Sequence record: PP993145.1
DNA: 64,000 nt
Origin: Escherichia phage phiP4
Reading direction: 5' to 3' (one strand)
This document shows, in pieces, positions 1 to 64,000 of this stretch. Within the stretch, counting starts at the first letter, position 1, and every line of letters starts with the position of its first letter. The position numbers were made by a program, and so were the translations under genes. A model generated the notes under the pieces. The model had not been told where the DNA came from and did not search any database. It saw nothing but the letters and a program-made list of their open reading frames with translations.

Positions 1-22
1 AGCGGCTAAAAAAGCACCGTTC

Positions 23-256
23 ATGATCAAAGGTTATATCGATACGCCGATTGGTCGCGTAGTAATCGCTAACCTGCTGAGTGTAGCGGTTGACCAGTAC
101 GCCCCGAGTAACCAGAAAGCGAAAGCGGTAGCGGGGGCGGCTATGGAAGCGGCAATGTTGGAAATGGTGCAAAGTTTTAACATCGCTGAGATGATCGATG
201 AAATGGTAAAAGGTATCGATATTTCTACTTTTACCAATAACACCGAAAACGAGTAA
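23..256 (+). CDS. hypothetical protein (77 aa)
   Basis: ORF track; upstream end of window, no recognisable motif. Confidence 0.4.
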   Translation: MIKGYIDTPIGRVVIANLLSVAVDQYAPSNQKAKAVAGAAMEAAMLEMVQSFNIAEMIDEMVKGIDISTFTNNTENE

Positions 257-376
257 TAACTAGCCCATTGTAAAGTTTTGTAAAGGCCGCCTTTTATGGT
301 GGCCTTTTTTGTTATAATGCCTTTACACCGTTTGAGGACGGTTGAAAATTTTCCCAAAAAATTTTGGAGGCTTAAA

Positions 377-607
377 ATGGTTGCTTTTTCTTCTTCTGAC
401 GCTCTTTTCACTGGAAAAGGCTGGGTATCAAATCGCTGGATTATTCAGGAAATGGTGCAAGAGTACGGCATTGCTAAAACTTATACTACCATTCAGGCGC
501 TTTATGATAATGATCAAATCGATCAGCAAACGGCGGGCTTTTTACTGGATACCCTGAAGGCGGAACACTGTACCAAAAAACAAGCCGCTAAAATTGTTTT
601 AATGTAA
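377..607 (+). CDS. hypothetical protein (about 76 aa; internal start of track ORF 296..607)
   Basis: GGAGG-type RBS a few nt upstream of ATG at 377. Confidence 0.4.
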   Translation: MVAFSSSDALFTGKGWVSNRWIIQEMVQEYGIAKTYTTIQALYDNDQIDQQTAGFLLDTLKAEHCTKKQAAKIVLM

Positions 608-656
608 TTAATAACGGGGCGAAAGTATCGCCCCACTAACTAGGGGAGTATCACAA

Positions 657-839
657 ATGATTATTTTTCGAGCTTTTTTAGCGGGTATCTTGGGAGCTAT
701 TTTGACCCTTTTCGCCACCGCTTACGGTATTCAGGATTCCTATTGCGGTTTGGTAAACACAAAACCTATGGTTACTATAGGCGCTGGTATCGCTGTATTT
801 TCTTATCTGCTGGGCTGCATGAATAGTAAAGGAGAATAA
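657..839 (+). CDS. small hydrophobic membrane protein (60 aa)
   Basis: ORF track; hydrophobic composition. Confidence 0.4.
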   Translation: MIIFRAFLAGILGAILTLFATAYGIQDSYCGLVNTKPMVTIGAGIAVFSYLLGCMNSKGE

Positions 840-841
840 AA

Positions 842-1054
842 ATGATCCGCAACGTTTCTCTTGCACGTTCGAAAGGTTTTAAGCTGGTGGACGCTAACAC
901 GTTCGAGCGTCCAGATTGCAAGATCGAATATGTAGCACGTAATAAAAATGCCTTTCGTGTTACCGAGAAAAAATTTGATAAGCGCGGCAACGTGATCCTT
1001 GAAACGGTTAGGCACTTTGCCACCTTTTACGCTGCATTTCGTGGGGTACTATGA
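842..1054 (+). CDS. hypothetical protein (70 aa)
   Basis: ORF track; tightly packed after previous ORF. Confidence 0.4.
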   Translation: MIRNVSLARSKGFKLVDANTFERPDCKIEYVARNKNAFRVTEKKFDKRGNVILETVRHFATFYAAFRGVL

Positions 1055-1290
1055 AAAGCGTTATTGTTGTTATCCTTGCAATGGCTGGCGGTTTTATCGC
1101 CACCTTATTTAAGAATGATCCCACTTCGTTGGGTATCTTTATGCTTTTATCGGGCTATCTGATCGGGAGGTTGTCAAATGATAGCGCAAATTAAAACGGC
1201 TTTTCGTTTTTGGGGCGTCCTGCCTTCAATTGGTTTTATTCTGATAATCATTAGTCAGCTAATGATTATCGTTGGCGTTATCTGGGAGCT

Positions 1291-1641
1291 ATGCAAATGA
1301 TCATTTACGAGGGCAATCGCTTTGTTGCTAATTGCCGCCCGGCATTGTTAGCAAACTATTTAAACCAGCTTTCACCAGCTTATAAGGGCGTTATTAATAT
1401 TTACGAGGGCAAGGCGCATTATAAAATCAATGCGGTCGTTGCCCGTGAACTAGCGTTTCAATTTTTAACCTTTGCATCTTGCGACGTTCAGGTTATGGGT
1501 GAGGCGTTAATTGCAGAAAATGAAGACGATTTTATTAATATTTTCCGTAAGGTATGCACCGAGCGCCTGATAATCAAAGGCGCATATATTCAATCCACGG
1601 CTGATAGTATTGAAACAGCGTTTCGAAAGGTGGCGCAATGA
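1291..1641 (+). CDS. hypothetical protein (116 aa)
   Basis: ORF track. Confidence 0.45.
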   Translation: MQMIIYEGNRFVANCRPALLANYLNQLSPAYKGVINIYEGKAHYKINAVVARELAFQFLTFASCDVQVMGEALIAENEDDFINIFRKVCTERLIIKGAYIQSTADSIETAFRKVAQ

Positions 1642-2017
1642 AACGATGGTTTAATCACTGGTACAAGCGGTTTTTAGTACGCCGTCGCAAGTCTAGGCAT
1701 CAAGATGAGTGGCGGGAGTGGGCAAAGCGTAACGGTTGCCCACTAATATAATAATCACGGGGCGCAACTATCAGGGAGTGCCCCCAATTTTCAAATGATA
1801 ATCATTCTCATTTGACCGCGCCCGCGATGGTTAGCCTGCTAATGGTTCGGGTGTTACGTGTCGCCTTGTGTGATCGTTAGCTCGCTAACTAATTTTCAAG
1901 CCTCCTCCAATTTTGCCCTTGTTTTAGTATCCCCACCAAAATTAAACGCGTTAGAATGCGTTTGAGAGCGTTTTAACGCTATATTAGAATTATTCGCTGC
2001 GTAGGAATACTGTATAT

Positions 2018-2117
2018 TTATCCAGTAGGATAAGCTGTGGATAAGTCTGTTAATAACGCCTCAAAATGGCTAGGGTTTTGTCAAGTCAAATCGTGCTGTT
2101 AATAAGTCTGTGGATAA
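2018..2117. promoter_or_regulatory. DnaA-box cluster: two perfect TGTGGATAA boxes (2036..2044, 2109..2117) plus a near-box TTATCCAGT (2018..2026)
   Basis: Exact 9-mer matches to the DnaA box consensus TTATCCACA (reverse complement) read directly. Confidence 0.6.
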
Positions 2118-2149
2118 CTTAAATAACAGTGTTTCTCACTTCCGTTCTT

Positions 2150-2350
2150 AAATGAGAATCATTATCATTTGTATTTCACTATCTAACTAATAATCATTCC
2201 ACTATCTAACTAATAATCATTCCACTTTCTAAATGAGAATCATTCCGCTTTTTAAATGAGAATCATTTCACTTTTTAAATGAGATTGATTCTCATTTCAC
2301 TTTCTAAATGCGAATTATTATCATTCTCATTCCGCTTTTTAAATGAGAAT
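2150..2350. repeat. cluster of palindromic iterons (AAATGAGAATCATT-type units, about 5 direct copies, plus tandem 24-bp units 2176..2223)
   Basis: Repeated units read directly; a related palindrome also at 1791..1813. Confidence 0.6.
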
Positions 2351-2400
2351 GATTCTTATTATCATTCGTATTTAGCGCAGAGCAATTGCTCTGCGCTTTT

Positions 2401-3000
2401 GTGCAAATCCGACATTGCTCCACGGGTGTTACGTGCGGGCGTGTATGTGCGAATCCGACAATTTTTGGTAGTGTGCAAATCCGACCCGAAAAATTTTTAT
2501 AGTGTGCAAATCCGACAATGAATTTTCCTAAAAACTCCAGCAATCCGATGCTGCGCATCAATCCTGTGGAATTAGCTAGAGTATGTGCAAATCCGACATG
2601 GGTTTATTTGTGCGAATCCGACAAGATTTTTGTGACTTCGATTGGAGGGTGTGTGATTGTGTGGGTTTGGGGAGAAGTTGAGAGAGCGAGAGAAAATAAG
2701 AGGAGAAGCTAGAGGGGCAGCAGTGGTGGCGTGCAACGCCTGATTTGCTGCGTTTTTGGGGAGAGTTGAAAAGATTTGGGTTAATTTGAGATTAGTGGAG
2801 ATAAAGTAAAATTTTATTAGCAAAATGGGGCAAAATAGCTTGACAAGTGAAAATTTCTGTGGCTCTAAAAACTCAGGCAATCACGGGCCTTCGGCCCGAA
2901 ATAATGCTGCCATTTTCAGGAGATTATATGTTCCTAAAAACTTAGGCAATTGTGCAAATCCGACCATAAATTTCTAGAAACACAATGTGCAAATCCGACA
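2401..3000 (+). repeat. eight same-orientation copies of the 14-bp motif GTGC(A/G)AATCCGACA at about 2401, 2448, 2474, 2504, 2585, 2600, 2953, 2987
   Basis: Motif copies read directly; irregular spacing of 15..350 bp; no ORF support. Confidence 0.6.
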
Positions 3001-3473
3001 GTAATTTCTGGAAATGTGTTTTCAAAAAATGTCTCCTAGAAATAACCGCCCTCCCCATAACCGCCCTGTATTAAACCGCCTAGTATATGTTCCTAGAAAC
3101 TTGGGAGAACCGCCCACTAGAAGCGTGAGATCTCGTGAGTATTTCGTGAGAACTCTGGAGTTTCTAGGAAAGTGTTGTGCCATCCTAGCAGATGAGCGGC
3201 AACCGGTGTATCATCTTGAATGTAAATTATGTGGTCAAAAGTTTTACCTTTAATTTAAGTATAAGATCCCCCAAGATTGGAAGAGATGCTCCACCCCTGG
3301 GATACGAATTGCGTGAGATGGTACAAAACTTCTTAAGATTTCCCTAGTCCTTCGACAAGCTACGGGGGAAATAGAAGTTTCCCATCCACCATCCGTATCC
3401 GGGTGGATCTCTTTATTCTATGTTATTTCATAGAGTTATTATAACATGCAGAAATCATAACGTCAAGTAGAGT

Positions 3474-4364
3474 TTATTCATCGAACATGAGATTTCCTTT
3501 CATCCCCATCTCCGCATACTCCATGAGTTCTTTGATGGATCTCACGGGGTAATCTACTTTACTAAAGTTATCATAGATCTTACATGAACTCTCATACAAC
3601 TCGTTAGGTATCTGCAATTTGTTATCTGTTAGCTTCTCATAACGTGCAGAAGAATTTGTACCGTCAAACAGAACTGCGATAACTGCGGCGATTTGTTTAG
3701 TAAGATCATCTGCTCCTAGAATTATTCTATTAATAGCAATCGTTACTTCATGCTTAGGTTTAGCAGGTGGAAGGATAGGTTTGAGATCCTTAGGTAAAGG
3801 TTCTGTTCCTAGGAATCCTTCTTTTGTGCGGAACCAATAATTATCTAGATCAGATATCGTCTTAGACTTATTCCAAATAGTGAAGCAGGGTTTATTTCCT
3901 TCACGATCTCTGTATTCACGAATTGGAAGGTAATGATCAGGGAATGAATTGAGTGCATCATGCATCGGTGAGCCTGTCTTTTTGAATGACAAACCATACA
4001 ACTCATTATAATTCATAACTTCATCTTCGTAAACATGGAAATCTTTATATGCTGGAAGATTAAACCATTCCTGAAGTGAATGAACTGCAAAACGTTGTGC
4101 CCAAGCATGCATCACTAGAACTCTGTATTCTTTTACTTCATCTTTTGGAGAAGTACCTTTAGCTGTTCTAGCTGAACGAATACAGAACATCTCAACAACA
4201 CGTTTCTCATTTAAAGAGAGTTCAGAATAACAACGTTCATGGCAACCTTCTAGCATTTCTAGAAGTTCACGTAGTTTCTCTACATCGACCGGTGGAAAAG
4301 GTCTTTCTTCAACTGCGAATTTACCAGTTACACCTTTTGGTTTTCTATTACTATAAAATCCCAT
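3474..4364 (-). CDS. hypothetical protein (296 aa)
   Basis: ORF track; first gene of the minus-strand block. Confidence 0.55.
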   Translation of the reverse strand: MGFYSNRKPKGVTGKFAVEERPFPPVDVEKLRELLEMLEGCHERCYSELSLNEKRVVEMFCIRSARTAKGTSPKDEVKEYRVLVMHAWAQRFAVHSLQEWFNLPAYKDFHVYEDEVMNYNELYGLSFKKTGSPMHDALNSFPDHYLPIREYRDREGNKPCFTIWNKSKTISDLDNYWFRTKEGFLGTEPLPKDLKPILPPAKPKHEVTIAINRIILGADDLTKQIAAVIAVLFDGTNSSARYEKLTDNKLQIPNELYESSCKIYDNFSKVDYPVRSIKELMEYAEMGMKGNLMFDE

Positions 4365-4966
4365 TAATTACCTCTCTTATCTTCATTAATAGCAGCTCCC
4401 AACGCTTCAAGGATAGCATCACTCATACTCCCAGGCTTAAGATTATTAAAGTGAGTAACATAAATGGGACTTCTAAAACCCTTAGCATCCGCAGGTGCTA
4501 CGCTTCGCATATCAGATTCAAAAGCTTCTTGAGTGTGTTTCAACTGTACAGAAGGGCCGTAATCTTCCCCAAACTTATATGACTGCGTACTACTTACCAC
4601 ACTCCCACAAGGAACATTGTGCAAATCCGGTGATTTATTTAGCATTGAGATTGTCCCTGACTGCCACGGATCTCTAATAGTCACTGGAGTACTAGGGCGG
4701 TTCACCTCAGTCTTCACAAGTTTATATCCTGCATCGATTAATACGTTAATTAGATTATCAGCTGGGATGCGAGCCTTACCAAAAATCTTACGAGCATCTT
4801 CGAGCTTATCCTCAAGATCTTTACACGCTCTAAGGTCAGTGTGTGCAAATGTTAGCTTCATGGATTTGAATTGTACAGTAGCAGTTAGATCTTTAAAGCT
4901 ATAATCCCATGTGTTCAGTTCATGGTCTGGTACTACTTGAATAGATTGTTGTACATTAAAAGTCAT
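4364..4966 (-). CDS. hypothetical protein (200 aa)
   Basis: ORF track; stop/start junction with neighbours. Confidence 0.55.
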   Translation of the reverse strand: MTFNVQQSIQVVPDHELNTWDYSFKDLTATVQFKSMKLTFAHTDLRACKDLEDKLEDARKIFGKARIPADNLINVLIDAGYKLVKTEVNRPSTPVTIRDPWQSGTISMLNKSPDLHNVPCGSVVSSTQSYKFGEDYGPSVQLKHTQEAFESDMRSVAPADAKGFRSPIYVTHFNNLKPGSMSDAILEALGAAINEDKRGN

Positions 4967-5151
4967 TATTTATTCTCCAGTTTGTCTAATAGCTTATGAG
5001 CTGCTAGATTATATTGTTTGAGTTCACGATTAAGGATTTGATTCTCACACTTTAGCTCTAGATTCTTATTATTAAGAATATTGCAGATTAGTAGAAGTGC
5101 TAATATTAGTAACAGAGAACCTACGAGCATTAAAAGAAAAAGAGTTTCCAT
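4966..5151 (-). CDS. small membrane protein (61 aa)
   Basis: ORF track; hydrophobic N-terminus. Confidence 0.45.
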   Translation of the reverse strand: METLFLLMLVGSLLLILALLLICNILNNKNLELKCENQILNRELKQYNLAAHKLLDKLENK

Positions 5152-5591
5152 TATTTTATCTCCATTCTTAACTTTGAAAACTTATTATACCAAACTATAT
5201 GATTATCGTCAATTACAAATTTATGATAACATGCTGGTACGGTATAAGTTCCATAATCTGTGACACGCTGCACAACCTTGTGTGCACACAGTCGACAACC
5301 ATGCCCTTCTAAATGAGATCTAGCAGTTTGCCAGTAATAACCATCATGATCTGGACAATAGATCTCGACTTGCTGTTGCATTGTTTTGTAATTTACACGC
5401 TCATATCCAAAGAAAGCTCCATGAACTGCAACAGCTTTCTTGATAAATATAAGGTTTAGTGCTTCTTGTTGAAAGTCGGGATGTAGCTGCTTAATCTTAG
5501 TTCTATTAATAGATCCATCCGATTTGATGAACCTATTTATTGGAAAGTTGTTAGCTTCCTCGATTAGTAATTCATTTACTTTTTCTCTCAT
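5151..5591 (-). CDS. hypothetical Cys/His-containing protein (track ORF 5151..5693; start moved to ATG at 5591)
   Basis: Track ORF overlaps the upstream ORF by 100 nt; internal ATG at 5589..5591 removes the overlap. Confidence 0.45.
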   Translation of the reverse strand: MREKVNELLIEEANNFPINRFIKSDGSINRTKIKQLHPDFQQEALNLIFIKKAVAVHGAFFGYERVNYKTMQQQVEIYCPDHDGYYWQTARSHLEGHGCRLCAHKVVQRVTDYGTYTVPACYHKFVIDDNHIVWYNKFSKLRMEIK

Positions 5592-5592
5592 A

Positions 5593-5817
5593 TTATATAC
5601 TCTCACAGCTAAGGTAAAAACATTCGTAAGCATCACCAGTAAACTCTTTATCTTGTAGTATACATTTAGCCTGGTCTTCTGGTACTCCGGCATCTAATAA
5701 TTGTTGTTTACTTGGCTTTTCAGCGAATACTTTTACAAAATATTCACCATCCTGATTATACTCATTTATATCTCTAGTAAGGACATATAATTGCATCTGA
5801 AGTTCCTTGAAACACAA
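5593..5817 (-). CDS. hypothetical protein (74 aa)
   Basis: ORF track. Confidence 0.4.
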   Translation of the reverse strand: MCFKELQMQLYVLTRDINEYNQDGEYFVKVFAEKPSKQQLLDAGVPEDQAKCILQDKEFTGDAYECFYLSCESI

Positions 5818-5850
5818 AAGGCCAGAACAATTAAGTCCTGGCCTCTAGAA

Positions 5851-6222
5851 TTAATGAAGTTGTTTACCACTTCTTAAAATAGTGGCCGTTTCCATAAGAT
5901 TTAACGTTGTATCACGCTTTTTGATTTGTTTGTCGAGTTCATCGGTACGTTTGCCAATGTAAGCGTTAATAGCCATATTCATAGCGGAGGCGAGATCTTC
6001 TTTGGTTATCTCTTCGTCATCTAAGGCTAATTTAGCCAAAGAATCGAAAGTACTAGAAAGTCCTATAAGATCAGAAGCTTCCCCAGCCAAAATAGGGTTA
6101 ACATTATCTATTGTTACTTCTAGCATAGAGTTAACAATATCTTCTCCGTCTACTAGACCAGATTCAATATTACTCTCCCATTCCTTCATCTGCTCCAGCA
6201 ATGGATTTTTCTTTTCTGTCAT
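5851..6222 (-). CDS. hypothetical acidic protein (123 aa)
   Basis: ORF track. Confidence 0.5.
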   Translation of the reverse strand: MTEKKNPLLEQMKEWESNIESGLVDGEDIVNSMLEVTIDNVNPILAGEASDLIGLSSTFDSLAKLALDDEEITKEDLASAMNMAINAYIGKRTDELDKQIKKRDTTLNLMETATILRSGKQLH

Positions 6223-6631
6223 GGTAGAGGTTTCCTGTGTCAGTTGGTAAGAAGGACGATTGAGCTTTAGGCGGATGTTGTTTAGTAATCCAGTTAAGAA
6301 TCAGTACACGACTAGGAACAATATCAGTGTTGCACCAAAAATCATGAACCCATTGACGAGCATCCTCAAACTTACCAAATTTATATGCTTTCTTAAATAA
6401 TTCAAACCCAAAACAATCTGGTGTAAAGTCTACTTCACGATATTGAATTACTTTAGAACCAGTTAGGTCTTGGATCGCTGCATTAATTTCTGTATGCGAG
6501 AATTTTGTTTCGTGAAACTTATTAAAGAATCGGTAGTTGAAGCGTCCGTTCGTTTCGACAAACAACTGGATGAAGAGATCGTTAAATTGGTTATCAAACC
6601 AGTAATTCTGTAGTTGTTGTAGTGCTGTCAT
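6170..6631 (-). CDS. hypothetical protein (153 aa)
   Basis: ORF track. Confidence 0.5.
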   Translation of the reverse strand: MTALQQLQNYWFDNQFNDLFIQLFVETNGRFNYRFFNKFHETKFSHTEINAAIQDLTGSKVIQYREVDFTPDCFGFELFKKAYKFGKFEDARQWVHDFWCNTDIVPSRVLILNWITKQHPPKAQSSFLPTDTGNLYHDRKEKSIAGADEGMGE

Positions 6632-6828
6632 TTACGAACTCCGTTAATTGCCACGATGATGCCTTCGTACATAAAAGGAAGTAGCCCAGAAGTATAGAAG
6701 ATATTTTCCGTTATTCCTAGATGTCGAAAAAGTATATTAAATAACGCTGTTAGAAATACAATCTGAGGCAGTAATACAAAATATTCAGTTACAATCTTTG
6801 GTGCCTGATAAACAAGACGTTTTATCAT
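6628..6828 (-). CDS. small membrane protein (66 aa)
   Basis: ORF track; hydrophobic. Confidence 0.4.
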   Translation of the reverse strand: MIKRLVYQAPKIVTEYFVLLPQIVFLTALFNILFRHLGITENIFYTSGLLPFMYEGIIVAINGVRK

Positions 6829-6927
6829 TGTTTTTAAGTCTCCTTATTACTTTGGCCTGCTCCACAATAATAAAAACTGCAAGCACTAATAGTGCTATTA
6901 GCCCAGCAGTAACTGGTACTAAATCAA

Positions 6928-7254
6928 TCATGGGAGACGCCACACGTAATTAGCTGTCTGTAGGATCTTAGTGGTATCATCATGGTACATTACTACAGAC
7001 TTTGGTGAATAGCTATCAGCTAGTTCTTTACGAATCATTTCACACTCTTCACCAGTATCAATATTTTTAACTATCACTTTCATATTAAGTGGTGTTAATA
7101 CAGAAAGTGGTTTCCAAGAGTCCTCAATTTCAATCCCTACCTTTTTCTCGATTAACATGAGGACTTCTAATGTATCGTCCGGAATACTAATATTATTATT
7201 CACAAACTGTAATATCTCATGTAAGGTATTTAATTCATTAAAATTAAGCTTCAT
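6928..7254 (-). CDS. hypothetical protein (108 aa)
   Basis: ORF track. Confidence 0.5.
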   Translation of the reverse strand: MKLNFNELNTLHEILQFVNNNISIPDDTLEVLMLIEKKVGIEIEDSWKPLSVLTPLNMKVIVKNIDTGEECEMIRKELADSYSPKSVVMYHDDTTKILQTANYVWRLP

Positions 7255-7489
7255 CTTTAAGAATATCCTCTACCATATCACAAGACTGTTGCAATTCATC
7301 CGCAATTCGTTTAATATCGGTTTTTGTTACTTTACCAACTAACATCACCAGTAACATAGAAAAGATAATAAGTGGAACTGGAATAACAAATAAAGCTACC
7401 TTAACAACATTCTTTGGTGCCCATGTGTGGTACTTAGTAACCAGTACACCAACCACAATTAGATAAAACGCTAGAATAAACATCATCAT
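7244..7489 (-). CDS. membrane protein (81 aa)
   Basis: ORF track; two hydrophobic segments. Confidence 0.45.
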   Translation of the reverse strand: MMMFILAFYLIVVGVLVTKYHTWAPKNVVKVALFVIPVPLIIFSMLLVMLVGKVTKTDIKRIADELQQSCDMVEDILKDEA

Positions 7490-7767
7490 TTTTTAATCTC
7501 CGTAATTATCTGTGCACGCATTACTTTATTAGGTAATTTTGTATTCCCAGCTATTGCTTCAATATTGTTTAGTTTTTCTTTTAGAATATCTGAGCGTCTT
7601 TGCGCTAGTTCAATATCTTGTTCTTGTTCTATTAAGCGACAGTGGAGTCCACTATTAGTAATAAGCATACTCTCCATGTTTTTTCGTATGCTTACAATAC
7701 CAATAACCCCACCAATCGCTGCTAGTGTCATAAGCACTAGCAATCCAATGAGAATTTCAATTAACAT
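7486..7767 (-). CDS. membrane protein with N-terminal TM segment (93 aa)
   Basis: ORF track. Confidence 0.45.
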   Translation of the reverse strand: MLIEILIGLLVLMTLAAIGGVIGIVSIRKNMESMLITNSGLHCRLIEQEQDIELAQRRSDILKEKLNNIEAIAGNTKLPNKVMRAQIITEIKK

Positions 7768-7930
7768 TAAATACCCCTACATTTTTCGTTATCCGGGACT
7801 AATTTACACATTTCTACATTTAACTCATGGAGAGATTTGTCTACCTCAGTTAAGTGTACGTTAAGAGCAACTATATTATATATTAGTGTTCCTATAAGGA
7901 ATGACAGTATTGAAATTGATACCCTTTCCA

Positions 7931-8200
7931 TTATTTCTTACCTTTCAGTTGCTTAACTTCACGCTCAAAAGATGCTGCACGACGTTCGGCAGTTGCCTGA
8001 TGTTCTTTCGCAAAACGTGCTTCCTGTTTTGCTAGGTTGAACGCCATAGCATTCTTATTCAGGGAATCATACATCTTTTTCATTGCCGGGATAGACATCT
8101 TCATGAGCTGGCCTTCAAAACCCTGCATGTCGAGGAGAATTGCCAGAACGTTAGCCATTTCATTTTTAGTCATGTTTTCCATTAGAATTTCCTCTCTCAT
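7931..8200 (-). CDS. hypothetical protein (89 aa)
   Basis: ORF track; promoter 8215..8243 immediately upstream. Confidence 0.5.
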   Translation of the reverse strand: MREEILMENMTKNEMANVLAILLDMQGFEGQLMKMSIPAMKKMYDSLNKNAMAFNLAKQEARFAKEHQATAERRAASFEREVKQLKGKK

Positions 8201-8214
8201 TAACTTATGAACTT

Positions 8215-8243
8215 ATTATACAGAATTTTAAGGCTTAAAGCAA
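8215..8243 (-). promoter_or_regulatory. sigma70-type early promoter (TTGCTT-N17-TATAAT on minus strand)
   Basis: -10 complement ATTATA at 8215..8220, -35 complement AAGCAA at 8238..8243, 17-nt spacer. Confidence 0.6.
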
Positions 8244-8260
8244 CTGAATTTTTTAATTAC

Positions 8261-8689
8261 TTACCAATCGTTAACGAAACCTGAGAACTCAGAAGCCAAT
8301 ACTTGCTCAAATTTTTCTGCAATTTCAGGATGATTTTTGCAAATCAGTTCAATGCACGCTTCTGGCGTCATCCCATCATCTTCAGGATTACCATAGTATT
8401 TATCCCAAAGATCATCAGGAATGATGCGTTCAGCGAGGTCTTGGAAATAAACTGCCTGATACCGTGGAGCCTCTTCAGCAAAAAGTTCTTCGATCTCTTC
8501 GTCTGCCTCACCTCTGTAATCTGCCATTAATAGGGCATCAGTTGCGTAACATTCCCAGACCATCAAGCGTTCAGAGATAGGGTTAGACTTATCCTGAACG
8601 TAGGACTGGAACAAGGTTCGGAAAGTTGCCTTAACTTGTTCAAACTTATCTGCTGCTGCGAAAACTAGAGCTTTATCAACTTTGTTCAT
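8261..8689 (-). CDS. hypothetical acidic protein (142 aa)
   Basis: ORF track; promoter 8720..8748 upstream. Confidence 0.5.
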   Translation of the reverse strand: MNKVDKALVFAAADKFEQVKATFRTLFQSYVQDKSNPISERLMVWECYATDALLMADYRGEADEEIEELFAEEAPRYQAVYFQDLAERIIPDDLWDKYYGNPEDDGMTPEACIELICKNHPEIAEKFEQVLASEFSGFVNDW

Positions 8690-8719
8690 TTTGATTCCTT
8701 CTAATCAATTTATAAAGTA

Positions 8720-8748
8720 ATTATACAGAAACTTAAGCATTTTAGCAA
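8720..8748 (-). promoter_or_regulatory. sigma70-type early promoter (TTGCTA-N17-TATAAT)
   Basis: Hexamers and 17-nt spacer read directly. Confidence 0.6.
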
Positions 8749-8856
8749 ATAAAACTTTTAATTAAAATGCCTAATCCCGTGCCAATAGCAATACAAATGA
8801 TTATAAGTATTGCTATCGCTTGTATGACTCGTTTAATAATAGCCTCAGCTATATAC

Positions 8857-9378
8857 TTAGACATTTAACATCCAGCTAGTTTTATCATGTGAGGTATACT
8901 TACCACTCATGATGTCTTCCAGACGTACTGGTGATTTTGCATATTCGACACAAACGTTAATATAACGAGGATCCCCCATTAGCTCAAAGTGAGTATGCCC
9001 ATGTAAATTCTTCTTACCTCTCAGCTCCCCATGGTGTATTGGAGCATGGGAAAGCCAGAAGTTTTTATACTTAACTAGTGATTGTACGTTATCTACAACC
9101 CCTATTAAGTCTTTGAAAGATAATCCTTCTCGTTCTAAGTCGTGGTTTCCCAAAACTAACGTAGTTCTAACATTGCCAAAGAGTTTTTCGAACTTTTCCA
9201 AACCATTTCTAGATACAAATGCGTCTCCTAAAATATAGAATACTGTACGCTTATCTTTCACGGATGTAATAGTATCCATAATAAATTCGTCATGCTCTTC
9301 CATAGTAGAGAAGATTGGTCTGAATTTAGTAATATTTGCATGCCCCAAGTGGAGATCACTCCAAAAACAAACTTTCAT
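8857..9378 (-). CDS. calcineurin-like metallophosphoesterase (173 aa)
   Basis: Motifs GDAF..., GNHD, GHTH typical of the metallophosphatase fold. Confidence 0.65.
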   Translation of the reverse strand: MKVCFWSDLHLGHANITKFRPIFSTMEEHDEFIMDTITSVKDKRTVFYILGDAFVSRNGLEKFEKLFGNVRTTLVLGNHDLEREGLSFKDLIGVVDNVQSLVKYKNFWLSHAPIHHGELRGKKNLHGHTHFELMGDPRYINVCVEYAKSPVRLEDIMSGKYTSHDKTSWMLNV

Positions 9379-10253
9379 TAAAGAACCCTCTGTACACCAC
9401 AGCTATCTTCCCGGAGTGTAGTAAATGTGGTGATTTTGCCCGTTTCATCGTTAACTTGCGCAACCGTCAACTGCCCGTTGAAAACACCGCCAGTATCAAG
9501 ATAAACACGGTTTTTATAGAGAAGTGGATAAGGAACCCCAGTATGTCCGTGAAACACGAAATCTACCCCTTTAACTTCTGGTACTTCTACCGTGTATTTT
9601 TCTTTAAATCCTGCGTAACGCTGGAAATATGGGTGTTCTTCTCCATTTTTGGACAAGTGGAAGCCTATTTCTTGGATTACATCTCGATCCCATAAATATG
9701 GCTCAACATGGTATCCAGGATGGTCATGTGGGTCTTCCTTAGCTGCTTCTACTTGCGCAATAAGATTATCCCATACTGGGGTTTCTACCTCATTACCACA
9801 TTCTTTGTATGTAAAAGGTACACCACCGTGAACAACACCAAATTTCTTACCACGATGTCTAACAGTTAGGAATATTGGCATTTTTTCAGCCATATCTTCG
9901 GCAATATTTTTAATGGTGTCTGCATCCAGCTCATTCATAGCCCACATACCACCGTTATACATCCAATTAGCCCAATCTCCCACAATCATAAATTGATCAT
10001 GATTACCACGGACACTGATAAAACGTGGATTATACAGGAATTTGGCTAAAACTTGTAGGTTTTGTGTGCCTCGGTCTATTAAGTCTCCGACACATACTAC
10101 GCAATCTTTTTTGCTATTATACCCAGCTAATTTCAACGCATCTTCTAGCAAATCATTGCATCCATGAATATCACCAACGAAAAACAAGTTGGCCTCATCC
10201 GGCACTACTAGAGTTTTATGTACATTAAATTCTTTTTTCATAATTATTCCCAA
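9378..10253 (-). CDS. serine/threonine protein phosphatase (PPP family, 291 aa)
   Basis: Motifs GDIHG, GDLIDRG, RGNHD match the PPP signature GDxHG / GDxxDRG / GNHE. Confidence 0.7.
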   Translation of the reverse strand: MGIIMKKEFNVHKTLVVPDEANLFFVGDIHGCNDLLEDALKLAGYNSKKDCVVCVGDLIDRGTQNLQVLAKFLYNPRFISVRGNHDQFMIVGDWANWMYNGGMWAMNELDADTIKNIAEDMAEKMPIFLTVRHRGKKFGVVHGGVPFTYKECGNEVETPVWDNLIAQVEAAKEDPHDHPGYHVEPYLWDRDVIQEIGFHLSKNGEEHPYFQRYAGFKEKYTVEVPEVKGVDFVFHGHTGVPYPLLYKNRVYLDTGGVFNGQLTVAQVNDETGKITTFTTLREDSCGVQRVL

Positions 10254-10517
10254 ATAACAGTTAAAATAGTTGTGCCATAGTCATTAGATAGTTGGAGAGT
10301 ATAACCCTCTTTATAGAGGGCTTTTATAGCTTCATAACTAATTTCATCACGATTAAACTGCACAAAAGAACCCCCCAATCCCCACAGAAGAAACTATTCT
10401 CTTTTTAACATACTTATATGGTTTCTTTCTGCTATTAAGAAGTGCAGCTCTATTTATCCTGGCTAAACGTTTTGCTTGTTCCGCTAACATTTAATCCTCC
10501 AATCAATTTATATAACT

Positions 10518-10546
10518 ATTATACCAAAATTTTTAGCAAAAAGCAA
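10518..10546 (-). promoter_or_regulatory. sigma70-type early promoter (TTGCTT-N17-TATAAT)
   Basis: Hexamers and spacer read directly; conserved leader element follows. Confidence 0.55.
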
Positions 10547-10587
10547 GTAAAATAAAAGCCTGATCAGCTAAGATCAGGCTTTGTTTA

Positions 10588-10878
10588 TTAGTCCTCTGGA
10601 TTATCATCCAGGAAATTTTTAATAGCTTCGTGCATAGTTTCTTTACGAAGCTGACGTCCAATCAGAATATGATTAGCTTCTACTCGACCATTGGGTAAAC
10701 GATCCGCCAGAACTACTACAGGAACTTGGCGCACACCAAATTTCTGCATTAATTCTGTATTATCAGTCTCTTTATGGATTTCCAAATTATAGTCACTGAC
10801 TACTTTATCAAATACTGGCTCAAACATTTTGCAAGGGTTGCAAGTGGAACCTTTCAATAGATATACTAATTTACTCAT
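10588..10878 (-). CDS. thioredoxin-fold protein with C-N-P-C motif (96 aa)
   Basis: CxxC motif near N-terminus in a thioredoxin/glutaredoxin-like context. Confidence 0.5.
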   Translation of the reverse strand: MSKLVYLLKGSTCNPCKMFEPVFDKVVSDYNLEIHKETDNTELMQKFGVRQVPVVVLADRLPNGRVEANHILIGRQLRKETMHEAIKNFLDDNPED

Positions 10879-11302
10879 AGTTATTAATGGCCTCTAAGAA
10901 GTTTTTCATAGTTTTTACGGTTGCGGTGCTTAGATCAAGATTTACACCCAAACACTCGGTTAATGCTTCCTGATAAGGAGCCTTCAATCTGCCTTCTGGG
11001 ACTTCTACCTTTTTATACTCTTTATTTTTGACCTTTTTAATCATAGTCTCTAGTACAAGAAGCGGTAATTTAGCACCTTCAATATCAGTACCCAAAAGTT
11101 CAGTTAAAATTTTATTAAGATCAAGACGAGTTAACTTTTTGCCCTTAGACATAGATGCACCTACCTTTGTATCAATAGATTTTTCCGCTTTCTTTTCGAG
11201 CTTTTTGTACTCAGGAGAGTCATGATCACGGAGTGCAATGTTTAGCTCGTAATGTGGTATACGAAAATGTTCCGCCATTTGAGTATAGAAACGATCAGAC
11301 AT
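10871..11302 (-). CDS. hypothetical protein (143 aa)
   Basis: ORF track. Confidence 0.5.
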   Translation of the reverse strand: MSDRFYTQMAEHFRIPHYELNIALRDHDSPEYKKLEKKAEKSIDTKVGASMSKGKKLTRLDLNKILTELLGTDIEGAKLPLLVLETMIKKVKNKEYKKVEVPEGRLKAPYQEALTECLGVNLDLSTATVKTMKNFLEAINNYE

Positions 11303-11377
11303 AATATATACCTCTCTTAACTAATTTATGTATATATTATATAATAACTAGGGCTAAAAGTCAACTACTTTTTTATC

Positions 11378-11794
11378 TTAATCTACTACATGTATAAATC
11401 TTTTCCTAACTAGATACATAGTTATTGGGTAAATTGAGTACATAAGTATCGGGGAGAAAAGGGTGAAATACGCTGTAACTCCCCCAGCTAACATCAAAGG
11501 TATTAATGCTAGAGTAAGGGCCATAAGAATCATGCCGAATGAAACAGCCAAAGCTATGGATATAGGATTCTCTAGTTCCATCCATAACCAACAATATTTC
11601 GTATCTCTATGGCAATTGCATTTACAAACGCCGAATGAACCCATAATTATATACTCTAGTCCGTGAATAACCTTTATTAATAAGCTATTTCGGGTAGTTA
11701 ATGCAAGGATAGTAAAGACTATCATTAAAACGAATACTACTAGACTTATTTTCCAGATACCTAGCAGCATCATAGTGAATAGTTCTGCAAACAT
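11378..11794 (-). CDS. integral membrane protein (138 aa)
   Basis: ORF track; multiple hydrophobic segments. Confidence 0.5.
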   Translation of the reverse strand: MFAELFTMMLLGIWKISLVVFVLMIVFTILALTTRNSLLIKVIHGLEYIIMGSFGVCKCNCHRDTKYCWLWMELENPISIALAVSFGMILMALTLALIPLMLAGGVTAYFTLFSPILMYSIYPITMYLVRKRFIHVVD

Positions 11795-11871
11795 GGCTTT
11801 CTCCTATCTTTAAAAATTATTAAAGCCCCCTTTGCCTAAAAAGGCGGGAATATTCCCGCCTCAGTTATTAA

Positions 11872-12285
11872 TTAAACTAGTTCGACATGACCGCCATCAT
11901 AGGTACCACGTTTTATTTCATCGTGGTAATCTCCCGAAGCATTCCAATCAGCACCAAAACGAAGTTTAATGCCTAGTTCTTTACCAGCTTGTTCAAAAGC
12001 CTTTTTAACTGCCCAAAATGCTTCTAAATCATTCCAATCAATTTTGCCATTAATGTATGGAGCAAAATCAAGGGCATCCCCAGTAATATGCTTGCTTTTA
12101 CTAGGATCTTTTAAAAATGAAGTACCATTAGCAATATTCTGGGCACTTTGTGCTACTGTACGAATACCCTGTACGATTGTGAAATCATATGGAGATAATT
12201 CTAAAGCTCTACGAGCTACTTTTTGTAGCTCTGGCTTAACGGTAGCTAATTGTTTTTCGCTATTTTTACCAAATTTAAAACTCAT
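11872..12285 (-). CDS. endolysin, L-alanyl-D-glutamate peptidase (M15-type zinc peptidase, 137 aa)
   Basis: His/Asp zinc-ligand motifs (HITGDALDF ... DGGHVE); size and position next to a holin-like gene. Confidence 0.65.
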   Translation of the reverse strand: MSFKFGKNSEKQLATVKPELQKVARRALELSPYDFTIVQGIRTVAQSAQNIANGTSFLKDPSKSKHITGDALDFAPYINGKIDWNDLEAFWAVKKAFEQAGKELGIKLRFGADWNASGDYHDEIKRGTYDGGHVELV

Positions 12286-12938
12286 ATTGATCTACCTAAA
12301 GATCTCTGTTGTGGGGAACAGAGCTTTGTTAAATACTCGTTAAATTTCTCAGAATCGGCTGCATCTACAGGATTATCTTTCCAAGCAATACCAATATATC
12401 CAGCATAGATATTGTTTAGATTGAAATACGGACAAGTGTATATGTAATTAAAAGTAACGTTCTTAAACGCAGGTATATTTAACCCCATATATTTATTTAC
12501 TTTTACACTTAAATCCGATGCGTAGTTAAAGCCTTCCAAGTGACGTCTATATAGCTCAGACGTTTTATTTACCGCTTTATCGGCCAAGTCAGCCCTATCT
12601 AATTGCGCATTGCTTTCCCATGCAATAATGTTAGAATAATCATTAATGGCATCGGGTTTATACTTGACGACAAAAACAGCATCCGCACCCGTTTGAGAAA
12701 AGAGTACCATGCTCTTTTCTCTAGCTACATTAGGAAAGTTATCTATCCTTTGAGTTTGAACATCCTGTAGAACCGCAGACGTGGAGAAAGTCTTTAAGAA
12801 TGACATCACCTCGCTAGTATTACTAACAAATAAGAAAATAATGACAGCAACTAAGATAGTTAGCAGACGTTTAAGAAGCGATGCTGGATCTTTCGCTTCT
12901 TGGAGCAGTACCGTTAATAATTGTAAGAACTTTTCCAA
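12282..12938 (-). CDS. holin-like membrane protein (218 aa)
   Basis: N-terminal TM segment; immediately upstream of endolysin, 4-nt overlap. Confidence 0.45.
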   Translation of the reverse strand: MEKFLQLLTVLLQEAKDPASLLKRLLTILVAVIIFLFVSNTSEVMSFLKTFSTSAVLQDVQTQRIDNFPNVAREKSMVLFSQTGADAVFVVKYKPDAINDYSNIIAWESNAQLDRADLADKAVNKTSELYRRHLEGFNYASDLSVKVNKYMGLNIPAFKNVTFNYIYTCPYFNLNNIYAGYIGIAWKDNPVDAADSEKFNEYLTKLCSPQQRSLGRSI

Positions 12939-13094
12939 TTGTAACCTCCTCTAACCAGTACCATTATACTAATTTTGGAGGAAAATTACAATGTGTTTTT
13001 AAAGATCACTTCTGGAGCATAAAATTTTGTCGTTGTCAAGAAGAATTTTAGATAAAAGAAAAGCCAGGGTCGTTAAACCCTGGCTTAAAACTAC

Positions 13095-13694
13095 TTACTC
13101 TTCTTTATGCTCCTCTGATTGAGGTAACTGGGCTTTATTATATTGCTCAGATCGATATTTTGCCAAGATTTCAATACGCTTATGGATTTCTTTGCTATCT
13201 AGATAGATATTTTTGTTGTCTTTTACCATCTCGTCGATTTCGTCTATTGAGAAGAACGGATAGTAGACATCTAGCATCATATCTTCTACGAACTTGTTGT
13301 AAGATTCATAGGCTTTCTTGATTTCTTGACCCTTCTCACAGAATCCGCCAGAGAACGTGTGTCCCATTAGCGTAGCATGTGGATGTACTACCCACCCATG
13401 GCAGGATAAGAAAATTGTGCAGTAAGCAGAAGCACTAGGACCAACCAGATGTCCTATAACTGTTCCACGGCAATTAGCAATTAAGTTAGATAACTGTGCA
13501 GCAGTATCAACATAACCACCCGGGCCATTAATCATCAGATTAATTTCGTCGTCCTCATGTGCCTGCATAAGTACCATTGATAAATCACGGTATTCATCAG
13601 GTGGACCTAATTCTTCATCAAAGAAAAAGGTATACTCATTAGATTGGCGAATGGAGTGAAACAGGTTAGTCTTTTCTTCTTTTTTATTAGTCAT
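13095..13694 (-). CDS. ClpP-like serine protease (199 aa)
   Basis: INGPGGYV and GPSASA motifs resemble ClpP INSPGG / catalytic Ser region. Confidence 0.55.
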   Translation of the reverse strand: MTNKKEEKTNLFHSIRQSNEYTFFFDEELGPPDEYRDLSMVLMQAHEDDEINLMINGPGGYVDTAAQLSNLIANCRGTVIGHLVGPSASAYCTIFLSCHGWVVHPHATLMGHTFSGGFCEKGQEIKKAYESYNKFVEDMMLDVYYPFFSIDEIDEMVKDNKNIYLDSKEIHKRIEILAKYRSEQYNKAQLPQSEEHKEE

Positions 13695-13706
13695 AGCGAT
13701 CCTTGA

Positions 13707-14459
13707 TTATCCAACTAGTGGTTCTAGCTCTAAGTCACAGAAGTTATAAACTTCTAGTTTAAGGTTATTGATACCATCGAATTTATTAACTAATTCGTGA
13801 GTAATATATTTTGCAGGAATACCACTTTCAGATGGATGATCTGATTTAATAGTGAACTTCTGCTCAGCGGGCACTACATTTACTATCAAAGAATCCATAT
13901 CTAAATGGTTTGTTTCTCTGAGTAACTCTCCTTCATTGGGGAATCTAACATCTGTTATTACGGCGACATCTGGGTCGTCTTTAGCGATGGATTGCTCCAG
14001 AATTATGAGCCAAATGCGTTCATGCACCAGCTGCCTTCCTAGCTCTGTCCCTACGAGCTGTAACATTTTTCTCGGAGAAATAAATAAACTATAAAGTCCG
14101 TCTTCTTTATTCTCTGAGATAAGTTGTTGAGGATTAAGGTATTTTTCCTCAAAAATAGGCCAAACGTACGAGAAGTCTTCAAACTTATCGATACCGTACT
14201 TAAACCATACATCTCTGGCTCGCTCCAATTGAGATTGTGTGACCGTAAACCATTGGTCAATCTCTTTTCCTCTGCGCTCTCCTAGAAACTCTGGAGTTAC
14301 ACCGAGGATTACGGATGCAAGTTCATAAACTGGCTTAGCAAAACTATAACGACGAGAAAAACACGTTGGATACGTGTCATTACACCAATCGATAATTAAT
14401 TTTGCAACGGTATCTTTTCCCGAACCAGCTTCACCATGTAAACCGACTAATACTGACAT
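13707..14459 (-). CDS. deoxynucleoside monophosphate kinase (P-loop, 250 aa)
   Basis: Walker A GEAGSGKDT at N-terminus; T5-like dNMP kinase size. Confidence 0.6.
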   Translation of the reverse strand: MSVLVGLHGEAGSGKDTVAKLIIDWCNDTYPTCFSRRYSFAKPVYELASVILGVTPEFLGERRGKEIDQWFTVTQSQLERARDVWFKYGIDKFEDFSYVWPIFEEKYLNPQQLISENKEDGLYSLFISPRKMLQLVGTELGRQLVHERIWLIILEQSIAKDDPDVAVITDVRFPNEGELLRETNHLDMDSLIVNVVPAEQKFTIKSDHPSESGIPAKYITHELVNKFDGINNLKLEVYNFCDLELEPLVG

Positions 14460-14812
14460 TAATCTTTCCTATTGTTAATTGGTGGATAATATACTAAACA
14501 ACGTTTTTCTTGCAAATCTTGACGATAGAAGCAAACCATACTTGTCAGTCGTGAAATATATGAATATTCTGCCTCACGGCATTTTGCCAACATATTCCAA
14601 TCTTTATATGGTACAACAACTACTACGCCATCTTCTCCATTTGTAGCTAATTTCTTTTCAAACTTAAAGTCAAAGCTACAAGGTTGAAGTCCTTTAGGCC
14701 AATCTACATGAGCTGTTGGTAACTCATGTGAGGGTTCTGACTCTATTTCTTGTGCACAGCCTGTGATTGTGATTGCGGCTGCGAGCAGTATTCCAAGTTT
14801 CCAGTTAAACAT
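14459..14812 (-). CDS. putative lipoprotein (117 aa)
   Basis: Signal peptide with lipobox-like ITGC. Confidence 0.5.
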   Translation of the reverse strand: MFNWKLGILLAAAITITGCAQEIESEPSHELPTAHVDWPKGLQPCSFDFKFEKKLATNGEDGVVVVVPYKDWNMLAKCREAEYSYISRLTSMVCFYRQDLQEKRCLVYYPPINNRKD

Positions 14813-15192
14813 GCTAATCTTTCCTCGAACTCTTTACTCTGCTTTTTAGCAATTAATGTTACCAATCCAGGCTTTGCAGCTATAATGTCTTGACGACTAA
14901 GTGCTTTATCAAGCTGACTAATTTTCTTATCTAAGTCTGCTTGAGAAATATTATTCATCGTGAAATACTGATTCATTCTAGTCTCACGAAGTTCACTTTC
15001 AGCTTTCACCTTATTAAGGGAAGTCTCTAGAGAAGAAATCTTTTTAGTAGCTACTGCAAGATCTCCCGCTAAAGTCTCCACTTTATCTACTAAGTGATAA
15101 GCACCGAATCCGATGCCTATCGCTAGACCTGCTCCCAGGATATACCACTTACCGTGCCATATTCCTGAAAGAAGTTTTTGTATCAAATCCAT
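14743..15192 (-). CDS. membrane-anchored coiled-coil protein (149 aa)
   Basis: ORF track; N-terminal TM segment. Confidence 0.4.
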   Translation of the reverse strand: MDLIQKLLSGIWHGKWYILGAGLAIGIGFGAYHLVDKVETLAGDLAVATKKISSLETSLNKVKAESELRETRMNQYFTMNNISQADLDKKISQLDKALSRQDIIAAKPGLVTLIAKKQSKEFEERLACLTGNLEYCSQPQSQSQAVHKK

Positions 15193-15847
15193 GCGCTGCT
15201 AACCTGTCTTTATCTGATACTTTAATCATATCAGGCTCACCAGTTCCTAGTACACCGAAGATATACTGTTCGAGAACTTGGTGTAAACGGTATAAGTTAC
15301 TTTCAATTTCCTGCCACGGAATACCTGACTGATGGAAACGAATGTTAGTCTGAATTACGAAGTTACGAACATCATCGTTATCGTTCTTTTTAATACCTTT
15401 CACATATGCAATCGGTACGCGCAGTTCGGATAAGATACGTTCTGCTTTAGGTTTTGCTTCAGCTAGCAGATCACGCATTGTTTCACGAACATCTCCACGA
15501 CTCTTATCCATTAAGTAAGAGCGAGCATGCAATCCCATCTCTTCCATTTTATCGAACATAGTGTCGAGATTAAACGTTTTGAAGCTAAATGCTGGATGCC
15601 AGCAGTACAGCTCGTGTAACCAGTAAACTTCACCTGCAACAAACAGTGGATTTACGAAGTATTCGAAATCACCACGGAAAGATAGTGAACCATCACGAAA
15701 TACCTGGCGAGTATGCACAATGTTCTTTTCTGCATCATCGGTTACTTTAACCAGCAACTCCTCAGTTTTACGTTCCCACACACGATCTGGGTCGAACAAA
15801 CTGTTCTGCAAATCATACACATCGGCGAACTTAGAAATAATCCTCAT
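15149..15847 (-). CDS. hypothetical protein (232 aa)
   Basis: ORF track; promoter 15879..15907 upstream. Confidence 0.55.
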   Translation of the reverse strand: MRIISKFADVYDLQNSLFDPDRVWERKTEELLVKVTDDAEKNIVHTRQVFRDGSLSFRGDFEYFVNPLFVAGEVYWLHELYCWHPAFSFKTFNLDTMFDKMEEMGLHARSYLMDKSRGDVRETMRDLLAEAKPKAERILSELRVPIAYVKGIKKNDNDDVRNFVIQTNIRFHQSGIPWQEIESNLYRLHQVLEQYIFGVLGTGEPDMIKVSDKDRLAAHGFDTKTSFRNMAR

Positions 15848-15878
15848 ATTTAATCCTCTTGCCTCAATCTATAAACAT

Positions 15879-15907
15879 ATTATACAAAAGTTTGGGCATC
15901 TAAGCAA
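15879..15907 (-). promoter_or_regulatory. sigma70-type early promoter (TTGCTT-N17-TATAAT)
   Basis: Hexamers and spacer read directly. Confidence 0.6.
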
Positions 15908-16001
15908 CTAAAATTTTATTATAAAAATAGCCCAGTCGCAAAAGTGCAGGCTGGGCTTTGTCATTATTTGCTTTTGCTAGTAAGTTGATTTAGTATCAAT
16001 C

Positions 16002-16382
16002 TTATGTAATATTAGTTTCTCTAGCTTTGCGTAGTACCCCTGCGTTTCTCCACAATTTGATGTCAGCAACTGTTTCTTTATATGGAGCAATGGTAGAACC
16101 AATTGGGCCAGCAACTAATAACCCAAAGAACCCTACAATACGCATGTAGAACAAGCATTCTTTGGCTGTCATATTATTTACTGCTTTTTTCTGCTTTTCA
16201 TCTTTAAACTTCTGTTCTTGATCATCAATACGTAGATACTTAATAAACCATTCAGCAGAATATTCGTCCAAATGTCTAATAATAGCTATCGCATATACAG
16301 CACCGATTAAAAACCAAGTTGTAACAAGAATTAGTAATATAGTCATATTATCTCCAGTTATGGCTAGCAGCCACCTCACCAC
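16002..16382 (-). CDS. membrane protein (126 aa)
   Basis: ORF track. Confidence 0.5.
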   Translation of the reverse strand: MVRWLLAITGDNMTILLILVTTWFLIGAVYAIAIIRHLDEYSAEWFIKYLRIDDQEQKFKDEKQKKAVNNMTAKECLFYMRIVGFFGLLVAGPIGSTIAPYKETVADIKLWRNAGVLRKARETNIT

Positions 16383-16456
16383 TTACCGCACTAAGGGGCA
16401 CGACTCCCTTATCCGTAACAGTTGCAGGTGACGCAACTCGGTCCTACGCGAGTTCT

Positions 16457-16741
16457 TTAAGTATTCTGCATTTCAGCTTTAAATTTTTTCATATTACGAG
16501 TTTTTCTATAAAAGAAAAACACAGATGTTGGGCCTAGAAGAATATCTACAATAAATATCATAGATCTAGCACATCTGAGTAATGTTTTATCATCAAGAGG
16601 TGGCAGATCTAACGGTCGAGTTTTATGTATAACGTATAATATTACATCTTTATTCTTAGAAATATACAGATCATCAACCAAGCTGTAAATAGCAACCACA
16701 GATCCAATGACGAACCAAAGAGCAAATGGAGAGATAATCAT
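16457..16741 (-). CDS. membrane protein (94 aa)
   Basis: ORF track. Confidence 0.45.
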   Translation of the reverse strand: MIISPFALWFVIGSVVAIYSLVDDLYISKNKDVILYVIHKTRPLDLPPLDDKTLLRCARSMIFIVDILLGPTSVFFFYRKTRNMKKFKAEMQNT

Positions 16742-17034
16742 TTCAGATCCTTTTCATTAATTAGAATATTAGTAAACAGTGGAGTAAATCCTAGACTCAT
16801 AGTGGGTCCAAAGGTTTTCATAGCTACCCATAACTGCAGGGTAATCATCCCATCTTTAATCTCTGGATCTTTATATTCACCAATACGTTTTTTGGCAAAG
16901 GCAACTACATCTGGGTTATTTTTATTTTCCTGAATATAGTCATGCCAAAACTGAGTATTCTCACTACGTAGGAATGTTAAAACATCCTTAGTTGCTGGGA
17001 TCTGCACTGTGCTGTTGATGTTTAGTCTTTTCAC
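16738..17034 (-). CDS. hypothetical protein (98 aa)
   Basis: ORF track. Confidence 0.5.
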   Translation of the reverse strand: MKRLNINSTVQIPATKDVLTFLRSENTQFWHDYIQENKNNPDVVAFAKKRIGEYKDPEIKDGMITLQLWVAMKTFGPTMSLGFTPLFTNILINEKDLK

Positions 17035-17431
17035 GTTCTTCTCTCCGACGTTTACTTTCTTTCATCATATGAGCTGCTACAACTTCATGGTAGTAGTCAT
17101 TAATGTTACCTTCTGGCAAGAAATGCTTAATAGTCTCTAACTGACAAATAACTCGATGAAGATGGTTATTTGGTAGACACAATTTTATACCTGCAACAAA
17201 TCCTGAGAAGCCTGGAATACTGAACATGGGTTTGGCTTCTACTCTACCTTCAGAGTTGATGTTAAGCTCAATTGAAATACCCATTTTCATGCTATAAAGC
17301 TGGCAATATTCTCCATTACCAGACCTTGACCAAACAGTGAAGTCCTCATCAATTTGATCTTGGATTTCTGTAATTGCAAATTTAATTCTAGGGTCTAAAT
17401 TATTCATCTTCACCTTCAAAGTCGCAATCAT
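16988..17431 (-). CDS. hypothetical protein (147 aa)
   Basis: ORF track. Confidence 0.5.
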   Translation of the reverse strand: MIATLKVKMNNLDPRIKFAITEIQDQIDEDFTVWSRSGNGEYCQLYSMKMGISIELNINSEGRVEAKPMFSIPGFSGFVAGIKLCLPNNHLHRVICQLETIKHFLPEGNINDYYHEVVAAHMMKESKRRREEREKTKHQQHSADPSN

Positions 17432-17786
17432 AACGACAAGTAAAAGAATCAGAACTATTAGTACGTTGAGTGGTTATTTCACCGCGTTTGCTAATAGTAA
17501 CGGCTGGAGTAGAGAAGTTTTTATTAGTATATATTTCTACTTTACCATTACGTTCCTTAACATCACGAACTTTACCATACTCGGTAATAATGCCGTTCTG
17601 TTGGACTTTAACATTACCATTTTTCATAGAAACTTTGGTAGACGCCAGAGAACCGAAACTAACTGCGGAGATCATCAGTGCAATAATAAACTTATTCATC
17701 TTCATCCTCCCCACTACAATCACGACATACATCATAATCGTTGAAAGAACGTTCGTGGGCTTCACACCACCAAGAACAAGAATCAC
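17400..17786 (-). CDS. secreted protein with signal peptide (128 aa)
   Basis: ORF track; signal-peptide-like N-terminus. Confidence 0.45.
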   Translation of the reverse strand: MILVLGGVKPTNVLSTIMMYVVIVVGRMKMNKFIIALMISAVSFGSLASTKVSMKNGNVKVQQNGIITEYGKVRDVKERNGKVEIYTNKNFSTPAVTISKRGEITTQRTNSSDSFTCRYDCDFEGEDE

Positions 17787-17973
17787 AGAGAAACATTTCG
17801 GTTTTCTCCAGTGCTTGACCTAAAAGATCATCAGCTTCCTCAGCAGTAATCTTCAATCCGCACACATCTGCCACACGTTCTTTAATTAAACGACCTGCTT
17901 CGTGGTAAGACATACAGGTTCCCGCAACATCATGTTCAAGAACATGAACAGCACAGTCTAGACGAGTTTTCAT
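17692..17973 (-). CDS. Cys-rich hypothetical protein (93 aa)
   Basis: ORF track; promoter 18004..18032 upstream. Confidence 0.5.
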   Translation of the reverse strand: MKTRLDCAVHVLEHDVAGTCMSYHEAGRLIKERVADVCGLKITAEEADDLLGQALEKTEMFLCDSCSWWCEAHERSFNDYDVCRDCSGEDEDE

Positions 17974-18003
17974 TTCAAACCTCTCTCATCAATTTATAAA
18001 CAT

Positions 18004-18032
18004 ATTATAGCAAGAAAAGAGAGGTTTAGCAA
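18004..18032 (-). promoter_or_regulatory. sigma70-type early promoter (TTGCTA-N17-TATAAT)
   Basis: Hexamers and spacer read directly. Confidence 0.6.
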
Positions 18033-18049
18033 ATGAATTATTTCAGAAT

Positions 18050-18397
18050 TTAGTCATAGCACCACCATAACCCACGTTTACGCATGTCATGATCGCGATT
18101 ATAATCATAATTTTCTGGATCTTTCATCACGCGGTGGAGTTCTTGACGATTCCCTTGACGAACCATTTTATTAGAATGCCACTTAACATTCTTACTAATA
18201 GAATTCCAGTTATAACCATCCTTTTTCTCATTACGAATGGTTGCTTCCTTCATTTCTTTTTTGATGTCGTCCCAGGATTTGGCATAAATAACACGAATCC
18301 AGTAGCCATTTTCTTTGAGGAAAGAATATTCTTGAGAGAATTGTTCTTTAGACTTCCACCACTGATCACCAGATTGTCTACGATAAGTACGGCTCAT
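18050..18397 (-). CDS. hypothetical protein (115 aa)
   Basis: ORF track. Confidence 0.5.
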   Translation of the reverse strand: MSRTYRRQSGDQWWKSKEQFSQEYSFLKENGYWIRVIYAKSWDDIKKEMKEATIRNEKKDGYNWNSISKNVKWHSNKMVRQGNRQELHRVMKDPENYDYNRDHDMRKRGLWWCYD

Positions 18398-18518
18398 ATT
18401 ACCTCCATTAAGTCTTTTAAATTAACCTAATGTGGATGAATTTTATTATACATATATTATGTACCTTTATACAGAAAAACCCCAGACTACTTATTCAATA
18501 GCTGGGGTTTGTTATTAA

Positions 18519-18824
18519 TTACAGATCGGGGCGTTCATCTTCGAACGCTACGAAGCCATCAAATTCATCATTTGAAATACCACCAGTATAGGTGATGTCC
18601 GCAATCATCGCTTCCATTTTCCTGATCTCCGAGGTTTTCATACCTGCTTTACTATTCTTATAATATTTGCGAGGGTTCCCACACATCCAACAAGAACAGA
18701 TGCAAGGAGTAGTAGTGATAATACCTAACCGCTTAGGGCTTTCTTCATGTGGAAAGACTGTCCAATACTTCTTACGGTTGTTCTTCACACGTTGCCGGTG
18801 ATGGCGTCTTAATGCTCGATCCAC
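18519..18824 (-). CDS. Cys-rich hypothetical protein (101 aa)
   Basis: ORF track. Confidence 0.5.
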   Translation of the reverse strand: MDRALRRHHRQRVKNNRKKYWTVFPHEESPKRLGIITTTPCICSCWMCGNPRKYYKNSKAGMKTSEIRKMEAMIADITYTGGISNDEFDGFVAFEDERPDL

Positions 18825-18905
18825 ACATTTCTCCTAAAACTTGGGAGATAAACGGAGTTTGCTCGACTACCTTGCGTAGCTGGGAGAAATCGTATCCAAA
18901 CCCCA

Positions 18906-19274
18906 TTACATCGCCTGAGTAAATGTACGACTAATAACGTCGTTCTGTTGTTCACGAGTCAGTGCATTAAATCGAACAGCGTAGCCAGAGACACGGATGG
19001 TCAACTGAGGATATTTTTCAGGATGTTTCTGCGCATCCAAAAGCTGATCACGGCTTAACACATTGACATTTAGGTGCTGACCACCTTCGATTTGAGGGAC
19101 GACTTCCACCTTAACTTCACGGAAGGATTCAGGATCGAATTGCGGTGTGATACCTTCTAGATCTTCAACTAGAACTTTCTGTTTAAGTTCACCGTTGTCG
19201 GAGTATAGCTGAATAATCTGATTTTCATGAACAAGGTTAATTACGCCAGATTTAAGATTTTGATATGCTTTCAT
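18906..19274 (-). CDS. GrcA/YfiD-like autonomous glycyl radical cofactor protein (122 aa)
   Basis: C-terminal half closely matches E. coli GrcA as recalled, including the glycyl radical motif RVSGYAV. Confidence 0.75.
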
Positions 19275-19316
19275 TAGATCTCCCCGATGTTAGAATTTGG
19301 CTCAGCTTTTTATTCT

Positions 19317-19511
19317 TTATACTTTTCCATAGTATACGGAAACTGTCTTACCAGTTTGGTTCATGACATATGCTACTTCATCTTCTTTTAAAAAGATGGC
19401 TTGGTCTACTCCAACTATAGCCAATCTTTTATTTCTAGGATTAAAGCTTACACTTTTGCCTGTATGAATCTGTTCCCCATTCTTGGCTGACATTATTTTA
19501 ATTGTTAACAT
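19317..19511 (-). CDS. hypothetical protein (64 aa)
   Basis: ORF track. Confidence 0.4.
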   Translation of the reverse strand: MLTIKIMSAKNGEQIHTGKSVSFNPRNKRLAIVGVDQAIFLKEDEVAYVMNQTGKTVSVYYGKV

Positions 19512-19548
19512 AGCTGCTCCTAAATTTAGCTATCTCTAGCTATTTTAA

Positions 19549-19624
19549 TGGTAGTTAGTAGTGGATTTGAACCACTGTAATCGCTCCGTATGAAGGAGGT
19601 GCATAACCGCTCTGCCAACTAACT
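19549..19624 (-). tRNA. tRNA-Met (anticodon CAT)
   Basis: Hand fold: 7-bp acceptor, T-arm, anticodon loop TTCATAC, encoded CCA. Confidence 0.65.
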
Positions 19625-19720
19625 ATTATGTTTTACTAGACTAAGTAAGTATTCTTTATACTCTTTAGTCCAATTAGCTTTTTTAAACTTTCCTGGACGC
19701 ATAGTCTTAATTCCTAAATT

Positions 19721-19797
19721 TGGTACTCCGGGAGGGATTTAAACCCCCGATCTCTCGGTTATCAGCCGAGTGCTTTAGATCGCTAAGCTACCGAAGT
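19721..19797 (-). tRNA. tRNA-Ile (anticodon GAT)
   Basis: Hand fold: acceptor with one G-U, anticodon loop CTGATAA, encoded CCA. Confidence 0.65.
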
Positions 19798-19798
19798 A

Positions 19799-20026
19799 TT
19801 AACATTTTACAGCAGAACGTTTGCCATTTCTAGGCGCACCTGGAAGTCGTGCACGTTCTGCCATTATTCGCTTAATCTTTGAGATATTTTCTAGTGTTTG
19901 TTTTTCAGGCTTAATACCTGAAACACTACACCACTGACTACCATCCCATGCGGTAATGATCATAACACCATTACTCATGATCTTTTCTGTGAAAGTAATC
20001 CTCATTATAGCAACTCGTCTAAGCAA
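19799..20026 (-). CDS. hypothetical protein (75 aa)
   Basis: ORF track. Confidence 0.4.
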   Translation of the reverse strand: MLRRVAIMRITFTEKIMSNGVMIITAWDGSQWCSVSGIKPEKQTLENISKIKRIMAERARLPGAPRNGKRSAVKC

Positions 20027-20298
20027 GAGGTATATTTAAGTTTACCATCTTTATCTACTTTGATTTCGACTTCCGCTCGTGGTACTTGACGAACTACACC
20101 ATGAATCATCTTATAGCGAATGCCTTTAGCTGGTTCATGCTCTTTTGGAAATACTTGCTTAACCGTTACTACCTTGAAACCCTCACGCGGTGTTAACACT
20201 ACTACTTGATCACCTTTTTTGATCTTCCAAGAGCTAGGAAATTCATAGGTATAGCGTTGACCACCAGTTTGGAACACAACAGAAAGATAACGTTTCAT
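20005..20298 (-). CDS. hypothetical protein (97 aa)
   Basis: ORF track; promoter 20329..20357 upstream. Confidence 0.5.
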   Translation of the reverse strand: MKRYLSVVFQTGGQRYTYEFPSSWKIKKGDQVVVLTPREGFKVVTVKQVFPKEHEPAKGIRYKMIHGVVRQVPRAEVEIKVDKDGKLKYTSCLDELL

Positions 20299-20328
20299 TT
20301 GGTTTCCCTCTCATTAATTTATATAAAT

Positions 20329-20357
20329 ATTATAACAAGAAATAAGAGAGAAAGCAA
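20329..20357 (-). promoter_or_regulatory. sigma70-type early promoter (TTGCTT-N17-TATAAT)
   Basis: Hexamers and spacer read directly. Confidence 0.6.
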
Positions 20358-20365
20358 ATGAATTT

Positions 20366-20533
20366 TTAATAGAGTTTAGTCACTTCATAAACTATACTAC
20401 GAGATTCTTTATTACGTTCTATTAAATTAGCGTATGCTTTTTCAGCTTCGTTTTTAGTATTAAAGTCTATAACGTGGGAGGTATTAGCTCTGTTTGATTG
20501 ACTATACCAGATAACTACTAGGAGTTTAAACAT
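20366..20533 (-). CDS. hypothetical small protein (track ORF 20366..20560 trimmed to an internal ATG)
   Basis: Track start would overlap the tRNA at 20548..20634. Confidence 0.35.
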   Translation of the reverse strand: MFKLLVVIWYSQSNRANTSHVIDFNTKNEAEKAYANLIERNKESRSIVYEVTKLY

Positions 20534-20547
20534 ACTAGTCCTTAAAT

Positions 20548-20634
20548 TGGTGCTGGGCACAGGATTCGAACCTGCAGTGGGATTACTCCTCCTGATTACA
20601 AATCAGGTGCATTCAACCATTCTGCCAACCCAGC
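20548..20634 (-). tRNA. tRNA with long variable arm; anticodon loop TTTGTAA, formally anticodon TGT (Thr)
   Basis: Hand fold: 7-bp acceptor, CCA, 3-bp D-stem, 15-nt variable arm; identity ambiguous. Confidence 0.5.
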
Positions 20635-20642
20635 AGAACCCG

Positions 20643-20807
20643 TTATTTCAACGGGATTTCTTTTTCAATAACAGGAGACTTATCAGTCATAACTGTCATT
20701 GCCATTTGTTGTAGAAATTCAAAGGTGAAGGCTACACGTTCTTCACCAATCTCTACTTCTACACGTTTCTTTTGTTTATCGATCTTGACTTTTAGGTTAT
20801 CAGCCAT
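20643..20807 (-). CDS. small hypothetical protein (about 54 aa, below track threshold)
   Basis: Hand-translated ORF between two tRNAs, overlapping the stop of 20800..21021. Confidence 0.35.
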   Translation of the reverse strand: MADNLKVKIDKQKKRVEVEIGEERVAFTFEFLQQMAMTVMTDKSPVIEKEIPLK

Positions 20808-21021
20808 CTTCGGGTTCTCGTTGCTGTGCTACTTCTAGCCAGTCTGGTAGAAGAAACTTTGTACGAAATTCTTCGTAAGTTTCTTTGGGATAAAAGCTAA
20901 AACCTCCTTTCTCATCATTCAGGATAACAGAGCCGTCCGTTTGTTCGTATGCTCGGTATGTTTCTCCAATAACAATAACTCGTTTATCGGTACTTTTATT
21001 ACGAAACTCAAAAACGTGCAT
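20800..21021 (-). CDS. hypothetical protein (73 aa)
   Basis: ORF track. Confidence 0.45.
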   Translation of the reverse strand: MHVFEFRNKSTDKRVIVIGETYRAYEQTDGSVILNDEKGGFSFYPKETYEEFRTKFLLPDWLEVAQQREPEDG

Positions 21022-21037
21022 AACGTTTCCTTAAAGT

Positions 21038-21113
21038 TGGAGCGGCTAGAGGGAATCGAACCCTACTCAGCGAGGCTTGGAAGGCCTGCGACACAACCCG
21101 TGTGCTTAACCGC
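21038..21113 (-). tRNA. tRNA-Gly (anticodon TCC)
   Basis: Hand fold: acceptor GCGGTTA/TAGCCGC, anticodon loop CTTCCAA, CCA. Confidence 0.6.
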
Positions 21114-21121
21114 TTATTATT

Positions 21122-21197
21122 TGGCTGGAGAAGGAGGAATCGAACCTACCATTAACGGAGTCAAAGGCCGTTGTGCTAACCGTTACACTACTCTCCA
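21122..21197 (-). tRNA. tRNA-Gln (anticodon TTG)
   Basis: Hand fold: anticodon loop CTTTGAC, CCA. Confidence 0.6.
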
Positions 21198-21203
21198 ATT
21201 GTT

Positions 21204-21279
21204 TGGCTGGGATGCCACGGATCGAACGTGGAACCTTCGGAGTCAGAGGCCGACGATCTGCCAATTGATCTACATCCCA
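21204..21279 (-). tRNA. tRNA-Gln (anticodon CTG)
   Basis: Hand fold: paralogous to previous tRNA, anticodon loop CTCTGAC, CCA. Confidence 0.6.
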
Positions 21280-21288
21280 AGAATGCTA

Positions 21289-21525
21289 TTAGCTAGATGC
21301 TGTTTCTACTGGCTGAGAAACAGCAGGCTGTTCTAACGTATCTGGTGCTGATACAGAGAAAAGAGCTTGTAATGCTGCAATATCACGCTCGTAAGTATCA
21401 ATACGAGTAGTAAGAGTATCTACCATCTGTTTATGGTAGGATAAGTTATTCTGAGATTCATCTCGAAGAGTTTGCAGTTCTGCAAGACGTGTTAACATAA
21501 TTTCACTAATTAAAGCATTACTCAT
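21289..21525 (-). CDS. hypothetical protein (78 aa)
   Basis: ORF track. Confidence 0.5.
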   Translation of the reverse strand: MSNALISEIMLTRLAELQTLRDESQNNLSYHKQMVDTLTTRIDTYERDIAALQALFSVSAPDTLEQPAVSQPVETASS

Positions 21526-21715
21526 TTGTTTCTCCTAAGTTTTCCTGTTCTTCTAAACGTTTGCCTTCATGATCTACTCGAATAACTCCGCATCCTTCGC
21601 AAATCACAACTGCACCATAACCTTCTTTGACCTCAGCTTCTGTAATCAAACCAGAAAGATCACCAGTATCTCTGCCCCACATATCAATGGAGCATTGTTT
21701 GCAGAAATCAGCCAT
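21518..21715 (-). CDS. hypothetical Cys-containing protein (65 aa)
   Basis: ORF track. Confidence 0.5.
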   Translation of the reverse strand: MADFCKQCSIDMWGRDTGDLSGLITEAEVKEGYGAVVICEGCGVIRVDHEGKRLEEQENLGETNE

Positions 21716-21740
21716 ATTTTATTTCCTATTTAAGTTAATT

Positions 21741-21817
21741 TGGGGTGGCTAGTGGAATTCGAATCCACATAGGCCTGATTCACAATCAGGATCATTAACC
21801 AATTATGATATAGCCAC
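21741..21817 (-). tRNA. tRNA-His (anticodon GTG)
   Basis: Hand fold: perfect acceptor GTGGCTA/TAGCCAC, anticodon loop TTGTGAA, CCA. Confidence 0.7.
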
Positions 21818-22186
21818 AATTGAAAACTCGCAGGGTTAGCGAAACCTTCCTCAATTAGCATGTTCTAGAATACTAATCAAGTTATCTCCTATTGCACGCA
21901 GCTCAAGACGAGTACGAATTTTCAATTGTGGCGGCTCTCAGAAACTCTTCTACTCTAGCTTTAGCAGCTTACTCCCGAACGCATGTCGGGGAAGTCTTAC
22001 CAAGAGCATCAAATAGCACCGTTACACTTTGAGCCATAGATGTATCAAGAAGCAGAAGGATTTGAACCTTCACGAGATAGACCAGTTATCTCAGCCGCTT
22101 TATGAGGTATGTTGCAGGGAGTGGATGTTCCCTATAAACCTTTTAGGCAGCCCCGTCTACCGATTCCGGCATACTTCAAGAATTTT

Positions 22187-22360
22187 TTATAAACCAGCAG
22201 AAGCCTCATTTAAAGCATCAACAATAGCTTCACGTTGGGTCATTCCATACCCGGTGGAATCTAGGTGTGGCAAATAAGCCATCCATCCCTTATCTGTTTC
22301 ATGAAGACATGCTTTAAATTTTTTACCATCCTTCATTGTTACAGTAACTGTTTTGCTCAT
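22187..22360 (-). CDS. small protein (57 aa) with HicB-like antitoxin fold signature
   Basis: Hand-translated MSKTVTVTMKDGKKFKACLHETDKGWMAYLPHLDSTGYGMTQREAIVDALNEASAGL; AAGGAA-type RBS. Confidence 0.4.
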   Translation of the reverse strand: MSKTVTVTMKDGKKFKACLHETDKGWMAYLPHLDSTGYGMTQREAIVDALNEASAGL

Positions 22361-22380
22361 AAGATTTCCTTATAGTTAAT

Positions 22381-22470
22381 TGGCAGAAGATAATGGAGTC
22401 GAACCATCACCGTATCGCTACAGCGGGCTGGTTTTCAAGACCAGTTACGTACCACTACGTCCTATCTTCT
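22381..22470 (-). tRNA. tRNA-Ser (anticodon TGA)
   Basis: Hand fold: class II, long variable arm, anticodon loop CTTGAAA, CCA. Confidence 0.65.
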
Positions 22471-22483
22471 AGTATTTATTATA

Positions 22484-22831
22484 CTAATAGTCACTCGTAC
22501 TAGTGAAGTTTTCTACTTTTCCACAGATTTTACAAGTCCTACGATGATAGTAGGTAATTTTTACTTTAGACCAGCCATCGTGATCATTACCTAGGTTTTC
22601 TGTTACTCCCCAAGTATGAGAACACTCATTTTCAATTTGCTTAGTAAGAGCGTTATAGCGAGTATAAAACTCCTCCTGAGCAATAGCAAATTCTTTCTGT
22701 AGTTTATCACGAGCAATAATAGCACGTTCCAGATATGTTAAATCAGGCATTCCAGCTTTTTCAGCAACATCTATAATCTTATCTTCATCTAAAGATGCTA
22801 AAAACTCTAGAGCTTTATCTTTTGTTAGCAT
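22484..22831 (-). CDS. hypothetical protein (115 aa)
   Basis: ORF track. Confidence 0.5.
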   Translation of the reverse strand: MLTKDKALEFLASLDEDKIIDVAEKAGMPDLTYLERAIIARDKLQKEFAIAQEEFYTRYNALTKQIENECSHTWGVTENLGNDHDGWSKVKITYYHRRTCKICGKVENFTSTSDY

Positions 22832-22850
22832 TATTATTACCTCAAGTGTT

Positions 22851-22941
22851 TGGCGGAAGAGGAGAGATTTGAACTCTCAAGCCGTTTTACCAGTCAGCCA
22901 CTTTCCAAGCGGTTTTCGTCACCAATTCGATTTGCTCTTCC
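22851..22941 (-). tRNA. tRNA-Ser (anticodon GGA)
   Basis: Hand fold: class II, long variable arm, anticodon loop TTGGAAA, CCA. Confidence 0.6.
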
Positions 22942-22974
22942 AATAATAAGATGATGCCTCTATCACACCAGGCA

Positions 22975-23053
22975 GTTACGCCTCGCTGGGATTCGAACCC
23001 ATTAAAACAGCTCAACCGAGATAGTAGGTTTAATTTACTCTGACCATCAAATT
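22975..23053 (-). pseudogene. tRNA-like remnant: T-arm (GGGTTCGAATCCC) with 3-prime acceptor half but no pairing 5-prime half
   Basis: The 13-mer GGGATTCGAACCC is duplicated 79 nt apart; no complementary acceptor strand found. Confidence 0.3.
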
Positions 23054-23130
23054 TGGTGCGTGACAAGGGATTCGAACCCTCAAAACCCGACTTCTAAGGA
23101 CGGTATGTATGCCAATTCCATCAATCACGC
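23054..23130 (-). tRNA. tRNA with Leu-type anticodon TAG but class I (short variable loop) architecture
   Basis: Hand fold: 7-bp acceptor GCGTGAT/GTCACGC, discriminator A, CCA, anticodon loop CTTAGAA, 5-nt variable loop. Confidence 0.5.
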
Positions 23131-23135
23131 ATATT

Positions 23136-23214
23136 TGGTGGAGAATAACGGAATCGAACCGTTCTGATGTCCTCGGTGCAAGCGAGGTGTCCACTCCATG
23201 CAGACCCATTCCCC
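23136..23214 (-). tRNA. tRNA-Ala (anticodon TGC)
   Basis: Hand fold: acceptor with G3:U70 pair, anticodon loop CTTGCAC, CCA. Confidence 0.65.
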
Positions 23215-23452
23215 AAATTCTTTAGTTTACTAAGGCTATTAGCTCGGCGTAACTACAGCACCTTCGCTTCGAGCGGAAGGAACTGCGTCATCTCGCAAAC
23301 CCAATACACTATTCAGTTGCCGCTGAATCTAGTGGACCAATCTAGAACTTCTCCCGAATCAGGGGGATCGTGCTTTTTGGCAGCCAGTCCTAGGTCGAGC
23401 TAATACCTTAGTGAACTATGATGAGGATTTCTCCTCATCAATTTATATAAAT

Positions 23453-23481
23453 ATTATAACAAGAAATTAAGCATCAAGCAA
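23453..23481 (-). promoter_or_regulatory. sigma70-type early promoter (TTGCTT-N17-TATAAT) upstream of a tRNA sub-cluster
   Basis: Hexamers and spacer read directly. Confidence 0.6.
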
Positions 23482-23500
23482 CTGCGTTTTTTCTTGAAAT

Positions 23501-23579
23501 TGGTAGATCGCCTGGGACTCGAACCCAGAACCTTCCGATTAAAAGTCGGATGCTACTAAACCTATTGAGCTAGCGATCT
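23501..23579 (-). tRNA. tRNA-Lys (anticodon TTT)
   Basis: Hand fold: perfect acceptor AGATCGC/GCGATCT, anticodon loop CTTTTAA, CCA. Confidence 0.7.
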
Positions 23580-23580
23580 A

Positions 23581-23748
23581 TTAGTAACCATTATACACTT
23601 CTTTAATAGAGTGGACTTTTAAGTAAGGGTGATTAGTACTAAACTCTACCATTACTTCATCCCAATTTTTACCATAATGAGCAAGTAAGGATTTTGATGT
23701 ATTCTTACCTAATCGTTTATCACTTACTACTAATCGAAATACTTTCAT
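23581..23748 (-). CDS. small hypothetical protein (about 55 aa, below track threshold)
   Basis: Hand-translated ORF between tRNA-Lys and the next tRNA. Confidence 0.35.
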   Translation of the reverse strand: MKVFRLVVSDKRLGKNTSKSLLAHYGKNWDEVMVEFSTNHPYLKVHSIKEVYNGY

Positions 23749-23768
23749 TTCGAAATCCTCTATTAAAA

Positions 23769-23846
23769 TGGAAGCGGGTGCAGGAATCGAACCTACCTCT
23801 TTCTAGCTTATGAGACTAGCGATCTCTACCAGAGATCTAACCCGCG
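23769..23846 (-). tRNA. tRNA with anticodon CAT (Met, initiator-like or Ile2)
   Basis: Hand fold: anticodon loop CTCATAA; position 1:72 unpaired (C/U), as in initiator tRNAs; CCA. Confidence 0.55.
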
Positions 23847-23852
23847 ATTATT

Positions 23853-23929
23853 TGGTCAGTGCGGCAGGACTCGAACCTGCGACCCGAAGCATCCAAGGCT
23901 CCCACGCTACCAACTGCGCTACGCACTGT
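23853..23929 (-). tRNA. tRNA-Pro (anticodon TGG)
   Basis: Hand fold: perfect acceptor CAGTGCG/CGCACTG, anticodon loop CTTGGAT, CCA. Confidence 0.7.
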
Positions 23930-24138
23930 TAATTTTTGTTAACTCACTTTATAAGATATATTATACAGAGAATTAAGCAGAATAGCAAATGAATTTTTAA
24001 TAAATTTACTTATTGTGTAGGCCACCTAGAGGCTATGAACCCCACGGCTGACAAAGAAGTTTGCGAGACTTCTCTTAAATGCCAGAATAGACCCGCCGAT
24101 CTATCGGAACCTACATAATAAGTAAACTTTATAGTGTC

Positions 24139-24258
24139 ATTCTAGACAGGACTCGAACCTGTTATCACTTGTGCGGACTTACGAGAACCATTCTTTCACT
24201 CGAATCGAACGAGCTTCTGCCCTCGCCAAGCTGGTTTCCCCATCAACCACGCTAGAAT
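24139..24258 (-). other. composite tRNA-like element (120 nt) with two T-arm hairpins and a D-arm-like hairpin
   Basis: Outer 7-bp acceptor-like pairing ATTCTAG/CTAGAAT spans 120 nt; no canonical anticodon arm found by hand. Confidence 0.3.
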
Positions 24259-24380
24259 GTTTGATTGTTTTCAGTGCAAGAGTCCGAGTCTTGGACACGA
24301 CCGCTTCGCAAGTACATAGGCAGCTTATCATGAGTCAGCACTTCCGAATTGCTAGCTCCGTGTTCTGCACTGAAATTTTA

Positions 24381-24728
24381 TTAGTTTAACCGTAAAGTAT
24401 TATCTACTTCACCATTAATTGTTCGGCATTCTTCTGGGATTGCCGGGGTAGCCTTATATTCCCACCACTCAGCACCATCATATTCCCCACGTTCTAACCA
24501 AGTTCCATCGGCAAACCATACATTACCATAAAGTAATTGTCCACCGTATCCAGAATCATATTCAAAGTCTAGGTTATTAAGAAAATCCTCAATATCTTCT
24601 TCTGTATAACCTAAAGGTAATACCCAAACTTTTTTATCCCCATAATACCCGAATTCTATTTTAATACACTTAACTTCAGAATTAGTATTTTTTAAGGCAA
24701 GTAACAACTCTTCTTTAGCATTACGCAT
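24381..24728 (-). CDS. hypothetical protein (115 aa)
   Basis: ORF track. Confidence 0.5.
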   Translation of the reverse strand: MRNAKEELLLALKNTNSEVKCIKIEFGYYGDKKVWVLPLGYTEEDIEDFLNNLDFEYDSGYGGQLLYGNVWFADGTWLERGEYDGAEWWEYKATPAIPEECRTINGEVDNTLRLN

Positions 24729-24753
24729 AATATATTCTCATACTGAATTAATT

Positions 24754-24830
24754 TGGCGCGACCGATGGGATTCGAACCCACATTCTCTCCCGTGACAGGG
24801 GAGTACCATTACCAAGCCAGCCCCGGTCGC
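24754..24830 (-). tRNA. tRNA-Asp (anticodon GTC)
   Basis: Hand fold: perfect acceptor GCGACCG/CGGTCGC, anticodon loop CTGTCAC, CCA. Confidence 0.7.
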
Positions 24831-24839
24831 ATGATCTGT

Positions 24840-25025
24840 TTATTCAGCTTTGAGTTTTTCAATAGCTGCATTAAGTTCTTTAAGAAACTCTTTTCGTACA
24901 TTAAGACGATTGAGACTTACTAGTATATCATGTTTAAGTTCTTCGATGTATTTCTTCTCAACTTCAATATTGTTGATAGTGCTATCACGATGAACTTCTA
25001 ACTGTGCAATTACATTCTTGGACAT
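24840..25025 (-). CDS. hypothetical coiled-coil protein (61 aa)
   Basis: ORF track. Confidence 0.4.
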   Translation of the reverse strand: MSKNVIAQLEVHRDSTINNIEVEKKYIEELKHDILVSLNRLNVRKEFLKELNAAIEKLKAE

Positions 25026-25052
25026 GCTTATTTCCTCAGTTATTAATGAAAA

Positions 25053-25125
25053 TGGTATCTGTGGCTGAATTCGATGTCAGCAATGATAGCTGGTTGGCTA
25101 CCGGTTTACTTAACTCTACACAGAA
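25053..25125 (-). other. non-canonical tRNA-like element (no U33 in candidate anticodon loop, 8-nt T-loop)
   Basis: 6-bp acceptor with encoded CCA; anticodon loop CAACCAG lacks U33. Confidence 0.3.
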
Positions 25126-25127
25126 TT

Positions 25128-25210
25128 TGGCGGGCCGTGTAGGATTCGAACCTACGTTGTCTTTCGACATGGATTAACAGTCCACCGCCAAACCGCTTGG
25201 CTAACGACCC
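25128..25210 (-). tRNA. tRNA with 13-nt variable arm and anticodon GTT (Asn as read; Tyr-like architecture)
   Basis: Hand fold: acceptor GGGTCGT/ACGGCCC, 3-bp D-stem, anticodon loop CTGTTAA, CCA. Confidence 0.5.
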
Positions 25211-25362
25211 TAAATTTATATTGCTGACTAGGATTTTCACCTAGACGGAGTTAGCACCGTAGCGTGTAGCGGCATACCTCTCCAAACCGTGCCTCATCTT
25301 TCAATTACGGAGACAGTGTTCCTACGCGTGCCTGAATTGATTTAACAATTCTTTCAGCAAAT

Positions 25363-25438
25363 TGGACGACCGCATGAGATTTGAACTCACATAAAAAGGA
25401 TTTGCAATCCTTCGCCTAAGCCATTCAGCCAACGGTCG
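25363..25438 (-). tRNA. tRNA-Cys (anticodon GCA)
   Basis: Hand fold: perfect anticodon stem AAGGA/TCCTT, loop TTGCAAA, CCA. Confidence 0.7.
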
Positions 25439-25505
25439 ATTTATTATCTTTCATAACGTGCAGCTACATGGTCGGAACCACAACACTTAAATCTAACTAA
25501 TCGTT

Positions 25506-25748
25506 TCATTTAACACGCTCCGGTAGATCTTCTAGTTTATATTCAGTAGCCACATTAGCAGCATCTAAAAGTAATCCCATGTGTTTAAGGATTTTAGTGA
25601 TAGATTCGCCTTTGGCTTCTTCTACGAAAGAACGTAGATGAACAAAGTCAATTCCACCGTCCATACCAGAGAAAATATTTAGTAAGCGAAGCATTACCAG
25701 CTTACGTTCATTCAATTCTTGTTCTGTCATGTTGCTTCTCCAGTTCAA
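25506..25748 (-). CDS. hypothetical protein (80 aa)
   Basis: ORF track; promoter 25760..25788 upstream. Confidence 0.5.
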   Translation of the reverse strand: MNWRSNMTEQELNERKLVMLRLLNIFSGMDGGIDFVHLRSFVEEAKGESITKILKHMGLLLDAANVATEYKLEDLPERVK

Positions 25749-25759
25749 TTTATATAATT

Positions 25760-25788
25760 ATTATACAGAACTTTTGGAAACTAAGCAA
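25760..25788 (-). promoter_or_regulatory. sigma70-type early promoter (TTGCTT-N17-TATAAT)
   Basis: Hexamers and spacer read directly. Confidence 0.6.
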
Positions 25789-26068
25789 CTACATTTTTTA
25801 AGAATTTGATGCCTTTCTTTTTCTTCTTATATTTCCACGTTAAGGGATTCTGTCGATTATGAACGCTTGAGATCTTCGTCTCGTCAAAGTTCTTCAATAT
25901 CATGTAATCACAAGATAATTGTTCTAGTGGAATGTGATCACCGTCAAAAGCGTATACATAAGGCTGTTGACTAGCACGATAATGATAGACTTTGTTAATT
26001 CTACGTTTCAGCGACTTATCCGCGCAGTAAATAAAGAAGTTTTCAGGATGCATCAGCAGCTCCTTCAA
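25781..26068 (-). CDS. hypothetical protein (95 aa)
   Basis: ORF track. Confidence 0.45.
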   Translation of the reverse strand: MKELLMHPENFFIYCADKSLKRRINKVYHYRASQQPYVYAFDGDHIPLEQLSCDYMILKNFDETKISSVHNRQNPLTWKYKKKKKGIKFLKNVVA

Positions 26069-26070
26069 TT

Positions 26071-26145
26071 TGGTGCACCCTGTTCGTATCGAACGAACCT
26101 CTCAAGCTCTTCAGGCAAGCGCTAATCCATCTCAGCTAAAGGTGC
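26071..26145 (-). tRNA. tRNA-Phe (anticodon GAA), weakly paired anticodon stem
   Basis: Hand fold: good acceptor and perfect T-arm; anticodon stem has two U-U mismatches; CCA. Confidence 0.45.
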
Positions 26146-26152
26146 AAATTTT

Positions 26153-26197
26153 TGGCAAACCTACTAGGACTCGAACCTAGACCGTACGGTTTTGGAG
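26153..26197 (-). other. minihelix-like element: T-arm plus acceptor-like stem with encoded CCA, no D or anticodon arm
   Basis: T-arm CTAGG-TTCGAGT-CCTAG followed by TAGGTTT-G-CCA; only a 5-bp partner 45 nt upstream. Confidence 0.25.
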
Positions 26198-26237
26198 ACC
26201 GACATGCTGTCCAGTAACACTCTAGGAATGCAGGAAT

Positions 26238-26314
26238 TGGCGTCCTGTGAGGGGATCGAACCCGCAAATCCTACCTTGAAAGGGTAGTGACTTTACCAGT
26301 TTGTCTAACAGGAC
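26238..26314 (-). tRNA. tRNA-Glu (anticodon TTC)
   Basis: Hand fold: perfect acceptor GTCCTGT/ACAGGAC, anticodon loop CTTTCAA, CCA. Confidence 0.65.
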
Positions 26315-26320
26315 TTAAAT

Positions 26321-26408
26321 TGGTGGGGAAAGATGGAGTCGAACCACCCGAGTCGCAATGACAACTGATTTACAGTCAGCTCTGCTACCACTTACAGAAT
26401 ATTTCCCC
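26321..26408 (-). tRNA. tRNA-Tyr (anticodon GTA)
   Basis: Hand fold: class II, acceptor GGGGAAA/TTTCCCC, anticodon loop CTGTAAA, CCA. Confidence 0.7.
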
Positions 26409-26487
26409 ATATTTAGAAGTATTCAAAAAATTCTCATTTAAACACTTTTAAATATGTTTCCAAATTAGATAAATATTATATCAAGTT

Positions 26488-26526
26488 TTATAGCACTGAG
26501 CAAGTCAAATTTTAAAGAACTTGCTC
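26488..26526 (-). terminator. 13-bp perfect hairpin (GCACTGAGCAAGT ... ACTTGCTCAGTGC), terminator-like, downstream of 26540..26815
   Basis: Perfect inverted repeat followed by A/U-rich sequence; overlaps a promoter-like -35. Confidence 0.4.
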
Positions 26527-26539
26527 AGTGCTGTATTAG

Positions 26540-26815
26540 TTAGTCGAACTTAGGAGTGACAGTTAAGGAGAATGGAAGTTCGAAAACTTCTTCACCCTCA
26601 TCACTAACAGTAATTACACGACCTTTAAGTTCAGACATTGAAATATCAATATCAGCTTTTGCATCTGGAGCCATGCCAGCTTCAACACATTTAGCTTTAA
26701 TTTCCGGTAGAAGTTCTACATCGTAGAAATAAAGCCATTCAATCTCACCTTCCCAGCCTTCCCAGGATTTACAGATTGCACTTTCAATACCAGCTGCTAT
26801 AACACGATTTTGCAT
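26540..26815 (-). CDS. hypothetical acidic protein (91 aa)
   Basis: ORF track. Confidence 0.5.
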   Translation of the reverse strand: MQNRVIAAGIESAICKSWEGWEGEIEWLYFYDVELLPEIKAKCVEAGMAPDAKADIDISMSELKGRVITVSDEGEEVFELPFSLTVTPKFD

Positions 26816-26905
26816 TCGTTAACTCCTCCATCAATTTATATAACTATTATACCAGAAATTTAAAGCAAAAGGCAAGTACATTTTTAAAAATTCTGTTTGG
26901 AAGAG

Positions 26906-27112
26906 CTAAACTCCAGACTCTTCAGCCAAGTCTAGACTAATAAGAGATATAGCCATAATTGCTGCTCCATGTTCTTTTTCTCCAGTTTCTTTAGCTAGAG
27001 TTATAATATCAAGAAATTGCTTATGAAAATCTGCAACCTCTTGAGTTAAACCCGCCTCAGCAATCATACCTTTAAGCATGAAACGTTGTGCGGTAATTTC
27101 AGGATTAGCCAT
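26906..27112 (-). CDS. hypothetical protein (68 aa)
   Basis: ORF track. Confidence 0.45.
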   Translation of the reverse strand: MANPEITAQRFMLKGMIAEAGLTQEVADFHKQFLDIITLAKETGEKEHGAAIMAISLISLDLAEESGV

Positions 27113-27272
27113 GTTGTTTCTCCAGTTTCATCTTTAATAGTCTACAAATAAAATCAATGTCTTCATCCGTGCCTAGATCTCTATCTTCAAGAGTTGCCTT
27201 GAAGTTTTTAGTCAATTCCATGAGAATAACTTCTCTAGAACGACGTGTTGGCGGAGGTGGATGTCTATACAT
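27105..27272 (-). CDS. small hypothetical protein (about 55 aa, below track threshold)
   Basis: Hand-translated ORF with 8-nt overlap onto the start of 26906..27112. Confidence 0.35.
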   Translation of the reverse strand: MYRHPPPPTRRSREVILMELTKNFKATLEDRDLGTDEDIDFICRLLKMKLEKQHG

Positions 27273-27287
27273 CTTATTTCCTTAATT

Positions 27288-27364
27288 TGGTAGGGGTGGT
27301 GGGATTCGAACCCACAAAACCTGAATTTTAAGTCCAGTACCTATGCCAATTCGATTACACCCCC
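27288..27364 (-). tRNA. tRNA with Leu-type anticodon TAA but class I (short variable loop) architecture
   Basis: Hand fold: acceptor GGGGGTG/CACCCCT with G1-U72, discriminator A, CCA, anticodon loop CTTAAAA. Confidence 0.5.
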
Positions 27365-27465
27365 ATGTAATCAGTTTATTAGTTGATACATATTATAGCC
27401 TAGTGAAAATCCTACTACTAATCCCACAAACCAACCAATATAATAATCTTTTAGTTTCACAGGTA

Positions 27466-27651
27466 TTATCCTCGTTCAATATCTAGGGAAATACCGCAGT
27501 TAGGATTAATACCTGTACCATTGCAATTTGCGCAAACCCAGATATTGCAAAAAGTATCTCCTGCTTCTGCATCAGAACTTTCACCAATTCCCCTACACTC
27601 AGGGCAGGCACATTCCTCTAGCTCTTGCTTGAGTTCTTGAAACTTGGACAT
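27466..27651 (-). CDS. Cys-rich zinc-ribbon-like small protein (61 aa)
   Basis: Paired CxxC motifs (CPEC ... CANC). Confidence 0.45.
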   Translation of the reverse strand: MSKFQELKQELEECACPECRGIGESSDAEAGDTFCNIWVCANCNGTGINPNCGISLDIERG

Positions 27652-27659
27652 ATAGTCTC

Positions 27660-27848
27660 CTAGTTAATTACTTTTGAGGCTTCTAAAGCATTGACGTAGT
27701 AAACATCTTCTACATTATACATATAGTCTACTACTTTGTCCATAGCATGGAGTTCAGATGTAGCCTTTACTAGTCTGTACCCTTGCTTAAACTCGTCCGA
27801 ATGTTCTCTATCTTGTGCAAATTTAACAGAAACTATGAATAATTCCAT
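27660..27848 (-). CDS. hypothetical protein (62 aa)
   Basis: ORF track. Confidence 0.4.
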   Translation of the reverse strand: MELFIVSVKFAQDREHSDEFKQGYRLVKATSELHAMDKVVDYMYNVEDVYYVNALEASKVIN

Positions 27849-27867
27849 TAGTTGTCCTTATTTAATT

Positions 27868-27945
27868 TGGTGGCTCCCCGAGGATTCGAACCTACGTACC
27901 TTCCGGTTATGAGCCGGGTGCTCATACCATATGAGCTTGAGAACC
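27868..27945 (-). tRNA. tRNA with anticodon CAT (third CAT tRNA; Met or Ile2), imperfect T-stem
   Basis: Hand fold: acceptor GGTTCTC/GGGAGCC, D-arm GCTC/GAGC, anticodon loop CTCATAA, CCA. Confidence 0.5.
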
Positions 27946-27951
27946 AAAATC

Positions 27952-28040
27952 TGGCGGAAGAAGTGGGAATCGAACCCACAAGGCTATATTTCAAGCCGAC
28001 AGATTAGCAATCTGCTGCAATACCGTTATGCTATTCTTCC
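27952..28040 (-). tRNA. tRNA-Ser (anticodon GCT)
   Basis: Hand fold: class II, perfect acceptor GGAAGAA/TTCTTCC, anticodon loop TTGCTAA, CCA. Confidence 0.65.
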
Positions 28041-28061
28041 GAATTTATAAGATATATTATA

Positions 28062-28580
28062 TTAGAAATTTAGCTTCATAGCAAGAAAATTTTTCAAGTT
28101 TTCGGTAGACATCTCATCCACATCTACAGGAGAAACAAAGCCGTTTAATTTTCTAGCAAATTTTTCACCTGCAGGGTCATTATCCCCGACAGCTACCAAT
28201 TTAAAAGGTAATAATTTCAGTTGCTTTAATAACGCTTTTCCTGGAGAAGAACCCAACATTGCCAGGGCTGGATAACCAGCGTTATGTAACGCAACTGCCT
28301 TAAATACAGATTCAGCAATCAATACTACTTTTTCATCTCCATTGAGAGTTTCTAGTCCCCATACACACTGGATAGTAGAATAAGTAAAATATTTAGCTTC
28401 AAATGGGCACTTACCATGACCTTTTGGAGCAGAAGGATTATACGTCTGATAGCCTCTCAACATCCCAGAGAAGTCATACAACGGGACTGTTAGCCATCCT
28501 TCCGGACTTAACCAGCAATGATATTTATCTGTATCAAATCCTCTAGATAAGAGGTGCTGTGTTAGCTCATCAACATTCAT
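28062..28580 (-). CDS. hypothetical protein (track ORF 28062..28631; start moved to ATG at 28580)
   Basis: Promoter -10 at 28611..28616 lies inside the track ORF; ATG at 28580 has a GAGAGG RBS. Confidence 0.5.
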   Translation of the reverse strand: MNVDELTQHLLSRGFDTDKYHCWLSPEGWLTVPLYDFSGMLRGYQTYNPSAPKGHGKCPFEAKYFTYSTIQCVWGLETLNGDEKVVLIAESVFKAVALHNAGYPALAMLGSSPGKALLKQLKLLPFKLVAVGDNDPAGEKFARKLNGFVSPVDVDEMSTENLKNFLAMKLNF

Positions 28581-28610
28581 ATTTGGTTCCTCTCTCAAAT
28601 TTATAGATAT

Positions 28611-28639
28611 ATTATACAGAGAATTTAGCATTCAAGCAA
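28611..28639 (-). promoter_or_regulatory. sigma70-type early promoter (TTGCTT-N17-TATAAT)
   Basis: Hexamers and spacer read directly. Confidence 0.6.
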
Positions 28640-28755
28640 TCAAATTTTTTAACTTTTTAGAGGAAAATCATATGGCACTTAAGGGTAGCAGATAAGTGGT
28701 GAGGACCAAAATTTGTGACCCCACTAAAAATCCGGGGGTAATTTTTAAAGACCCC

Positions 28756-28784
28756 TTGACATTTTCTCGGGGGTAGTGTAAAGT
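28756..28784 (+). promoter_or_regulatory. promoter-like element (TTGACA-N17-TAAAGT) for the + strand island
   Basis: Perfect -35 TTGACA, 17-nt spacer, weaker -10. Confidence 0.4.
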
Positions 28785-28846
28785 ATACGTTATGGATGAG
28801 TGATCAAAGAGACACACATTTTCTATATACTAGGAGGTGTCAAAAA

Positions 28847-29833
28847 ATGACAGAAGAAGTAGCTAAGAGTCCTGAGACCGTCGCTAGCGTTGCAGCAGAA
28901 CTGCACCGTCACGAGGAATCGGATAAGAAAAAGTGGGAGAAGGTCAGAGCCTACGAAGAGAAACATCGCGAACACGACGATGAAGAAGATGACGATGATG
29001 AACATTGTCATAAATATGGAAAACATAAAATGCAAGAACCAGTAAACGTATTCACTAGTGGCTTCCCTGGCCTACTGGGTGGTTACCCAGCAAACGCAGG
29101 TGCTTTCGGTGGTGAAGGTATGGGACTATTCGGAGCTATCCTAATCGGTGCTCTATTAACAGGCGGATTCGGTGGTTTCGGTGGATTCGGTGGACGTGGT
29201 GTAGTTGGTGATGGTACCGCAGTTGATGCAGTACTTCAGAACCAAGATACCGCTAGTATTCTAGCAGCTATTAACACTACTCGTACAGAAGCTAACCAGG
29301 GTACTGGAGCTGTTTTAAGCGCAGTTAACAATGGTTTTAGCCAGACATCCCAAAACCAGAGCCGTGATACTCAGTCTGTACTAACTACGATCTATGGTAC
29401 AGGTGCTAATCTGTCTAATCAGATCTGCCAGGAAACTCGCAACGTTATTCAGGGTCAGTTCGATCTTTCTCGCCAGATTGATCAATCTTTCGCAGCTAAC
29501 CAGATAGCTCGTGCACAAGATAAGTTTGATTCTGCACAGATCGCTTTCCAGCAGACTTTACAAACTAATAACCAGTTTGCCGCTGTTCAGGCTCAGATGT
29601 GTGCTAACCAGAACTCTCTGGAACGTCAGATCGCTGAATGTTGCTGTGAACTTCAGACTGCGATCGCTGGTGTAACTACTGCGCGTATCCAGGATGAGTT
29701 AGACGCATGTCGCCTACGTGAAGCAATCGCTGCTGGTAGCGGTGCTAACGGTCAGGTAATTAATCAAATCGCTTTAAGTCTTGGTGCTATCACTCAGACT
29801 CTGGCTGGTCTGCAGGCTAAACTGCCGGCTTAA
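28847..29833 (+). CDS. low-complexity protein: acidic N-terminus, Gly-Phe repeat hydrophobic segment, Gln/Asn-rich body, Cys cluster (track ORF 28796..29833)
   Basis: AGGAGG RBS before ATG at 28847; GGFGGFGGFGG and ECCCE motifs read directly. Confidence 0.5.
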   Translation: MTEEVAKSPETVASVAAELHRHEESDKKKWEKVRAYEEKHREHDDEEDDDDEHCHKYGKHKMQEPVNVFTSGFPGLLGGYPANAGAFGGEGMGLFGAILIGALLTGGFGGFGGFGGRGVVGDGTAVDAVLQNQDTASILAAINTTRTEANQGTGAVLSAVNNGFSQTSQNQSRDTQSVLTTIYGTGANLSNQICQETRNVIQGQFDLSRQIDQSFAANQIARAQDKFDSAQIAFQQTLQTNNQFAAVQAQMCANQNSLERQIAECCCELQTAIAGVTTARIQDELDACRLREAIAAGSGANGQVINQIALSLGAITQTLAGLQAKLPA

Positions 29834-29854
29834 TATTAAGGGGAGGAGCCCATT

Positions 29855-30259
29855 ATGAGTAAATATGGTTTTGTAAATAACGGACTTAATCAAAGTATGG
29901 GCTCCCAGCAGCCCATGCCGGGTCTGGATAACCCCTACTTACAACAGTTGCAACAGCGTTTAGCAGAAGCGCAACAGATGCAGCAACAACTCCAGCAAAA
30001 CCCTGGAAGTGTGAGTCCTATGCAAATGATGCAGCAAATGAGCGGGCAGTCGCAAATGCCTCAACAAATGCAGCAACAGGTGCCGCAGCAGCAAACCCAA
30101 CAACCGCAGGTTTCTGCGGAAGGACAGGCAGTACTAGCCCTTTTCGAAGACTTCGCAAAGACAGAGGATGGGAAACAGCTTGTATCACTTATGGGTAAGT
30201 TTAATAGCTTCTGCCAAAGCCAAGTTGCAAAAGCTCAAAATGGTGGTAATAACTCCTAA
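29855..30259 (+). CDS. Gln/Met-rich low-complexity protein (134 aa)
   Basis: GGAGG RBS; polyQ-like composition. Confidence 0.5.
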   Translation: MSKYGFVNNGLNQSMGSQQPMPGLDNPYLQQLQQRLAEAQQMQQQLQQNPGSVSPMQMMQQMSGQSQMPQQMQQQVPQQQTQQPQVSAEGQAVLALFEDFAKTEDGKQLVSLMGKFNSFCQSQVAKAQNGGNNS

Positions 30260-30268
30260 GGAGGAATT

Positions 30269-30463
30269 ATGTGTTGCAGAAAATCTGTTTCGTGCTGCCC
30301 AATGCCTGTAACACGTTGTTGCTCTCCAGCAATGTTTACGCAAATACCGGCGTTCAATCCGTTTGCCTTTAAACCTATTCTTATCCTGCCCCCTAGAGTA
30401 GATTTTCAGTCAAGATTGGCCTCCCGTATGGGTGGTTGCTGTACACCGAGAGTGTGGTTCTAA
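30269..30463 (+). CDS. Cys-rich small protein (64 aa)
   Basis: AGGAGG RBS upstream; multiple CC pairs. Confidence 0.45.
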   Translation: MCCRKSVSCCPMPVTRCCSPAMFTQIPAFNPFAFKPILILPPRVDFQSRLASRMGGCCTPRVWF

Positions 30464-30477
30464 ACCAAAAAACAAAA

Positions 30478-30510
30478 GCCCCTGCCGAAAGGTAAGGGGC
30501 TTTTTCTTTT
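30478..30510 (+). terminator. rho-independent terminator (GCCCCT ... AGGGGC + T-run)
   Basis: GC stem followed by TTTTTCTTTT. Confidence 0.6.
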
Positions 30511-30518
30511 GCCTTAAA

Positions 30519-30554
30519 TACAGAAAAGCCCGCGCTCTCGGAGGAAACGCGGGC
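30519..30554 (-). terminator. rho-independent terminator for the minus-strand SPFH gene (GCCCGCG ... CGCGGGC + U-run)
   Basis: GC stem followed on minus strand by TTTTCTG. Confidence 0.6.
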
Positions 30555-30579
30555 TTGGTTCGAAGATTACGTGTAACTA

Positions 30580-31527
30580 TTACTTGTTACGCATATCCAT
30601 GATCATTTGACCATCGTAGCCAGTACCTACCACAGTCTGAGGCACACCACCTTGATACTTCTGAGCACGAATCATTTCAACTTCCAGTTGCTTCCAGCGA
30701 ATCATCTCAGGAGTAATGGTACGTTGCAATGCGGCGTTAGCTTCAGCTTCTTTTTTAGCTGCGTACAGTTTAGCATCTGCGTCACGTTCGTTAGCAATAG
30801 CCTGGTTATTACGGGCTTCACGGTCTGCTTCTGCCTGTTTAACTTTTTGCTGTGCTTCTTGTTCAACACGAGCCAACTCAGCTTTTGCAGCATTAACTTG
30901 CTCTTCACGAACTTTGGTATTCTGTACCTGTTCCATGATTACTGGTGGCAGAGTAATATCCTGAAGGAATACCTGCTTAACTGTGTAACCATATGGGCGT
31001 GCATACTCTTCAACTTCTTGTTGAATTGCAGTTTGCAATTGAGCCTGAATTTTAGCATCAAACAAATCTTGTGCTTTAGGTACAGACTTACCAAACTCAC
31101 GAATAGTAGACAGTAATTTTTCAGTTACATATTTGTCTAACGCTTGATCCTGAGTACCCGCATTAATACGGTTAATCGGTGCCTTAGAACCATCAAACTG
31201 CAACATAACAGTCAGGTCAACAGTGGATTTAAACTTATCCTGGCTAGGAACCTGAAGTTTATCTAATTTTACAGCAATATCTTTTGTACTAAAAGTATCG
31301 AAAGATGCAAATGGGTTTACAAGATGGAAACCCGGTAATACTGGGTTAGGATCTACTTTACCCAGAAATGTTTGGGTTTTAACCGTACCATCAGAAACAA
31401 TAGTATATGAATTAAAGGCTAGAATCAAGCCTGCTAAACCAACTACAGCACCAATACCCCAACGTTTAATAGTACGAATTACTTTCTGCTCAGAAGTCAG
31501 TTCTTTCATATTTTTAGTATTAAACAT
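30580..31527 (-). CDS. SPFH/band-7 (stomatin/prohibitin/HflK-C-like) membrane protein (315 aa)
   Basis: N-terminal TM segment, SPFH-like core, C-terminal Ala/Glu/Gln-rich coiled coil. Confidence 0.65.
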   Translation of the reverse strand: MFNTKNMKELTSEQKVIRTIKRWGIGAVVGLAGLILAFNSYTIVSDGTVKTQTFLGKVDPNPVLPGFHLVNPFASFDTFSTKDIAVKLDKLQVPSQDKFKSTVDLTVMLQFDGSKAPINRINAGTQDQALDKYVTEKLLSTIREFGKSVPKAQDLFDAKIQAQLQTAIQQEVEEYARPYGYTVKQVFLQDITLPPVIMEQVQNTKVREEQVNAAKAELARVEQEAQQKVKQAEADREARNNQAIANERDADAKLYAAKKEAEANAALQRTITPEMIRWKQLEVEMIRAQKYQGGVPQTVVGTGYDGQMIMDMRNK

Positions 31528-31561
31528 ATATTTCCTTTGTTTTAGTTACAGTTAATAAAAT

Positions 31562-31636
31562 TGGCCGAGGTGACAGGATTCGAACCTGCATAAAGGAATT
31601 TAGAAGACTCCTGCCTCTCCCTTAGACTACACCCCG
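31562..31636 (-). tRNA. tRNA-Arg (anticodon TCT)
   Basis: Hand fold: acceptor CGGGGTG/CACCTCG, anticodon loop CTTCTAA, CCA. Confidence 0.65.
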
Positions 31637-32138
31637 TTTAAGTATTTTTAAGAACTCTCGTAAAAACTCTTAAAAATACAGACGATACCGGGAGAGTCAT
31701 AAGTCTCACTCATTAAGTATTTCAAGACAAAATACAGTAACGTCTATTATTTTCCAGTTTAAGTCAAGGTGACTTAGTGGTTATGTCCTGCGGTATATTG
31801 AGGACTCGGTTAGGCTTGGGGTCATGACTTCCCGCCTTTTGCTGCTACTCAACAGGAGTTATCGCGAATTACCTGTGCTATTGTGCACCATTAGTGACAT
31901 CTCTCATGTCAGCATTTCCCACTTTGTGGATAGCTTGAAAAACTACTCCGATATGGAGAAAGAACTTCACTATCCTAGAATACCTTCTAAAGTTCTTCTT
32001 TAGCCTGGACATAGTTAAATCGTAATAAAACTATTCAGCAGACTGGTTGGTTAGTCTGGAACCAACTACCGCGTGGTTTAGGCAGTGCGCAACTAACCTC
32101 GGAAGCTTTTACGTTAAAAGCATCAGTTATCCAGTTCT

Positions 32139-32210
32139 TACCGACCGTAGGATTCGAACCTACATCTTCCACCAGTTACGGCTTGATAATACCAATTATA
32201 CTAGGACGGC
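32139..32210 (-). other. tRNA-like element with acceptor and perfect T-arm but no recognisable anticodon arm
   Basis: T-arm GTAGG-TTCGAAT-CCTAC; acceptor 6/7 paired; no CCA. Confidence 0.3.
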
Positions 32211-32470
32211 AGTGTTACTACATAAGTGATTTCCACACCCCACTATTTATAAATTAGAGAAGAGTTTAAGGGAGAGGTTTCAGACGCCTCATTTTACACG
32301 TTCTAGCCACTAACCGGGATTGCCGCCCCCTGTGTACTAGTTTTACAACTAACCCACCGACTCTATTCAATGCGCTCCGGTTGGGATTCTGCACTCAGCG
32401 TAATCGGCTCGCTGTTCCCTAATTTATGAATATATTATACATAATTTATAAGCATTTAGCAAATGAATTT

Positions 32471-32905
32471 TTAGAAAAATTCACTAGCAATCAAAGCAGT
32501 TGTTTTACCGTCATAACGTCCAGGAAATTCTGCCTTAATAGTTTTCATTAAAAGAGCTTTGGTAATTCCTGGATTTAATTTAACCAGTTCTGCAAAATAC
32601 TCACGAATTTCAGTTTCAGTCAGTTGACTTGGCTGATACTCTTGCAGCATGGAATAAAGCAGTTGCTCATAGTCTACATCAGTAGGAACTTTCATACCAA
32701 CTTTAATAGCGCGCTGTTTTGCATTTTCTAGAGCCTTAATCTGAGCTTTCAGATAGGCTACGAACTCGGTTCGAGTAACAATGTCTTTATCAATACGTTG
32801 CAGATCACCAATCATGGTCTGAAGATTAAGTGCCCGCTCTTTATCACCGTGAGTACGTGCTAGACTAAGCAGTCCACGAAGGGTCATTAGGATATTTTCA
32901 CCCAT
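32471..32905 (-). CDS. hypothetical protein (144 aa)
   Basis: ORF track. Confidence 0.5.
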   Translation of the reverse strand: MGENILMTLRGLLSLARTHGDKERALNLQTMIGDLQRIDKDIVTRTEFVAYLKAQIKALENAKQRAIKVGMKVPTDVDYEQLLYSMLQEYQPSQLTETEIREYFAELVKLNPGITKALLMKTIKAEFPGRYDGKTTALIASEFF

Positions 32906-33075
32906 TATTTCATCCCCAATGCTTGGTTAAAAGATTGTTCTGTCATAACTGCTGAGACTTTGGCGAAATCAAACTTTTTAGGGTTCGTAGTGATTTCAGC
33001 AACGTTAGAAGTTTTAACAGTTTTCGTAGTACGAATACCGCGAGTGTTAACACCAATAATTACAACTGATTTCAT
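32905..33075 (-). CDS. small hypothetical protein (about 56 aa, below track threshold)
   Basis: Hand-translated ORF with GAGAGG RBS, promoter at 33107 upstream, ATGA overlap with next gene. Confidence 0.4.
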   Translation of the reverse strand: MKSVVIIGVNTRGIRTTKTVKTSNVAEITTNPKKFDFAKVSAVMTEQSFNQALGMK

Positions 33076-33143
33076 ATTTCGCTTCCTCTCATTAATTTAT
33101 GAAAGTATTATACAGAAATTTAAGTAGTTAAGCAAGTAAATTT

Positions 33144-33611
33144 TTAAGTTTTAGTGACAACAGGTTTATAGAATGTATGTCCCTTAATCTTAGTTGTTTT
33201 CTTAAATTTCTTTGTCCAGTAAGGTTTATCTTTACCACTATGGAAGTATAGTGCTCCATGTGTAGGATCTTGTGGTAAATCAACGTAGTATATCACTCTA
33301 GCTAAATTCTTAGCTGTTTGCCAAGCCTCATCAGTTTTATCAACTTTTGGTCTCTTAGATACCCAAGAGAACTGGTTAGACTGATATACTACTTTACAGT
33401 AGGAATCTGGGAATTTACCGGAGTTTACACGGTTTTTAGTAACATGTGCAATCGCCGTCATTCCCTTTATGCCCTCACCACGACTTTCGAAATAGATATT
33501 TTTAGCAATGCAATCTATTTCTTTTGCATCGTGCGATGCCTGACTACTAAAGCTGAAGGTAAGGGCAGCTACTAAAAGCAAAGCTGCCTTCATTCTTTTT
33601 ACTCCTGCCAA
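33144..33611 (-). CDS. secreted cell-wall hydrolase (SleB/CwlJ-like Hydrolase_2 domain) (155 aa)
   Basis: Signal peptide plus conserved block NIYFESRGEG ... AIAHVTKNR. Confidence 0.55.
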   Translation of the reverse strand: MAGVKRMKAALLLVAALTFSFSSQASHDAKEIDCIAKNIYFESRGEGIKGMTAIAHVTKNRVNSGKFPDSYCKVVYQSNQFSWVSKRPKVDKTDEAWQTAKNLARVIYYVDLPQDPTHGALYFHSGKDKPYWTKKFKKTTKIKGHTFYKPVVTKT

Positions 33612-33916
33612 TCATATTCAACACGATTGGGATTTTCTTTATACCCTAAGTCAAGCAAATCATTACGCATATTTTGCTTAGCTACTGGGTTCGAGGTTAC
33701 TAGTACCACTTTCTTTGGTCTCTGCCCAAATTCTAAGAGTAAACGAAGAATTTGATAACCTTCCATACCATCTACAGCCAAGTCATTATCCATATAAACG
33801 AAATGGCCTGTGGTATCAGTTTTATTCAGAAACTCTACAGCGGCTTCTGGGGTTCGAATGATAATGTCCATTCCGTGAAGATTACGCACATCATCAATCA
33901 AAATATGAAAAGTCAT
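33599..33916 (-). CDS. hypothetical protein (105 aa), possible receiver-like fold
   Basis: ORF track; weak resemblance only. Confidence 0.4.
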   Translation of the reverse strand: MTFHILIDDVRNLHGMDIIIRTPEAAVEFLNKTDTTGHFVYMDNDLAVDGMEGYQILRLLLEFGQRPKKVVLVTSNPVAKQNMRNDLLDLGYKENPNRVEYDWQE

Positions 33917-34358
33917 AATAGCCTCGTTTCATCAATTTAAAAATATATTATACAGATAACTTAGTAAATTAGCAAATACATTTTTAAATTGTGAAACTAG
34001 TAAACCGATAAACAGCCTAGAGGCGCCACAGGCCATATCTTATGAGCCATGTACCTTTGATCTAGGGTTTGAATCATCAACGAATACTTTGCATCTTTTA
34101 GCTTTAGAAGTTTAGAAGTTTGAGTTCTTTAAACTTTTCAGCTTTCATACTTAAATGTTGATCTTTGAAGTTGTGTCGGTAATATCAACGACGCTTTGTT
34201 TTTACGTGTCAGATTAAATGTCTGATGTAATAAACATAATCTCCAATAGATTATACTTTATAGTATGGTCAGCGGTCTTATTTAACCTCGTATTTCAACC
34301 GCTGCTGCGAGGTAAGATGCTTGGGCTTTCGTCTACCGATTTACTAGCTTTTAAATTA

Positions 34359-34997
34359 TTACTCTACTTCAATGAAGGTAGAGGCGTTAGACTCGGACAG
34401 AACAAAGTCAACATTTGTTGCAAAGTCCTGGTATTCCTCGTCATGCTGCTTAATCAGCTTCTCCAGTTCCAGCGGATCAATCAAGAATGGAGTATTCTTG
34501 AGTTCCAGCAGATTGAGCTGCATTTTAACTTCATCTTCGGAAGTTTTCTTATCGCGGGTAGCCATGCTATCCTGCAAACGCTCATATTTAGCATCAAACT
34601 GTGCTTTCTGCGTATTAAACTTAACCGTAGCGGCATGGAACTGCTTACGCATGTTAGCCAGCAGTTGAGCTTTAAGCTCCATAGAACGCTTAGCTTCAAT
34701 TGCTTCCGCAACAGTCATTTTACGAGAACCGATCTCAACGATTGTTTCTGCATTGCTCTTAATCAGAGCAGACTTGATACGATCACGCTGAGACATCATA
34801 TCCAGCAGAGATTGGAAATCAGTCTTAATACGAGTAGACAGGTCATCTACTTCGATTGCAGCTCCAACTACAACCTGGTTTTTATCCTTACCTTCACCAA
34901 CAGCAATCAGAAGCTGCTGTTCAGTAGCTTTACGGATTTTAGCTTCCAGAGATTTGATAGTTGCCAGAGCGCGAGTTTTAGAGATACGAGTAGTCAT
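34359..34997 (-). CDS. coiled-coil protein (212 aa)
   Basis: ORF track; the overlapping + strand ORF 34218..35030 is rejected. Confidence 0.5.
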   Translation of the reverse strand: MTTRISKTRALATIKSLEAKIRKATEQQLLIAVGEGKDKNQVVVGAAIEVDDLSTRIKTDFQSLLDMMSQRDRIKSALIKSNAETIVEIGSRKMTVAEAIEAKRSMELKAQLLANMRKQFHAATVKFNTQKAQFDAKYERLQDSMATRDKKTSEDEVKMQLNLLELKNTPFLIDPLELEKLIKQHDEEYQDFATNVDFVLSESNASTFIEVE

Positions 34998-35050
34998 TAT
35001 TTGCTTCCTTATATGAAGTTTGAGATTTGAATTTATTTAAAGTTGGTCTA

Positions 35051-35245
35051 TTACAGACCAATTGCCAGCAGAGTGCGCAGAACAGTATCGTTACTGTTAT
35101 CAATTTTAGGATTAGCACGATTTAGCAGATCAAAGATTTTCTGGACACCTGATTGACGTTCAGCCATACGACGGATACCCAGATTACGAGTAGCTTTCTT
35201 ACCATTTTTACGAACATTTTTACGAACATTTTTAGATACTGGCAT
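35051..35245 (-). CDS. small basic protein (64 aa)
   Basis: ORF track. Confidence 0.4.
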   Translation of the reverse strand: MPVSKNVRKNVRKNGKKATRNLGIRRMAERQSGVQKIFDLLNRANPKIDNSNDTVLRTLLAIGL

Positions 35246-35315
35246 ATTTGTTTTCCTTTTATTGTTTTCTCAAATTTATGAATATATTATACAGAATTTT
35301 GGAGCCGGAAGCAAA

Positions 35316-36017
35316 TCAAATTTTCATTTTTTCGATCATAGCTGCAACACAATAGCTCTCAACTAAGGCATCGAATGCTGGATCATGCTTAACTGGATAG
35401 ATTCCATAACGAATAGTGTCCATTTTCTCCATTTTAGCGGTTGCCCAGCTAATACCTTCAGCCTCTAGCTCTTTGTAACTATATCCAGCTTGCATCCAGA
35501 GATTACGAAGAGATCGAACATTGCCCAAATTCCAGAATTTCCACGGAACTACCTCTTCATTGGTTCCAGCATGGAAAGTGTTTGCAGAGTAGATAGTCAT
35601 ATCAAACTCTGGGCCATTGCCATAATACAAAGCATTATCGCCTAGAGCCAACTCCATAATATTTTGAGCCATAGAGTAGGCAGCATAGTTAGAGCCGAGT
35701 TTATTAGTACAATGATGTTTACCGTTTTGGAATGCAATCAGCTTTGGATTACGCTCGTTCATAGCTTGCATAATGTGGATAGCAGACGGGCTGTCTTTAG
35801 CTTGATCCATCCAGAATGCTAGAGTAGATGCTGTAACTTTAGCACCAGAGTTAAGCTGATCTTGTACATCCAAAGTAACAAATACTAGATCAGGGTCTTT
35901 ATCAATTCCATGCATAGCCACAAAAGCGAAAGAAGGCATTGCGATATGAGTAGTACCACAATCTCCTGGAGTTCCTAGAGATTCAATATCTAGCATACCA
36001 AATGGTTTTACTTTCAT
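35316..36017 (-). CDS. DEDDh-type 3-prime to 5-prime exonuclease-like protein (233 aa)
   Basis: Motif I LDIESLG, motif II GPEFD, motif III HDPAFDA resemble DnaQ-like Exo I/II/III. Confidence 0.45.
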   Translation of the reverse strand: MKVKPFGMLDIESLGTPGDCGTTHIAMPSFAFVAMHGIDKDPDLVFVTLDVQDQLNSGAKVTASTLAFWMDQAKDSPSAIHIMQAMNERNPKLIAFQNGKHHCTNKLGSNYAAYSMAQNIMELALGDNALYYGNGPEFDMTIYSANTFHAGTNEEVVPWKFWNLGNVRSLRNLWMQAGYSYKELEAEGISWATAKMEKMDTIRYGIYPVKHDPAFDALVESYCVAAMIEKMKI

Positions 36018-36045
36018 AACTTATCCTTTATTGTGTAGAAAACTA

Positions 36046-36282
36046 TTAAAGAGCTGTCTCTTTAATAGACTCCCACTTCTTGGGGTCTTTAAAACCAGGA
36101 AGCATATCCTCACTGACATCCCAGTTCTCTTCCATAGAGAAGTCGGGCCATTCATTCCAGCTACCTTCCAGCTCTTCATAACAGGTGTCCATTACCTCAT
36201 GACTAGAAAGTCGTGTATAATCCCTAGCTGACTTATGGGTGCTAGCACGGTTAAAATCATTCTTTGCCACAAAATTACGCAT
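36046..36282 (-). CDS. hypothetical acidic protein (78 aa)
   Basis: ORF track. Confidence 0.4.
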   Translation of the reverse strand: MRNFVAKNDFNRASTHKSARDYTRLSSHEVMDTCYEELEGSWNEWPDFSMEENWDVSEDMLPGFKDPKKWESIKETAL

Positions 36283-36288
36283 AGTTTC

Positions 36289-36313
36289 TCCAAATAAGAG
36301 GGGCTTTCGCCCC
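36289..36313 (-). terminator. hairpin GGGGC-TTTC-GCCCC with U-rich tail on minus strand
   Basis: Read directly; lies downstream of 36324..36539. Confidence 0.45.
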
Positions 36314-36323
36314 CTGATTTAAA

Positions 36324-36539
36324 TCACTTGCCCAGCAGTTTAAAGATATTTTCCATAATAGTTTGGGCAGATTTTTCACTCTTGTTGGTTTCAGCCAACT
36401 TTAAAGCGAGTTCTTCCTGCTGTTTCTGAATATCAGCTGCGATTTTTTGATCAGCCTCAATACGAGCTTGAAGCTCATCAGTGATAGTGGTAAAGGAAGC
36501 AACGATTTCAGTAACGGAACGTGGTTTCTTAGAGAACAT
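36324..36539 (-). CDS. hypothetical protein (71 aa)
   Basis: ORF track. Confidence 0.4.
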   Translation of the reverse strand: MFSKKPRSVTEIVASFTTITDELQARIEADQKIAADIQKQQEELALKLAETNKSEKSAQTIMENIFKLLGK

Positions 36540-36602
36540 AAAAATATCCTTGATTAGTTAGAGAATTAGTAGATTGTAGGGGCTTCTGCCCCTATTTATC
36601 TA

Positions 36603-37118
36603 TTACTTCGCTTTACGCTTGCTAGCTGGTTTAGCAGATTTACGAGCAGAATCACCCGTGAACTTAATGCCTACACCGTAACACAGAGCGCGAACGTTAT
36701 CTTTACTATACTCTACGCCAAAGATATTTGGCTTAACAGAACCAAACTGTCCACGAGCATCACGTAGTACGTCTGCCGTTGGTTTACGCTTCTGGTTAAC
36801 TGCTTTCTCATAGTCTTTCATAGCCATACCATTACGAGAGAACAATTCAGCCCCAGCGTTGAAGCTCAGGGAAACTGGGGCAGATTTGTGGCCGTAATTT
36901 TCTACATACATAACCATTTTGTAGGATTTACGGGTGGCATTTTTAGCTTTAGGCTTCTGACGAATCGGAGCCGGATTATTCAGTGCTTGTGCAGCCTGAG
37001 CATCGGTAGGATGCTTACGCAGGTGGCGTTCCAGACGAGCTTTGCGATTAGCTTCGGTCTGCGGGAAAGTTTTAACTGCCGGAGCTGCTTGAGTTTTTGC
37101 GTTTTTCTGTTTAGCCAT
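36603..37118 (-). CDS. Lys/Ala-rich basic protein, possible DNA-binding (171 aa)
   Basis: Strongly basic termini (AKQKNAKTQAAPAVK ... KPASKRKAK). Confidence 0.5.
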   Translation of the reverse strand: MAKQKNAKTQAAPAVKTFPQTEANRKARLERHLRKHPTDAQAAQALNNPAPIRQKPKAKNATRKSYKMVMYVENYGHKSAPVSLSFNAGAELFSRNGMAMKDYEKAVNQKRKPTADVLRDARGQFGSVKPNIFGVEYSKDNVRALCYGVGIKFTGDSARKSAKPASKRKAK

Positions 37119-37193
37119 TATTTGTTTTCCTTTTTGTTTATCAATTTATGAAGTATATTATACGAGAATTTGAAGCGTTTAGCAAATGAATTT

Positions 37194-37643
37194 TTAATTT
37201 ATTAACTGTAAGCTTCTTTTAATTTCAGACCTTACCTGCATCAAAAGAACTCCTAAAGTATTATCCCCGATGCCTCGGCAAACACCCCAATATGTATCTC
37301 CCCAGGTATTTCCTTCGATCAAAGTTGCATTTTTTGTTGCTAACAGTTTGTCTCTCAAATCAGGGATTGCAAACTTTAACCGTAAAAGCTCTAGCATTAC
37401 ATCATCTTTTACCTTATCCCAGTCAGAGCGCAGAGTTAATTTACGTCCTCTACGTTTGGCAACACCTGCATTTAGGGAGCGCAGTACATGAGCTACATCA
37501 TCTTTTTGGTCGGATTTCATAGCCTGAAAAGCGTGTTCTACAGTATCAGCATGCCATATTTCATTTAGATATTCGAAAGTAATTGGTGATAAATAAAAGT
37601 TTGATAAGAAACTATAAGCACCTTTAAATTCAGTAATCTTCAT
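37194..37643 (-). CDS. NADAR (YbiA-like, DUF1768) domain protein (149 aa)
   Basis: Motif FLSNFY ... EHAFQAMK typical of the NADAR family. Confidence 0.55.
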   Translation of the reverse strand: MKITEFKGAYSFLSNFYLSPITFEYLNEIWHADTVEHAFQAMKSDQKDDVAHVLRSLNAGVAKRRGRKLTLRSDWDKVKDDVMLELLRLKFAIPDLRDKLLATKNATLIEGNTWGDTYWGVCRGIGDNTLGVLLMQVRSEIKRSLQLIN

Positions 37644-37924
37644 TTTTTACGCCCCGCATCTTTAGCCTCTTCGGCTGTATAGATATACTGATAAGCCCCT
37701 TTGGAGTAGGCTGGAGCAGTACACATTTTCTTACGCTCAATCTCTTCTTGAGCTTTTCTTTCGCGTTCAGCTAATTCTTCGTCCAGATAAACTAAACGTT
37801 GTTCTGGAGGGGGTGGAAGACGTGTTTCTGGCTCACCAATATTAGCCTTTCTTATTTGACGAGGTGATTGTGCACGTTTTCTCAATGGTTTAAATCCTAA
37901 TGAATTTGAGTTATAAATCCGCAT
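37640..37924 (-). CDS. hypothetical protein (94 aa)
   Basis: ORF track. Confidence 0.45.
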   Translation of the reverse strand: MRIYNSNSLGFKPLRKRAQSPRQIRKANIGEPETRLPPPPEQRLVYLDEELAERERKAQEEIERKKMCTAPAYSKGAYQYIYTAEEAKDAGRKK

Positions 37925-38001
37925 AAAGCCCTCCTCACTTTCAATACGAATATTATACTAAATTAGAGGGCTTTAAGCAAGAGAATTTTTTAATTTATTT
38001 A

Positions 38002-38490
38002 TCACATCTCAGCCATTTCAGCTTCAGTAATAACTGTATTACATAAGGCATCTACAGCTTCATTACCACTAATACCAGAATGTCCTTTAACCTTAATAAA
38101 GGTAGGGTTAGTATTATGAAAGTTGATATACTGCTGTGTTAATTTAAATGCTTCCTGCCAAAGTTCTAGATTAAGAGGAACTTCACCATCTGCTTTCTTC
38201 CAGCCTTTCCTTTGCCAAGAAAACATCCAACTTTCCATGCCATTTTTGCAATAAGCAGAGTCAGTATAGATAGCAATTGGTCTATTATCTTTTTTAACAG
38301 ACCAACGTAGAGCTTCTACAATAGCTGTGAGTTCCATCTCATTATTTGTAGTTTTAGGACTATAACCAGATTTAGAGCCTAAACGATCGTCGTTATCATC
38401 ATAGACAATAAAACCCCAAGCACCTGGACCCGGGTTAGCCTTACAAGCACCATCTGTGTAAATGTGGAAAACCGACATTATACCTCCCAA
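38002..38490 (-). CDS. ribonuclease H (RNase HI-like, 162 aa)
   Basis: Catalytic signature IYTDGAC ... YTDS ... GHSG..GNEAVDAL. Confidence 0.7.
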   Translation of the reverse strand: MGGIMSVFHIYTDGACKANPGPGAWGFIVYDDNDDRLGSKSGYSPKTTNNEMELTAIVEALRWSVKKDNRPIAIYTDSAYCKNGMESWMFSWQRKGWKKADGEVPLNLELWQEAFKLTQQYINFHNTNPTFIKVKGHSGISGNEAVDALCNTVITEAEMAEM

Positions 38491-38759
38491 CTAATTTTAA
38501 GACCCATGTCTACAAAGGCGGCTTCTCGGTAGTATTGTGAGAGATGATACCCCTTATCCGATAAGGTTTTTAGTACCGATTTAGCTGCTCCTGGCATTTC
38601 TCTAGGATTATATAGCCACCTAGCGTAAGGATTATCTCGAATAATTACTTCTGTATTTCCAGACTTAGCAGCTTCTACAATCTTTTCTTCTATAAACTTT
38701 AGAAGTGCGGGGACTTCTGTTAATCCTGCAAGTTCTTGAGCTTCTTTGGCTGAAATCAT
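38478..38759 (-). CDS. hypothetical protein (93 aa)
   Basis: ORF track. Confidence 0.45.
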   Translation of the reverse strand: MISAKEAQELAGLTEVPALLKFIEEKIVEAAKSGNTEVIIRDNPYARWLYNPREMPGAAKSVLKTLSDKGYHLSQYYREAAFVDMGLKISWEV

Positions 38760-38775
38760 GGCTTTTCACCTTCTG

Positions 38776-38958
38776 CTACACTTCTAGTTTTTGATGGAAT
38801 GGGGGGTTAGGTTTTATAGCCTCTAATTCTCTATCTAAGAATTCCTCTATTGCTCTATCTACAAAGTAGTCATAGGGTAAATGATAATATTCTGATAGAG
38901 TAAGAAGTTTGTGTTCTTGCCCTTCTGTTAAATAAACTTTCTTTCTAAAGAGTCCCAT
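38776..38958 (-). CDS. hypothetical protein (60 aa)
   Basis: ORF track. Confidence 0.4.
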   Translation of the reverse strand: MGLFRKKVYLTEGQEHKLLTLSEYYHLPYDYFVDRAIEEFLDRELEAIKPNPPFHQKLEV

Positions 38959-39052
38959 ATGTGTATCTCCAATTTATAAAATATATTATATTTAAATTTC
39001 ACTAAATAAGCAAATGAAATTTAAATATAATAGCCCCGAAGGGCTACTTAAG

Positions 39053-39892
39053 TTAAGAGGACATTTTAGCTTTAAGAGCTGGATGTGGGTCATATCCTTC
39101 AAGGTGGAAGGACCAAGCCGCAGTATTATTCTCTAATAAATCATAGAGATCTACAAATTCTGGCATTACTAGAGTTGGCAAAGGACGTGGTTTACGTTTC
39201 ATTTGCTCCTCTACTTGCTCTATATGATCACTGTAAATATGTGTATCTCCACCACTAAAGATGAGATAACGAGGTTTTAATCCAGTCAATTTTGCTAGGA
39301 TATGTGTTAATAAAGCATAACTAGCAATATTGAAAGGTAGGCCTAGAAAACAGTCTACAGAACGTTGTGTCCATTTAAGATCTAAGTATCCATCATTACT
39401 TACGTAACACTGGAAACCATAGTGACATGGTGGTAATGCCATCTTATCTAGTTCGGCAACGTTCCATGCAGATACTAGGTGTCTACGACCATGTGGATTA
39501 TTCTTGAGACCCTCAATGAGTTCTAGGATCTGATCTCGTCCACCAAAGTTGCGCCATTGTTTACCATATACTGGTCCTAGATTACCGTTGTCATAGCCCA
39601 TACTTATAGCTTGGTCTTCATAATTTGGAGTCCAGATAGTCCACTGTCCTTCGTCACGCCCAAATGTGAATACTCGCAGATCATGGAGATTTGTAGATCC
39701 AGATAAAAACCACAGGAGTTCTCCAACTACTGATTTCCAAGCTAGACGTTTAGTGGTTACGGCGGGGAATCCCTCACGTAGGTCGAACTTAGCATAGGAA
39801 TCAAAAATTGAAACTGTGCCTGTTCCTGTACGATCGTTACGTGGTTCACCCAGTAAAATTACATCTGTTAGAATTTTTAAATATTGTTGCAT
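39053..39892 (-). CDS. thyA: thymidylate synthase (279 aa)
   Basis: Conserved ThyA blocks including active-site region PPCH and RR...W motifs. Confidence 0.8.
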   Translation of the reverse strand: MQQYLKILTDVILLGEPRNDRTGTGTVSIFDSYAKFDLREGFPAVTTKRLAWKSVVGELLWFLSGSTNLHDLRVFTFGRDEGQWTIWTPNYEDQAISMGYDNGNLGPVYGKQWRNFGGRDQILELIEGLKNNPHGRRHLVSAWNVAELDKMALPPCHYGFQCYVSNDGYLDLKWTQRSVDCFLGLPFNIASYALLTHILAKLTGLKPRYLIFSGGDTHIYSDHIEQVEEQMKRKPRPLPTLVMPEFVDLYDLLENNTAAWSFHLEGYDPHPALKAKMSS

Positions 39893-40425
39893 TAATAAGT
39901 AACCAATTCCTGTACAAATCGCAGGCTGTTATCACTGTTTGCGCCAGTTGCGTAAACTAAACGAGTAGATTCATAGTTGTAATCTAGAATCGTATTATCT
40001 AGATGTACATCTGCCTCTAGTTTTTGATCACTAAAGATTGTGGATACAAAAGCACTTTCAATATGTCCATGAATATACATTTCGTACAGTAATGTTGCAC
40101 CACCTAAAACCACTGTCTGTTGATCTTTCAGAAATGTAGGTAAAGCATCCCCAATCTTAGAAATTGGAGTGTAAATATCATGTGTAATATCGTCTGGTAG
40201 TGGACGATCAGCACGAATAAATAGGTCAGAAGCTCCAATCATACGTTCCCTAACGGCGTATGGAAGAGCTAAATAAGTACCCGCACCAATGATGATGTTA
40301 TCTGGATTCAACACGTCCAGTTGAGAATAGAAAGCATCTAGTTCTTCTTTGAAGGAACCCCATGGAAGTTTACCGCGGAGGCCGAACTCCCCATTCGGCC
40401 CAACTGCATACATTGCTGTAATCAT
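39892..40425 (-). CDS. dihydrofolate reductase (177 aa)
   Basis: N-terminal DHFR signature (GPNGEFG..GKLPW); adjacent to thymidylate synthase. Confidence 0.75.
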   Translation of the reverse strand: MITAMYAVGPNGEFGLRGKLPWGSFKEELDAFYSQLDVLNPDNIIIGAGTYLALPYAVRERMIGASDLFIRADRPLPDDITHDIYTPISKIGDALPTFLKDQQTVVLGGATLLYEMYIHGHIESAFVSTIFSDQKLEADVHLDNTILDYNYESTRLVYATGANSDNSLRFVQELVTY

Positions 40426-41567
40426 AAGAAATCTCCAAATTCATTACCCAGATCTTTCAGAGTATCAGTAGAGGTCTCAGTTACCTGACCTACACGGTAA
40501 GCTGCACCAATCTGGATTTCTTGCGGAGCAGGCTGTAGAGAAGTAGTATCCAACCAGTTCATGATCCACGGAATAGGGTTTTTGGTGATTACTGGTAAGT
40601 GACTAGGCCATTCTACACCGATGTGCATAAATGCATTACGCCCCACAAAGTACAGATATTCTTCTAGAAGTTCTGCATTCAAGCCAATCAGACTACGACC
40701 TTTGAAAATGAAATGACCCCATTCAATTTCAGTTTTCAGAGTTTTCAGGAGCTGTGCTGGTGCTTTAGCCACTGCTTCATCTACCAGATCTTTGTCAAAC
40801 TGCTGGAACATAATCTGGATGATTGCTTTAGACATCTGAGTGTGTAGAGCTTCATCTTTAGCAATTAATTGTAGGTTTTTAGCAATACCTTGCAGAATAT
40901 CGTTCTCTGCTAATGCAAAGGTACATGCAAAGGATGCATAAAACTGCATTGCTTCCAGACCATAGATCGCAAAGTAAGCGTCTAATAGTTTAGCCTGAGT
41001 TTCACGTTTAACTTCAGGGAACTCAGTTTCTGGATATGTATTGTCGCCACGATGATCGCGTACTGCGATGAAATACTGACCTAACTGGTACAGTTCATCG
41101 AATAGTTCAACAGAATCAGCGATGCGTGCGAATGCTTCTTGGTTTTTGGTTACAGAATCAATAAATTCTGCTGGATCAGTTAGCACATTACGAATAATAT
41201 TGCTATAAGCACGACTATGCAGATCTTCGAAGTAGCTCCACTGCTTGAGCATACCTTCCAATTCTGGACGACTTACAAGCGGCATAATAGCTGCTTCAGG
41301 AGCACGACTGATAAAGGAATCTGTTTGAGTTTGCCATGCTAAGTTCAGGAGTGTAATTTCCTGAATTTCCCGTGGGAGATTAGGCCATTGTTTCTTATCT
41401 GCTTCCAGACTGATTTCAGTTTCAGTCCAAAATTGAGAGCGTTGCAGAAGTGCCAGACGTTCTAGTTCTGGATGTGCTACACGTACATAATCTGCGATAC
41501 CGAGAGAATCGCCCAGGAAAAGATCAGCGTTAGTATGGTCCCAATTCAGGTTTAGTAAAGTAGTCAT
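40422..41567 (-). CDS. nrdB: ribonucleotide reductase class Ia small subunit (381 aa)
   Basis: Ferritin-like di-iron protein downstream of the large subunit; C-terminal FGDFL-type tail. Confidence 0.8.
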   Translation of the reverse strand: MTTLLNLNWDHTNADLFLGDSLGIADYVRVAHPELERLALLQRSQFWTETEISLEADKKQWPNLPREIQEITLLNLAWQTQTDSFISRAPEAAIMPLVSRPELEGMLKQWSYFEDLHSRAYSNIIRNVLTDPAEFIDSVTKNQEAFARIADSVELFDELYQLGQYFIAVRDHRGDNTYPETEFPEVKRETQAKLLDAYFAIYGLEAMQFYASFACTFALAENDILQGIAKNLQLIAKDEALHTQMSKAIIQIMFQQFDKDLVDEAVAKAPAQLLKTLKTEIEWGHFIFKGRSLIGLNAELLEEYLYFVGRNAFMHIGVEWPSHLPVITKNPIPWIMNWLDTTSLQPAPQEIQIGAAYRVGQVTETSTDTLKDLGNEFGDFL

Positions 41568-41673
41568 TGATTTTCCTCTTTCTCACTATTTCAGGAATAT
41601 TATAGCAAATCTGGTAGCGATTAGCAAGTAAAATTTCAAAGAAAAAGGAGACCCGAAGATCTCCTTGTTTTTA

Positions 41674-44003
41674 TTAAATAGTACAACCACCGGATGCACA
41701 ACCTGCTGCTTCTTCTCCAGCACCTCCACCATTTGCAGTATTGAAGTTAGCATAGTAGAAAGTTTTCCACCCATACTTAACAGCAGTCATGAAATCACGA
41801 ACTACTACTGGGCCAGGAATGATTTCATTCTCAAACTTGGTGTAGTCATAGTACATATTCGTACTGATAGACTGGCTGAAGAATTTCTGCATAGTTGCTA
41901 CCCACTTGATCCACTCGATACGATCTACATCATAAGCCAGTTTATAGCTCATTAACGTTTCCCAATCGGTTGCACCTGGAGCAATTGCAATTACTTTATT
42001 CACTGCACTACCCTTGATAGATACAATCTTACGAGGCGGTTCAATAGAGTTAGTAACACCTAACAGAACAGAAGAACTTTCTCCTGGCATCTGAGCAGTC
42101 AGAACAGAGTTACGCATACCATATTTCAGAATATCTGCACGCAGAGACTCCCAATCCATTTCTAGACCTACGGATACCAGTTCATCAACAGTTTTCTTGT
42201 AAGTGTCGATTACCAGAATTCCTTTAGATGGTTTAGTACGATCAAACCACTCACATGCACCCTGTTCTTTAGCTAGGCGTACAGAGGCTTTATGCAGAAA
42301 GTAAGACAGTTTTTCAGCCTCACGGTGAATCCAGTTACGGGCTTCAATACCTTCATAAGCCAGACCTTCTGCTGCCATTGCACCTGCTGCGTTCATCAGG
42401 CCAATACCAACATTACGACGTTTCTTAGCCGTATATTCCATAGTTGGGAACGGATAATCCTGAATTTCAATAATTGTATCAACGAATTTCAGGAGGATGT
42501 AGCAAGTTTTTTCCCACTCAGCCAGAGATTCCATGCGTCCAAGTACAACACCACCTAAGTTACACAGAGATACTTCACCAATATCCTCCGGCTTCATTTG
42601 ATCAAGCTGCTCTTTTGTCTTATACAGCTCTGTGATATGATGGAACGGGCGTGTAGGCTGAGTAATTTCAACACAAAGGTTTGTCATACGGATCGGATCA
42701 AGGAAGTTACCGTGACGGTTAGATTCCCCGATGTGATGAGCGTACATACGTCCTGTTTCCATTCGGATACGTAGCCAAGTATCTAGGATTTCTTTTGCAG
42801 AGACTTTAGGAGCTGCAGGAACTGTTTTTCCTTCGTGGTCGATCTTTGTAAGAGATGCCACACGTTTCTCCGCTGCCACGTAGATTTCTTCAAATTTAGC
42901 CTCGTCATCACTATAAAACGCTTCATGAACTTCTGGAGCATAGAAGTATGACATTAGCGTAATATCTTCGTTTTTAAGATAACGTTTTAACAAAAGATTG
43001 TTAAAGCTCAGAGAATAATCCATCTTATCGATTTTATTCTCATCTGTAGCACGTTGTTGCTTAACCTGCATCAATTGAATGATTTCAGGGTCGAAGTACG
43101 GATAAGACACTGTGGCAGAACCACCACGAGTTTGCTGAGTATTGGCCTTTACTGAGCGGTCAATGTGTCGATAATATGGCAGTTTTCCGGAATGCGGGAA
43201 TGCCCCATTTCGCACCGGATCAGCAATTGATCGGCTTTCAAGATGATACCCGATTCCCGCTCTGGCTGCGACCATTTTGAAGACGATGTGCTCGGCGGTG
43301 TCGATTGAATCCAACGTGTCAGTGGAATCCACGAGGCAGCAACTAGCAAATCCACGGTCACTAGAGCGCAGACCAACCAGTGGCGGCGTAGGAACGTTGA
43401 TTTTGTGGAGTGACATTGCATTGTAGAGGTCGATTGCATCTAGAATTGTCCAGTTAGGTTGAGATAACATCGCCATTGCCATACCCATGTAGGCAAACTG
43501 CGGGGTTTCATAAATTTCACCAGTGGCTATGTTACGACGGGAATACTTATCAAAGAACTGTTTCAGCCCACCACTAGTAAAAAGACGGTCACGATCGTGG
43601 TCTATAACCTGATTCAGAGCTTCAAATTGCTCATCGGTAATCCATGCACTCATGTCTTCCCATGCACCTACGCTAACCATATGGTCATGGAAGAAGCGTA
43701 GAGAGGGTGGTTCGAAAGAATCATAAAGGCGTTTACGCATTTGCGCAAGACGTAATTCCTTTGCTGGCACATCGTATGCTGGATTATCTTTGATAAGACT
43801 TTCAGCAGCTTTAATTAATGCATCCATCAGAGTGTCGGAATCTACAACCCCTTTAGGCAGAGTTTTTTGAGCAGCCATAGTAATGGCTGACCAACTTACA
43901 TCAACTGTTTTGCAACCATACTCTGCCCAACCATTGAGTTTTTCAGGAGCAAAGTCTTCTACAGTACCGTCACGTTTAATTACTTTTTCAATGCGATGGC
44001 TCA
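41674..44003 (-). CDS. nrdA: ribonucleotide reductase class Ia large subunit (track ORF 41674..44109; start moved to ATG at 44003)
   Basis: ATP-cone start (MSHRIEKVIKRDGT) preceded by AAAGGAA RBS; catalytic core; C-terminal Cys pair. Confidence 0.8.
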
Positions 44004-44146
44004 TTTGGCTTTCCTTTTTATAGTTATCAGGATTTAAGGAATATTCTACTTTATTATCGGTCATTAGGCAAATAAAATTTTCTGATAGAAAAGGCCCGAG
44101 TATTTTCATACCCAGGCCCTGTATATTACCAGTCTAGCTTTTTAGC

Positions 44147-44368
44147 TTATTCAATTACTTTAGCTCTAGCTACTTCTTTTAATAGAATATCTATGGAGGT
44201 GCTCAGCTCGTTATAGTTGAATGGTTTATTTGGATTTGAGGTTACAATTTTCCACGCTAGGGTTGTCTTAGGACTTTCTTCCCCTTCCTTACGTGTAATC
44301 ATATTAGCAGCACTCAGTGAAGTACGATGTATTTTAGTTTTACGGCTCAGATGAACGACGTTTCCCAT
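44147..44368 (-). CDS. hypothetical protein (track ORF 44147..44437 trimmed to an internal ATG)
   Basis: Trim removes overlap with the PhoH gene. Confidence 0.4.
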   Translation of the reverse strand: MGNVVHLSRKTKIHRTSLSAANMITRKEGEESPKTTLAWKIVTSNPNKPFNYNELSTSIDILLKEVARAKVIE

Positions 44369-44369
44369 A

Positions 44370-45131
44370 TTACACCTTCCCCATGTCTTTAAAAATATCA
44401 TAGAATGCTTTAGACTCAACAGAACGAACGTTATCAATCAATTCGATCATTGAGAATGGGGCATTTTCGTATTTTTCATAGACTTCCATAAGGAGTGCTA
44501 GACCTGAGTCACCTTTAATGTCTTTCTGAGCTATATCTCCGCAGATAATTAAACGGCAGTCTTGTCCTACACGAGTTAGGAGACAAATCATTGCCTCAAC
44601 GGAAATATTCTGAGCTTCATCGACAATTACATAGGAGTTGTTGAAAGTTCTGCCACGAGCATGTTCGATAGCCAAAAATTTAATTTTCTGACGTTCGACA
44701 TATCCTTTATATGCATGATCGCCGATGGCCCATTTCATACCATCAGCTATTGGCTCCAACCAAGGCTCTAGCTTTTCCGCTAGATCACCAGGAAGCATAC
44801 CAAGAGACTTACCTAGAGGTTCATTAGGACGTACGAGAATCACTTGCTCAATATCTGAGTGAATGTCTACGAGTTCCTGAGCTGCAAGAACGGACGGAAT
44901 AAAGGTTTTACCAGTACCTGGCTCGCCGATACCCACAGTCACTGTGTTGTTCTTGATCATATTGATATATGATTTTTGCTCGCGGTTTTTACCTACTAGG
45001 GATTTAGCAACTGGGTTAGCGTAATCATTAGAAAAATCAGCCTGAATTACGTTGTTCTCATATTTGTTGCCACGCTTTCTTGAACCATTGCGGTTCTCTC
45101 TTTTTTGACGTGCTTTTCCCATAAATAACAC
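44370..45131 (-). CDS. phoH: PhoH-like ATPase (253 aa)
   Basis: Walker A GEPGTGKTF and Walker B-like ICGD, characteristic PhoH layout. Confidence 0.75.
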   Translation of the reverse strand: MLFMGKARQKRENRNGSRKRGNKYENNVIQADFSNDYANPVAKSLVGKNREQKSYINMIKNNTVTVGIGEPGTGKTFIPSVLAAQELVDIHSDIEQVILVRPNEPLGKSLGMLPGDLAEKLEPWLEPIADGMKWAIGDHAYKGYVERQKIKFLAIEHARGRTFNNSYVIVDEAQNISVEAMICLLTRVGQDCRLIICGDIAQKDIKGDSGLALLMEVYEKYENAPFSMIELIDNVRSVESKAFYDIFKDMGKV

Positions 45132-45416
45132 TCCTATAGTGTACTTCGCTAACAGAGGATCAACAAAAAGATCTTGTTTATCAACTTACAAATATATTAT
45201 ACCAATATATACAGTAAAAAGCAACTACAATTTTAAATAAGCCTATGATATTGCATTTAAATAAAAAATTTGCTTGCTTTTAACGTGAGATGTGTGATAC
45301 TAGATAATCATTTTATATCGCGTGCACGAGTGCGTGATTATACAATTTTTAATAGAGATTGGCAAATAAAATTTTTTGACTCAGATCATGTTACAGAACT
45401 TTATAGTAAAATATTG

Positions 45417-45445
45417 TTGACATCCGCCCTCGAATGAGTTATAAT
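45417..45445 (+). promoter_or_regulatory. sigma70 promoter TTGACA-N17-TATAAT upstream of nrdD
   Basis: Perfect consensus hexamers with 17-nt spacer. Confidence 0.65.
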
Positions 45446-45474
45446 AGTAGTCTTAGTTAGAGAAGGAGAGTATA

Positions 45475-47349
45475 ATGAATCGCAATGAAGAACTAAAGTA
45501 TAAAGAAATGCAGGCGTTAATTAGAAACTGCAAAGAGATTATCGAAGGGTCAGCAGATGAAGAGCTGCTGTTTAATAATGCTAATAAACCCTCAGAACGT
45601 TTCCCTACACAAAGGGATATGCTTGCAGGTGAGTTGAGTAAGTATCTGATTCTAGAAGAAATGCCAATTCAGATTCGAAATGCTCATATGATTGGGGATA
45701 TTCATTTCCATGATGCTGATTATGCTGCATTAGGCATGACTAACTGTTGCCTGGTAGCTCTGGAAGATATGTTAAAGAATGGTATGAAGGTTGGTAATGC
45801 TGAAATTAGCACTCCAAACTCTATCACTACTGCGGCGGCTATCACTGCTCAGATTATCACTCAAGTTAGCTCCCATCAGTATGGTGGTACTTCTGTAGAT
45901 CGCCTTGATGAAGTATTAGCCCCTTATGTTCGTAAATCCTATGACAAAAATCATGCGTTTGCAAAACGTTGGACTAAGGATGAAGCCAAAGCATCTGTAA
46001 TGGCTACGGAGATGACTGAAAAAGAAGTCTATGACGCTTGTCAGGGTTTAGAATATGAAATCAATACCATGTTTAACTCTAATGGTCAGAGTCCATTTAT
46101 TACCTTTGGTTTTGGTCTAGGAACTTCCTGGGAAGCACGTCTAGTACAGAAAGCAATACTGAAAGTACGCATGGATGGTTTAGGTATCAATAAACGTACA
46201 GCTATCTTCCCAAAACTGGTATTTGTACTTCGTGATGGCGTAAATATGAAACCAGGAGATGTTAATTATGACATCAAGAAGTTAGCTATGAAATGTACTG
46301 CTGAACGTATGTATCCAGATTATATCAGCTATGACAAAGTTGTAGAAGTTACTGGAGACTACAAAGTTTCTATGGGCTGCCGTTCATTCCTAGCTGCTAC
46401 AGAAGATGGTGAAACTGCCGGTCGTAATAACTTAGGTGTTGTTTCTGTAAACTTGCCTAGAATTGCTATCGAAGCTGAAGGAAATATTGACCTATTCTTT
46501 GATTTGCTTGAGCTACGTGTGGATACAGCATTAAAAGCGTTGGAGTGGAGAGTTGATCGCTTAAAATATATCCAAGCTAAAGCTGCACCCATCCTCTATA
46601 TGTCAGGAGCTTTTGGGTTACGCTTGGAGCCTGATGAATATGTATTCGATCATTTCTATAACCGTGCTTCTGTATCCCTAGGGTATATTGGTTGCCATGA
46701 AATGCTACAGTTCATGTTTGGCAAAGATGTAGACACAATGTCCGAGACCTGCATCAAGTTTGTTCAGCGTGTATTGCAGTACATGCGAGATAGGGTAGAT
46801 CAGAAGAAGGAAGAAACTAAGTTAGGTTATAGCCTATATGCTACACCATCGGAATCCCTATGCGATCGTTTTTGTCGTCTAGACCGTGAGTATTTCCCGG
46901 AGCATGAAGATATTCTGTCCAAAGGATACTACACTAACTCGCACCACCTTGATGTAGAACGTAAAGTTGCTCCTAACGTCAAATTTGATTATGAATCTAA
47001 CTTTACTCCGATTGCTTCTGGTGGGTGCATTTCCTATGTAGAACTACCAGATATGAAACGATTCCCAGATGCACTGGAATGGGTTATTAATTATGCCGCT
47101 AGTAAAGTTCATTACTTCGGTATCAATACTCCAGTGGATTCTTGTGGTAAATGTGGATTCTTAGGTGAAACAATAGCATCCGAGGATGGATTTAAGTGCC
47201 CTATCTGTGGTAATCATGACCCCGAAACTCTTGAAGTAACTCGTCGAGTTTGTGGGTATCTTGGAAATCCGGGTGCTCGTCCCTTTAACCCCGGCAAACA
47301 GCACGAGGTGATGGGCAGAGTGAAACATCAGGATATTCGAGCTAAATAA
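45475..47349 (+). CDS. nrdD: anaerobic ribonucleoside-triphosphate reductase (class III RNR, 624 aa)
   Basis: C-terminal glycyl radical motif RVCGYLG and Cys-rich zinc site (CGKCG ... CPICG). Confidence 0.8.
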   Translation: MNRNEELKYKEMQALIRNCKEIIEGSADEELLFNNANKPSERFPTQRDMLAGELSKYLILEEMPIQIRNAHMIGDIHFHDADYAALGMTNCCLVALEDMLKNGMKVGNAEISTPNSITTAAAITAQIITQVSSHQYGGTSVDRLDEVLAPYVRKSYDKNHAFAKRWTKDEAKASVMATEMTEKEVYDACQGLEYEINTMFNSNGQSPFITFGFGLGTSWEARLVQKAILKVRMDGLGINKRTAIFPKLVFVLRDGVNMKPGDVNYDIKKLAMKCTAERMYPDYISYDKVVEVTGDYKVSMGCRSFLAATEDGETAGRNNLGVVSVNLPRIAIEAEGNIDLFFDLLELRVDTALKALEWRVDRLKYIQAKAAPILYMSGAFGLRLEPDEYVFDHFYNRASVSLGYIGCHEMLQFMFGKDVDTMSETCIKFVQRVLQYMRDRVDQKKEETKLGYSLYATPSESLCDRFCRLDREYFPEHEDILSKGYYTNSHHLDVERKVAPNVKFDYESNFTPIASGGCISYVELPDMKRFPDALEWVINYAASKVHYFGINTPVDSCGKCGFLGETIASEDGFKCPICGNHDPETLEVTRRVCGYLGNPGARPFNPGKQHEVMGRVKHQDIRAK

Positions 47350-47354
47350 GCTAA

Positions 47355-47400
47355 TCAGCCGGGTTGCTAGTCGACCTGGCTTTTATTTTATTTGCTTTCA
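47355..47400 (+). terminator. rho-independent terminator after nrdD (imperfect GC hairpin + TTTTATTTTATTT)
   Basis: Hairpin followed by T-run; overlaps the next promoter. Confidence 0.5.
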
Positions 47401-47420
47401 GCCAAAAATTTATATATAAT
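47392..47420 (+). promoter_or_regulatory. sigma70-type early promoter (TTGCTT-N17-TATAAT)
   Basis: Hexamers and spacer read directly; conserved leader follows. Confidence 0.6.
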
Positions 47421-47448
47421 AGATTTATAAATTTGATGAGAGAAAGAT

Positions 47449-47661
47449 ATGAGAGTTCACAAGGTAGATAAAGAACGTATCTATTTTATTATGGATTCTG
47501 GGGCGTATGGTTCCATTCTCCGTGGGGATATAACTAAATTATGTTTAGTAAATACTTGGATGAACGAAGGGAAGATTGATCCTAGGGTGGGATTGTGCTT
47601 ATCCGAACCCGCCCTTTCTATTGCTAATGCAGAAATTGAAATGTTTGAGGAACAAGAATGA
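47449..47661 (+). CDS. hypothetical protein (70 aa)
   Basis: ORF track. Confidence 0.5.
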   Translation: MRVHKVDKERIYFIMDSGAYGSILRGDITKLCLVNTWMNEGKIDPRVGLCLSEPALSIANAEIEMFEEQE

Positions 47662-47861
47662 AAAACGTAAAACATCTTAAATATCGCTTAATTTACAACG
47701 GACGTATGGAAACAGAAGATCTGGCCCAGTTAGCTATTAATTCTAATGAGGTTACAGTGCGTGCGCTGGCAATTGAAAAGTTGCGTGCCTCTTATGAAAA
47801 TCGTGTTATGGAACTAGAGGAGAAACTTTATGGCATTCTCGAAGCTGATGCTACCAGATAA
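47658..47861 (+). CDS. hypothetical protein (67 aa)
   Basis: ORF track; ATGA overlap with previous. Confidence 0.5.
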   Translation: MKNVKHLKYRLIYNGRMETEDLAQLAINSNEVTVRALAIEKLRASYENRVMELEEKLYGILEADATR

Positions 47862-48051
47862 GGGTTTAAACGACGCTTTGGAAAACGCATTAATGCAGCA
47901 GTGGGAAACTGGCTATAAGGATGGTGTTGAATCCTGTGCTACTATGCTAGAAGTTATTGCTAATACCTTAATGGAGAAAGGCAATAAAGAATTAGCTGAG
48001 CTATTAGACAGTATTGGGCAAAACTTCAGAGAACAGGTGAAAAATGCGTAG
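47830..48051 (+). CDS. hypothetical protein (73 aa)
   Basis: ORF track. Confidence 0.45.
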   Translation: MAFSKLMLPDKGLNDALENALMQQWETGYKDGVESCATMLEVIANTLMEKGNKELAELLDSIGQNFREQVKNA

Positions 48052-48859
48052 ATTAATTATTATTAGTGGTGCAGGTTTGAGTGTTGAAAGTGGTGTACGA
48101 GCTTTTCGTACTGATACTGCTAGTGGTAAAGCATTGTGGGATGATTATGATCTAGAAGAGGTATGTAATATTCATGCCTTTCGTGGTAATTTTTATCATA
48201 AAACCCATATGTTTTACAACAAGCGTCGTGAAGAGCTAAAAACTGTTGAACCCAATCTTGCGCATTTGCGTATTGGTGAATGGTATAAACAATATCCAGG
48301 CCAAGTAGTAAACTTGACTACCAACGTTGATGACCTTATTGAGCGTGCTGGCGTTCCACATAGTGACATTCTGCACATTCACGGATATTTAAAAGAGGTT
48401 GTTGTAGCTGATAGCTACAATAGTAGCAATAAACGGATTATTGATGTAGGGTACAATTCTATTGATCCAGACGATTATAAATGGGTTAAACCTAATGTAA
48501 TCTTTTTTGGGGAGCATGCTCCAGCGTACGCAGAAATGTACAATGTTTTTGATGGTATTACCAGTCAAGATATGATCGTTGTGGTTGGTTGCTCTAACCA
48601 AGTAATTAACTTCTACTGGGAATTATTTCCTGTTCTTAATTTGACTGCTGCCAAGCTAATGGTTGTTAACTACTATGATAGTGCCCTAGCGGCGGAACCG
48701 AGCTATCAAGGTATGACTCGTAGTGAGATGTACCAGCTGGAAGAACGCGGTATCCCTTACTGGAGTAAAGGTGCGGTAGATGCTTTCAGTGATCCTGATT
48801 TTATTGCTCGTGTAGAAGCTCATTTAGAGGGTAGACCTTATGTGTCAGGAAATAAGTAA
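48044..48859 (+). CDS. Sir2-family (sirtuin-like) NAD-dependent protein (271 aa)
   Basis: N-terminal GAGLSVESGVRAFR resembles the sirtuin NAD-binding motif GAGIS.ESGI..FR. Confidence 0.6.
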   Translation: MRRLIIISGAGLSVESGVRAFRTDTASGKALWDDYDLEEVCNIHAFRGNFYHKTHMFYNKRREELKTVEPNLAHLRIGEWYKQYPGQVVNLTTNVDDLIERAGVPHSDILHIHGYLKEVVVADSYNSSNKRIIDVGYNSIDPDDYKWVKPNVIFFGEHAPAYAEMYNVFDGITSQDMIVVVGCSNQVINFYWELFPVLNLTAAKLMVVNYYDSALAAEPSYQGMTRSEMYQLEERGIPYWSKGAVDAFSDPDFIARVEAHLEGRPYVSGNK

Positions 48860-49352
48860 TACTCCAATTATTTTTCTAGACATTGATGGGGTGCTCAATT
48901 CGAGCATCTCCCAATATCATGCGCCTGATGATGAAAAGATTTTCTTTGGAAGTGATTGGGTTTTCAAACCGCTTCTCAAGGCTTTTCAGGACTTTATTCG
49001 TCCTTCTCCAATAATGATTGTTGGAGTATCATCTTGGTTCTCTGTCAGAAATGAGATGGAGAACGTTCAGATTATGACCGGATTAGGTCTTATCGATCGT
49101 TTTCTTGGTACAACGGATTTTACTGGGGGTGGATTATCTAGGGGTAATTCTGTTCTTCGCTTCGTTGAAAAGCATAAGCTCAAACATTGGTGTGTGCTTG
49201 ATGATGCGGGTGCTATGATGTATCAGTATCCAACGGTTATAGTCAACGGTAGGACTGGAATAAATCTTCAAGATTTAAGAGCTGTTAGCTATATGTTAGA
49301 ATTTAGTCCGGATCTTGAAATGTGTAAATCCTTACAACAATTTAAGGTGTAA
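48840..49352 (+). CDS. HAD-superfamily phosphatase-like protein (170 aa)
   Basis: Motif I FLDIDGVLN near the N-terminus. Confidence 0.5.
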   Translation: MCQEISNTPIIFLDIDGVLNSSISQYHAPDDEKIFFGSDWVFKPLLKAFQDFIRPSPIMIVGVSSWFSVRNEMENVQIMTGLGLIDRFLGTTDFTGGGLSRGNSVLRFVEKHKLKHWCVLDDAGAMMYQYPTVIVNGRTGINLQDLRAVSYMLEFSPDLEMCKSLQQFKV

Positions 49353-49354
49353 AT

Positions 49355-49783
49355 ATGTTCAACAATGTATTCTCTAAAGAAGCTAACCCAATTTTGGTTA
49401 ACTTTTGGCGTACTCTCCCAGCTAGCCTGTATAATGAGACTATTAACTCTTTGAAAATATGGTGTGAGAATAACGAAATCTCCTTTGCTTTTAAAGATGA
49501 TATTGATGAGGCTCCCTGTATTGGTTTAATTGTTCAGGTAGAGGAGGGTCTTGAAGAGATTGTCGGCTGGAAAGAGTTAGATGAAATGGGCTTAGTTTTT
49601 GCATTAAACTATAAGCTGTTTATGCCTGCTAAGCATCGCCTCGTTGTTAACTATAAAACTAGTGAATCTCCTGGTTTTCAGGTTAATGAACGTTATGGTT
49701 GGTCTTACTCACCGGAAGAAGTAAATGAGGGGATTCAGAAACTTCGACGTTTCGGGTATATGATCCCAGGTTTAACTGCTTAA
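49355..49783 (+). CDS. hypothetical protein, tandem paralog A (142 aa)
   Basis: Shares blocks with the next ORF (DEAPCIG/DDPCVG, MGLVFALN/MGLIVALN, PGL C-terminus). Confidence 0.5.
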   Translation: MFNNVFSKEANPILVNFWRTLPASLYNETINSLKIWCENNEISFAFKDDIDEAPCIGLIVQVEEGLEEIVGWKELDEMGLVFALNYKLFMPAKHRLVVNYKTSESPGFQVNERYGWSYSPEEVNEGIQKLRRFGYMIPGLTA

Positions 49784-49792
49784 GGAGGCAGA

Positions 49793-50185
49793 ATGGAACA
49801 AGTATATTGGCGTCAGATTGATCCTAGTTTGGTGAAACGTGCGGAGAAGCTGCTACAACGTTGGTTGGGGGTAAGACAAGCCTCCTTCACTTTTCCGGAG
49901 CAGCAAATAGATGATCCCTGTGTTGGTGTTTTCCTATCCGGCTACGCGGGGGGATGGGAGTTGGATTGGAATGAATTGTCTGCTATGGGCTTGATTGTTG
50001 CCCTAAACTTCTCTTTGTTCCATCCACGTGGTTTGGCCATATGTCGTGTGCCGGATGATGGTTGTTCGCCATATCTTTTACAGGTGGAAGATGATATTTG
50101 GGAGTACACTCCAGATATTCTCGCAGAAGCTAAAGAACAATTAAATCGTGTTGGGATTTATGTTCCGGGCCTAAATGATGAATGA
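49793..50185 (+). CDS. hypothetical protein, tandem paralog B (130 aa)
   Basis: Paralogous to the previous ORF. Confidence 0.5.
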   Translation: MEQVYWRQIDPSLVKRAEKLLQRWLGVRQASFTFPEQQIDDPCVGVFLSGYAGGWELDWNELSAMGLIVALNFSLFHPRGLAICRVPDDGCSPYLLQVEDDIWEYTPDILAEAKEQLNRVGIYVPGLNDE

Positions 50186-50276
50186 TTTTTATTAGCTCAA
50201 CTCTGATTACCGAGTCATTTTGGCTCGGTTTTATCCGTACTCAAGACCAATGATAGCACCATCCGGAAAATTTTAC

Positions 50277-50305
50277 TTGCAGGATGCCCAAAATCTTGAT
50301 ATAAT
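50277..50305 (+). promoter_or_regulatory. sigma70-type promoter (TTGCAG-N17-TATAAT) about 500 nt upstream of the large ATPase gene
   Basis: Hexamers and spacer read directly. Confidence 0.5.
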
Positions 50306-50804
50306 ATTTATATTGAATTGAGAGACATTAGTAAAAATTGATTTTGCTAATTTTTCTTGTTTACAATCCGCGATACGGAACAGTTAGGCTGCCCCATTAA
50401 GGGTTGTTTTAACTGTTACGTGTTAGTTTTTAAACAAATAGTTAATAGAATACTTAGCGATCTACATCCCGTAGGAACCCTGGTAAGGCCTCGAAGCAAC
50501 CTAGTGTGAGGTGGTTGTGAAGTGAGACGGGAGGAGTGAAAAACTCCGAGAAGTGATGACGTAAGGTATACTGCATCTAGTATGAGCTAGTACATGAAGC
50601 ATTAGGTGAGCAAATCTGGCTTAGCGGCCATCCTCAAGGATTTGTGCGGTATAGTGAAGCGGCAGTGTAGCGTGAAAGTGGAAGTTGCCACCCCACTTCA
50701 GTATTTGCAATTAATTTGTTGAGAAATTGACAGTAACAGTTGTTCTATTCTTTCTGAATAGTCCTAAAGAAAACTTATTTCATTTCCAACACAGGAGTAT
50801 TGTT

Positions 50805-53594
50805 GTGTTCTCAATCCTACAAGGTCATGCAGGATTTCATCGCGACTTAGCCACAGGCATTTGGCGAGAAGTTAAAGCAGAAGACTATCTTTTTGCTAAA
50901 AGATTTTCCTCAAAGCATCCTGAAGGTAAACCAGCTTCAATGCCCTTCAAGTTTGATGTAATTGATGAAGTTGATCCTCAAACCCTAGTAGAAATGCTCC
51001 CTCTTATGAGACGTTTAACGTCTGACCCTCATATCGTTGCGGTACGAGGTCGATGTCTTGCACCTAAAAATAATGTGCGACGTAAGAAGGGCAACTTTAA
51101 TGTATCTAATCCAAGTCATATAATTGCAATGGATGTGGATGGTATTGTAGATACAGGTGGTTGTAACAAGTTTGATCTTGTTGGCATGGCTCGACATATT
51201 ATTAGAATGTTAAATAGTATTAGTGAGGATATGTTTCCTCTTGATGCAGGGTTTATCGCTCATGCATCGTCTTCGGCTGGGCTAAAACCAGGTATCCGAA
51301 TGCACTTAATACTAGAATCTAATGTTAAGGTAACTCAGGGTCAAATCAAGTTCTTATTTACATCTATCAACGAAAGTAGTAGACAAAAGTATGGCTTTGA
51401 TATTGCCGACTTAGCTTATTACTCTTCCGTACAGCTCCATTATTTCGCAGATCCGTTATTTACTGATGGTATAGTAGATCCGTTTAAAGCGGAGGGTGCT
51501 TCACGTCTGGTATTTGTTAAGGGTTCTAAAGTAAATTTACCAAATAATCTGGTTGACTATGAAACAACTAGAGGTGAGTTTAAGGAGGAGTTTTACTCTT
51601 TACTCGATCAAATTAAAGGTAAAAAAGCTGCCTCTGATAAAGTAGAGGAAACTATCAGCGAACTAGAAGAAGCTGAGGATGGAGTGTATCTACGTATCAT
51701 ACCTAAACTCTATCACAGAGCTTTAGAGGATGGTGTTGATTTTGCATGGCTAGAAAAAGAAATCCGTCCAGCCTTATCAGAATATATTGCAACTAAAGAT
51801 AATAGTCGTAATATTCAAGATTACTTTAATAATGGTCGTAAACAGGCTCTGAAGGCGTTTGTTAATAATTCTAAACGCGATATACCTGATGTTTTAAAAG
51901 GTATTCCACTTAAAAAGCTAGAAACTAATTCTCTAGAAACTGATAACTTCTTGAAATTAAATACTGTACCACCAGAAGGTTATATGACTTTTGTAAAAGC
52001 AAGTCTAGGTACAGGTAAAACTACGGCGGTTGTGCGTTGGTTAGATTCAGGAGTTATTAAAGGTAATTTCTTAGCAATTACCAACACTCGAGCACTGGTA
52101 TCTTCAAATGCTAAGAAATTTAGTGCAGGACAATATGATAAGTCTGTAGATATGCTTAATTTTAAGCGTGGCGCTATTGACCGTATGTCCACAACTATTC
52201 ACTCTTTGCATAAGTTCAAGAGTTTTATTGGTCAAATTGATGCAATCTTTATCGATGAATGTGATGCTGTAATGAATGACCTATTATTCGCCCCGGTTGT
52301 TAAACAACGTCGTGAATGTATTCAGGTTCTTCGGGATATTCTTGCAACTGCAAAAATTATTATATTATCTGATGGGGATATTAGTGCAGAAACAATTGAA
52401 GCATATGGTTCTTTGATTGAGTTCGATAAACCGGTTGCATTTTATAATCATCACCGTAAAATGCTATCAAAAGCTCATGCTTATGAGTTCCCGGATGAAT
52501 CCAGTATTTGGGTTGCACTTCAGACTTCTCTAGAAATGGGTGAGAAATCTATTCTGGTATCTGATTGTGGTCCTGATGAACTGAATGAGAAGGGTATGGC
52601 ACTGCGTCGTAATACGGGTGCATTAGTTAAGGAAATCCACTCAAACTCTACGTCTGATGTAGATATTCGACGTATTCTGGATTACACAACTAATGAGCTA
52701 ATTGACCAACAAATTGATTGCTTATTATGTAGTCCATCCGTAACGAGTGGTGTTGACTTCAACTACTTTGATAACGTATTCGTTATTACTAGAACTAGTA
52801 ATCAAGCGCCAAACATGCGTTTCCAAGCAATCAGGCGCGACCGTGGCGCTCAGAACATTTATTATTTTATTGATAAATCTACTAGTGGATTCTCTGCAGG
52901 TTCTGAACAATATAACATTGATGAAGGTTGGCTGGAGTTAGCACAGCAATTATACGCACGTCGTAGGGAGCTGGAGTCTAGGAACTATACTAGTACTTTA
53001 CGTTATTACTTGCTTGATCAGGGTGCAACTATTGATATTTTCAGTGAAAGCTGGGGAACTATCGAAGGTGCAGGAAAAGAGTATACGGAAGAGCGAATCA
53101 AAGCTATTTTGTATTCAACTCCTGATTATTGTGCTCCACGCCATGCAGATGCGTATGAAGCTAAACTACTTCTTGTTCGCTATTATCATCTTGAGTCTAT
53201 TAAAGATGTAACAGTTGAGCACGTTGAACAATATATCAAGGATAAACCGAATGATCGAGCGGCATTCTTCCATAAAATGCACGAGATGTTCTGGGAAGAT
53301 ATTAAGAAGTGTTCAAATGTCACTATCAAACCATTCATAGAAGCTCTGAAAGGTAAGAAGAAAGATTTCTTCCTTAAAACAGGCCAGAGTGCTAACCCAA
53401 AATATGCAAGAATGTATCTTGGTATGATGGGTATTGGTAAGGATATGAACACGGAGAATATTGTAGACTGGTACAGAACCTATTGTAAAATCGAGTGTAT
53501 GCCAATCCCGTATAAGTTTATGACTGATGAGGAGAAACATATGCATGATGAAGCAATGGCAGAGCTAGGTGCTAGAAATGACAGTGAAGAATAA
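50805..53594 (+). CDS. large P-loop NTPase, putative replication helicase or origin-binding protein (track ORF 50727..53594; GTG start at 50805)
   Basis: Walker A SLGTGKTT, Walker B-like FIDECD; AGGAG RBS before GTG. Confidence 0.6.
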   Translation: MFSILQGHAGFHRDLATGIWREVKAEDYLFAKRFSSKHPEGKPASMPFKFDVIDEVDPQTLVEMLPLMRRLTSDPHIVAVRGRCLAPKNNVRRKKGNFNVSNPSHIIAMDVDGIVDTGGCNKFDLVGMARHIIRMLNSISEDMFPLDAGFIAHASSSAGLKPGIRMHLILESNVKVTQGQIKFLFTSINESSRQKYGFDIADLAYYSSVQLHYFADPLFTDGIVDPFKAEGASRLVFVKGSKVNLPNNLVDYETTRGEFKEEFYSLLDQIKGKKAASDKVEETISELEEAEDGVYLRIIPKLYHRALEDGVDFAWLEKEIRPALSEYIATKDNSRNIQDYFNNGRKQALKAFVNNSKRDIPDVLKGIPLKKLETNSLETDNFLKLNTVPPEGYMTFVKASLGTGKTTAVVRWLDSGVIKGNFLAITNTRALVSSNAKKFSAGQYDKSVDMLNFKRGAIDRMSTTIHSLHKFKSFIGQIDAIFIDECDAVMNDLLFAPVVKQRRECIQVLRDILATAKIIILSDGDISAETIEAYGSLIEFDKPVAFYNHHRKMLSKAHAYEFPDESSIWVALQTSLEMGEKSILVSDCGPDELNEKGMALRRNTGALVKEIHSNSTSDVDIRRILDYTTNELIDQQIDCLLCSPSVTSGVDFNYFDNVFVITRTSNQAPNMRFQAIRRDRGAQNIYYFIDKSTSGFSAGSEQYNIDEGWLELAQQLYARRRELESRNYTSTLRYYLLDQGATIDIFSESWGTIEGAGKEYTEERIKAILYSTPDYCAPRHADAYEAKLLLVRYYHLESIKDVTVEHVEQYIKDKPNDRAAFFHKMHEMFWEDIKKCSNVTIKPFIEALKGKKKDFFLKTGQSANPKYARMYLGMMGIGKDMNTENIVDWYRTYCKIECMPIPYKFMTDEEKHMHDEAMAELGARNDSEE

Positions 53595-53811
53595 AAAATG
53601 GGAAACAAGGAAGTTCCCAGTAAAAGAGCGTAAAGTTCCTGTTTACGACACTTCGGAAAAGCTATGTAGGGTGGTACCACATAGATTAGCTGGCATCCCT
53701 AACATATCCGAGTGGTTACTTAAACAACGGAAAACAAACGTGTCTCTTCGCATCGGCTTTGAGTTAGATAAAGTCTATGCTGAACTTGCTTCTTTGCTCA
53801 AGGAATCGTAA
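53569..53811 (+). CDS. hypothetical basic protein (80 aa)
   Basis: ORF track; overlaps the 3-prime end of the ATPase gene. Confidence 0.35.
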   Translation: MLEMTVKNKKWETRKFPVKERKVPVYDTSEKLCRVVPHRLAGIPNISEWLLKQRKTNVSLRIGFELDKVYAELASLLKES

Positions 53812-53819
53812 AAATTTAT

Positions 53820-53848
53820 TTGCTTTCAGGAAAATTTTTCTGTATAAT
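53820..53848 (+). promoter_or_regulatory. PN25-like strong early promoter (TTGCTT-N17-TATAAT) with leader ATTCATAAATTTGAGAGAGGAGTT
   Basis: Near-exact match to the phage T5 PN25 promoter and leader as recalled. Confidence 0.75.
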
Positions 53849-53879
53849 AGATTCATAAATTTGAGAGAGGAGTTTAAAT

Positions 53880-54584
53880 ATGGCTGGTTCTCGTAGAAAG
53901 AAACACATTCATGAAATCCCGGATGAGGTCTTTAAAAAGGTTATAGAGCATCTGGAGAACGGGGGCACTAAGAAAGCAGCATGTGAAATGCTCGGCGTAT
54001 CATCCAATCCAACTATGGAAAGGATGATTGAAGAATGGCAAGACCGCCAGATTCAAGTTGCCGAAATGAAGAAAAAGAAACGTGGCACACTTATTGAGGG
54101 CATCGAGTTAGCTAACGTTATTGAGCAGTATTTATCTGGTGATTCTTTCGAAGAAATTGCCGATCGTAATTACCGCTCTGTAGCAATGGTTAAATCTGTT
54201 CTGGAACGATATGGTGCTCTACTTCGTTTGAACGATATTGTAGATCCATTGAATCCCCCAATTATTCCTGATGATGCTGTAGCAGAAGAATTTGCAGTTG
54301 GTGAGCTTGTTTGGGTTCCTGGATACCAGTGTATCGGTGAAATCAAAAAAGCAATGGATAATCCTGTTGGTTGTTACCGTGTATGGCTTCTATCGGAAGG
54401 CAAACAACAGAACGTCCATTATATGAATTACGAGCTGGCCTCTGTTAAACATCTGGAAAAGCTAGGGGTTGACGTAAAGTCTCTGGGATATAAATGGACT
54501 CGTGAAGAAATTATTACGTTGATTAACGAAGCTGTTAAGGCTGCCCTGAAACTTGATAAAGAAAAAGGAAAACGCCGTGAGTAG
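53880..54584 (+). CDS. early protein (234 aa) expressed from the PN25-like promoter
   Basis: ORF track; strong RBS GAGAGG. Confidence 0.6.
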   Translation: MAGSRRKKHIHEIPDEVFKKVIEHLENGGTKKAACEMLGVSSNPTMERMIEEWQDRQIQVAEMKKKKRGTLIEGIELANVIEQYLSGDSFEEIADRNYRSVAMVKSVLERYGALLRLNDIVDPLNPPIIPDDAVAEEFAVGELVWVPGYQCIGEIKKAMDNPVGCYRVWLLSEGKQQNVHYMNYELASVKHLEKLGVDVKSLGYKWTREEIITLINEAVKAALKLDKEKGKRRE

Positions 54585-54828
54585 GCTAACTGATTTGCTT
54601 AAAGATGGGGAAGTAAAAACTCTCTATCGTAGAAGCTGGGATAATGATAATAATGGCTTAGTATTACTAACTCTAGATGCTGACTCAGATGTAGTTACCC
54701 AACATACCTGGGTAGCTGGTAATTATCCCTATAGTGAGGTTGTTACGTTAACAGTATGCGAAGCTATTGCCGACGATTGGGAGGTTGCCAGCATCGATGA
54801 TATGCTCGCTGTTGGCCTGGTGGAGTAA
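54553..54828 (+). CDS. hypothetical protein (91 aa)
   Basis: ORF track. Confidence 0.5.
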   Translation: MIKKKENAVSRLTDLLKDGEVKTLYRRSWDNDNNGLVLLTLDADSDVVTQHTWVAGNYPYSEVVTLTVCEAIADDWEVASIDDMLAVGLVE

Positions 54829-54845
54829 CTACAGAAAAATTTCAG

Positions 54846-54874
54846 TTGCTTAATCCTATAATTCTTGATATAAT
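54846..54874 (+). promoter_or_regulatory. sigma70-type early promoter (TTGCTT-N17-TATAAT)
   Basis: Hexamers and spacer read directly. Confidence 0.55.
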
Positions 54875-54931
54875 ATTCTCATAGTTTGAAAGAACTATTC
54901 TGTTTAATTCTTAATTAAGGAAATATAAAAT

Positions 54932-55342
54932 ATGACTACTCCAACTCAGTGGACTGATGAACTGTTCGAAAAAATGTCTTCCGAATACGTTGCTCGTATG
55001 GAGCAATTCCCCGAGGATGAACGTCCGGGTGTTAGCATGGAAATTGTTAGCGAAATTGCCCAGGAAAATGGTGTAACTCCGAACGGTTTTCGTATGAAGC
55101 TGACTAAAGCAGGTTTGTATATCAAGAAAGCTGCTGGCTCCGCTTCTAAATCTAGCGCATCTACTGGAGAAAAAGCTTCTGGTGGTTCTCGTACTTCCAA
55201 AGCTCAAGCTCATGCCGATCTTCGTTCAGCATTCTCTGATGCTGGCCTAGCACCAGATTTTCTGGATGATGCAATTATCGACAAACTGACCGGTAAAGCG
55301 GCCGCTCATCTGGCAGAAGCAATCCGAGCTATCACTAAGTAA
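54932..55342 (+). CDS. hypothetical protein (136 aa)
   Basis: ORF track. Confidence 0.55.
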   Translation: MTTPTQWTDELFEKMSSEYVARMEQFPEDERPGVSMEIVSEIAQENGVTPNGFRMKLTKAGLYIKKAAGSASKSSASTGEKASGGSRTSKAQAHADLRSAFSDAGLAPDFLDDAIIDKLTGKAAAHLAEAIRAITK

Positions 55343-55379
55343 TTTTTAGATAAATCCACCAACAAAAGGAACTACAGTT

Positions 55380-55676
55380 ATGACCAAAGCTGAAATTATC
55401 GCACAATGTGAAAAATTTGGTGAGTTTTATCTTCATTACGAGAAACTTCGTCAGAAAGGAACCACGTACCTTCAGGGTACGATGGAATTTGATCCAGCCC
55501 AAGATAAATATCTGGCTGAGCGTATTAAACGTGAACGTATTCGTAAAGCGAAAGATGATGAGATCCTTGTCTTCTCTCGTACTAATGATAGCTTCCGTTT
55601 TATTCCTGTCGAGAAAGTCCGTCGTGTGACTAGCCTCCAATCAGAGTTAGATCGTGCTTCTCCAGTAGGCCGATAA
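55380..55676 (+). CDS. hypothetical protein (98 aa)
   Basis: ORF track. Confidence 0.5.
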   Translation: MTKAEIIAQCEKFGEFYLHYEKLRQKGTTYLQGTMEFDPAQDKYLAERIKRERIRKAKDDEILVFSRTNDSFRFIPVEKVRRVTSLQSELDRASPVGR

Positions 55677-55726
55677 GAAACCAATTAGCCCCTATATGGG
55701 GCTTTTTGTGTATTTGGGATATGTAA

Positions 55727-56035
55727 ATGAGCGAACAGGTAAATCAAAACTATGAAGGACACGTTGATGACCAGTCCATCATACTTTGGGAGAAGGAGGG
55801 AGAACAAGTAAGATTAACAGTATCTGAATTTCGTGGGAATCTATACATGGGTATTCGTTACTGGCTTCTTGATATTAATGATGAATGGTTTCCAACGAAA
55901 TCTGGCTTCTCTTTTCCTTACACCCTAGAAACAACATCACAGCTTTTCTACGCGTTTACACAGATTCTTAGCGAATCTGAGGTTTTGCATGAAGTACAGA
56001 AACGAGCTGAAGAACTCAAAGCCAAGAATGCCTAG
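55727..56035 (+). CDS. hypothetical protein (102 aa)
   Basis: ORF track. Confidence 0.5.
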   Translation: MSEQVNQNYEGHVDDQSIILWEKEGEQVRLTVSEFRGNLYMGIRYWLLDINDEWFPTKSGFSFPYTLETTSQLFYAFTQILSESEVLHEVQKRAEELKAKNA

Positions 56036-56062
56036 TTCTTGGCTTTTTCTTTATAAATGTAT

Positions 56063-56091
56063 TTGCTTTCAACTCAGTTTTGTTATATAAT
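56063..56091 (+). promoter_or_regulatory. sigma70-type early promoter (TTGCTT-N17-TATAAT)
   Basis: Hexamers and spacer read directly. Confidence 0.6.
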
Positions 56092-56122
56092 ATTTATATA
56101 AATTAATGAGAGATATAAATAA

Positions 56123-57094
56123 ATGACTAATGTAAAAGAATTTATTAAACGCTGTCAAGAAGCATATTATCAAGGCATGTCTTTAATCTCTGATGAAGAA
56201 TATGATCGTCTTATTAAAAGATTCCCACTAGAGGAAGAGATTGGGCCTAAGGGTGATATTCCACATCTGTATCGTATGTATTCTTTACAGAAAGTTTATT
56301 ATAATCGTGGAGATAAACCTCCGTTTAACCCATTAGGTCAGGTAGAAACTGATAAGTTAGATGGTTGTGCGATTTCTCTGCTATATATTAATGGAGAATT
56401 TGTTCAAGCATTAACTCGTGGTAATGGTATTCTAGGGAATGATGTCACAAGCAACGTAAGATTGCTGAACATCCCTAAAAAGATCTCCCAAAAAGTACCT
56501 ACTCAAATCACTGGTGAAGTTCTAATTACAAAAGAAGTAGAAAATAAACGTAACTTTGCCTCTGGTGCTATTAACCTCAAAGATAGTGATGATTTCGTAC
56601 AACGTATCGGAGAAGGTGGTTTAATCTTCGTTGCATACGGTATCCAGTGTTCTGCTGAATCTGTAGGTATTACAGAAGCATATTTAAAAGATATGCTTTG
56701 GCTGGAGAATGAGAACTTCTTAACAGTTGTTAATGTGCGTTCCTTCTTTAAATGGATTCCGACGGACGGTAAAGTTGTTCGTATTAATGATAACAACAAA
56801 TTCTTTCGTGAAGGCTGGACTAATAAATTTCCTCGTGGCGCATTCGCTATTAAAGAAGATGAAGAAGGCGAAATTACAACTCTTACTAAAGTTGAATGGC
56901 AGGTAGGGGCTTCTGGTAAAGTAACTCCAGTTGGTTATTTCGAACCGGTAATTATTGATGATGCTACAATTGTTAAAGCGACTCTTAATAACGTTGATTA
57001 TATTAACTCTCTTGATCTAGAGATCGGTTGCCAGATTCGAGTAATTCGTGCTGGTGGTGTAATCCCGTGTATAGTAGAGCGAGTATACGATTAA
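56123..57094 (+). CDS. NAD-dependent DNA ligase, N-terminal adenylation/OB part of a split enzyme (323 aa)
   Basis: LigA-like Ia domain and KxDG adenylation motif (DKLDG). Confidence 0.75.
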   Translation: MTNVKEFIKRCQEAYYQGMSLISDEEYDRLIKRFPLEEEIGPKGDIPHLYRMYSLQKVYYNRGDKPPFNPLGQVETDKLDGCAISLLYINGEFVQALTRGNGILGNDVTSNVRLLNIPKKISQKVPTQITGEVLITKEVENKRNFASGAINLKDSDDFVQRIGEGGLIFVAYGIQCSAESVGITEAYLKDMLWLENENFLTVVNVRSFFKWIPTDGKVVRINDNNKFFREGWTNKFPRGAFAIKEDEEGEITTLTKVEWQVGASGKVTPVGYFEPVIIDDATIVKATLNNVDYINSLDLEIGCQIRVIRAGGVIPCIVERVYD

Positions 57095-57237
57095 TACATA
57101 ACCCTTTGCTACCCATCTACCATATCGGAATTATAAAGTGGTTATTGACATTTTCGCCGCTTAGGTATATACTATTATCATTCAGTTGAGGGATAGAAAG
57201 TTATGGCGAGGGTAAGCAAAGTTAGTTAAAATTGTAG

Positions 57238-57266
57238 TTGCTAAATGCTTAAATACTTGCTATAAT
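57238..57266 (+). promoter_or_regulatory. sigma70-type early promoter (TTGCTA-N17-TATAAT) between the two ligase halves
   Basis: Hexamers and spacer read directly. Confidence 0.6.
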
Positions 57267-57293
57267 ATTTATATAAATTGATAAGGAAGAAAT

Positions 57294-58067
57294 TTGATGA
57301 AAATCGAAATTCCAACACAATGTCCCTCTTGTGGTTCTAAGCTAGATCTTGTCAACGGACAATTATTCTGTCGGAATAAGTCCAACTGTCCAGCGCAATC
57401 AAGTAAGTTAATTGAGAACTTCTGTACAAAAATGAAGTTAAAGGGCTTTGGTCCGAAAACTATTGAGAAGCTGGAGCTGACGAAGATTTCAGAACTATTT
57501 TACCTAACCGAAGAAGATTTGGTTAGAGCCGTGGGTAGCAAGGTTGCCGCTAAGTTAATTAGCGAATTAAATACTAAAGTTCGCGGAGACATTGACTTTG
57601 GTTCAGTTCTCGGTTCTTTAGGAATCCCTCTAATCGGAGAGGTTGCAGCAAAGAAATTATCCCAAAATTGCACTAGCTTCCACGATGTGAAGGCTGACGG
57701 CAAGGCTGGAGAAAACTACAAAGCCTGGCTAAATTCCCCACAAGGCAAGGATGTTATCGAACTACCGTGGAAATTCTCAACTGGTGCTAAAGCTAAAACC
57801 GTCGTTACTGATGATTTAGTTGCCCAGCCAAATGGAATCGTGGTATGTATTACCGGATCTTTGCAAGATTTTGCAAATCGAACGGATGCAACAAACTATT
57901 TAGAAAGTCTAGGATATACGGTTAAGAAATCCGTTACCAAAGACGTCAAATACCTAATCTGTGAGGATGAATCAAAACGTTCCTCCTCATCTTATAAGAA
58001 AGCCGAAACGAATGGGATAGAAATCCTGTCGATTAAAGAACTATTGGAGAAAAATAATAATGTCTAA
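57294..58067 (+). CDS. NAD-dependent DNA ligase, C-terminal zinc-finger/HhH/BRCT part of a split enzyme (257 aa)
   Basis: Cys4 zinc finger CPSCGSKL ... CRNKSNCPAQ followed by HhH-like and BRCT-like regions. Confidence 0.7.
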   Translation: MMKIEIPTQCPSCGSKLDLVNGQLFCRNKSNCPAQSSKLIENFCTKMKLKGFGPKTIEKLELTKISELFYLTEEDLVRAVGSKVAAKLISELNTKVRGDIDFGSVLGSLGIPLIGEVAAKKLSQNCTSFHDVKADGKAGENYKAWLNSPQGKDVIELPWKFSTGAKAKTVVTDDLVAQPNGIVVCITGSLQDFANRTDATNYLESLGYTVKKSVTKDVKYLICEDESKRSSSSYKKAETNGIEILSIKELLEKNNNV

Positions 58068-58827
58068 ACTGAACTGGAACGTAGAAGGTGTAACCGAGTC
58101 TCTGAAAGCAAAAGCCACTGCTCTGGGTGTTGCTGTAATCTCTCAAGAACAAGTAGCTGCTATCGCTGCTGAACTGGCCGCTGAAACTGGCAAAGATGTT
58201 ACCGCTCGCTCTGTTGGCTCTAAACTGCGTAAAGAAGGTTTTGAAGTACAGAAAGCTAATGAAGTACAGAAATCTCCGTGGACTCCTGAGCAGGAAGCTG
58301 AACTGGTTGATTTCCTGAACGCTCATGCTGGTCAGTATACCTATGCTGAAATCGCTGCTGCTGTAGCTGGTGGTCAGTTCGGTGCTAAGCAGGTACAGGG
58401 TAAGATCCTGAGTCTGGAAATGACCGCTTCTGTTAAGCCAACCGAAAAAGCTGCTGCTGTTCGTTCCTTCACTCCGGATGAAGAAACTGATTTTGTTAAT
58501 CAGGTTGTTGCCGGTGCTACTATTGAAGCTATCGCTGCTCACTTCGGTCGCAATATTAAGCAGATCCGTGGTAAAGCTCTGAGCCTGCTTCGTGAAGGTC
58601 GTATCGCTGCTATGCCGGTACAGGAAACTTCAAGTGCTAAAACTCGTGAAGATCTGTTAGAAGGTCTGGATCTGGTTAACATGACTGTTGCTGAGATCGC
58701 TGAGAAAACTGGTAAGTCTGAGCGTGGTGTTAAATCTATGCTGTCTCGTCGTGGTCTGGTTGCTAAGGACTATGATGGTGCCGCTAAGCGTGCTAAACTG
58801 GATGCAAAAGCTGCGGCTGCTGAATAA
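58060..58827 (+). CDS. Ala-rich abundant early protein, possible DNA-binding protein (255 aa)
   Basis: Codon usage shifts to high-expression codons (GCT, CGT, CTG, GAA). Confidence 0.5.
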   Translation: MSKLNWNVEGVTESLKAKATALGVAVISQEQVAAIAAELAAETGKDVTARSVGSKLRKEGFEVQKANEVQKSPWTPEQEAELVDFLNAHAGQYTYAEIAAAVAGGQFGAKQVQGKILSLEMTASVKPTEKAAAVRSFTPDEETDFVNQVVAGATIEAIAAHFGRNIKQIRGKALSLLREGRIAAMPVQETSSAKTREDLLEGLDLVNMTVAEIAEKTGKSERGVKSMLSRRGLVAKDYDGAAKRAKLDAKAAAAE

Positions 58828-58858
58828 TCTGGTAAATTAAACCTAAGGGGAGGGGGCT

Positions 58859-60382
58859 ATGCTCCTTCCCCTTTTTGCATTTAGAAGGCACGAAAGCGTG
58901 CAAAGGAGAATGACCTTGTTTAACGTGCAAGCTGTAGTGTTGAAGATGCTTCTAGCTTCCGAACAGAAGCAAATAGCATTGGAAACATTCTCAAAACTGC
59001 ATAAAGATCATTTTAATGACGCTTTCTCCTCAATTTACCAAGCCGTCCAGAATTATTATAAAAAATATAACACAATGCCGTCCATTGACGCACTTATGCT
59101 TGAAGCTAATAGGAACGCCCGCCTTTCTCAAGCCCTAGTCGTCTTAGCTAACACTCAAATTCCAGAAGTGAGCATGGAACAGGCACTTGAAGTCCTAGAG
59201 GCCGAATATACACAGGATTTATTCCTGAAGCTTCTAGAAACAGACGTGCTTCAAGATTTAACAATGCTGGATCAGGGAGAAATTCTCAACCGAGTTGCCT
59301 CCCTTCACTTAAAATTAGAAGAGAAAGTAACGAATACTGGAAAAGTATTCAACGCAGATAACATGCGTATTTTCCAGAGAGAAGAAGATACCAAACTGAA
59401 CTTAATCGCTCTTGGTATTTGTAATGAGTTCGACGCTCAAATTGGTTTAGCTCGCACAGAAACGTTACTGCTTGGTGGTTGGCGTGGTACTGGTAAATCC
59501 ATTATCTGTTCAAACATACAGGTTCAGCAATATTTGAATGGGGATATTGCTCCATACTTCTCAATTGAGATGAAAGAACATGAAGTATTTAGACGTAATC
59601 TAGCCATGTTAGCTGGTGTATCAGCATTAGCAATGCGTAATAATACTCTAGAAGGTGCAGCTCTATTGAGATTAGCCAGAACTAGAGCTAGAATGTTTAA
59701 TGGGGGTGAAGAGCTTTTCGATAACTTCGTTAAACAGTATACAATGGCTAAGATGAGTGATTTCTACGATATGGAGAGTAAGCTAATAGAAGGGTATGAG
59801 CTACATACTCCTATGATTATTGTTTATGACCCTGAGCTGTCTATTACAACAGTTGACGTAGAATTAAATAAATTAGTTGCTAGATATGGAGATAAAGTTA
59901 CAGTAGCTTTACTGGACTATATTAACCAAACCCGACTTCCAGACTCTAAAACCATTGATATGTATGACTGGAAAGAACAGATGGTTGTTAGCTCGTCTTT
60001 CAAATCTATCTGCCAGAAACATAACGTGGCTGGTGTAGCTCCTTACCAGATCGATCAAGATGGTAGAACACGTATGTCAAAGGGGATTCTTGATTCCGCA
60101 GACATGGCTGCTAATCTTAATGCTGCAAAAGCTGATAATGGTCAAGGTGCCATTATGTTTGACTTCGTTAAGACTCGTTCTTCTGATAGCGTGAAGTTTA
60201 TGCCTAAAATGAACTGGGAAACTCTGCGAATGGATAACACTACCAACCTAGCAATGGAAGATATATCTCAAATGGAAGCTGAGTTCGTTATCCCTATTGA
60301 GAAGGATAAGCCGGCTCAACCTAAACGTGCTAAGAAAGACAAAACTGAAAATTCAACAGGTGAACAGGCCAGCGATATATGA
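58859..60382 (+). CDS. DnaB-like replicative helicase (507 aa)
   Basis: Walker A GWRGTGKS; GGAGG RBS; position upstream of primase. Confidence 0.6.
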   Translation: MLLPLFAFRRHESVQRRMTLFNVQAVVLKMLLASEQKQIALETFSKLHKDHFNDAFSSIYQAVQNYYKKYNTMPSIDALMLEANRNARLSQALVVLANTQIPEVSMEQALEVLEAEYTQDLFLKLLETDVLQDLTMLDQGEILNRVASLHLKLEEKVTNTGKVFNADNMRIFQREEDTKLNLIALGICNEFDAQIGLARTETLLLGGWRGTGKSIICSNIQVQQYLNGDIAPYFSIEMKEHEVFRRNLAMLAGVSALAMRNNTLEGAALLRLARTRARMFNGGEELFDNFVKQYTMAKMSDFYDMESKLIEGYELHTPMIIVYDPELSITTVDVELNKLVARYGDKVTVALLDYINQTRLPDSKTIDMYDWKEQMVVSSSFKSICQKHNVAGVAPYQIDQDGRTRMSKGILDSADMAANLNAAKADNGQGAIMFDFVKTRSSDSVKFMPKMNWETLRMDNTTNLAMEDISQMEAEFVIPIEKDKPAQPKRAKKDKTENSTGEQASDI

Positions 60383-61269
60383 GTAGAATAACAGAACTAC
60401 TTGATCTGAAAGGCATTGAATATAAAGACACAGGTGGGGACATCCTCATCTGTTGTCTCAATCCAGATCATGACGATAAACACCCAAGTTTGCGTATTGA
60501 TCCTGAAACAGGTATTATGCACTGCTTGAGTTGTGGCTTCGGTAAAGGTATACCGAGCATTTACCATTATTTTAATGAGACTCAGTACCGACAGTCTCCA
60601 AGACTATCGCAGGTACGTAAAAAGATTTCAGAGATTAGGAATGGATCTACGAATCTTGCAATTCCTGAATCTGCTTACCTTTTCGAAGGTGATTTCCGAG
60701 GTATAAGTTCTAAGACCTTGAAGAAATATTTTGCTTTCCAACATCAAGCAGACTGGGAAGGCAGAATTGTATTCCCAATCACAGATGCTGTTGGACGCAA
60801 TATCCTATTTTTGGGTCGTTCTATAAACAGTTCTGCCCCTCCTAAATACTTAGTAAAACCAAAACAAGTTTCACCACCGATTTTCCCTGTACGATATAAT
60901 ACTCCAGTTCTTATTCTAGTTGAAGGTATCTTTGATATGCTGAACCTAGAGGATAATGGTATAGACTATGCTTCTTGCTGCTTTGGTACACATCAGTTTA
61001 CTTCGGATAACATTGCAGATAAGTTCAGTCCTTATATTATTGCTGGTGTAAAAGTTGTTGTTATCTTACTAGATAATGATGCTTCTGGTAATAAAGCTGC
61101 ACAAGCATTGGCCAAGTTAATTCGTACAAAAACGCGTTTAACACCTGTAGTTGCTAACTTTCTTCTGCCCGAAGGCAAAGATCCTGGTGATTTAAACAAA
61201 GATGAAATTGATATGTTAGCAAAACGTATTGAAATTTTAGTTGCTGAATCGCTTAAAGATTTGGTATAA
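60379..61269 (+). CDS. DNA primase (zinc-binding + TOPRIM, 296 aa)
   Basis: Zinc motif CCLNPDHDDKHPS...CLSCG and TOPRIM-like LVEG ... LLDNDASG. Confidence 0.7.
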   Translation: MSRITELLDLKGIEYKDTGGDILICCLNPDHDDKHPSLRIDPETGIMHCLSCGFGKGIPSIYHYFNETQYRQSPRLSQVRKKISEIRNGSTNLAIPESAYLFEGDFRGISSKTLKKYFAFQHQADWEGRIVFPITDAVGRNILFLGRSINSSAPPKYLVKPKQVSPPIFPVRYNTPVLILVEGIFDMLNLEDNGIDYASCCFGTHQFTSDNIADKFSPYIIAGVKVVVILLDNDASGNKAAQALAKLIRTKTRLTPVVANFLLPEGKDPGDLNKDEIDMLAKRIEILVAESLKDLV

Positions 61270-61331
61270 TATATTGGTAAGTTAGAGAAGAAACACTGAA
61301 GTTATACTTACTTACCAAGAGGAGATTAAAT

Positions 61332-63899
61332 TTGAAAATCGCAGTAGTTGATAAAGCTCTAAATAACACTCGTTACGATAAACATTTCCAGCTATACGGC
61401 GAGGAAGTTGATGTATTCCATATGTGTAATGAGAAGTTATCCGGTCGTTTGCTCAAAAAGCATATTACTATCGGGACTCCGGAAAACCCATTTGATCCGA
61501 ATGATTATGATTTTGTTATACTGGTAGGTGCCGAACCTTTCCTGTACTTTGCTGGTAAGAAAGGCATTGGTGACTATACTGGTAAACGTGTAGAGTATAA
61601 TGGATATGCTAACTGGATTGCGAGCATCAGCCCAGCCCAGTTACACTTCAAACCTGAAATGAAACCAGTTTTCGATGCAACAGTAGAGAATATCCACGAT
61701 ATTATCAATGGTCGTGAGAAGATTGCAAAAGCTGGTGATTACCGTCCTATTACTGACCCTGACGAGGCGGAAGAATATATCAAGATGGTGTATAATATGG
61801 TTATCGGACCTGTAGCATTTGACTCCGAAACCTCAGCACTATACTGTCGAGATGGTTATCTGCTTGGTGTTTCTATGTCTCACCAAGAATATCAGGGTGT
61901 ATATATCGATTCTGATTGTCTCACAGAGGTTGCAGTATATTATCTCCAGAAAATTCTGGATAGTGAAAACCACACTATTGTTTTTCACAACCTGAAGTTT
62001 GATATGCACTTTTATAAGTACCATCTGGGACTTACTTTTGATAAAGCACATAAAGAACGCAGGCTCCATGATACAATGTTGCAGCATTATGTTCTAGATG
62101 AGCGTCGTGGTACTCATGGCTTGAAATCTCTAGCAATGAAGTATACCGATATGGGTGACTATGATTTTGAACTAGATAAGTTCAAGGAGGATTATTGCAA
62201 AGCACATAAAATCAAGAAAGAAGATTTCACCTATGATTTAATTCCGTTTGATATTATGTGGCCTTACGCTGCAAAAGATACCGATGCCACCATACGTTTG
62301 CACAACTTCTTCTTACCAAAAATTGAGAAGAATGAAAAACTTTGCAGTCTGTATTATGATGTTCTAATGCCTGGTTGCGTGTTCCTGCAACGTGTTGAGG
62401 ATCGTGGTGTACCTATTTCTATTGATCGTTTAAAAGAAGCTCAGTACCAGTTAACCCATAATCTGAATAAAGCTCGTGAGAAACTGTATACTTATCCAGA
62501 AGTCGTTCAGCTAGAGAAAGACCAGAACGAAGCGTTTAACCCAAACTCTGTTAAGCAGCTACGTGTTCTTCTGTTTGATTATGTTGGGTTAACTCCAACA
62601 GGTAAATTGACAGATACTGGAGCGGACTCTACAGATGCAGAAGCTCTGAACGAATTGTCTACGCAGCATCCAATTGCTAAGACCCTACTAGAGATTCGTA
62701 AGCTGACTAAGCTGATCTCTACTTACGTTGAGAAGATTCTTCTGAGCATTGATGCTGATGGTTGCATTCGTACTGGCTTCCATGAGCATATGACTACTTC
62801 TGGTCGTCTGAGTTCTTCTGGTAAACTGAACCTGCAACAGTTACCTCGTGATGAATCCATTATCAAGGGTTGTGTAGTAGCCCCTGTAGGATACCGTGTA
62901 ATTGCATGGGACTTAACAACTGCGGAAGTTTATTATGCTGCTGTTCTATCTGGTGATAGAAATATGCAACAGGTATTTATCAACATGAGAAATGAACCTG
63001 ATAAATACCCTGACTTCCACTCTAACATCGCACACATGGTGTTTAAACTCCAATGCGAGCCTCGTGATGTTAAAAAGTTATTCCCAGCTCTGCGTCAGGC
63101 TGCTAAGGCAATTACCTTCGGTATTTTGTATGGTTCTGGCCCGGCTAAAGTAGCTCATTCTGTTAATGAAGCTCTTCTGGAACAAGCTGCTAAGACAGGT
63201 GAACCGTTTGTAGAGTGTACTGTTGCAGATGCTAAAGAGTACATTGAAACTTACTTCGGTCAGTTCCCGCAGCTTAAGCGTTGGATTGATAAATGTCATG
63301 ACCAGATCAAGAATCATGGGTTTATCTATAGTCACTTTGGTCGTAAACGTCGTCTGCATAATATCCATTCCGAAGACCGTGGTGTTCAGGGTGAAGAAAT
63401 CCGTTCTGGATTTAACGCAATCATTCAGTCTGCTTCTTCTGACAGTCTCCTTTTAGGTGCTGTAGATGCAGATAATGAGATCATTTCTCTTGGCCTAGAA
63501 CAAGAGATGAAGATTGTTATGCTGGTTCATGACTCCGTAGTTGCTATTGTTCGTGAGGATTTGATCGACCAATACAATGAAATCCTGATTCGTAATATCC
63601 AAAAAGACCGTGGTATCAGTATTCCTGGCTGTCCGATTGGTATTGATTCAGATTCTGAAGCCGGAGGTTCTCGTGACTATTCTTGTGGTAAGATGAAGAA
63701 ACAGCACCCATCAATCGCTTGTATTGATGATGATGAATATACTCGTTATGTCAAGGGTGTATTACTTGATGCAGAGTTCGAGTATAAGAAACTAGCTGCA
63801 ATGGATAAAGAGCATCCAGATCATAGCAAATACAAGGATGATAAGTTTATTGCTGTATGTAAAGATTTGGATAACGTGAGAAGGATTCTCGGTGCTTGA
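61332..63899 (+). CDS. DNA polymerase, family A, with 3-prime to 5-prime exonuclease domain (855 aa)
   Basis: Exo motifs (FDSETSALY, YAAKD) and Pol A motifs (FGILYG, VHDS); length matches T5 DNA polymerase. Confidence 0.85.
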   Translation: MKIAVVDKALNNTRYDKHFQLYGEEVDVFHMCNEKLSGRLLKKHITIGTPENPFDPNDYDFVILVGAEPFLYFAGKKGIGDYTGKRVEYNGYANWIASISPAQLHFKPEMKPVFDATVENIHDIINGREKIAKAGDYRPITDPDEAEEYIKMVYNMVIGPVAFDSETSALYCRDGYLLGVSMSHQEYQGVYIDSDCLTEVAVYYLQKILDSENHTIVFHNLKFDMHFYKYHLGLTFDKAHKERRLHDTMLQHYVLDERRGTHGLKSLAMKYTDMGDYDFELDKFKEDYCKAHKIKKEDFTYDLIPFDIMWPYAAKDTDATIRLHNFFLPKIEKNEKLCSLYYDVLMPGCVFLQRVEDRGVPISIDRLKEAQYQLTHNLNKAREKLYTYPEVVQLEKDQNEAFNPNSVKQLRVLLFDYVGLTPTGKLTDTGADSTDAEALNELSTQHPIAKTLLEIRKLTKLISTYVEKILLSIDADGCIRTGFHEHMTTSGRLSSSGKLNLQQLPRDESIIKGCVVAPVGYRVIAWDLTTAEVYYAAVLSGDRNMQQVFINMRNEPDKYPDFHSNIAHMVFKLQCEPRDVKKLFPALRQAAKAITFGILYGSGPAKVAHSVNEALLEQAAKTGEPFVECTVADAKEYIETYFGQFPQLKRWIDKCHDQIKNHGFIYSHFGRKRRLHNIHSEDRGVQGEEIRSGFNAIIQSASSDSLLLGAVDADNEIISLGLEQEMKIVMLVHDSVVAIVREDLIDQYNEILIRNIQKDRGISIPGCPIGIDSDSEAGGSRDYSCGKMKKQHPSIACIDDDEYTRYVKGVLLDAEFEYKKLAAMDKEHPDHSKYKDDKFIAVCKDLDNVRRILGA

Positions 63900-64000
63900 T
63901 TTCAAATTGCCCGTATATGCTTTACGGGCGTTTGTATCAATTGAGCAAGAAGGTGATTATTCCGTAATTACAACAAGGTATAATAAATATGTGCTAGATA

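What the first reader, a model, noticed from the sequence alone, without database searches (positions are those of the whole stretch)
19549..27945. Three separate tRNAs with anticodon CAT
Copies at 19549..19624, 23769..23846 and 27868..27945 may correspond to elongator Met, initiator and lysidine-modified Ile2. The 23769 copy has an unpaired 1:72 position, as initiator tRNAs do.
Basis: partly seen in the sequence, partly recalled or inferred. Interest (0 to 1): 0.45.

Follow-up and report, generated by a model that had tools for sequence, protein, structure and literature searches.

The report
Phage T5-type Met, initiator, Ile2 tRNAs
The window is a T5-like phage, and its three tRNA genes with anticodon CAT are the already annotated T5 trio (elongator Met, initiator-type fMet, Ile2-type), so the finding is real but already known, although the copies depart from textbook tRNA rules.

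Summary
Three CAT-anticodon tRNA genes lie at exactly the stated coordinates, all on the minus strand, inside a cluster of about 25 tRNAs in a T5-like phage (96% identical to Escherichia phage Stokescottia, Tequintavirus).

They are orthologues, in conserved gene order, of T5's annotated tRNAM(CAU), tRNAfM(CAU) "initiator tRNA fMet" and tRNAI2(CAU). They differ from T5 by 2, 1 and 2 bases.

- **A (19549-19624)** has the elongator tRNA-Met determinants.
- **B (23769-23846)** has an acceptor stem almost identical to E. coli tRNAfMet, A11-U24, and an unpaired C1·U72, the only unpaired 1:72 among the window's 25 tRNAs. It keeps only the middle pair (G30-C40) of the three G-C anticodon-stem pairs, and its discriminator is U73.
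- **C (27868-27945)** has Ile2-like anticodon-stem features and IleRS elements. It has only one (C5-G68) of the two acceptor-stem pairs that E. coli TilS needs. It also has A8 and a bulged T stem, both conserved with compensatory changes.

Its "hallmark" checks pass only partly. The lysidine status of C remains unproven. Interest is low.

The parts
19549..19624 (-). tRNA A: elongator tRNA-Met(CAU), 76 nt, CCA encoded. A1-U72, U4-A69, A5-U68, C27-G43 with a bulged C after position 42, C30-G40, anticodon loop UUCAUAC, A73.
   Evidence: Rfam alignment, 51.2 bits. It differs by 2 bases from T5 tRNAM T5t01. It shares 36 of 60 core positions with E. coli tRNA-Met, against 28 with Ile2 and 27 with fMet.
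23769..23846 (-). tRNA B: initiator-type tRNA(CAU), 78 nt, CCA encoded. C1·U72 mismatch, G2-C71, C3-G70, G4-C69, A11-U24, anticodon stem C27-G43/U28-A42/A29-U41/G30-C40/U31·G39, U73.
   Evidence: 1:72 flagged non-canonical. It differs by 1 base (position 1) from T5 tRNAfM T5t14, annotated 'initiator tRNA fMet'. It shares 41 of 60 core positions with E. coli tRNAfMet, against 33 with Met and 35 with Ile2. It is annotated tRNA-fMet in DaisyDussoix. It is 100% identical to the copy in Salmonella phage STG2.
27868..27945 (-). tRNA C: Ile2-type tRNA(CAU), 78 nt, CCA encoded. U3·G70, U4-A69, C5-G68, A8, U12-A23, C27·A43 mismatch, C29-G41, G30-C40, loop CUCAUAA, bulged U in the T stem, A73.
   Evidence: Its only differences from T5 tRNAI2 T5t23 are a compensatory change, G30-C40 here against A30-U40 in T5. 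The family alignment shows 5 pairs with compensatory changes, and the T-stem bulge is kept.
19721..19797 (-). tRNA-Ile(GAU), immediately upstream of tRNA A. Together with A, B and C it completes the set of decoders for the AUN codon box.
   Evidence: 65.5 bits. The arrangement is the same as T5 tRNAI1(GAU)-tRNAM.
23853..23928 (-). tRNA-Pro(UGG), 6 nt upstream of tRNA B. The pair is probably transcribed together.
   Evidence: The pair is the same as T5 tRNAP-tRNAfM.
27952..28040 (-). tRNA-Ser(GCU), 6 nt upstream of tRNA C. The pair is probably transcribed together.
   Evidence: The pair is the same as T5 tRNAS3-tRNAI2.
23960..23988 (-). Promoter-like site TTGCTA-17-TATAAT upstream of the Pro/B pair.
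   Evidence: 10 of 12 matches. This is a consensus match only, and the region as a whole has no more such sites than its shuffles. T5 annotates promoters in the corresponding places.
28056..28084 (-). Promoter-like site TTGCTA-17-TATAAT upstream of the Ser/C pair.
   Evidence: 10 of 12 matches. It corresponds in position to T5 promoter P15b, which overlaps the start of tRNAS3.

Best explanation
The window comes from a T5-like phage (Demerecviridae, Tequintavirus). The three CAT-anticodon genes are the phage's own decoders for AUG and AUA, and each is the orthologue of a T5 gene that is already annotated.

- **tRNA A** is an elongator tRNA-Met. Host MetRS should charge it. Its stems carry the pairs that make E. 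coli TilS reject a tRNA and TmcA accept it.
- **tRNA B** is an initiator-type tRNA. Host MetRS should charge it through the CAU anticodon. Host formyltransferase should formylate it because of the unpaired 1:72, the G2-C71/C3-G70/G4-C69 stack and A11-U24. It should be usable in the ribosomal P site because it keeps G30-C40, the one pair of the three-G-C motif shown to be essential in E. coli.
- **tRNA C** is an Ile2-type tRNA. Host TilS would convert C34 to lysidine, after which IleRS charges it and it reads AUA. AUA is used about 1.7 times more often in this phage than in E. coli.

What is shown here: the genes, their folds, the orthology, the conservation and the determinant patterns. What is inferred: charging, formylation, lysidine formation and use on the ribosome. 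No TilS- or formyltransferase-like gene was found among the window's larger ORFs, so host enzymes would have to do this work.
For: **Identity of the window**
- It is 96% identical to Tequintavirus genomes, and 1216 phage records match.

**Orthology with T5**
- The gene order is the same as in T5: Ile(GAU)-Met, Pro-fMet, Ser(GCU)-Ile2. The sequences differ by 2, 1 and 2 bases.
- The T5 record labels them tRNAM, tRNAfM 'initiator tRNA fMet' and tRNAI2.
- A 2024 Nature paper on T5 names tRNAfMet in the same fragment as tRNAPro, tRNALys and tRNAVal. A review lists T5 tRNAIle1, Ile2, Met and fMet, and cites Chen et al. [quoted passage not shown]

**tRNA A**
- It has U4-A69 and A5-U68 (TilS antideterminants) plus C27-G43 and C30-G40 (TmcA determinants), as defined in PMC2500205.
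- It is closest to E. coli tRNA-Met.

**tRNA B**
- Its acceptor 5' strand is CGCGGGU, against CGCGGGG in E. coli tRNAfMet (sequence verified).
- The formyltransferase elements, a 1-72 mismatch and R11:Y24 (PMC9976931), are both present.
- 1:72 is U·U, C·U or U·C in every T5-like orthologue found, and never a Watson-Crick pair.
- G30-C40 alone suffices for initiator function in E. coli (PMC5389676).
- A relative in Pectobacterium phage DU_PP_V still has all three G-C pairs together with U1·U72 and A11-U24.

**tRNA C**
- Its C27·A43 mismatch and G30-C40 lack the TmcA determinants C27-G43 and C30-G40.
- It carries the IleRS elements A73, A37, U12-A23 and C29-G41.
- T4 tRNA-Ile(CAU) shares the non-Watson-Crick 27:43.
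- A relative in Klebsiella phage BIS47 has the full C4-G69/C5-G68.
- Five pairs show compensatory change.

**Context**
- AUA occurs at 7.4 per 1000 codons and is 12% of Ile codons in 48 window ORFs.
- No TilS- or formyltransferase-like Pfam hit appears in 17 ORFs of at least 250 aa.
Against: - **tRNA B** lacks two of the three G-C pairs. Its third pair is U31·G39, which is pyrimidine:purine, unlike the natural au/GC/gu variants. Its discriminator is U73 rather than A73, and it has U12-A23 where initiators have G12-C23 (Silva 2006).
- **tRNA C** has U4-A69, which is an antideterminant for E. coli TilS. Overall it is no closer to E. coli Ile2 than to Met. The DaisyDussoix annotation, and several other phage records in the match listing, call it tRNA-Met. 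Its A8 and T-stem bulge are abnormal for any tRNA.
- The T5 tRNA region can be deleted without loss of viability under laboratory conditions, so none of these tRNAs is essential.
- No modification, charging or formylation data could be examined here. The 1975 paper is not held in the library.
Confidence: 0.78

Rival explanations
1. tRNA C is not lysidinylated in E. coli or Salmonella. It works as a second elongator tRNA-Met (an unmodified tRNA-Ile2 is charged by MetRS and reads AUG), or it is only partly modified.
For: - U4-A69 is the tRNA-Met-type pair that E. coli TilS reads as an antideterminant, and EcTilS relies on 4:69 and 5:68.
- C shares 39 of 60 core positions with both E. coli Met and Ile2.
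- DaisyDussoix and other records annotate it as tRNA-Met.
- An unmodified CAU tRNA-Ile2 accepts Met (PMC9976931; Silva 2006).
Against: - The phage already has a dedicated elongator Met (tRNA A) with the full Met-type determinant set.
- C lacks the critical TmcA determinant C27-G43. It carries C5-G68, C29-G41, U12-A23, A37 and A73.
- Relatives of C in other phages have C4-G69/C5-G68.
- The unrelated CAT tRNA that replaces C at the same locus in some T5-like phages also has U4-A69/C5-G68 and G27·A43. This suggests the combination is tolerated.
- The curated T5 and BF23 records call it Ile2.
Confidence: 0.22
2. tRNA B is not used mainly to start translation. It is kept because it resists host nucleases that destroy the cellular initiator (a spare that matters only under defence), or it serves as a decoy.
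For: - Its anticodon stem differs from the host initiator at four of five pairs. This includes position 39 (G instead of C) at the enteric VapC cut site A38^C39, and positions 27-29, where P2 OLD cuts host fMet(CAU).
- T5 tRNA-Lys protects against PARIS in exactly this way.
- In an IMG/VR sample the AU/GC/UG stem is the commonest state among 64 distinct initiator-like phage tRNAs.
- The T5 tRNA region is dispensable in the laboratory.
Against: - This reading is about why the gene is kept, not what it is. A nuclease-resistant spare would still have to act as an initiator.
- No cleavage data exist for this tRNA.
- The eLife analysis states that phages generally avoid encoding tRNA-fMet where VapC targets it.
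- The IMG/VR sample was selected with a pattern that fixes the T loop and the acceptor 3' strand, so it is not unbiased.
Confidence: 0.2
3. One or more of the three is a decaying pseudo-tRNA. C has a T-stem bulge, A8 and a 27:43 mismatch. A has a bulged C in the anticodon stem and a weak D stem.
For: - The Rfam scores are low compared with neighbouring tRNAs (40-51 bits against up to 65).
- Default ARAGORN misses C.
- The fold of A is no more stable than its shuffles (z = -0.89).
Against: - The odd features are conserved across genera (Tequintavirus, Epseptimavirus, Sugarlandvirus, Hongcheonvirus, Mydovirus) while the surrounding pairs covary. The pair 49:65 is C-G or G-C, and the bulged base is U or C.
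- A's relative in DU_PP_V has a different, fully paired anticodon stem but the same UUCAUAC loop.
- All three keep an encoded CCA.
- According to the T5 record's notes, the Ile2 homologue works as an amber suppressor after its anticodon is changed.
Confidence: 0.04

Closest known systems
Phage T5 tRNAM(CAU) T5t01, tRNAfM(CAU) T5t14 and tRNAI2(CAU) T5t23 (NC_005859), and the BF23 equivalents
   Same: Same gene order and neighbours, same lengths, and 2, 1 and 2 base differences. These are the same three genes in a sister phage.
   Different: - tRNA B has C1 where T5 has U1, so 1:72 is C·U instead of U·U.
- tRNA C has G30-C40 where T5 has A30-U40.
- tRNA A differs in one D-loop base and one variable-loop base.
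E. coli initiator tRNAfMet (metZWV, metY)
   Same: CAU anticodon and loop CUCAUAA. Acceptor stem positions 1-6 identical (CGCGGG). Position 1:72 unpaired. A11-U24. G30-C40. 41 of 60 core positions identical.
   Different: - 1:72 is C·U, not C·A.
- The discriminator is U73, not A73.
- 29:41 is A-U and 31:39 is U·G instead of G-C.
- 12:23 is U-A, not G-C.
- The variable loop has 6 nt.
- The T loop is UUCGAUU.
Natural and engineered au/GC/gu initiator variants (mycoplasmas, alpha-proteobacteria; PMC5389676)
   Same: Only the middle G30-C40 pair of the three-G-C motif is kept. Such tRNAs sustain E. coli growth.
   Different: The third pair here is U31·G39 (pyrimidine on the 5' side), not G31·U39. 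That exact combination was not among those described in the passages read.
E. coli tRNA-Ile2 (ileX/ileY) and phage T4 tRNA-Ile(CAU)
   Same: CAU anticodon, loop CUCAUAA, C5-G68, U12-A23, C29-G41, G30-C40 (as in E. coli), a non-Watson-Crick 27:43, and A73.
   Different: - 3:70 is U·G and 4:69 is U-A, instead of C-G and C-G.
- Position 8 is A, not U.
- The T stem has a one-base bulge.
- 27:43 is C·A rather than G·U or G·A.
E. coli elongator tRNA-Met (metT/metU)
   Same: tRNA A shares U4-A69, A5-U68, C27-G43, C30-G40 and A73, and 36 of 60 core positions.
   Different: - tRNA A has A1-U72 and U3-A70.
- Its loop is UUCAUAC (U32 and C38, instead of C32 and A38).
- It has a bulged C in the anticodon stem.
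- Its D stem has 3 Watson-Crick pairs plus a G13·A22 mismatch.
- It has A44, not G44.

Membership tests
Bacterial initiator tRNA (tRNAfMet), tested on tRNA B | CAU anticodon in a CUCAUAA loop | tested here: met
Bacterial initiator tRNA (tRNAfMet), tested on tRNA B | No Watson-Crick pair at 1:72 (formyltransferase determinant; canonical form C1xA72) | tested here: met
   The pair is C1·U72. B is the only one of 25 tRNAs in the window with this feature. Orthologues have U·U, C·U or U·C. The base combination differs from the canonical C·A.
Bacterial initiator tRNA (tRNAfMet), tested on tRNA B | Purine11:pyrimidine24 (A11-U24), plus G12-C23 according to Silva 2006 | tested here: inconclusive
   A11-U24 is present. 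12:23 is U-A, not G-C.
Bacterial initiator tRNA (tRNAfMet), tested on tRNA B | Three consecutive G-C pairs at 29:41, 30:40 and 31:39 | tested here: not met
   The pairs are A-U / G-C / U·G. Only G30-C40 is kept, which is the pair reported as essential and sufficient in E. coli.
Bacterial initiator tRNA (tRNAfMet), tested on tRNA B | G2-C71, C3-G70 and G4-C69 with A73. The acceptor-stem formylation determinants come from my own recollection of Lee 1991 and Guillon 1992, which are cited in PMC9976931. | tested here: inconclusive
   The three pairs are present. The discriminator is U73, not A73.
Bacterial initiator tRNA (tRNAfMet), tested on tRNA B | Formylation of Met-tRNA and use in the P site at initiation | not testable with these tools
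   The only support is the T5 annotation and the title of Chen et al. 1975. That paper is not held.
Lysidine-dependent tRNA-Ile2, tested on tRNA C | C4-G69 and C5-G68, the two major identity pairs for E. coli TilS | tested here: not met
   4:69 is U-A, the tRNA-Met-type antideterminant. 5:68 is C-G. One of the two pairs is met.
Lysidine-dependent tRNA-Ile2, tested on tRNA C | Absence of the TmcA (ac4C) determinants C27-G43 and C30-G40 of tRNA-Met | tested here: met
   27:43 is a C·A mismatch and 30:40 is G-C.
Lysidine-dependent tRNA-Ile2, tested on tRNA C | IleRS elements: A73, A37 (t6A site), U12-A23, C29-G41 and C4-G69 | tested here: inconclusive
   All are present except C4-G69.
Lysidine-dependent tRNA-Ile2, tested on tRNA C | k2C34 present, charged with Ile, reads AUA | not testable with these tools
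   No modification or charging data are available here.
Lysidine-dependent tRNA-Ile2, tested on tRNA C | Closer to Ile2 than to Met by overall sequence or an isotype model | tested here: inconclusive
   C shares 39 of 60 positions with each E. coli reference, and 27 against 25 of 46 in the stems. tRNAscan-SE and TFAM isotype models are not available here.
Elongator tRNA-Met, tested on tRNA A | CAU anticodon, Watson-Crick 1:72, and A73 | tested here: met
   A1-U72 and A73.
Elongator tRNA-Met, tested on tRNA A | TilS antideterminants U4-A69 and A5-U68 | tested here: met
   Both are present.
Elongator tRNA-Met, tested on tRNA A | TmcA determinants C27-G43, C30-G40 and G44 | tested here: inconclusive
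   C27-G43 is formed only if one C is bulged out. C30-G40 is present. Position 44 is A, not G.

The most novel reading that the evidence does not exclude
tRNA B may belong to a wide, phage-specific clade of initiator-like CAU tRNAs. The clade has shed the flanking G-C pairs of the three-G-C motif and kept only what E. coli initiation strictly needs: G30-C40, an unpaired 1:72 and A11.

In a pattern-selected IMG/VR sample of 64 distinct sequences:
- AU/GC/UG is the commonest anticodon-stem state (22 sequences), and the canonical GC/GC/GC is found in only 9.
- G30-C40 is kept in 60.
- 1:72 is a non-Watson-Crick mismatch in 50.

The changed positions coincide with the sites where initiator-directed nucleases cut: VapC at A38^C39, and P2 OLD after nucleotides 27-29. 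The clade could therefore be a nuclease-proof spare initiator.

A second open point is that tRNA C carries a TilS antideterminant. It may be decoded or modified differently from host tRNA-Ile2.
Probability: 0.25. Interest if true: 0.55.

Novelty: already known. Interest (0 to 1): 0.2.

Why it matters
As found, it matters little. It re-identifies the Met, fMet and Ile2 tRNA trio that has been annotated in phage T5 for about twenty years. The T5 Met and fMet tRNAs were described in 1975.

It is a useful caution for annotation:
- Default ARAGORN misses tRNA C.
- Many GenBank records label all three as tRNA-Met.
- The textbook hallmarks (three G-C pairs, C4-G69/C5-G68) do not hold for phage copies.

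If the nuclease-evasion reading of the degenerate initiator stem were confirmed, it would extend the current picture of phage tRNAs as counter-defence (PARIS, the Eco7 retron, OLD) to the initiator tRNA.

Tried and rejected
- **Default ARAGORN** missed tRNA C. It needed Rfam or a relaxed threshold.
- **Overall-similarity classification**, in the manner of Silva 2006 and using E. coli and T4 references, separates A (Met) and B (fMet) cleanly. It is a tie for C, so it was rejected as a way to decide C.
- **The Silva 2006 reference alignments** would have allowed profile classification, but they are not held.
- **Isotype-specific covariance models** (tRNAscan-SE 2.0, TFAM) are not available. I did not build my own because I had no independent labelled training set, and models built from the phage families would be circular.
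- **Chen et al. 1975 and Winther & Gerdes 2011** could not be read. The VapC cut site was taken from a citing paper.
- **A phage-encoded TilS or formyltransferase** was looked for among the 17 window ORFs of at least 250 aa, the YqeY-like 'tRNA amidotransferase' ORF and the small ORFs next to the tRNAs. None was found.
- **The promoter scan** over the region gives no more sites than its shuffles. Only the two 10/12 sites directly upstream of the tRNA pairs are reported, as consensus matches.
- **The non-CAT sequences** retrieved by the same IMG/VR pattern were considered as a control for 1:72 mismatch. They were rejected because several are CAU tRNAs with atypical loops.

Full report
**1. Observation**

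ARAGORN finds 22 tRNA genes between 19.5 and 31.7 kb, all on the minus strand. Two have anticodon CAT, at 19549-19624 and 23769-23846.

- 51.2 bits at 19552-19624
- 42.1 bits at 23772-23846
- 40.3 bits at 27871-27945

The gathering score is 29. The third gene is missed by default ARAGORN but is called as tRNA(cat), 78 nt, at a relaxed threshold. Each sequence folds to a cloverleaf as its minimum-free-energy structure, and each encodes CCA. The coordinates are exact, and only the strand (minus) needs to be added.

I call the genes A (19549-19624), B (23769-23846) and C (27868-27945).

**2. What the window is**

The tRNA region is 96% identical to Escherichia phage Stokescottia and other Tequintavirus and Epseptimavirus genomes. 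1216 phage records match it.

The curated RefSeq record of phage T5 has the same gene order:
- tRNAI1(GAU)-tRNAM(CAU)
- tRNAP(UGG)-tRNAfM(CAU), annotated 'initiator tRNA fMet'
- tRNAS3(GCU)-tRNAI2(CAU)

Compared with these T5 genes:
- A differs by 2 bases.
- B differs by 1 base, at position 1.
- C differs by 2 bases, a compensatory change that gives G30-C40 here and A30-U40 in T5.

A 2024 paper on T5 refers to the same tRNAfMet gene and shows that this tRNA region can be deleted in the laboratory. A review lists T5 tRNAIle1, Ile2, Met and fMet, and cites Chen et al. [quoted passage not shown] I could not read that paper. The trio is therefore already known.

**3. tRNA A**

The Infernal alignment gives:
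- A1-U72, U4-A69 and A5-U68
- a three-pair D stem
- an anticodon stem C27-G43 / C28-G42 / U29-A41 / C30-G40 / C31-G39, with one bulged C after position 42
- the loop UUCAUAC
- A73

In E. coli, U4-A69 and A5-U68 are the pairs that make TilS reject tRNA-Met. C27-G43 and C30-G40 are the pairs that make the acetyltransferase TmcA accept it (PMC2500205). A shares 36 of 60 core positions with E. coli tRNA-Met, against 28 with Ile2 and 27 with fMet.

A relative in Pectobacterium phage DU_PP_V has a different, fully paired anticodon stem but the same unusual loop.

Conclusion: A is an elongator tRNA-Met.

**4. tRNA B**

Features:
- The acceptor 5' strand is CGCGGGU. E. coli tRNAfMet, whose sequence I verified, has CGCGGGG.
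- 1:72 is C·U, flagged non-canonical by Infernal. Of 25 tRNA-like genes in the window, it is the only one without a Watson-Crick or G·U 1:72 pair.
- In T5-like orthologues, 1:72 is U·U (most), C·U (this window, Salmonella phage STG2 and two IMG/VR contigs) or U·C. It is never a Watson-Crick pair.
- A11-U24 is present. The 1-72 mismatch and R11:Y24 are the formyltransferase recognition elements (PMC9976931).
- B shares 41 of 60 core positions with E. coli tRNAfMet, against 33 with Met and 35 with Ile2.
- Escherichia phage DaisyDussoix annotates it as tRNA-fMet.

Against canonical membership:
- The anticodon stem is A29-U41 / G30-C40 / U31·G39, so two of the three G-C pairs are missing.
- The discriminator is U73.
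- 12:23 is U-A.

Systematic mutagenesis in E. coli showed that the middle pair G30-C40 is the essential one, and that au/GC/gu variants sustain growth (PMC5389676). The DU_PP_V relative still has G29-C41 / G30-C40 / G31-C39 together with U1·U72 and A11-U24. This ties the family to true initiators.

Conclusion: B is initiator-type and plausibly works as an initiator, but it is not a textbook tRNAfMet.

**5. tRNA C**

Structure:
- G1-C72, G2-C71, U3·G70, U4-A69, C5-G68, U6·G67, C7-G66
- A8 instead of the usual U8
- D stem GCUC/GAGC, giving U12-A23
- C27·A43 mismatch, C28-G42, C29-G41, G30-C40, G31-C39
- loop CUCAUAA
- T stem CG(U)AGG/CCUCG with one bulged U
- A73

Homologues occur in Epseptimavirus, Sugarlandvirus, Hongcheonvirus and the myovirus BIS47. 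They keep A8, the unpaired 27:43 and the bulge (U or C). Five pairs show compensatory change, at 4:69, 28:42, 30:40, 31:39 and 49:65. C is therefore a functional gene under selection, not a decaying copy.

Features pointing to Ile2:
- It has no C27-G43, which is TmcA's critical determinant, and it has G30-C40.
- It has the IleRS elements A73, A37, U12-A23 and C29-G41.
- T4 tRNA-Ile(CAU) also has a non-Watson-Crick 27:43.
- The BIS47 homologue has C4-G69/C5-G68.
- The phage already has a separate Met elongator.

Features pointing away from Ile2:
- E. coli TilS relies on 4:69 and 5:68. C has U4-A69, the antideterminant, next to C5-G68.
- Overall similarity is a tie, 39 of 60 positions with both E. 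coli Met and Ile2.
- The DaisyDussoix annotation and several other phage records label it tRNA-Met.

Conclusion: C is Ile2-type by determinant pattern, position and curated annotation. Lysidine formation is not shown.

**6. Context**

- In 48 window ORFs of at least 120 codons, AUA occurs at 7.4 per 1000 codons and makes up 12% of Ile codons. From memory, the E. coli K-12 figures are about 4.4 per 1000 and 7%.
- CUA, UUA and AGA are also common in the window. I recall all three as rare or less used in E. coli. The phage carries matching tRNAs.
- No TilS- or formyltransferase-like domain appears in 17 ORFs of at least 250 aa, or in the ORFs next to the tRNAs. Host enzymes must therefore act on these tRNAs, at least as far as this 64-kb window shows.
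- B and C each sit 6 nt downstream of another tRNA (Pro and Ser respectively). Each pair is preceded by a TTGCTA-17-TATAAT site. T5 annotates promoters in the corresponding places.

**7. A wider look at tRNA B's relatives**

I scanned IMG/VR with a pattern that fixes the T loop and the acceptor 3' strand. Among them are 64 distinct CAU tRNAs:

| Feature | Count out of 64 |
|---|---|
| 1:72 non-Watson-Crick mismatch (U·U 23, C·A 11, C·U 7, A·A 6, U·C 2, G·G 1) | 50 |
| 1:72 G·U | 3 |
| Stem 29:41 / 30:40 / 31:39 = AU/GC/UG | 22 |
| Stem = GC/GC/UG | 14 |
| Stem = GC/GC/GC | 9 |
| Stem = AU/GC/GC | 8 |
| G30-C40 kept | 60 |
| A11 | 53 |

Relatives also occur outside Demerecviridae, for example an unannotated copy in Salmonella phage SE131 of the Grimontviridae.

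The sample is biased by the pattern. It still shows that the degenerate stem of B is a common phage state and not a T5 oddity.

The changed positions coincide with the cut sites of nucleases that target the host initiator:
- Enteric VapC cuts between A38 and C39.
- P2 OLD depletes fMet(CAU) by cutting after nucleotides 27-29.

T5 tRNA-Lys is known to neutralise PARIS through anticodon-stem changes. That B is a nuclease-resistant spare initiator is therefore a reasonable hypothesis, but it is untested.

**8. Verdict**

- The 1:72 mismatch is there.
- The three G-C pairs are not.
- The TilS pairs are half present.

Confidence by gene:
- A is an elongator Met: about 0.9.
- B is an initiator-type tRNA: about 0.75.
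- C is a lysidine-dependent Ile2: about 0.6.

Novelty: already known. Interest: low (0.2). There is a modest upside if the degenerate initiator stem proves to be a counter-defence adaptation, or if C proves not to be a TilS substrate.

Noticed in passing
window 20548-20634 (-), 25128-25210 (-): tRNA-Thr(UGU) is 87 nt and tRNA-Asn(GUU) is 83 nt, and both have long variable arms. They are not orthologues of T5's 75-nt Thr and 78-nt Asn (the sequences are unrelated). This looks like non-orthologous replacement within the cluster. Stokescottia annotates tRNA-Thr and tRNA-Asn genes of the same lengths.
   Followed up: partly
window 23054-23130 (-), 27288-27364 (-): Both Leu tRNAs (UAG and UAA) are 77 nt with a short variable region. 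They are class-I-like, unlike bacterial Leu tRNAs and unlike T5's 85-nt tRNA-Leu(UAG).
   Followed up: no
window 32138-32211 (-): A tRNA-like element with no encoded CCA. It scores 35.5 bits in Rfam. ARAGORN finds it only at a relaxed threshold, as 'Ser(act)'. Stokescottia labels it tRNA-OTHER, and it lies within the region T5 annotates as stable 'RNAX'.
   Followed up: no
window 21038-21113 (-), 22381-22470 (-), 23136-23214 (-): Detection differs between tools. Gly(UCC) is identical to T5 tRNAG1 but falls below both default ARAGORN and the Rfam gathering score. Ser(UGA) and Ala(UGC) are found by ARAGORN but not by Rfam at its gathering score. T5's Val(UAC) and Ser(GGA) are absent from the window.
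   Followed up: partly
L004:8851-8925, L011:8809-8883, L013:7739-7813, L018:8941-9015: In some T5-like phages, the C-type tRNA after Ser(GCU) is replaced at the same locus by an unrelated 75-nt CAT tRNA (GGGTCGGTAGCTT...). It has G3-C70, U4-A69, C5-G68 and G27·A43, so it repeats C's unusual 4:69/5:68 combination.
   Followed up: no
L084:1829-1906 (Salmonella phage SE131), L083:9000-9076 (Proteus phage PL1): Initiator-like CAU tRNAs related to B sit unannotated in these GenBank records. One is in a phage of a different family, Grimontviridae. Their 1:72 is U·C and U·U respectively.
   Followed up: partly
window 23769-23846 (-), 27868-27945 (-): The D arms of B (GAUCUCU-GGU-AGAGAUC) and C (GCUCAUA-UGG-UAUGAGC) can each extend to a 7-bp stem with a 3-nt loop in thermodynamic folding. 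This is unusual for tRNAs.
   Followed up: no
window 32471-32905 (-): A 144-aa ORF at the edge of the tRNA cluster matches phrog_1460 'tRNA amidotransferase' (E 1.6e-41). Its match to Pfam YqeY is weak and below the curated cutoff. Its role with respect to the phage tRNAs is unknown.
   Followed up: partly
window 19317-19511 (-), 23581-23748 (-), 27660-27848 (-): Each CAT tRNA is followed within about 20-40 nt by a purine-rich, Shine-Dalgarno-like stretch and a small conserved ORF of unknown function (phrog_3909, phrog_6221, phrog_10617).
   Followed up: partly

What the first reader, a model, noticed from the sequence alone, without database searches (positions are those of the whole stretch)
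20548..20634. Long-variable-arm tRNA whose anticodon loop reads UUUGUAA
The acceptor stem, CCA and T-arm are perfect and the variable arm is about 15 nt, but the loop gives formal anticodon UGU (Thr), not a Ser/Leu/Tyr anticodon as class II bodies normally carry. Identity is ambiguous.
Basis: seen in the sequence. Interest (0 to 1): 0.55.

Follow-up and report, generated by a model that had tools for sequence, protein, structure and literature searches.

The report
Phage threonine tRNA with extra arm
This is a real, conserved gene of a T5-like phage for a threonine tRNA (anticodon UGU) carrying the extra hairpin arm that textbooks reserve for serine, leucine and tyrosine tRNAs; it belongs to a little-noticed family also used by some bacteria and most likely just reads ACA codons as threonine.

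Summary
Window 20548-20634 (- strand) is an 87-nt tRNA gene: ARAGORN calls Thr-UGU, Rfam tRNA scores 58.6 bits, both with the same boundaries. It has a 15-nt variable region: a 3-bp stem, a GUAA loop and 4 unpaired bases. The window is a T5-like phage, and GenBank already annotates this gene as tRNA-Thr.

"Identity ambiguous" is mostly not supported. I found 36 distinct relatives in phage tRNA arrays, Eremiobacterota and Acetobacteraceae. All keep G1-C72, C2-G71 and the UGU anticodon. None has the G2-C71 or G73 typical of serine tRNAs. The extra-arm stem and the 15-48 pair covary. In Eremiobacterota the gene lies by the housekeeping Tyr-Gly-Thr(GGU) tRNA genes.

Phage T5 itself has an unrelated 75-nt ordinary tRNA-Thr(UGU) at the same locus, so this is a cassette swap. 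About 99 phage records carry the long form and about 310 the short one.

Most likely it is charged with threonine, decodes ACA, and supplements or replaces host tRNA-Thr(UGU), a known target of the PARIS AriB and P2 Old nucleases. It keeps both nucleases' host-type cleavage motifs, so whether the extra arm protects it is untested.

Verdict: known gene, undescribed structural variant.

The parts
20548..20634 (-). tRNA-Thr(UGU) gene, 87 nt, class II-shaped, CCA encoded
   Evidence: ARAGORN; Rfam RF00005 58.6 bits; annotated tRNA-Thr in AJ604531 and many T5-like phage records
20628..20634 (-). Acceptor stem 5' strand GCUGGGU, carrying G1 and C2 of the threonine identity pairs
   Evidence: G1-C72 and C2-G71 are invariant in 27/27 aligned relatives while pairs 3-7 covary
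20609..20625 (-). D arm GCA-GAAUGGUUGAA-UGC: 3-bp stem, G13.A22, extra 20a/20b bases (Ser/Tyr class II type)
   Evidence: In IMG/VR, 92 of the 106 tRNAs carrying this D-arm motif are tRNA-Ser
20591..20607 (-). Anticodon arm CCUGA-UUUGUAA-UCAGG; anticodon UGU at 20598-20600. Contains U36AAUC|A41 and the paired CUG/CAG motif, as in E. coli thrU
   Evidence: motifs as defined in PMC12409363 and PMC12445682
20576..20590 (-). Variable arm A-GGA-GUAA-UCC-CACU: 3-bp stem, GNRA-type loop, 4 unpaired 3' bases ending in U48
   Evidence: All three stem pairs change on both sides among relatives. A15-U48 versus G15-C48 covaries in 36/36
20559..20575 (-). T arm GCAGG-UUCGAAU-CCUGU
20548..20558 (-). Acceptor 3' strand GCCCAGC, discriminator A73, CCA
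20366..20533 (-). 55-aa ORF (MFKLLVV...) that sits with the long tRNA in the segment replacing T5's short tRNA-Thr; function unknown
   Evidence: Pairwise alignment with T5: homology stops at the tRNA 5' end and resumes at about 20369. ORF listed. phrog_15108, unknown function. ORF trn 2.19.-1 in AJ604531
20639..20655 (.). Hairpin CCCGUU-GAAAU-AACGGG (6 pairs, 5-nt loop) just 5' of the tRNA, conserved with T5. It marks the left edge of the swapped cassette and overlaps the stop codon of ORF 20643-20807

Best explanation
It is a working elongator tRNA-Thr(UGU) of a T5-like phage. It belongs to a family of threonine tRNAs that carry a short tyrosine-tRNA-style extra arm on a Ser/Tyr-type D arm. 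The host ThrRS charges it with threonine through G1-C72, C2-G71 and G35/U36 (inferred). It decodes ACA, and probably other ACN codons through U34 wobble (inferred). That codon is about twice as frequent in phage genes as in E. coli. The matching host tRNA (thrU) is the sole UGU isoacceptor in E. coli MG1655 and a preferred target of at least two E. coli defence nucleases. It is the only Thr tRNA in the tRNA region covered by this window. In T5-like phages the gene occupies, together with a small ORF, exactly the locus where T5 has an unrelated class I tRNA-Thr(UGU). The two are therefore interchangeable cassettes. The role of the extra arm itself is not established.
For: Shown here:
- It is a real tRNA with a class II layout.
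- 99 phage records carry it at >=90% identity, against 310 with the T5-type 75-nt gene.
- The cassette boundaries against T5 are crisp.
- It is the only Thr tRNA among the 24 tRNA or tRNA-like genes of the window.
- There are 36 distinct relatives. G1-C72 and C2-G71 are invariant and acceptor pairs 3-7 covary. 97.3% of cells are paired versus 70% in shuffles. The extra-arm helix covaries in all 3 pairs. RNAalifold predicts the same five helices on its own. The 15-48 tertiary pair covaries in 36/36.
- In Eremiobacterota the gene lies within a few kb of, or directly beside, the Tyr-Gly-Thr(GGU) tRNA genes that correspond to E. coli thrU-tyrU-glyT-thrT.
- In an Acetobacteraceae contig it sits between ordinary metabolic genes.
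- Features typical of tRNA-Ser with the same D arm are absent: G2, G73, a 4-7 bp arm stem and a single 3' spacer base.
- ACA makes up 25% and ACU 50% of Thr codons in window ORFs.

From the literature:
- P2 Old kills by degrading tRNA-ThrU, and phage UGU tRNAs rescue (PMC12445682).
- Bas33 is phage HildyBeyeler. It carries this 87-nt tRNA (97.7% identical) and no tRNA-Lys(UUU). It is rescued from PARIS by T5 tRNA-Lys alone, whereas T7 also needs tRNA-Thr.
- GenBank AJ604531 notes that the CUA derivative is an effective amber suppressor. The body is therefore processed, charged and used by the ribosome in E. coli.
Against: - No aminoacylation or tRNA-seq data for this molecule were available.
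- The amber-suppressor note shows that a synthetase can charge the body without G35/U36. If that enzyme is anticodon-blind (SerRS or LeuRS), the wild type could be partly mischarged.
- The tRNA keeps A73 and A15-U48, which are two E. coli LeuRS determinants.
- ThrRS is a class II synthetase, and I could not model whether E. coli ThrRS tolerates the extra arm.
- For the defence part, the tRNA keeps the host-type AriB site (U36AAUC|A41, U16) and the P2-Old CUG/CAG motif with a full 5-bp stem. By the published sequence rules it should be cleavable.
- The Bas33 inference is indirect. T5Mos needed plasmid tRNA-Thr despite encoding its own copy.
Confidence: 0.75

Rival explanations
1. Shielded replacement tRNA. 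This extends the best explanation rather than opposing it. The extra arm is the functional point: it projects next to the 3' strand of the anticodon stem and changes the D-loop geometry, and so blocks docking of anticodon-stem nucleases such as PARIS AriB or P2 Old. The phage tRNA could then keep a host-like anticodon stem, whereas T5 escapes by mutating the stem.
For: - The host-type cleavage motifs are retained, yet Bas33, which carries this tRNA, needs only tRNA-Lys to escape PARIS.
- AriB is modelled to span from C40-A41 to D-loop U16-U17. Restoring the cleavage site in T5 tRNA-Lys did not restore cleavage, so body features matter.
- The window's tRNA-Asn(GUU), another AriB target, also has an inserted 3-bp/GAAA arm and keeps U36AAUCC41.
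- Extra-arm versions of Thr(CGU), Lys(CUU), Asn, Trp and Cys occur in other phage tRNA arrays.
Against: - Nothing was tested directly.
- For P2 Old, arm-swap experiments placed resistance in the anticodon arm.
- The same extra-arm tRNA is a housekeeping gene in free-living bacteria, so the arm need not be an anti-defence device.
- The AriB-type stem sequence occurs in about a third of the family anyway (10/27 have U29-A41).
- Trp and Cys tRNAs are not known targets of these nucleases.
Confidence: 0.25
2. Recoding or ambiguous tRNA. The class II body is charged with Ser, Leu or Tyr, so ACA is partly or wholly read as another amino acid. This would resemble the nematode nev-tRNAs or SerRS-charged allo-tRNAs.
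For: - It has a long-arm body with A73 and A15-U48.
- The CUA derivative suppresses amber efficiently, whereas T5's class I tRNA-Thr derivative does not.
- nev-tRNAs set the precedent (PMC3333845).
Against: - G2-C71, G73 and the long arm stem of tRNA-Ser are all missing.
- U35, critical for E. coli TyrRS, is G here.
- The Leu-type D loop (four bases before G18G19, A20a) is missing, although the window's own tRNA-Leu genes have it.
- The Thr acceptor pairs are invariant across 36 relatives.
- It is the housekeeping UGU tRNA in Eremiobacterota and the phage's only Thr tRNA.
- The suppressor result has a simpler explanation. CUA supplies U35 to a body that already has A73, G1-C72 and a Tyr-type arm, which makes it look like supF to TyrRS (inference).
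Confidence: 0.07
3. Non-translating decoy or relic. The RNA is made but serves as a competitive ligand for tRNA nucleases, or it is a decaying gene.
For: - Intact nuclease motifs would suit a decoy.
- PMC12409363 raises non-productive complexes as a possibility.
Against: - The cloverleaf is fully conserved, the CCA is encoded and the tertiary pair covaries.
- The suppressor derivative works in translation.
- For P2 Old, phage tRNA-Thr acted by replacement, not by competition.
Confidence: 0.04

Closest known systems
Phage T5 tRNA-Thr(UGU), T5t03 (NC_005859 28667-28741)
   Same: Same locus between the same flanking sequences; same anticodon; G1-C72, C2-G71, U3-A70, A73; CCA encoded. Shown to help counter PARIS.
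   Different: It is 75 nt and class I, with no recognisable sequence relationship beyond general tRNA features. Its anticodon stem is altered (G39, U28.U42 mismatch). Its CUA derivative is not a suppressor. No small ORF accompanies it.
E. coli thrU, tRNA-Thr(UGU)
   Same: G1-C72, C2-G71 and A73. The anticodon arm matches in 4 of 5 stem pairs, and the loop is YUUGUAA, including U36AAUC|A41 and CUG/CAG.
   Different: It is 76 nt and class I, with a 4-bp D stem and a 5-nt variable loop. Overall identity is 66% and there was no BLAST match in 5,426 E. coli genomes.
Extra-arm tRNA-Thr(UGU) of Eremiobacterota, Acetobacteraceae/Rhodospirillaceae and metagenomic phage arrays
   Same: Same five-helix layout, D arm, anticodon loop, 2-4 bp arm stem with a GNRA-like loop and 3-4 nt 3' spacer, and G1-C72/C2-G71. 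The Acetobacteraceae form shares GCUGGG... and the T arm GCAGGUUCGAAUCCUGU.
   Different: Eremiobacterota have U73 and no encoded CCA in most cases. They sit in a chromosomal housekeeping context rather than a phage tRNA array.
Bacterial class II tRNA-Tyr (e.g. E. coli tyrU)
   Same: Arm architecture: 1 nt, 3-bp stem, small loop, 3-4 unpaired 3' bases. Also a 3-bp D stem with 20a/20b bases, A73 and G1-C72. It is often the neighbouring gene.
   Different: Its anticodon is GUA (U35), its acceptor has G2-C71, and identity to neighbouring Thr genes is only 56-70%.
tRNA-Ser(UGA/GCU) of phages and bacteria
   Same: Nearly identical D arm, GGCAGAGUGGUUGAAUGCA; C11-G24; a long variable region.
   Different: Ser tRNAs have G1-G2-A3, G73 (56/59), a 16-22 nt region with a 4-7 bp stem and one 3' spacer base.
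Nematode nev-tRNAs (PMC3333845) and bacterial allo-tRNAs (PMC5389517)
   Same: Extra-arm tRNAs carrying anticodons of class I amino acids.
   Different: nev-tRNAs are eukaryotic, poorly expressed and charged with Leu. allo-tRNAs have 8/4 or 9/3 acceptor/T stems and G73/U73, and are thought to be Ser-charged. This tRNA is 7/5 with threonine determinants.

Membership tests
tRNA (Rfam RF00005) | Cloverleaf with 7-bp acceptor, D, anticodon and T arms, scoring above the gathering threshold | tested here: met
   58.6 bits against a threshold of 29, full-length model; ARAGORN call; covariation in all five helices
Class II (long variable arm) tRNA | Variable region of 10 nt or more that forms a stem-loop | tested here: met
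   15 nt, GGA/UCC stem with GUAA loop; all three pairs covary among 27 relatives
Class II (long variable arm) tRNA | 3-bp D stem with 13.22 mismatch and enlarged D loop (20a/20b) | tested here: met
   GCA-GAAUGGUUGAA-UGC; the same motif is the usual tRNA-Ser D arm
tRNA-Thr (E. coli ThrRS identity set, established knowledge; review PMC9976931) | G1-C72 and C2-G71 in the acceptor stem | tested here: met
   Present; invariant in 27/27 aligned and 36/36 distinct relatives, and not part of the search pattern. Also present in T5 tRNA-Thr and in E. coli thrU and thrT
tRNA-Thr (E. coli ThrRS identity set) | G35 and U36 of the anticodon | tested here: met
   Anticodon UGU in a 7-nt loop with U33 and A37
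tRNA-Thr | Charged with threonine by ThrRS | not testable with these tools
   Needs an aminoacylation assay. The only indirect support is Bas33 genetics and the housekeeping context in bacteria
tRNA-Ser (bacterial SerRS set) | G2-C71 (with G1-C72) and discriminator G73 | tested here: not met
   C2-G71 and A73 here; 0/36 relatives have G2 or G73, against 56/59 Ser tRNAs with G73
tRNA-Ser (bacterial SerRS set) | Long arm with a 4-7 bp stem and a single unpaired base on its 3' side | tested here: not met
   3-bp stem and 4 unpaired 3' bases; the family mode is 3 bp, against 5-6 bp in Ser
tRNA-Tyr (E. coli TyrRS set; PMC9976931) | A73, G1-C72 and U35 | tested here: not met
   A73 and G1-C72 are present but position 35 is G. 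A CUA derivative would gain U35 (inference about the suppressor note)
tRNA-Leu (E. coli LeuRS set; PMC9976931) | A73, A15-U48, Leu-type placement of G18G19, and A20a | tested here: not met
   A73 and A15-U48 are present. However, only three bases (A14 A15 U16) precede G18G19 and 20a is U. The window's own tRNA-Leu genes have GAAUUGGCAUA
allo-tRNA (PMC5389517) | 8/4 or 9/3 acceptor/T-stem composition | tested here: not met
   Standard 7/5
Phage tRNAs that escape PARIS AriB by sequence change (T5 type) | Substitutions at U39, A41 or U16 | tested here: not met
   U36AAUCA41 and U16 are all retained. T5's own tRNA-Thr has G39
Phage tRNA-Thr resistant to P2 Old (PMC12445682) | Altered paired CNG motif plus a shortened anticodon stem | tested here: not met
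   CUG/CAG is intact and the stem has 5 Watson-Crick pairs with C27-G43

The most novel reading that the evidence does not exclude
Phages, and some bacteria, convert class I tRNAs into class II shapes by adding a short GNRA-capped extra arm. Examples are Thr(UGU), Thr(CGU), Asn(GUU), Lys(CUU), Trp and Cys. The change leaves synthetase identity elements and the anticodon stem untouched. It would make the tRNA a poor substrate for anticodon-arm nucleases of defence systems such as PARIS AriB and P2 Old. This would be an architectural escape route, distinct from the anticodon-loop or stem mutations described so far.
Probability: 0.2. Interest if true: 0.8.

Novelty: new variant of a known kind. 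Interest (0 to 1): 0.58.

Why it matters
Reviews state that the long variable arm is confined to Ser, Leu, bacterial Tyr and Sec tRNAs, and that it is a recognition handle for their synthetases. Here a conserved, covarying threonine tRNA family carries such an arm. It is housekeeping in two bacterial lineages and widespread in phage tRNA arrays. That shows the class I / class II division is crossed naturally without a change of amino-acid identity.

It also supplies natural test cases for two questions:
- How do ThrRS, SerRS, TyrRS and LeuRS discriminate between arm-bearing tRNAs?
- Do defence nucleases that target host tRNA-Thr(UGU) read tRNA shape as well as sequence?

In T5-like phages the long and short tRNA-Thr(UGU) are alternative cassettes at one locus, which amounts to a ready-made natural experiment.

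Tried and rejected
- **Single-sequence MFE folding** does not give the cloverleaf. This is usual for tRNAs and uninformative, so I replaced it with covariation analysis.
- **BLAST of the tRNA against 5,426 E. coli genomes** gave no match even at E = 10. It is therefore not a captured host tRNA or a common prophage gene.
- **Similarity to E. coli thrU's anticodon stem as mimicry.** I rejected this as evidence, because the same pairs are common within the family and the expected coincidence is about 0.1.
- **Origin from tRNA-Tyr by duplication of the neighbouring gene.** Thr-Tyr identity within a genome is only 56-70%, similar to Thr-Ser identity. It remains unresolved with sequences this short.
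- **Reading the loop as a shifted GUA (Tyr) anticodon.** I rejected this because the loop has 7 nt with U33 in place.
- **Pattern scans.** Of 240 pattern matches in the genome and metagenome loci, 199 were not tRNAs and are chance matches, as expected from the pattern's information content. Only ARAGORN-confirmed hits were used.
- **Literature searches** for a described long-arm tRNA-Thr found nothing. The library lacks most subscription journals and the Russian T5 papers, so prior description cannot be excluded.
- **Supplementary tables of the P2-Old paper**, which might list this tRNA among its 245 coliphage tRNAs, are not held.
- **Weak Rfam sRNA hits** (sX4, anti-hemB) fall far below their thresholds and overlap the tRNA, so I dismissed them.

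Full report
**What is there**

The window is a T5-like phage (Tequintavirus). An 800-bp stretch around the finding is 98.8% identical to Salmonella phage SE11 and matches 437 phage records. ARAGORN finds 22 tRNA genes between 19.5 and 31.6 kb, all on the minus strand, including tRNA-Thr(tgt) at 20548-20634, 87 nt. Rfam's tRNA model matches 20551-20634 at 58.6 bits (E = 1.3e-12) over the full model, with the extra bases placed as an insertion in the variable region. No tool proposes a class I fold or other boundaries.

The cloverleaf is as follows:
- a 7-bp acceptor stem (six Watson-Crick pairs plus U7.G66);
- a 3-bp D stem with G13.A22 and an enlarged loop;
- anticodon arm CCUGA-UUUGUAA-UCAGG;
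- a 15-nt variable region A-GGA-GUAA-UCC-CACU;
- a 5-bp T stem (one G.U);
- discriminator A73 and an encoded CCA.

**It is a known gene with an unremarked shape**

GenBank AJ604531 (Salmonella phage 5 tRNA region) annotates the 97.7%-identical gene as tRNA-Thr reading ACA. It adds the note that replacing the anticodon with CUA gives an effective amber suppressor. Many other T5-like records call it tRNA-Thr.

Phage T5 itself has, between the same flanks, a 75-nt class I tRNA-Thr(UGU). That gene is unrelated in sequence, and its CUA derivative is noted as not suppressing. A pairwise alignment shows homology running up to the base before the tRNA and resuming at promoter P11. In between, T5 has its short tRNA, whereas the window has the long tRNA plus a 55-aa ORF of unknown function. 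About 99 phage records carry the long form at >=90% identity and about 310 carry the short one. The long form is the only Thr tRNA in the window. The two extra Rfam hits are a CAU tRNA and a degenerate tRNA-like sequence.

**A family, not an oddity**

The D arm GGCAGARUGGYUGAAUGCA is the standard tRNA-Ser D arm: 92 of the 106 IMG/VR tRNAs carrying it are Ser. A pattern combining that D arm with the loop YUUGUAA returned 41 ARAGORN-confirmed tRNA-Thr(UGU) genes from genome and metagenome loci, all 82-89 nt. Together with the window, the GenBank phage loci and the IMG/VR hits, these make 36 distinct sequences. They come from four sources:
- T5-like phages;
- Aeromonas T4-like phages;
- dense phage-like tRNA arrays in metagenomes;
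- bacterial genomes of Eremiobacterota and Acetobacteraceae/Rhodospirillaceae.

In Eremiobacterota the gene lies within a few kb of, or directly beside, the Tyr-Gly-Thr(GGU) tRNA genes. These correspond to the E. coli thrU-tyrU-glyT-thrT cluster. In an Acetobacteraceae contig it lies between an FAD oxidoreductase and cytochrome b561, with no phage genes nearby.

On a 27-sequence alignment, 97.3% of cells pair (70% in shuffles; at most 42% when partners are slid). Seventeen of 23 pairs show compensatory changes, including all three extra-arm pairs. RNAalifold predicts the same five helices independently. The tertiary 15-48 pair switches between G-C and A-U in 36 of 36 sequences.

**Which amino acid**

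G1-C72 and C2-G71 are invariant in every relative, although the acceptor stem was not in the search pattern and pairs 3-7 vary freely. Together with G35 and U36 these form the E. coli ThrRS identity set (established knowledge; the review only says the set consists of acceptor-stem pairs plus anticodon bases). T5's class I tRNA-Thr and E. coli thrU and thrT share G1-C2.

The determinants of the three class II synthetase systems compare as follows:
- **Ser.** tRNA-Ser genes with the same D arm have G1-G2-A3, G73 in 56 of 59, a 16-22 nt arm with a 4-7 bp stem and one 3' spacer base. The Thr family has GCY, A or U at 73 (one C, never G), a 13-17 nt arm with a stem of mostly 3 bp, and 3-4 spacer bases.
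- **Tyr.** That arm layout matches bacterial tRNA-Tyr (E. coli tyrU: C-GUC-ACA-GAC-UUC). However U35, critical for TyrRS, is G here.
- **Leu.** A73 and A15-U48 are present, but the Leu-type D loop is not.

Threonine is therefore the well-supported identity.

The suppressor note is the one discordant datum. My inference is that CUA supplies U35 to a body that already has A73, G1-C72 and a Tyr-type arm, so TyrRS charges it as it charges supF. This is testable and unproven.

**What it is for**

Window ORFs use ACA for 25% and ACU for 50% of Thr codons. That is well above E. coli usage (established knowledge), so codon supply is one role.

Two recent papers make host tRNA-Thr(UGU) a prime defence target. 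PARIS AriB cuts it between positions 40 and 41, and T5 tRNA-Lys, -Thr and -Asn together neutralise PARIS (PMC12409363). P2 Old excises its anticodon stem-loop at paired CNG motifs, and phage UGU tRNAs rescue by replacing the host tRNA (PMC12445682).

Bas33 is phage HildyBeyeler. It carries this long tRNA-Thr and an 86-nt tRNA-Asn, but no tRNA-Lys(UUU). The PARIS paper reports that T5 tRNA-Lys alone rescues Bas33, whereas T7 also needs tRNA-Thr. This is indirect evidence that the long tRNA works and survives AriB.

Against that, the long tRNA keeps U36AAUC|A41, U16 and the CUG/CAG motif with a full 5-bp stem. By the published sequence rules it should be cleavable. Either it is not an escape tRNA, or its shape protects it. 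Neither paper mentions the variable arm.

The same window has a tRNA-Asn(GUU) with an inserted GUC-GAAA-GAC arm and a host-type stem. Other phage arrays hold arm-bearing Thr(CGU), Lys(CUU), Asn, Trp and Cys tRNAs with the expected discriminators. An architectural escape route is thus the most novel reading not excluded. I put it at about 0.2, because the same tRNA is housekeeping in bacteria and nothing was tested.

**Comparison with what is known, and verdict**

Searchable reviews say the arm is specific to Ser, Leu, bacterial Tyr and Sec. The named exceptions are the nematode nev-tRNAs (Leu-charged) and the allo-tRNAs (8/4 or 9/3 stems). This tRNA is neither. I found no paper describing a long-arm tRNA-Thr, but the library is incomplete.

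The gene is already annotated, so it is not a new gene. The structural class and its distribution appear undescribed, which makes it a new variant of a known kind. Interest is moderate to fairly high for tRNA and phage-defence specialists.

Noticed in passing
window 25128-25210 (-): tRNA-Asn(GUU) of 83 nt also has an inserted extra arm (GUC-GAAA-GAC plus AAC) on an otherwise class I body, and keeps the host-type U36AAUCC41. T5's tRNA-Asn is 78 nt. The long form is in at least 284 phage records at >=90% identity, and 85-nt relatives occur in Klebsiella T4-like phages.
   Followed up: partly
window 23054-23130 (-) and 27288-27364 (-): tRNA-Leu(UAG) and tRNA-Leu(UAA) are only 77 nt with a 5-nt variable loop, so they are class I-sized leucine tRNAs. 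They keep A73, A15-U48 and the Leu-type D loop GAAUUGGCAUA. T5's tRNA-Leu1 is 85 nt with the arm.
   Followed up: partly
window 23501-23579 (-): tRNA-Lys(UUU) of 79 nt has an enlarged D loop. It reads U36AAUCG41 (A41 changed to G), which differs from both E. coli and T5 tRNA-Lys at the PARIS AriB site.
   Followed up: no
window 27871-27945 (-) and 32139-32210 (-): Two tRNA-model matches were missed by ARAGORN at default settings. One is a CAU-anticodon tRNA at the position of T5 tRNA-Ile2. The other is a degenerate tRNA-like sequence with an irregular anticodon loop.
   Followed up: partly
window 22381-22470 (-) and 23136-23214 (-): tRNA-Ser(UGA), with A1-U72, and a 79-nt tRNA-Ala(UGC) with an 8-9 nt variable loop are called by ARAGORN but fall below Rfam's gathering score.
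   Followed up: no
window 20639-20655: Hairpin CCCGUU-GAAAU-AACGGG (6 pairs, 5-nt loop) immediately 5' of the tRNA, conserved in T5. It reads as a terminator-like site on the + strand, opposite to the genes, and overlaps the stop codon of ORF 20643-20807.
   Followed up: no
window 20366-20533 (-): A 55-aa ORF (phrog_15108, unknown function) sits with the long tRNA-Thr in the segment that replaces T5's short tRNA.
   Followed up: partly
L048/L118, L094, L087 (IMG/VR); L003 992-1078 = L077 (Erwinia phage pEp_SNUABM_01); L263 10872-10958, 12335-12419, 13187-13269: Other phage tRNAs have the Ser-type D arm and/or a short extra arm but anticodons of class I amino acids: Cys(GCA), with discriminator U73 in two of the three forms, Trp(CCA) with A1-U72/G73, Thr(CGU) and Lys(CUU).
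   Followed up: partly
L263 1350-1436 and 7518-7892; L318 7460-7535: Metagenomic phage-like tRNA arrays that carry the long tRNA-Thr also hold an 87-nt tRNA with a CUA (amber) anticodon and a tmRNA (L263), and a tRNA with a UUA (ochre) anticodon (L318).
   Followed up: no
L004 (T5) 6285-6645, corresponding to window about 21818-22380: T5 and phage 5 records annotate stable RNAs of unknown function (RNAIII, RNAI, tRNA-like RNA1) between tRNA-His and tRNA-Ser. I did not examine the homologous window stretch.
   Followed up: no

What the first reader, a model, noticed from the sequence alone, without database searches (positions are those of the whole stretch)
21812..21932. 13-bp long-range inverted repeat next to tRNA-His
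CCACAATTGAAAA at about 21812 and TTTTCAATTGTGG at about 21920 could form a 120-nt stem-loop in the RNA downstream of tRNA-His, in a segment with no convincing ORF.
Basis: seen in the sequence. Interest (0 to 1): 0.35.

Follow-up and report, generated by a model that had tools for sequence, protein, structure and literature searches.

The report
Processing stem of phage T5 RNAIII
The inverted repeat is real and forms the conserved 20-base-pair stem of "RNAIII", a small stable RNA of unknown function already annotated in phage T5. It lies just before (not after) the histidine tRNA and most likely marks where the long tRNA precursor is cut.

Summary
The 13-nt inverted repeat exists (21814-21826 / 21919-21931) and extends to a 19-20 bp helix with G·U pairs. 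The window is a T5-like phage tRNA cluster transcribed from the minus strand, so the hairpin lies upstream of tRNA-His, and its 3' arm contains the first four or five tRNA nucleotides. The T5 reference record already annotates this interval as rnaIII, a 106-nt "stable RNA with unknown functions", between rnaI (107 nt, ending GCCA) and tRNA-His. The repeat is RNAIII's terminal stem.

Comparison adds detail. Across three lineages of Demerecviridae the helix is always present and always starts at RNAI's CCA. It shows strong covariation: 98.4% of cells paired, 12 of 19 pairs changed on both sides, 0/500 shuffles. The 14-125 nt interior is swapped among at least seven mostly unrelated forms, one of them a bare hairpin.

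The annotated RNAIII ends lie opposite each other inside the helix with a 2-nt 3' overhang. The base pairs at +1 and +3 on both sides are A:U or U:A in every form, apart from one mismatch at +1 in one phage. My best reading is a host RNase III-type processing stem that separates RNAI from tRNA-His, with RNAIII as the excised spacer. The enzyme is inferred, not shown. The feature is already known and of modest interest.

The parts
21913..21932 (-). 5' arm of the long-range helix in the transcript (G-CCACAAUUGAAAAUUCGUA). Its first three paired nucleotides, CCA at 21931-21929, are the 3' end of the RNAI orthologue.
   Evidence: The register was checked pair by pair.
21813..21832 (-). 3' arm of the helix (UGCGAGUUUUCAAUUGUGG-C). 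Its last nucleotides, 21817-21813, are G+1 to C+5 of tRNA-His, and 21818 is U-1.
21819..21924 (-). Orthologue of T5 rnaIII (106-nt 'stable RNA with unknown functions'). As annotated, it folds with a 12-bp terminal stem and a 2-nt 3' overhang.
   Evidence: T5 annotation, sequence mapping, the same annotation in DT57C, and the fold.
21833..21912 (-). Interior of RNAIII, form A. It folds into up to three small hairpins on the stem; two are in the centroid fold. It is replaced by mostly unrelated sequence in other T5-like phages.
21925..21928 (-). Four nucleotides (CAAU) between the RNAI CCA end and the annotated RNAIII 5' end. They lie inside the helix and would have to be trimmed from RNAI.
21929..22035 (-). 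Orthologue of T5 rnaI (107 nt). It is a rod-like hairpin closed by GGCUC/GAGCC and followed by G-CCA, a tRNA-like end.
   Evidence: It is conserved in Sugarlandvirus and Hongcheonvirus.
21741..21818 (-). tRNA-His (GUG), 21741-21817, plus U-1 at 21818. The T5 record includes this extra nucleotide in the tRNA.
   Evidence: It folds as a cloverleaf once freed from the stem.
22036..22180 (-). Orthologue of T5 rna1 ('tRNA-like stable RNA'). This is upstream context and is not part of the helix.
   Evidence: (tRNA model, 26.5 bits, below the gathering score).

Best explanation
The inverted repeat is the basal double-stranded helix of the T5-type stable RNA III gene. This gene sits inside a polycistronic precursor transcribed from the minus strand: tRNA-Ser, a small ORF, RNA1, RNAI, RNAIII, tRNA-His.

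Shown here:
- The helix is 19-20 bp long.
- It starts exactly at the CCA end of RNAI and ends in the first nucleotides of tRNA-His.
- It is maintained by selection at the RNA level.
- Its interior is dispensable and interchangeable.

Inferred:
- The helix forms as soon as it is transcribed and holds the tRNA-His 5' strand before the tRNA's own 3' strand is made.
- A double-strand-specific endonuclease, most likely host RNase III, then cuts both strands with a 2-nt stagger.
- The cut releases RNAIII as a closed, nuclease-resistant by-product.
- RNAI is left with a 4-nt tail, which exonucleases trim back to CCA.
- tRNA-His is left with a 1-nt leader (U-1) and can then fold.

On this reading RNAIII is an excised spacer hairpin, not an RNA with a function of its own.
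For: Identity:
- The T5 record annotates rna1, rnaI, rnaIII and tRNA-His in exactly this interval.
- The sequences map base for base onto the window.
- The window hairpin differs from T5's at one position.
- DT57C carries the same annotation.

Conservation:
- 43 loci held tRNA-His together with an RNAI 3' end; 26 of them came from an IMG/VR scan anchored only inside tRNA-His. All 43 have the helix in the same register.
- On 13 distinct arm pairs from Markadamsvirinae, Sugarlandvirus and Hongcheonvirus, 98.4% of cells are paired and 12 of 19 pairs changed on both sides.
- 0 of 500 shuffles reach any of the five measures. Slid controls give 34-46% paired (smaller set).
- G·U pairs make the helix valid only in the minus-strand RNA.

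The interior is not what is conserved:
- I found forms A, B, C, D, E, F and G, with hairpins of 40-154 nt.
- Forms A, B, C, D and E occur in 282, 55, 65, 15 and 2 phage records.
- They are unrelated at the 9-mer level except F with G and one word shared by C and G.
- Form E is a bare hairpin.

The precursor fold disrupts the tRNA-His acceptor stem in favour of the long helix.

RNase III signature:
- The annotated RNAIII ends are opposite each other in the helix with a 2-nt 3' overhang.
- The helix is about two turns long.
- Pairs at +1 and +3 on both sides of the cut (bp 8, 10, 5, 3) are A:U or U:A in all 13 arm sets, apart from one mismatch at bp 8 in 118970_sal2.
- These are the positions where G:C or C:G blocks E. 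coli RNase III (PMC1540722).
- The annotated ends of T5 RNAIV also lie inside a 20-bp helix.
- RNase III is reported to take part in phage T4 tRNA maturation (PMC4810235).
Against: - No RNA-level data were available to me. The T5 end coordinates come from a GenBank annotation whose experimental basis is not stated in the record.
- The canonical distal-box UG/UA doublet lies at +7/+8 from the annotated cut, not at +9/+10. The +2 pair is G:C rather than the preferred A:U.
- Below the cut there are only 7-8 bp, so coaxial stacking on the RNAI stem would be needed.
- RNAIV's annotated stagger is 1 nt, not 2.
- Form E has only about 10 bp above the cut.
- Within each form the interior is 90-100% conserved, and forms B, F and G share a small 3'-proximal hairpin motif. 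Some interior function is therefore not excluded.
- Part of the covariation comes from whole-cassette replacement rather than point substitutions.
Confidence: 0.6

Rival explanations
1. The helix is a structural element that does not involve RNase III. It acts as an insulator or an exonuclease barrier. RNase P makes the RNAIII 3' end and the tRNA-His 5' end in one cut. The RNAIII 5' end comes from RNase E or another single-strand nuclease, followed by trimming up to the stem.
For: RNAIII and tRNA-His are annotated as contiguous, as expected from a single RNase P-type cut. RNAI and RNA2H have tRNA-like ends (a stem followed by GCCA or GCC), which point to RNase P and exonuclease processing elsewhere in the cluster. 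The fit to RNase III sequence preferences is imperfect.
Against: The tRNA-His 5' strand is sequestered in the helix, which should block RNase P until the helix is opened. The annotated RNAIII 5' end lies inside the continuous helix, at bp 8 counted from RNAI's CCA, not at its edge. The constant length of about 20 bp and the symmetric near-invariance of A:U pairs around the cut have no explanation under this model.
Confidence: 0.2
2. RNAIII is a functional trans-acting RNA. The conserved stem is a scaffold that displays a variable, exchangeable module, for example a decoy or inhibitor aimed at host or prophage defence systems, in keeping with the arms-race character of T5 tRNA clusters.
For: There are discrete, internally conserved forms with no intermediates, each at a substantial frequency. 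They are exchanged between genera: form F occurs both in Klebsiella Sugarlandvirus phages and in Salmonella phage PRF-SP12, with the arms refitted to each tRNA-His. The T5 annotation says RNAIII accumulates as a stable RNA.
Against: Phage S124 has no interior at all. The constrained part is the stem, not the interior. There is no Rfam family and no similarity to E. coli genomes. Nothing links any form to a host range or a defence system.
Confidence: 0.15
3. It is a DNA-level element: terminal inverted repeats of a small mobile element, a recombination or homing site, or a cruciform.
For: The region is mosaic. RNAI forms and RNAIII forms reassort independently at conserved junctions, and homing endonuclease genes lie in the T5 tRNA cluster. 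The perfect arms of form E could arise by template switching.
Against: The arms consist of the RNAI CCA end and the tRNA-His 5' end, so they are not separable repeats. There is no target-site duplication. G·U pairs would be C·A mismatches in the other strand or in DNA. The arms differ in sequence yet remain complementary in Sugarlandvirus and Hongcheonvirus. No form is the reverse complement of another.
Confidence: 0.03

Closest known systems
Phage T5 rnaIII (GenBank AY543070 / NC_005859, misc_RNA 30284-30389; also annotated in DT57C, NC_027356)
   Same: It has the same position between rnaI and tRNA-His and the same length. The sequence differs at one position in the 118-nt hairpin. The inverted repeat is its terminal stem.
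   Different: Nothing material differs; the window carries the orthologue. The records give no structure, no processing route and no function.
E. coli RNase III processing signals, such as the phage T7 R1.1 intercistronic hairpin and the rRNA operon processing stems
   Same: A helix of about two turns lies in a polycistronic precursor. The annotated ends imply cuts on both strands with a 2-nt 3' overhang. No G:C or C:G pair occurs at the two antideterminant positions next to the cut.
   Different: In rRNA operons the stem encloses the useful RNA. Here it encloses a dispensable spacer, and the useful RNAs (RNAI and tRNA-His) lie outside and contribute their own termini to the helix. The distal-box doublet is 2 bp out of register. 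Cleavage by RNase III has not been shown.
Phage T4 tRNA cluster and its stable RNAs (species 1 and 2)
   Same: Small stable RNAs of unknown function are co-transcribed with phage tRNAs. RNase III is reported to be involved in T4 tRNA maturation (PMC4810235). From my own knowledge, T4 species 1 RNA is an RNase III substrate (Paddock et al. 1976); I did not check this here.
   Different: No sequence relationship was tested or expected. The coupling of a CCA end to the 5' end of the next tRNA in one helix is not something I know from T4.
T5 RNAIV orthologue (window 24002-24129, minus strand)
   Same: It has a 20-bp long-range stem, and the annotated ends lie inside the helix on both strands.
   Different: Its interior is conserved among relatives rather than swapped. 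The annotated stagger is 1 nt, at an A·C mismatch.

Membership tests
T5 rnaIII stable RNA gene | Located between rnaI and tRNA-His in the tRNA cluster of a T5-like phage | tested here: met
   The window region is 92.6-99% identical to T5-like phages. The T5 annotation maps base for base onto the window.
T5 rnaIII stable RNA gene | Sequence identity to T5 rnaIII | tested here: met
   The window's 118-nt hairpin and T5's (L027, L059) differ at one position.
T5 rnaIII stable RNA gene | Accumulates as a discrete stable RNA of about 106 nt in infected cells | not testable with these tools
   I have only the annotation note 'stable RNA with unknown functions'. I could not find the primary papers in the library.
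E. coli RNase III substrate | Double helix of about two turns (about 20-22 bp) | tested here: met
   19-20 in-register pairs in forms A, B, C, D, F and G, and about 17 in form E. The criterion is from PMC1540722.
E. coli RNase III substrate | Both strands cut, leaving 2-nt 3' overhangs | tested here: inconclusive
   The annotated T5 RNAIII ends give exactly this geometry. The experimental basis of those ends is unknown to me.
E. coli RNase III substrate | No G:C or C:G pair at proximal-box positions 2 and 4 (+3 and +1 from the cut) | tested here: met
   Pairs bp 8 and 10 above the cut and bp 5 and 3 below it are A:U or U:A in all 13 arm sets, apart from one mismatch at bp 8.
E. coli RNase III substrate | Canonical distal box (U·G then U:A) at +9/+10, and G:C at proximal-box position 1 | tested here: not met
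   The U·G/U:A doublet is at +7/+8 (bp 14 and 15). Proximal-box position 1 (bp 11) is A:U, G·U or G:C depending on the form. My placement of the boxes relies partly on the RNA 6 sequence as I remember it; it agrees with the pair numbers given.
E. coli RNase III substrate | Processing depends on rnc in vivo, or the purified enzyme cleaves the RNA | not testable with these tools
   This needs an experiment.
Any Rfam family | Match to a covariance model | tested here: not met
   No hit over RNAIII form A or forms B, C, D and E, even at E-values up to 1.
Intrinsic terminator | G+C-rich hairpin followed directly by a U-run, at the end of a transcription unit | tested here: not met
   The long helix is followed by GGCUAUAUC, which is tRNA-His. 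The scan's small hit at 21843-21827 is part of the 3' arm, and the hit count is not above the shuffles. tRNA-His must be transcribed through it.
Miniature inverted-repeat mobile element | Terminal inverted repeats flanked by a target-site duplication; multiple copies | tested here: not met
   There is one copy per genome and no duplication at the flanks. The arms are the termini of RNAI and tRNA-His.

The most novel reading that the evidence does not exclude
In T5-like phages the staggered cut in this helix, not RNase P, creates the 5' end of tRNA-His one nucleotide upstream of G+1. The tRNA would then carry a 5'-phosphorylated U-1. This would supply the extra 5' residue that histidyl-tRNA synthetase needs, even though the gene encodes no G-1. 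It would be a third route to the tRNA-His -1 nucleotide, beside RNase P retaining an encoded G-1 and addition by Thg1.

For: U-1 is conserved in all loci. The T5 annotators extended only this one tRNA by one 5' nucleotide and made RNAIII end at -2.

Against: in Sugarlandvirus the helix is shifted by 2 nt relative to the tRNA, so a cut at the same helix position would leave a 3-nt leader. The rV5-like phage KNP2 also has U-1 but no such helix.
Probability: 0.08. Interest if true: 0.6.

Novelty: already known. Interest (0 to 1): 0.28.

Why it matters
RNAIII has been carried in the T5 record as a "stable RNA with unknown functions". The comparison here suggests that the stem, not the RNA it encloses, is under selection. 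The stem ties the CCA end of RNAI to the 5' end of tRNA-His in one helix of RNase III size. This gives a simple, testable account of how this part of the T5 tRNA precursor is taken apart. It also explains why closely related phages can carry unrelated "RNAIII" sequences. For annotation, a hairpin of this kind before tRNA-His in Demerecviridae should be labelled as the rnaIII processing hairpin, not as a hypothetical protein, as several records now do. The finding is of specialist interest and changes no general principle.

Tried and rejected
- **Coding reading.** The ORFs over the segment are 20-46 aa with weak starts. The ATG at the RNAI start opens a 22-codon frame in the window and a 52-codon frame in SuperGirl. 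These cross the conserved arm in different frames, so the region is not coding.
- **Promoter or terminator.** There is no minus-strand promoter-like site between tRNA-Ser and tRNA-His. The one terminator-like hit is part of the 3' arm and is not above the shuffles.
- **Rfam.** Nothing was found for any form.
- **Host origin or target.** The four most common interiors have no match in 5,426 E. coli genomes.
- **Cassette inversion between the repeats.** No shared 9-mers were found in reverse complement.
- **Literature.** Seven searches found no paper in the library that discusses T5 RNAI or RNAIII, or T5 tRNA processing. The T4 genome review is not held.
- **CAAUUG palindrome.** It is centred on the annotated cut in T5, which I first read as a sign of a dimeric enzyme. 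It is not conserved (CAAGUG in DU_PP_V, AAAUUU shifted by 1 bp in Sugarlandvirus), so I do not rely on it.

Full report
**1. The observation**

The 13-mer CCACAATTGAAAA lies at 21814-21826 on the plus strand. Its reverse complement lies at 21919-21931. These are the only two matches in the 64-kb window, even with one mismatch allowed. Chance expectation is 0.22, and 0 of 100 shuffles gave two matches. The repeat finder extends the arms to 18 nt at 94% complementarity.

**2. Orientation and context**

ARAGORN finds 22 tRNA genes in the window, all on the minus strand. tRNA-His is at 21817..21741. In the transcript the repeat is therefore upstream of tRNA-His, not downstream.

- The 5' arm is 21932..21913.
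- The 3' arm is 21832..21813, and its last nucleotides are G+1 to C+5 of the tRNA.

The 119-nt minus-strand hairpin folds at -42.4 kcal/mol (z = -5.9) with a 19-20 bp basal helix containing two G·U pairs. The plus-strand RNA folds less well, at -30.2 kcal/mol (z = -3.2), because those G·U pairs become C·A mismatches.

In a 310-nt model precursor the long helix forms at the expense of the tRNA-His acceptor stem. The released tRNA, with U-1, folds as a cloverleaf.

**3. What the segment is**

The region is 92.6-99% identical to T5-like phages of the family Demerecviridae. The T5 reference record AY543070 annotates four features between tRNA-Ser1 and tRNA-His:

| Feature | Length | Note in the record |
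|---|---|---|
| rna1 | 144 nt | tRNA-like stable RNA |
| rnaI | 107 nt | stable RNA |
| rnaIII | 106 nt | stable RNA with unknown functions |
| tRNA-His | 78 nt | |

Reading the T5 sequence maps these onto the window as follows:

| Window (minus strand) | Feature |
|---|---|
| 22035..21929 | RNAI (GGCUC...GAGCC-G-CCA) |
| 21928..21925 | four nucleotides, CAAU |
| 21924..21819 | RNAIII |
| 21818 | U-1 |
| 21817..21741 | tRNA-His |

DT57C carries the same annotation. The window's hairpin differs from T5's at one position. The inverted repeat is thus the terminal stem of the known RNAIII. It extends 7-8 bp beyond the annotated RNAIII ends, into the CCA of RNAI on one side and into GUGG(C) of tRNA-His on the other.

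**4. Conservation**

I collected 43 loci that hold tRNA-His together with an RNAI 3' end. Twenty-six of them came from a scan of IMG/VR anchored only inside tRNA-His. The rest came from a scan on the 5' arm and from GenBank records. All 43 have the helix in the same ungapped register, and they give 21 distinct hairpins.

The interior is not conserved:

| Form | Hairpin length | Records in the phage collection |
|---|---|---|
| A (window, T5, BF23) | 118 nt | 282 |
| B (KKP_3822) | 133 nt | 55 |
| C (SuperGirl, EPS7, phiR2-01) | 75 nt | 65 |
| D (LVR16A, bastian) | 145 nt | 15 |
| E (S124, a bare hairpin) | 40 nt | 2 |

Each form occurs once per genome in all but two records, and only in T5-like phages. 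All five forms fold onto the same basal helix, with z-scores from -3.5 to -7.9.

RNAI also has two interior forms. These reassort independently of the RNAIII forms. For example, Sepoy combines the second RNAI form with RNAIII form A, and vB_SenS-3 combines the first RNAI form with RNAIII form C. The region is a mosaic of modules joined at conserved junctions.

**5. Deeper relatives**

Klebsiella Sugarlandvirus phages have the same layout: tRNA-Ser, an RNAI homologue ending GGGCC-A-CCA, a long hairpin, tRNA-His, tRNA-Arg.

- The arms there are CCAAAUUUGAGCAUCAUCG and CGAUGGUGCUCAAAUUUGG.
- They again form 19 bp with a U·G at position 14, starting at the CCA of RNAI.
- They end at G+2 of a different tRNA-His.
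- KpGranit and phiKp_27 show the series C:G, U·G, U:A at pair 12.

Pectobacterium phage DU_PP_V (Mccorquodalevirinae) has CCACAAGUGAGUACUAUUAA paired with UUGAUAGUAUUCACUUGUGG. That is 20 bp, with a U:A to G:C exchange inside the former CAAUUG core.

Salmonella phage PRF-SP12 carries an interior related to the Sugarlandvirus one, with arms refitted to the T5-type tRNA-His.

On 13 distinct arm sets:

- 98.4% of cells form standard pairs.
- 12 of 19 pairs have changes on both sides.
- None of 500 shuffles reaches any of the five measures.
- Sliding the partner by 1-3 columns drops pairing to 34-46%.

The smaller set of eight gave the same picture. In both alignments the loop was replaced by GAAA and only the arms were used. 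In the first alignment I mistyped the unpaired column 25 for two rows, which does not affect the 19 counted pairs.

One caveat applies. Much of the variation in pairs 11-19 arrived with whole-cassette replacement, so it is not all independent point covariation. Even so, every replacement keeps the helix continuous and in register.

**6. How it most likely works**

The constant features are these:

- a helix of about two turns;
- its anchoring at RNAI's CCA;
- its capture of the tRNA-His 5' strand;
- a set of invariant pairs: bp 1-3, 5 and 10, with bp 8 constant except for one mismatch.

The T5-annotated RNAIII ends put one break between bp 7 and 8 on the 5' strand. They put the other between the partners of bp 6 and 5 on the 3' strand. 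That is a 2-nt 3' stagger, and RNAIII as annotated folds with exactly a 2-nt 3' overhang.

This is the product geometry of bacterial RNase III. Typical RNase III substrates have two helical turns (PMC1540722). In that paper G:C or C:G is inhibitory at the proximal-box position next to the scissile bond and at the position two further in. Here these positions are bp 8 and 10 above the cut and bp 5 and 3 below it. All four are A:U or U:A in all 13 arm sets, apart from one mismatch at bp 8. The two pairs between the cuts (bp 6 and 7) vary.

Several things do not fit:

- The canonical distal-box doublet (U·G, U:A) is at +7/+8 rather than +9/+10.
- The +2 pair is G:C.
- Only 7-8 bp lie below the cut, so stacking on the RNAI stem would be needed. 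The paper notes that coaxial stacking can serve this purpose.

My placement of the boxes uses the sequence of the 28-nt product RNA as I remember it. It agrees with the pair numbers quoted in the paper's text (U12:G27, C13:G26, position 9:30).

Two further points are supporting:

- The T5 RNAIV ends also lie inside a 20-bp helix, though with a 1-nt stagger.
- A review states that E. coli RNase III takes part in phage T4 tRNA maturation (PMC4810235).

I therefore commit to an RNase III-type processing stem, with RNAIII as the excised spacer. My confidence is about 0.6. That the repeat is RNAIII's stem and is selected as RNA I hold at above 0.9.

**7. Rivals**

- The helix could work without RNase III, with RNase P making the RNAIII/tRNA-His junction. 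The sequestered tRNA 5' strand and the 5' end inside the helix argue against this.
- RNAIII could be a functional RNA whose interior is an exchangeable module. The discrete conserved forms and their exchange between genera leave this open. The bare hairpin of S124 argues against a necessary role.
- A DNA-level element is unlikely. The G·U asymmetry, the lack of a target duplication, the divergent but complementary arms in other genera, and the absence of inverted cassettes all argue against it.

**8. Comparison with what is known, and novelty**

The feature itself is already known as T5 rnaIII. It is not in Rfam. I found no paper in the library that discusses it.

Three things seem not to be in the records:

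- the structure;
- the anchoring of the helix to the CCA of RNAI and the 5' end of tRNA-His across three lineages;
- the interchangeability of the interior.

These refine a known object and do not define a new one. Interest is modest.

**9. The most novel reading not excluded**

The cut in the helix, not RNase P, might set the tRNA-His 5' end at U-1.

- For: all loci have U, not G, at -1. Of the 15 tRNAs that both the T5 record and ARAGORN call in the 6-kb stretch I compared, only tRNA-His is annotated one nucleotide longer at the 5' end.
- Against: in Sugarlandvirus the helix is shifted by 2 nt relative to the tRNA, so the same helix position would leave a 3-nt leader. KNP2 has U-1 without any such helix.

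I put this at under 0.1.

Noticed in passing
window 24002-24129 (minus strand): A second long-range inverted repeat (20 nt, 90% complementary, 88 nt apart) is the stem of the orthologue of T5 RNAIV. Unlike RNAIII, its interior is conserved among relatives, with changes in an internal hairpin that look compensatory. The T5-annotated ends lie inside the helix at an A·C mismatch, with a 1-nt 3' stagger.
   Followed up: partly
window 23237-23405 (minus strand): A third long-range repeat (15 nt, 139 nt apart) closes the orthologue of T5 RNA2H, just upstream of tRNA-Ala. In T5 the annotated RNA starts at the first pair of the stem and ends with a GCC tail. That is a tRNA-like end rather than a cut inside a helix.
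   Followed up: partly
window 22036-22180 (minus strand): The orthologue of T5 RNA1 looks like a class II tRNA. It has a D arm like tRNA-Leu, a long variable arm and a T arm, but about 40 extra structured nucleotides in the anticodon loop. The Rfam tRNA model scores 26.5 bits, below the gathering score. The anticodon-stem pairs co-vary between the window and KKP_3822. A homologue at about 80% identity exists in Klebsiella Sugarlandvirus phages, at a different place in the cluster.
   Followed up: partly
window 21929-22035 (minus strand); L075 5849-5949; L195 about 457-556: RNAI is conserved across Markadamsvirinae, Sugarlandvirus and Hongcheonvirus. Its ends are conserved (GGCYC...GUAACGGU at the 5' end, GAGUUUC...GRGCC-N-CCA at the 3' end). 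There are compensatory changes in the closing stem and two alternative interiors. Its function is unknown, and it seems more constrained than RNAIII.
   Followed up: partly
window 21818; L073 about 706; L075 6097: The phage tRNA-His genes have U, not G, at position -1. This holds in all T5-like loci, in the rV5-like phage KNP2 and in Sugarlandvirus. The Sugarlandvirus tRNA-His also appears to have U rather than C at the discriminator position. How these tRNAs are recognised by HisRS is unclear.
   Followed up: no
window 21041-21114 and 27871-27945 (minus strand): Rfam finds tRNA-like matches that ARAGORN did not call. The first (30.9 bits to the tRNA-Sec model) sits where T5 has tRNA-Gly(UCC), next to tRNA-Gln. 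The second scores 40.3 bits to the tRNA model, next to tRNA-Ser(GCU).
   Followed up: no
window 22187-22360 (minus strand): A 57-aa ORF between tRNA-Ser and RNA1 corresponds to T5.063. One related record labels the protein at this position 'HicB family protein'. T5_ev212 and several other relatives lack it, so tRNA-Ser there abuts RNA1 directly.
   Followed up: no
L003 747-905, L060 465-626, L069 300-506 and others: Several GenBank records annotate 'hypothetical protein' genes across RNAI and RNAIII. The frames differ between phages, so these are probably miscalls over non-coding RNA genes.
   Followed up: partly
L002, L075, L194, L195 (3' part of the RNAIII interior): Forms B, F and G share a short motif, GG(U/A)CUGAUCA, in a small hairpin just before the 3' arm. 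Form A has a small hairpin (GGUUUCGCUAACC) at the same place. The interiors may therefore not be wholly unrelated.
   Followed up: partly
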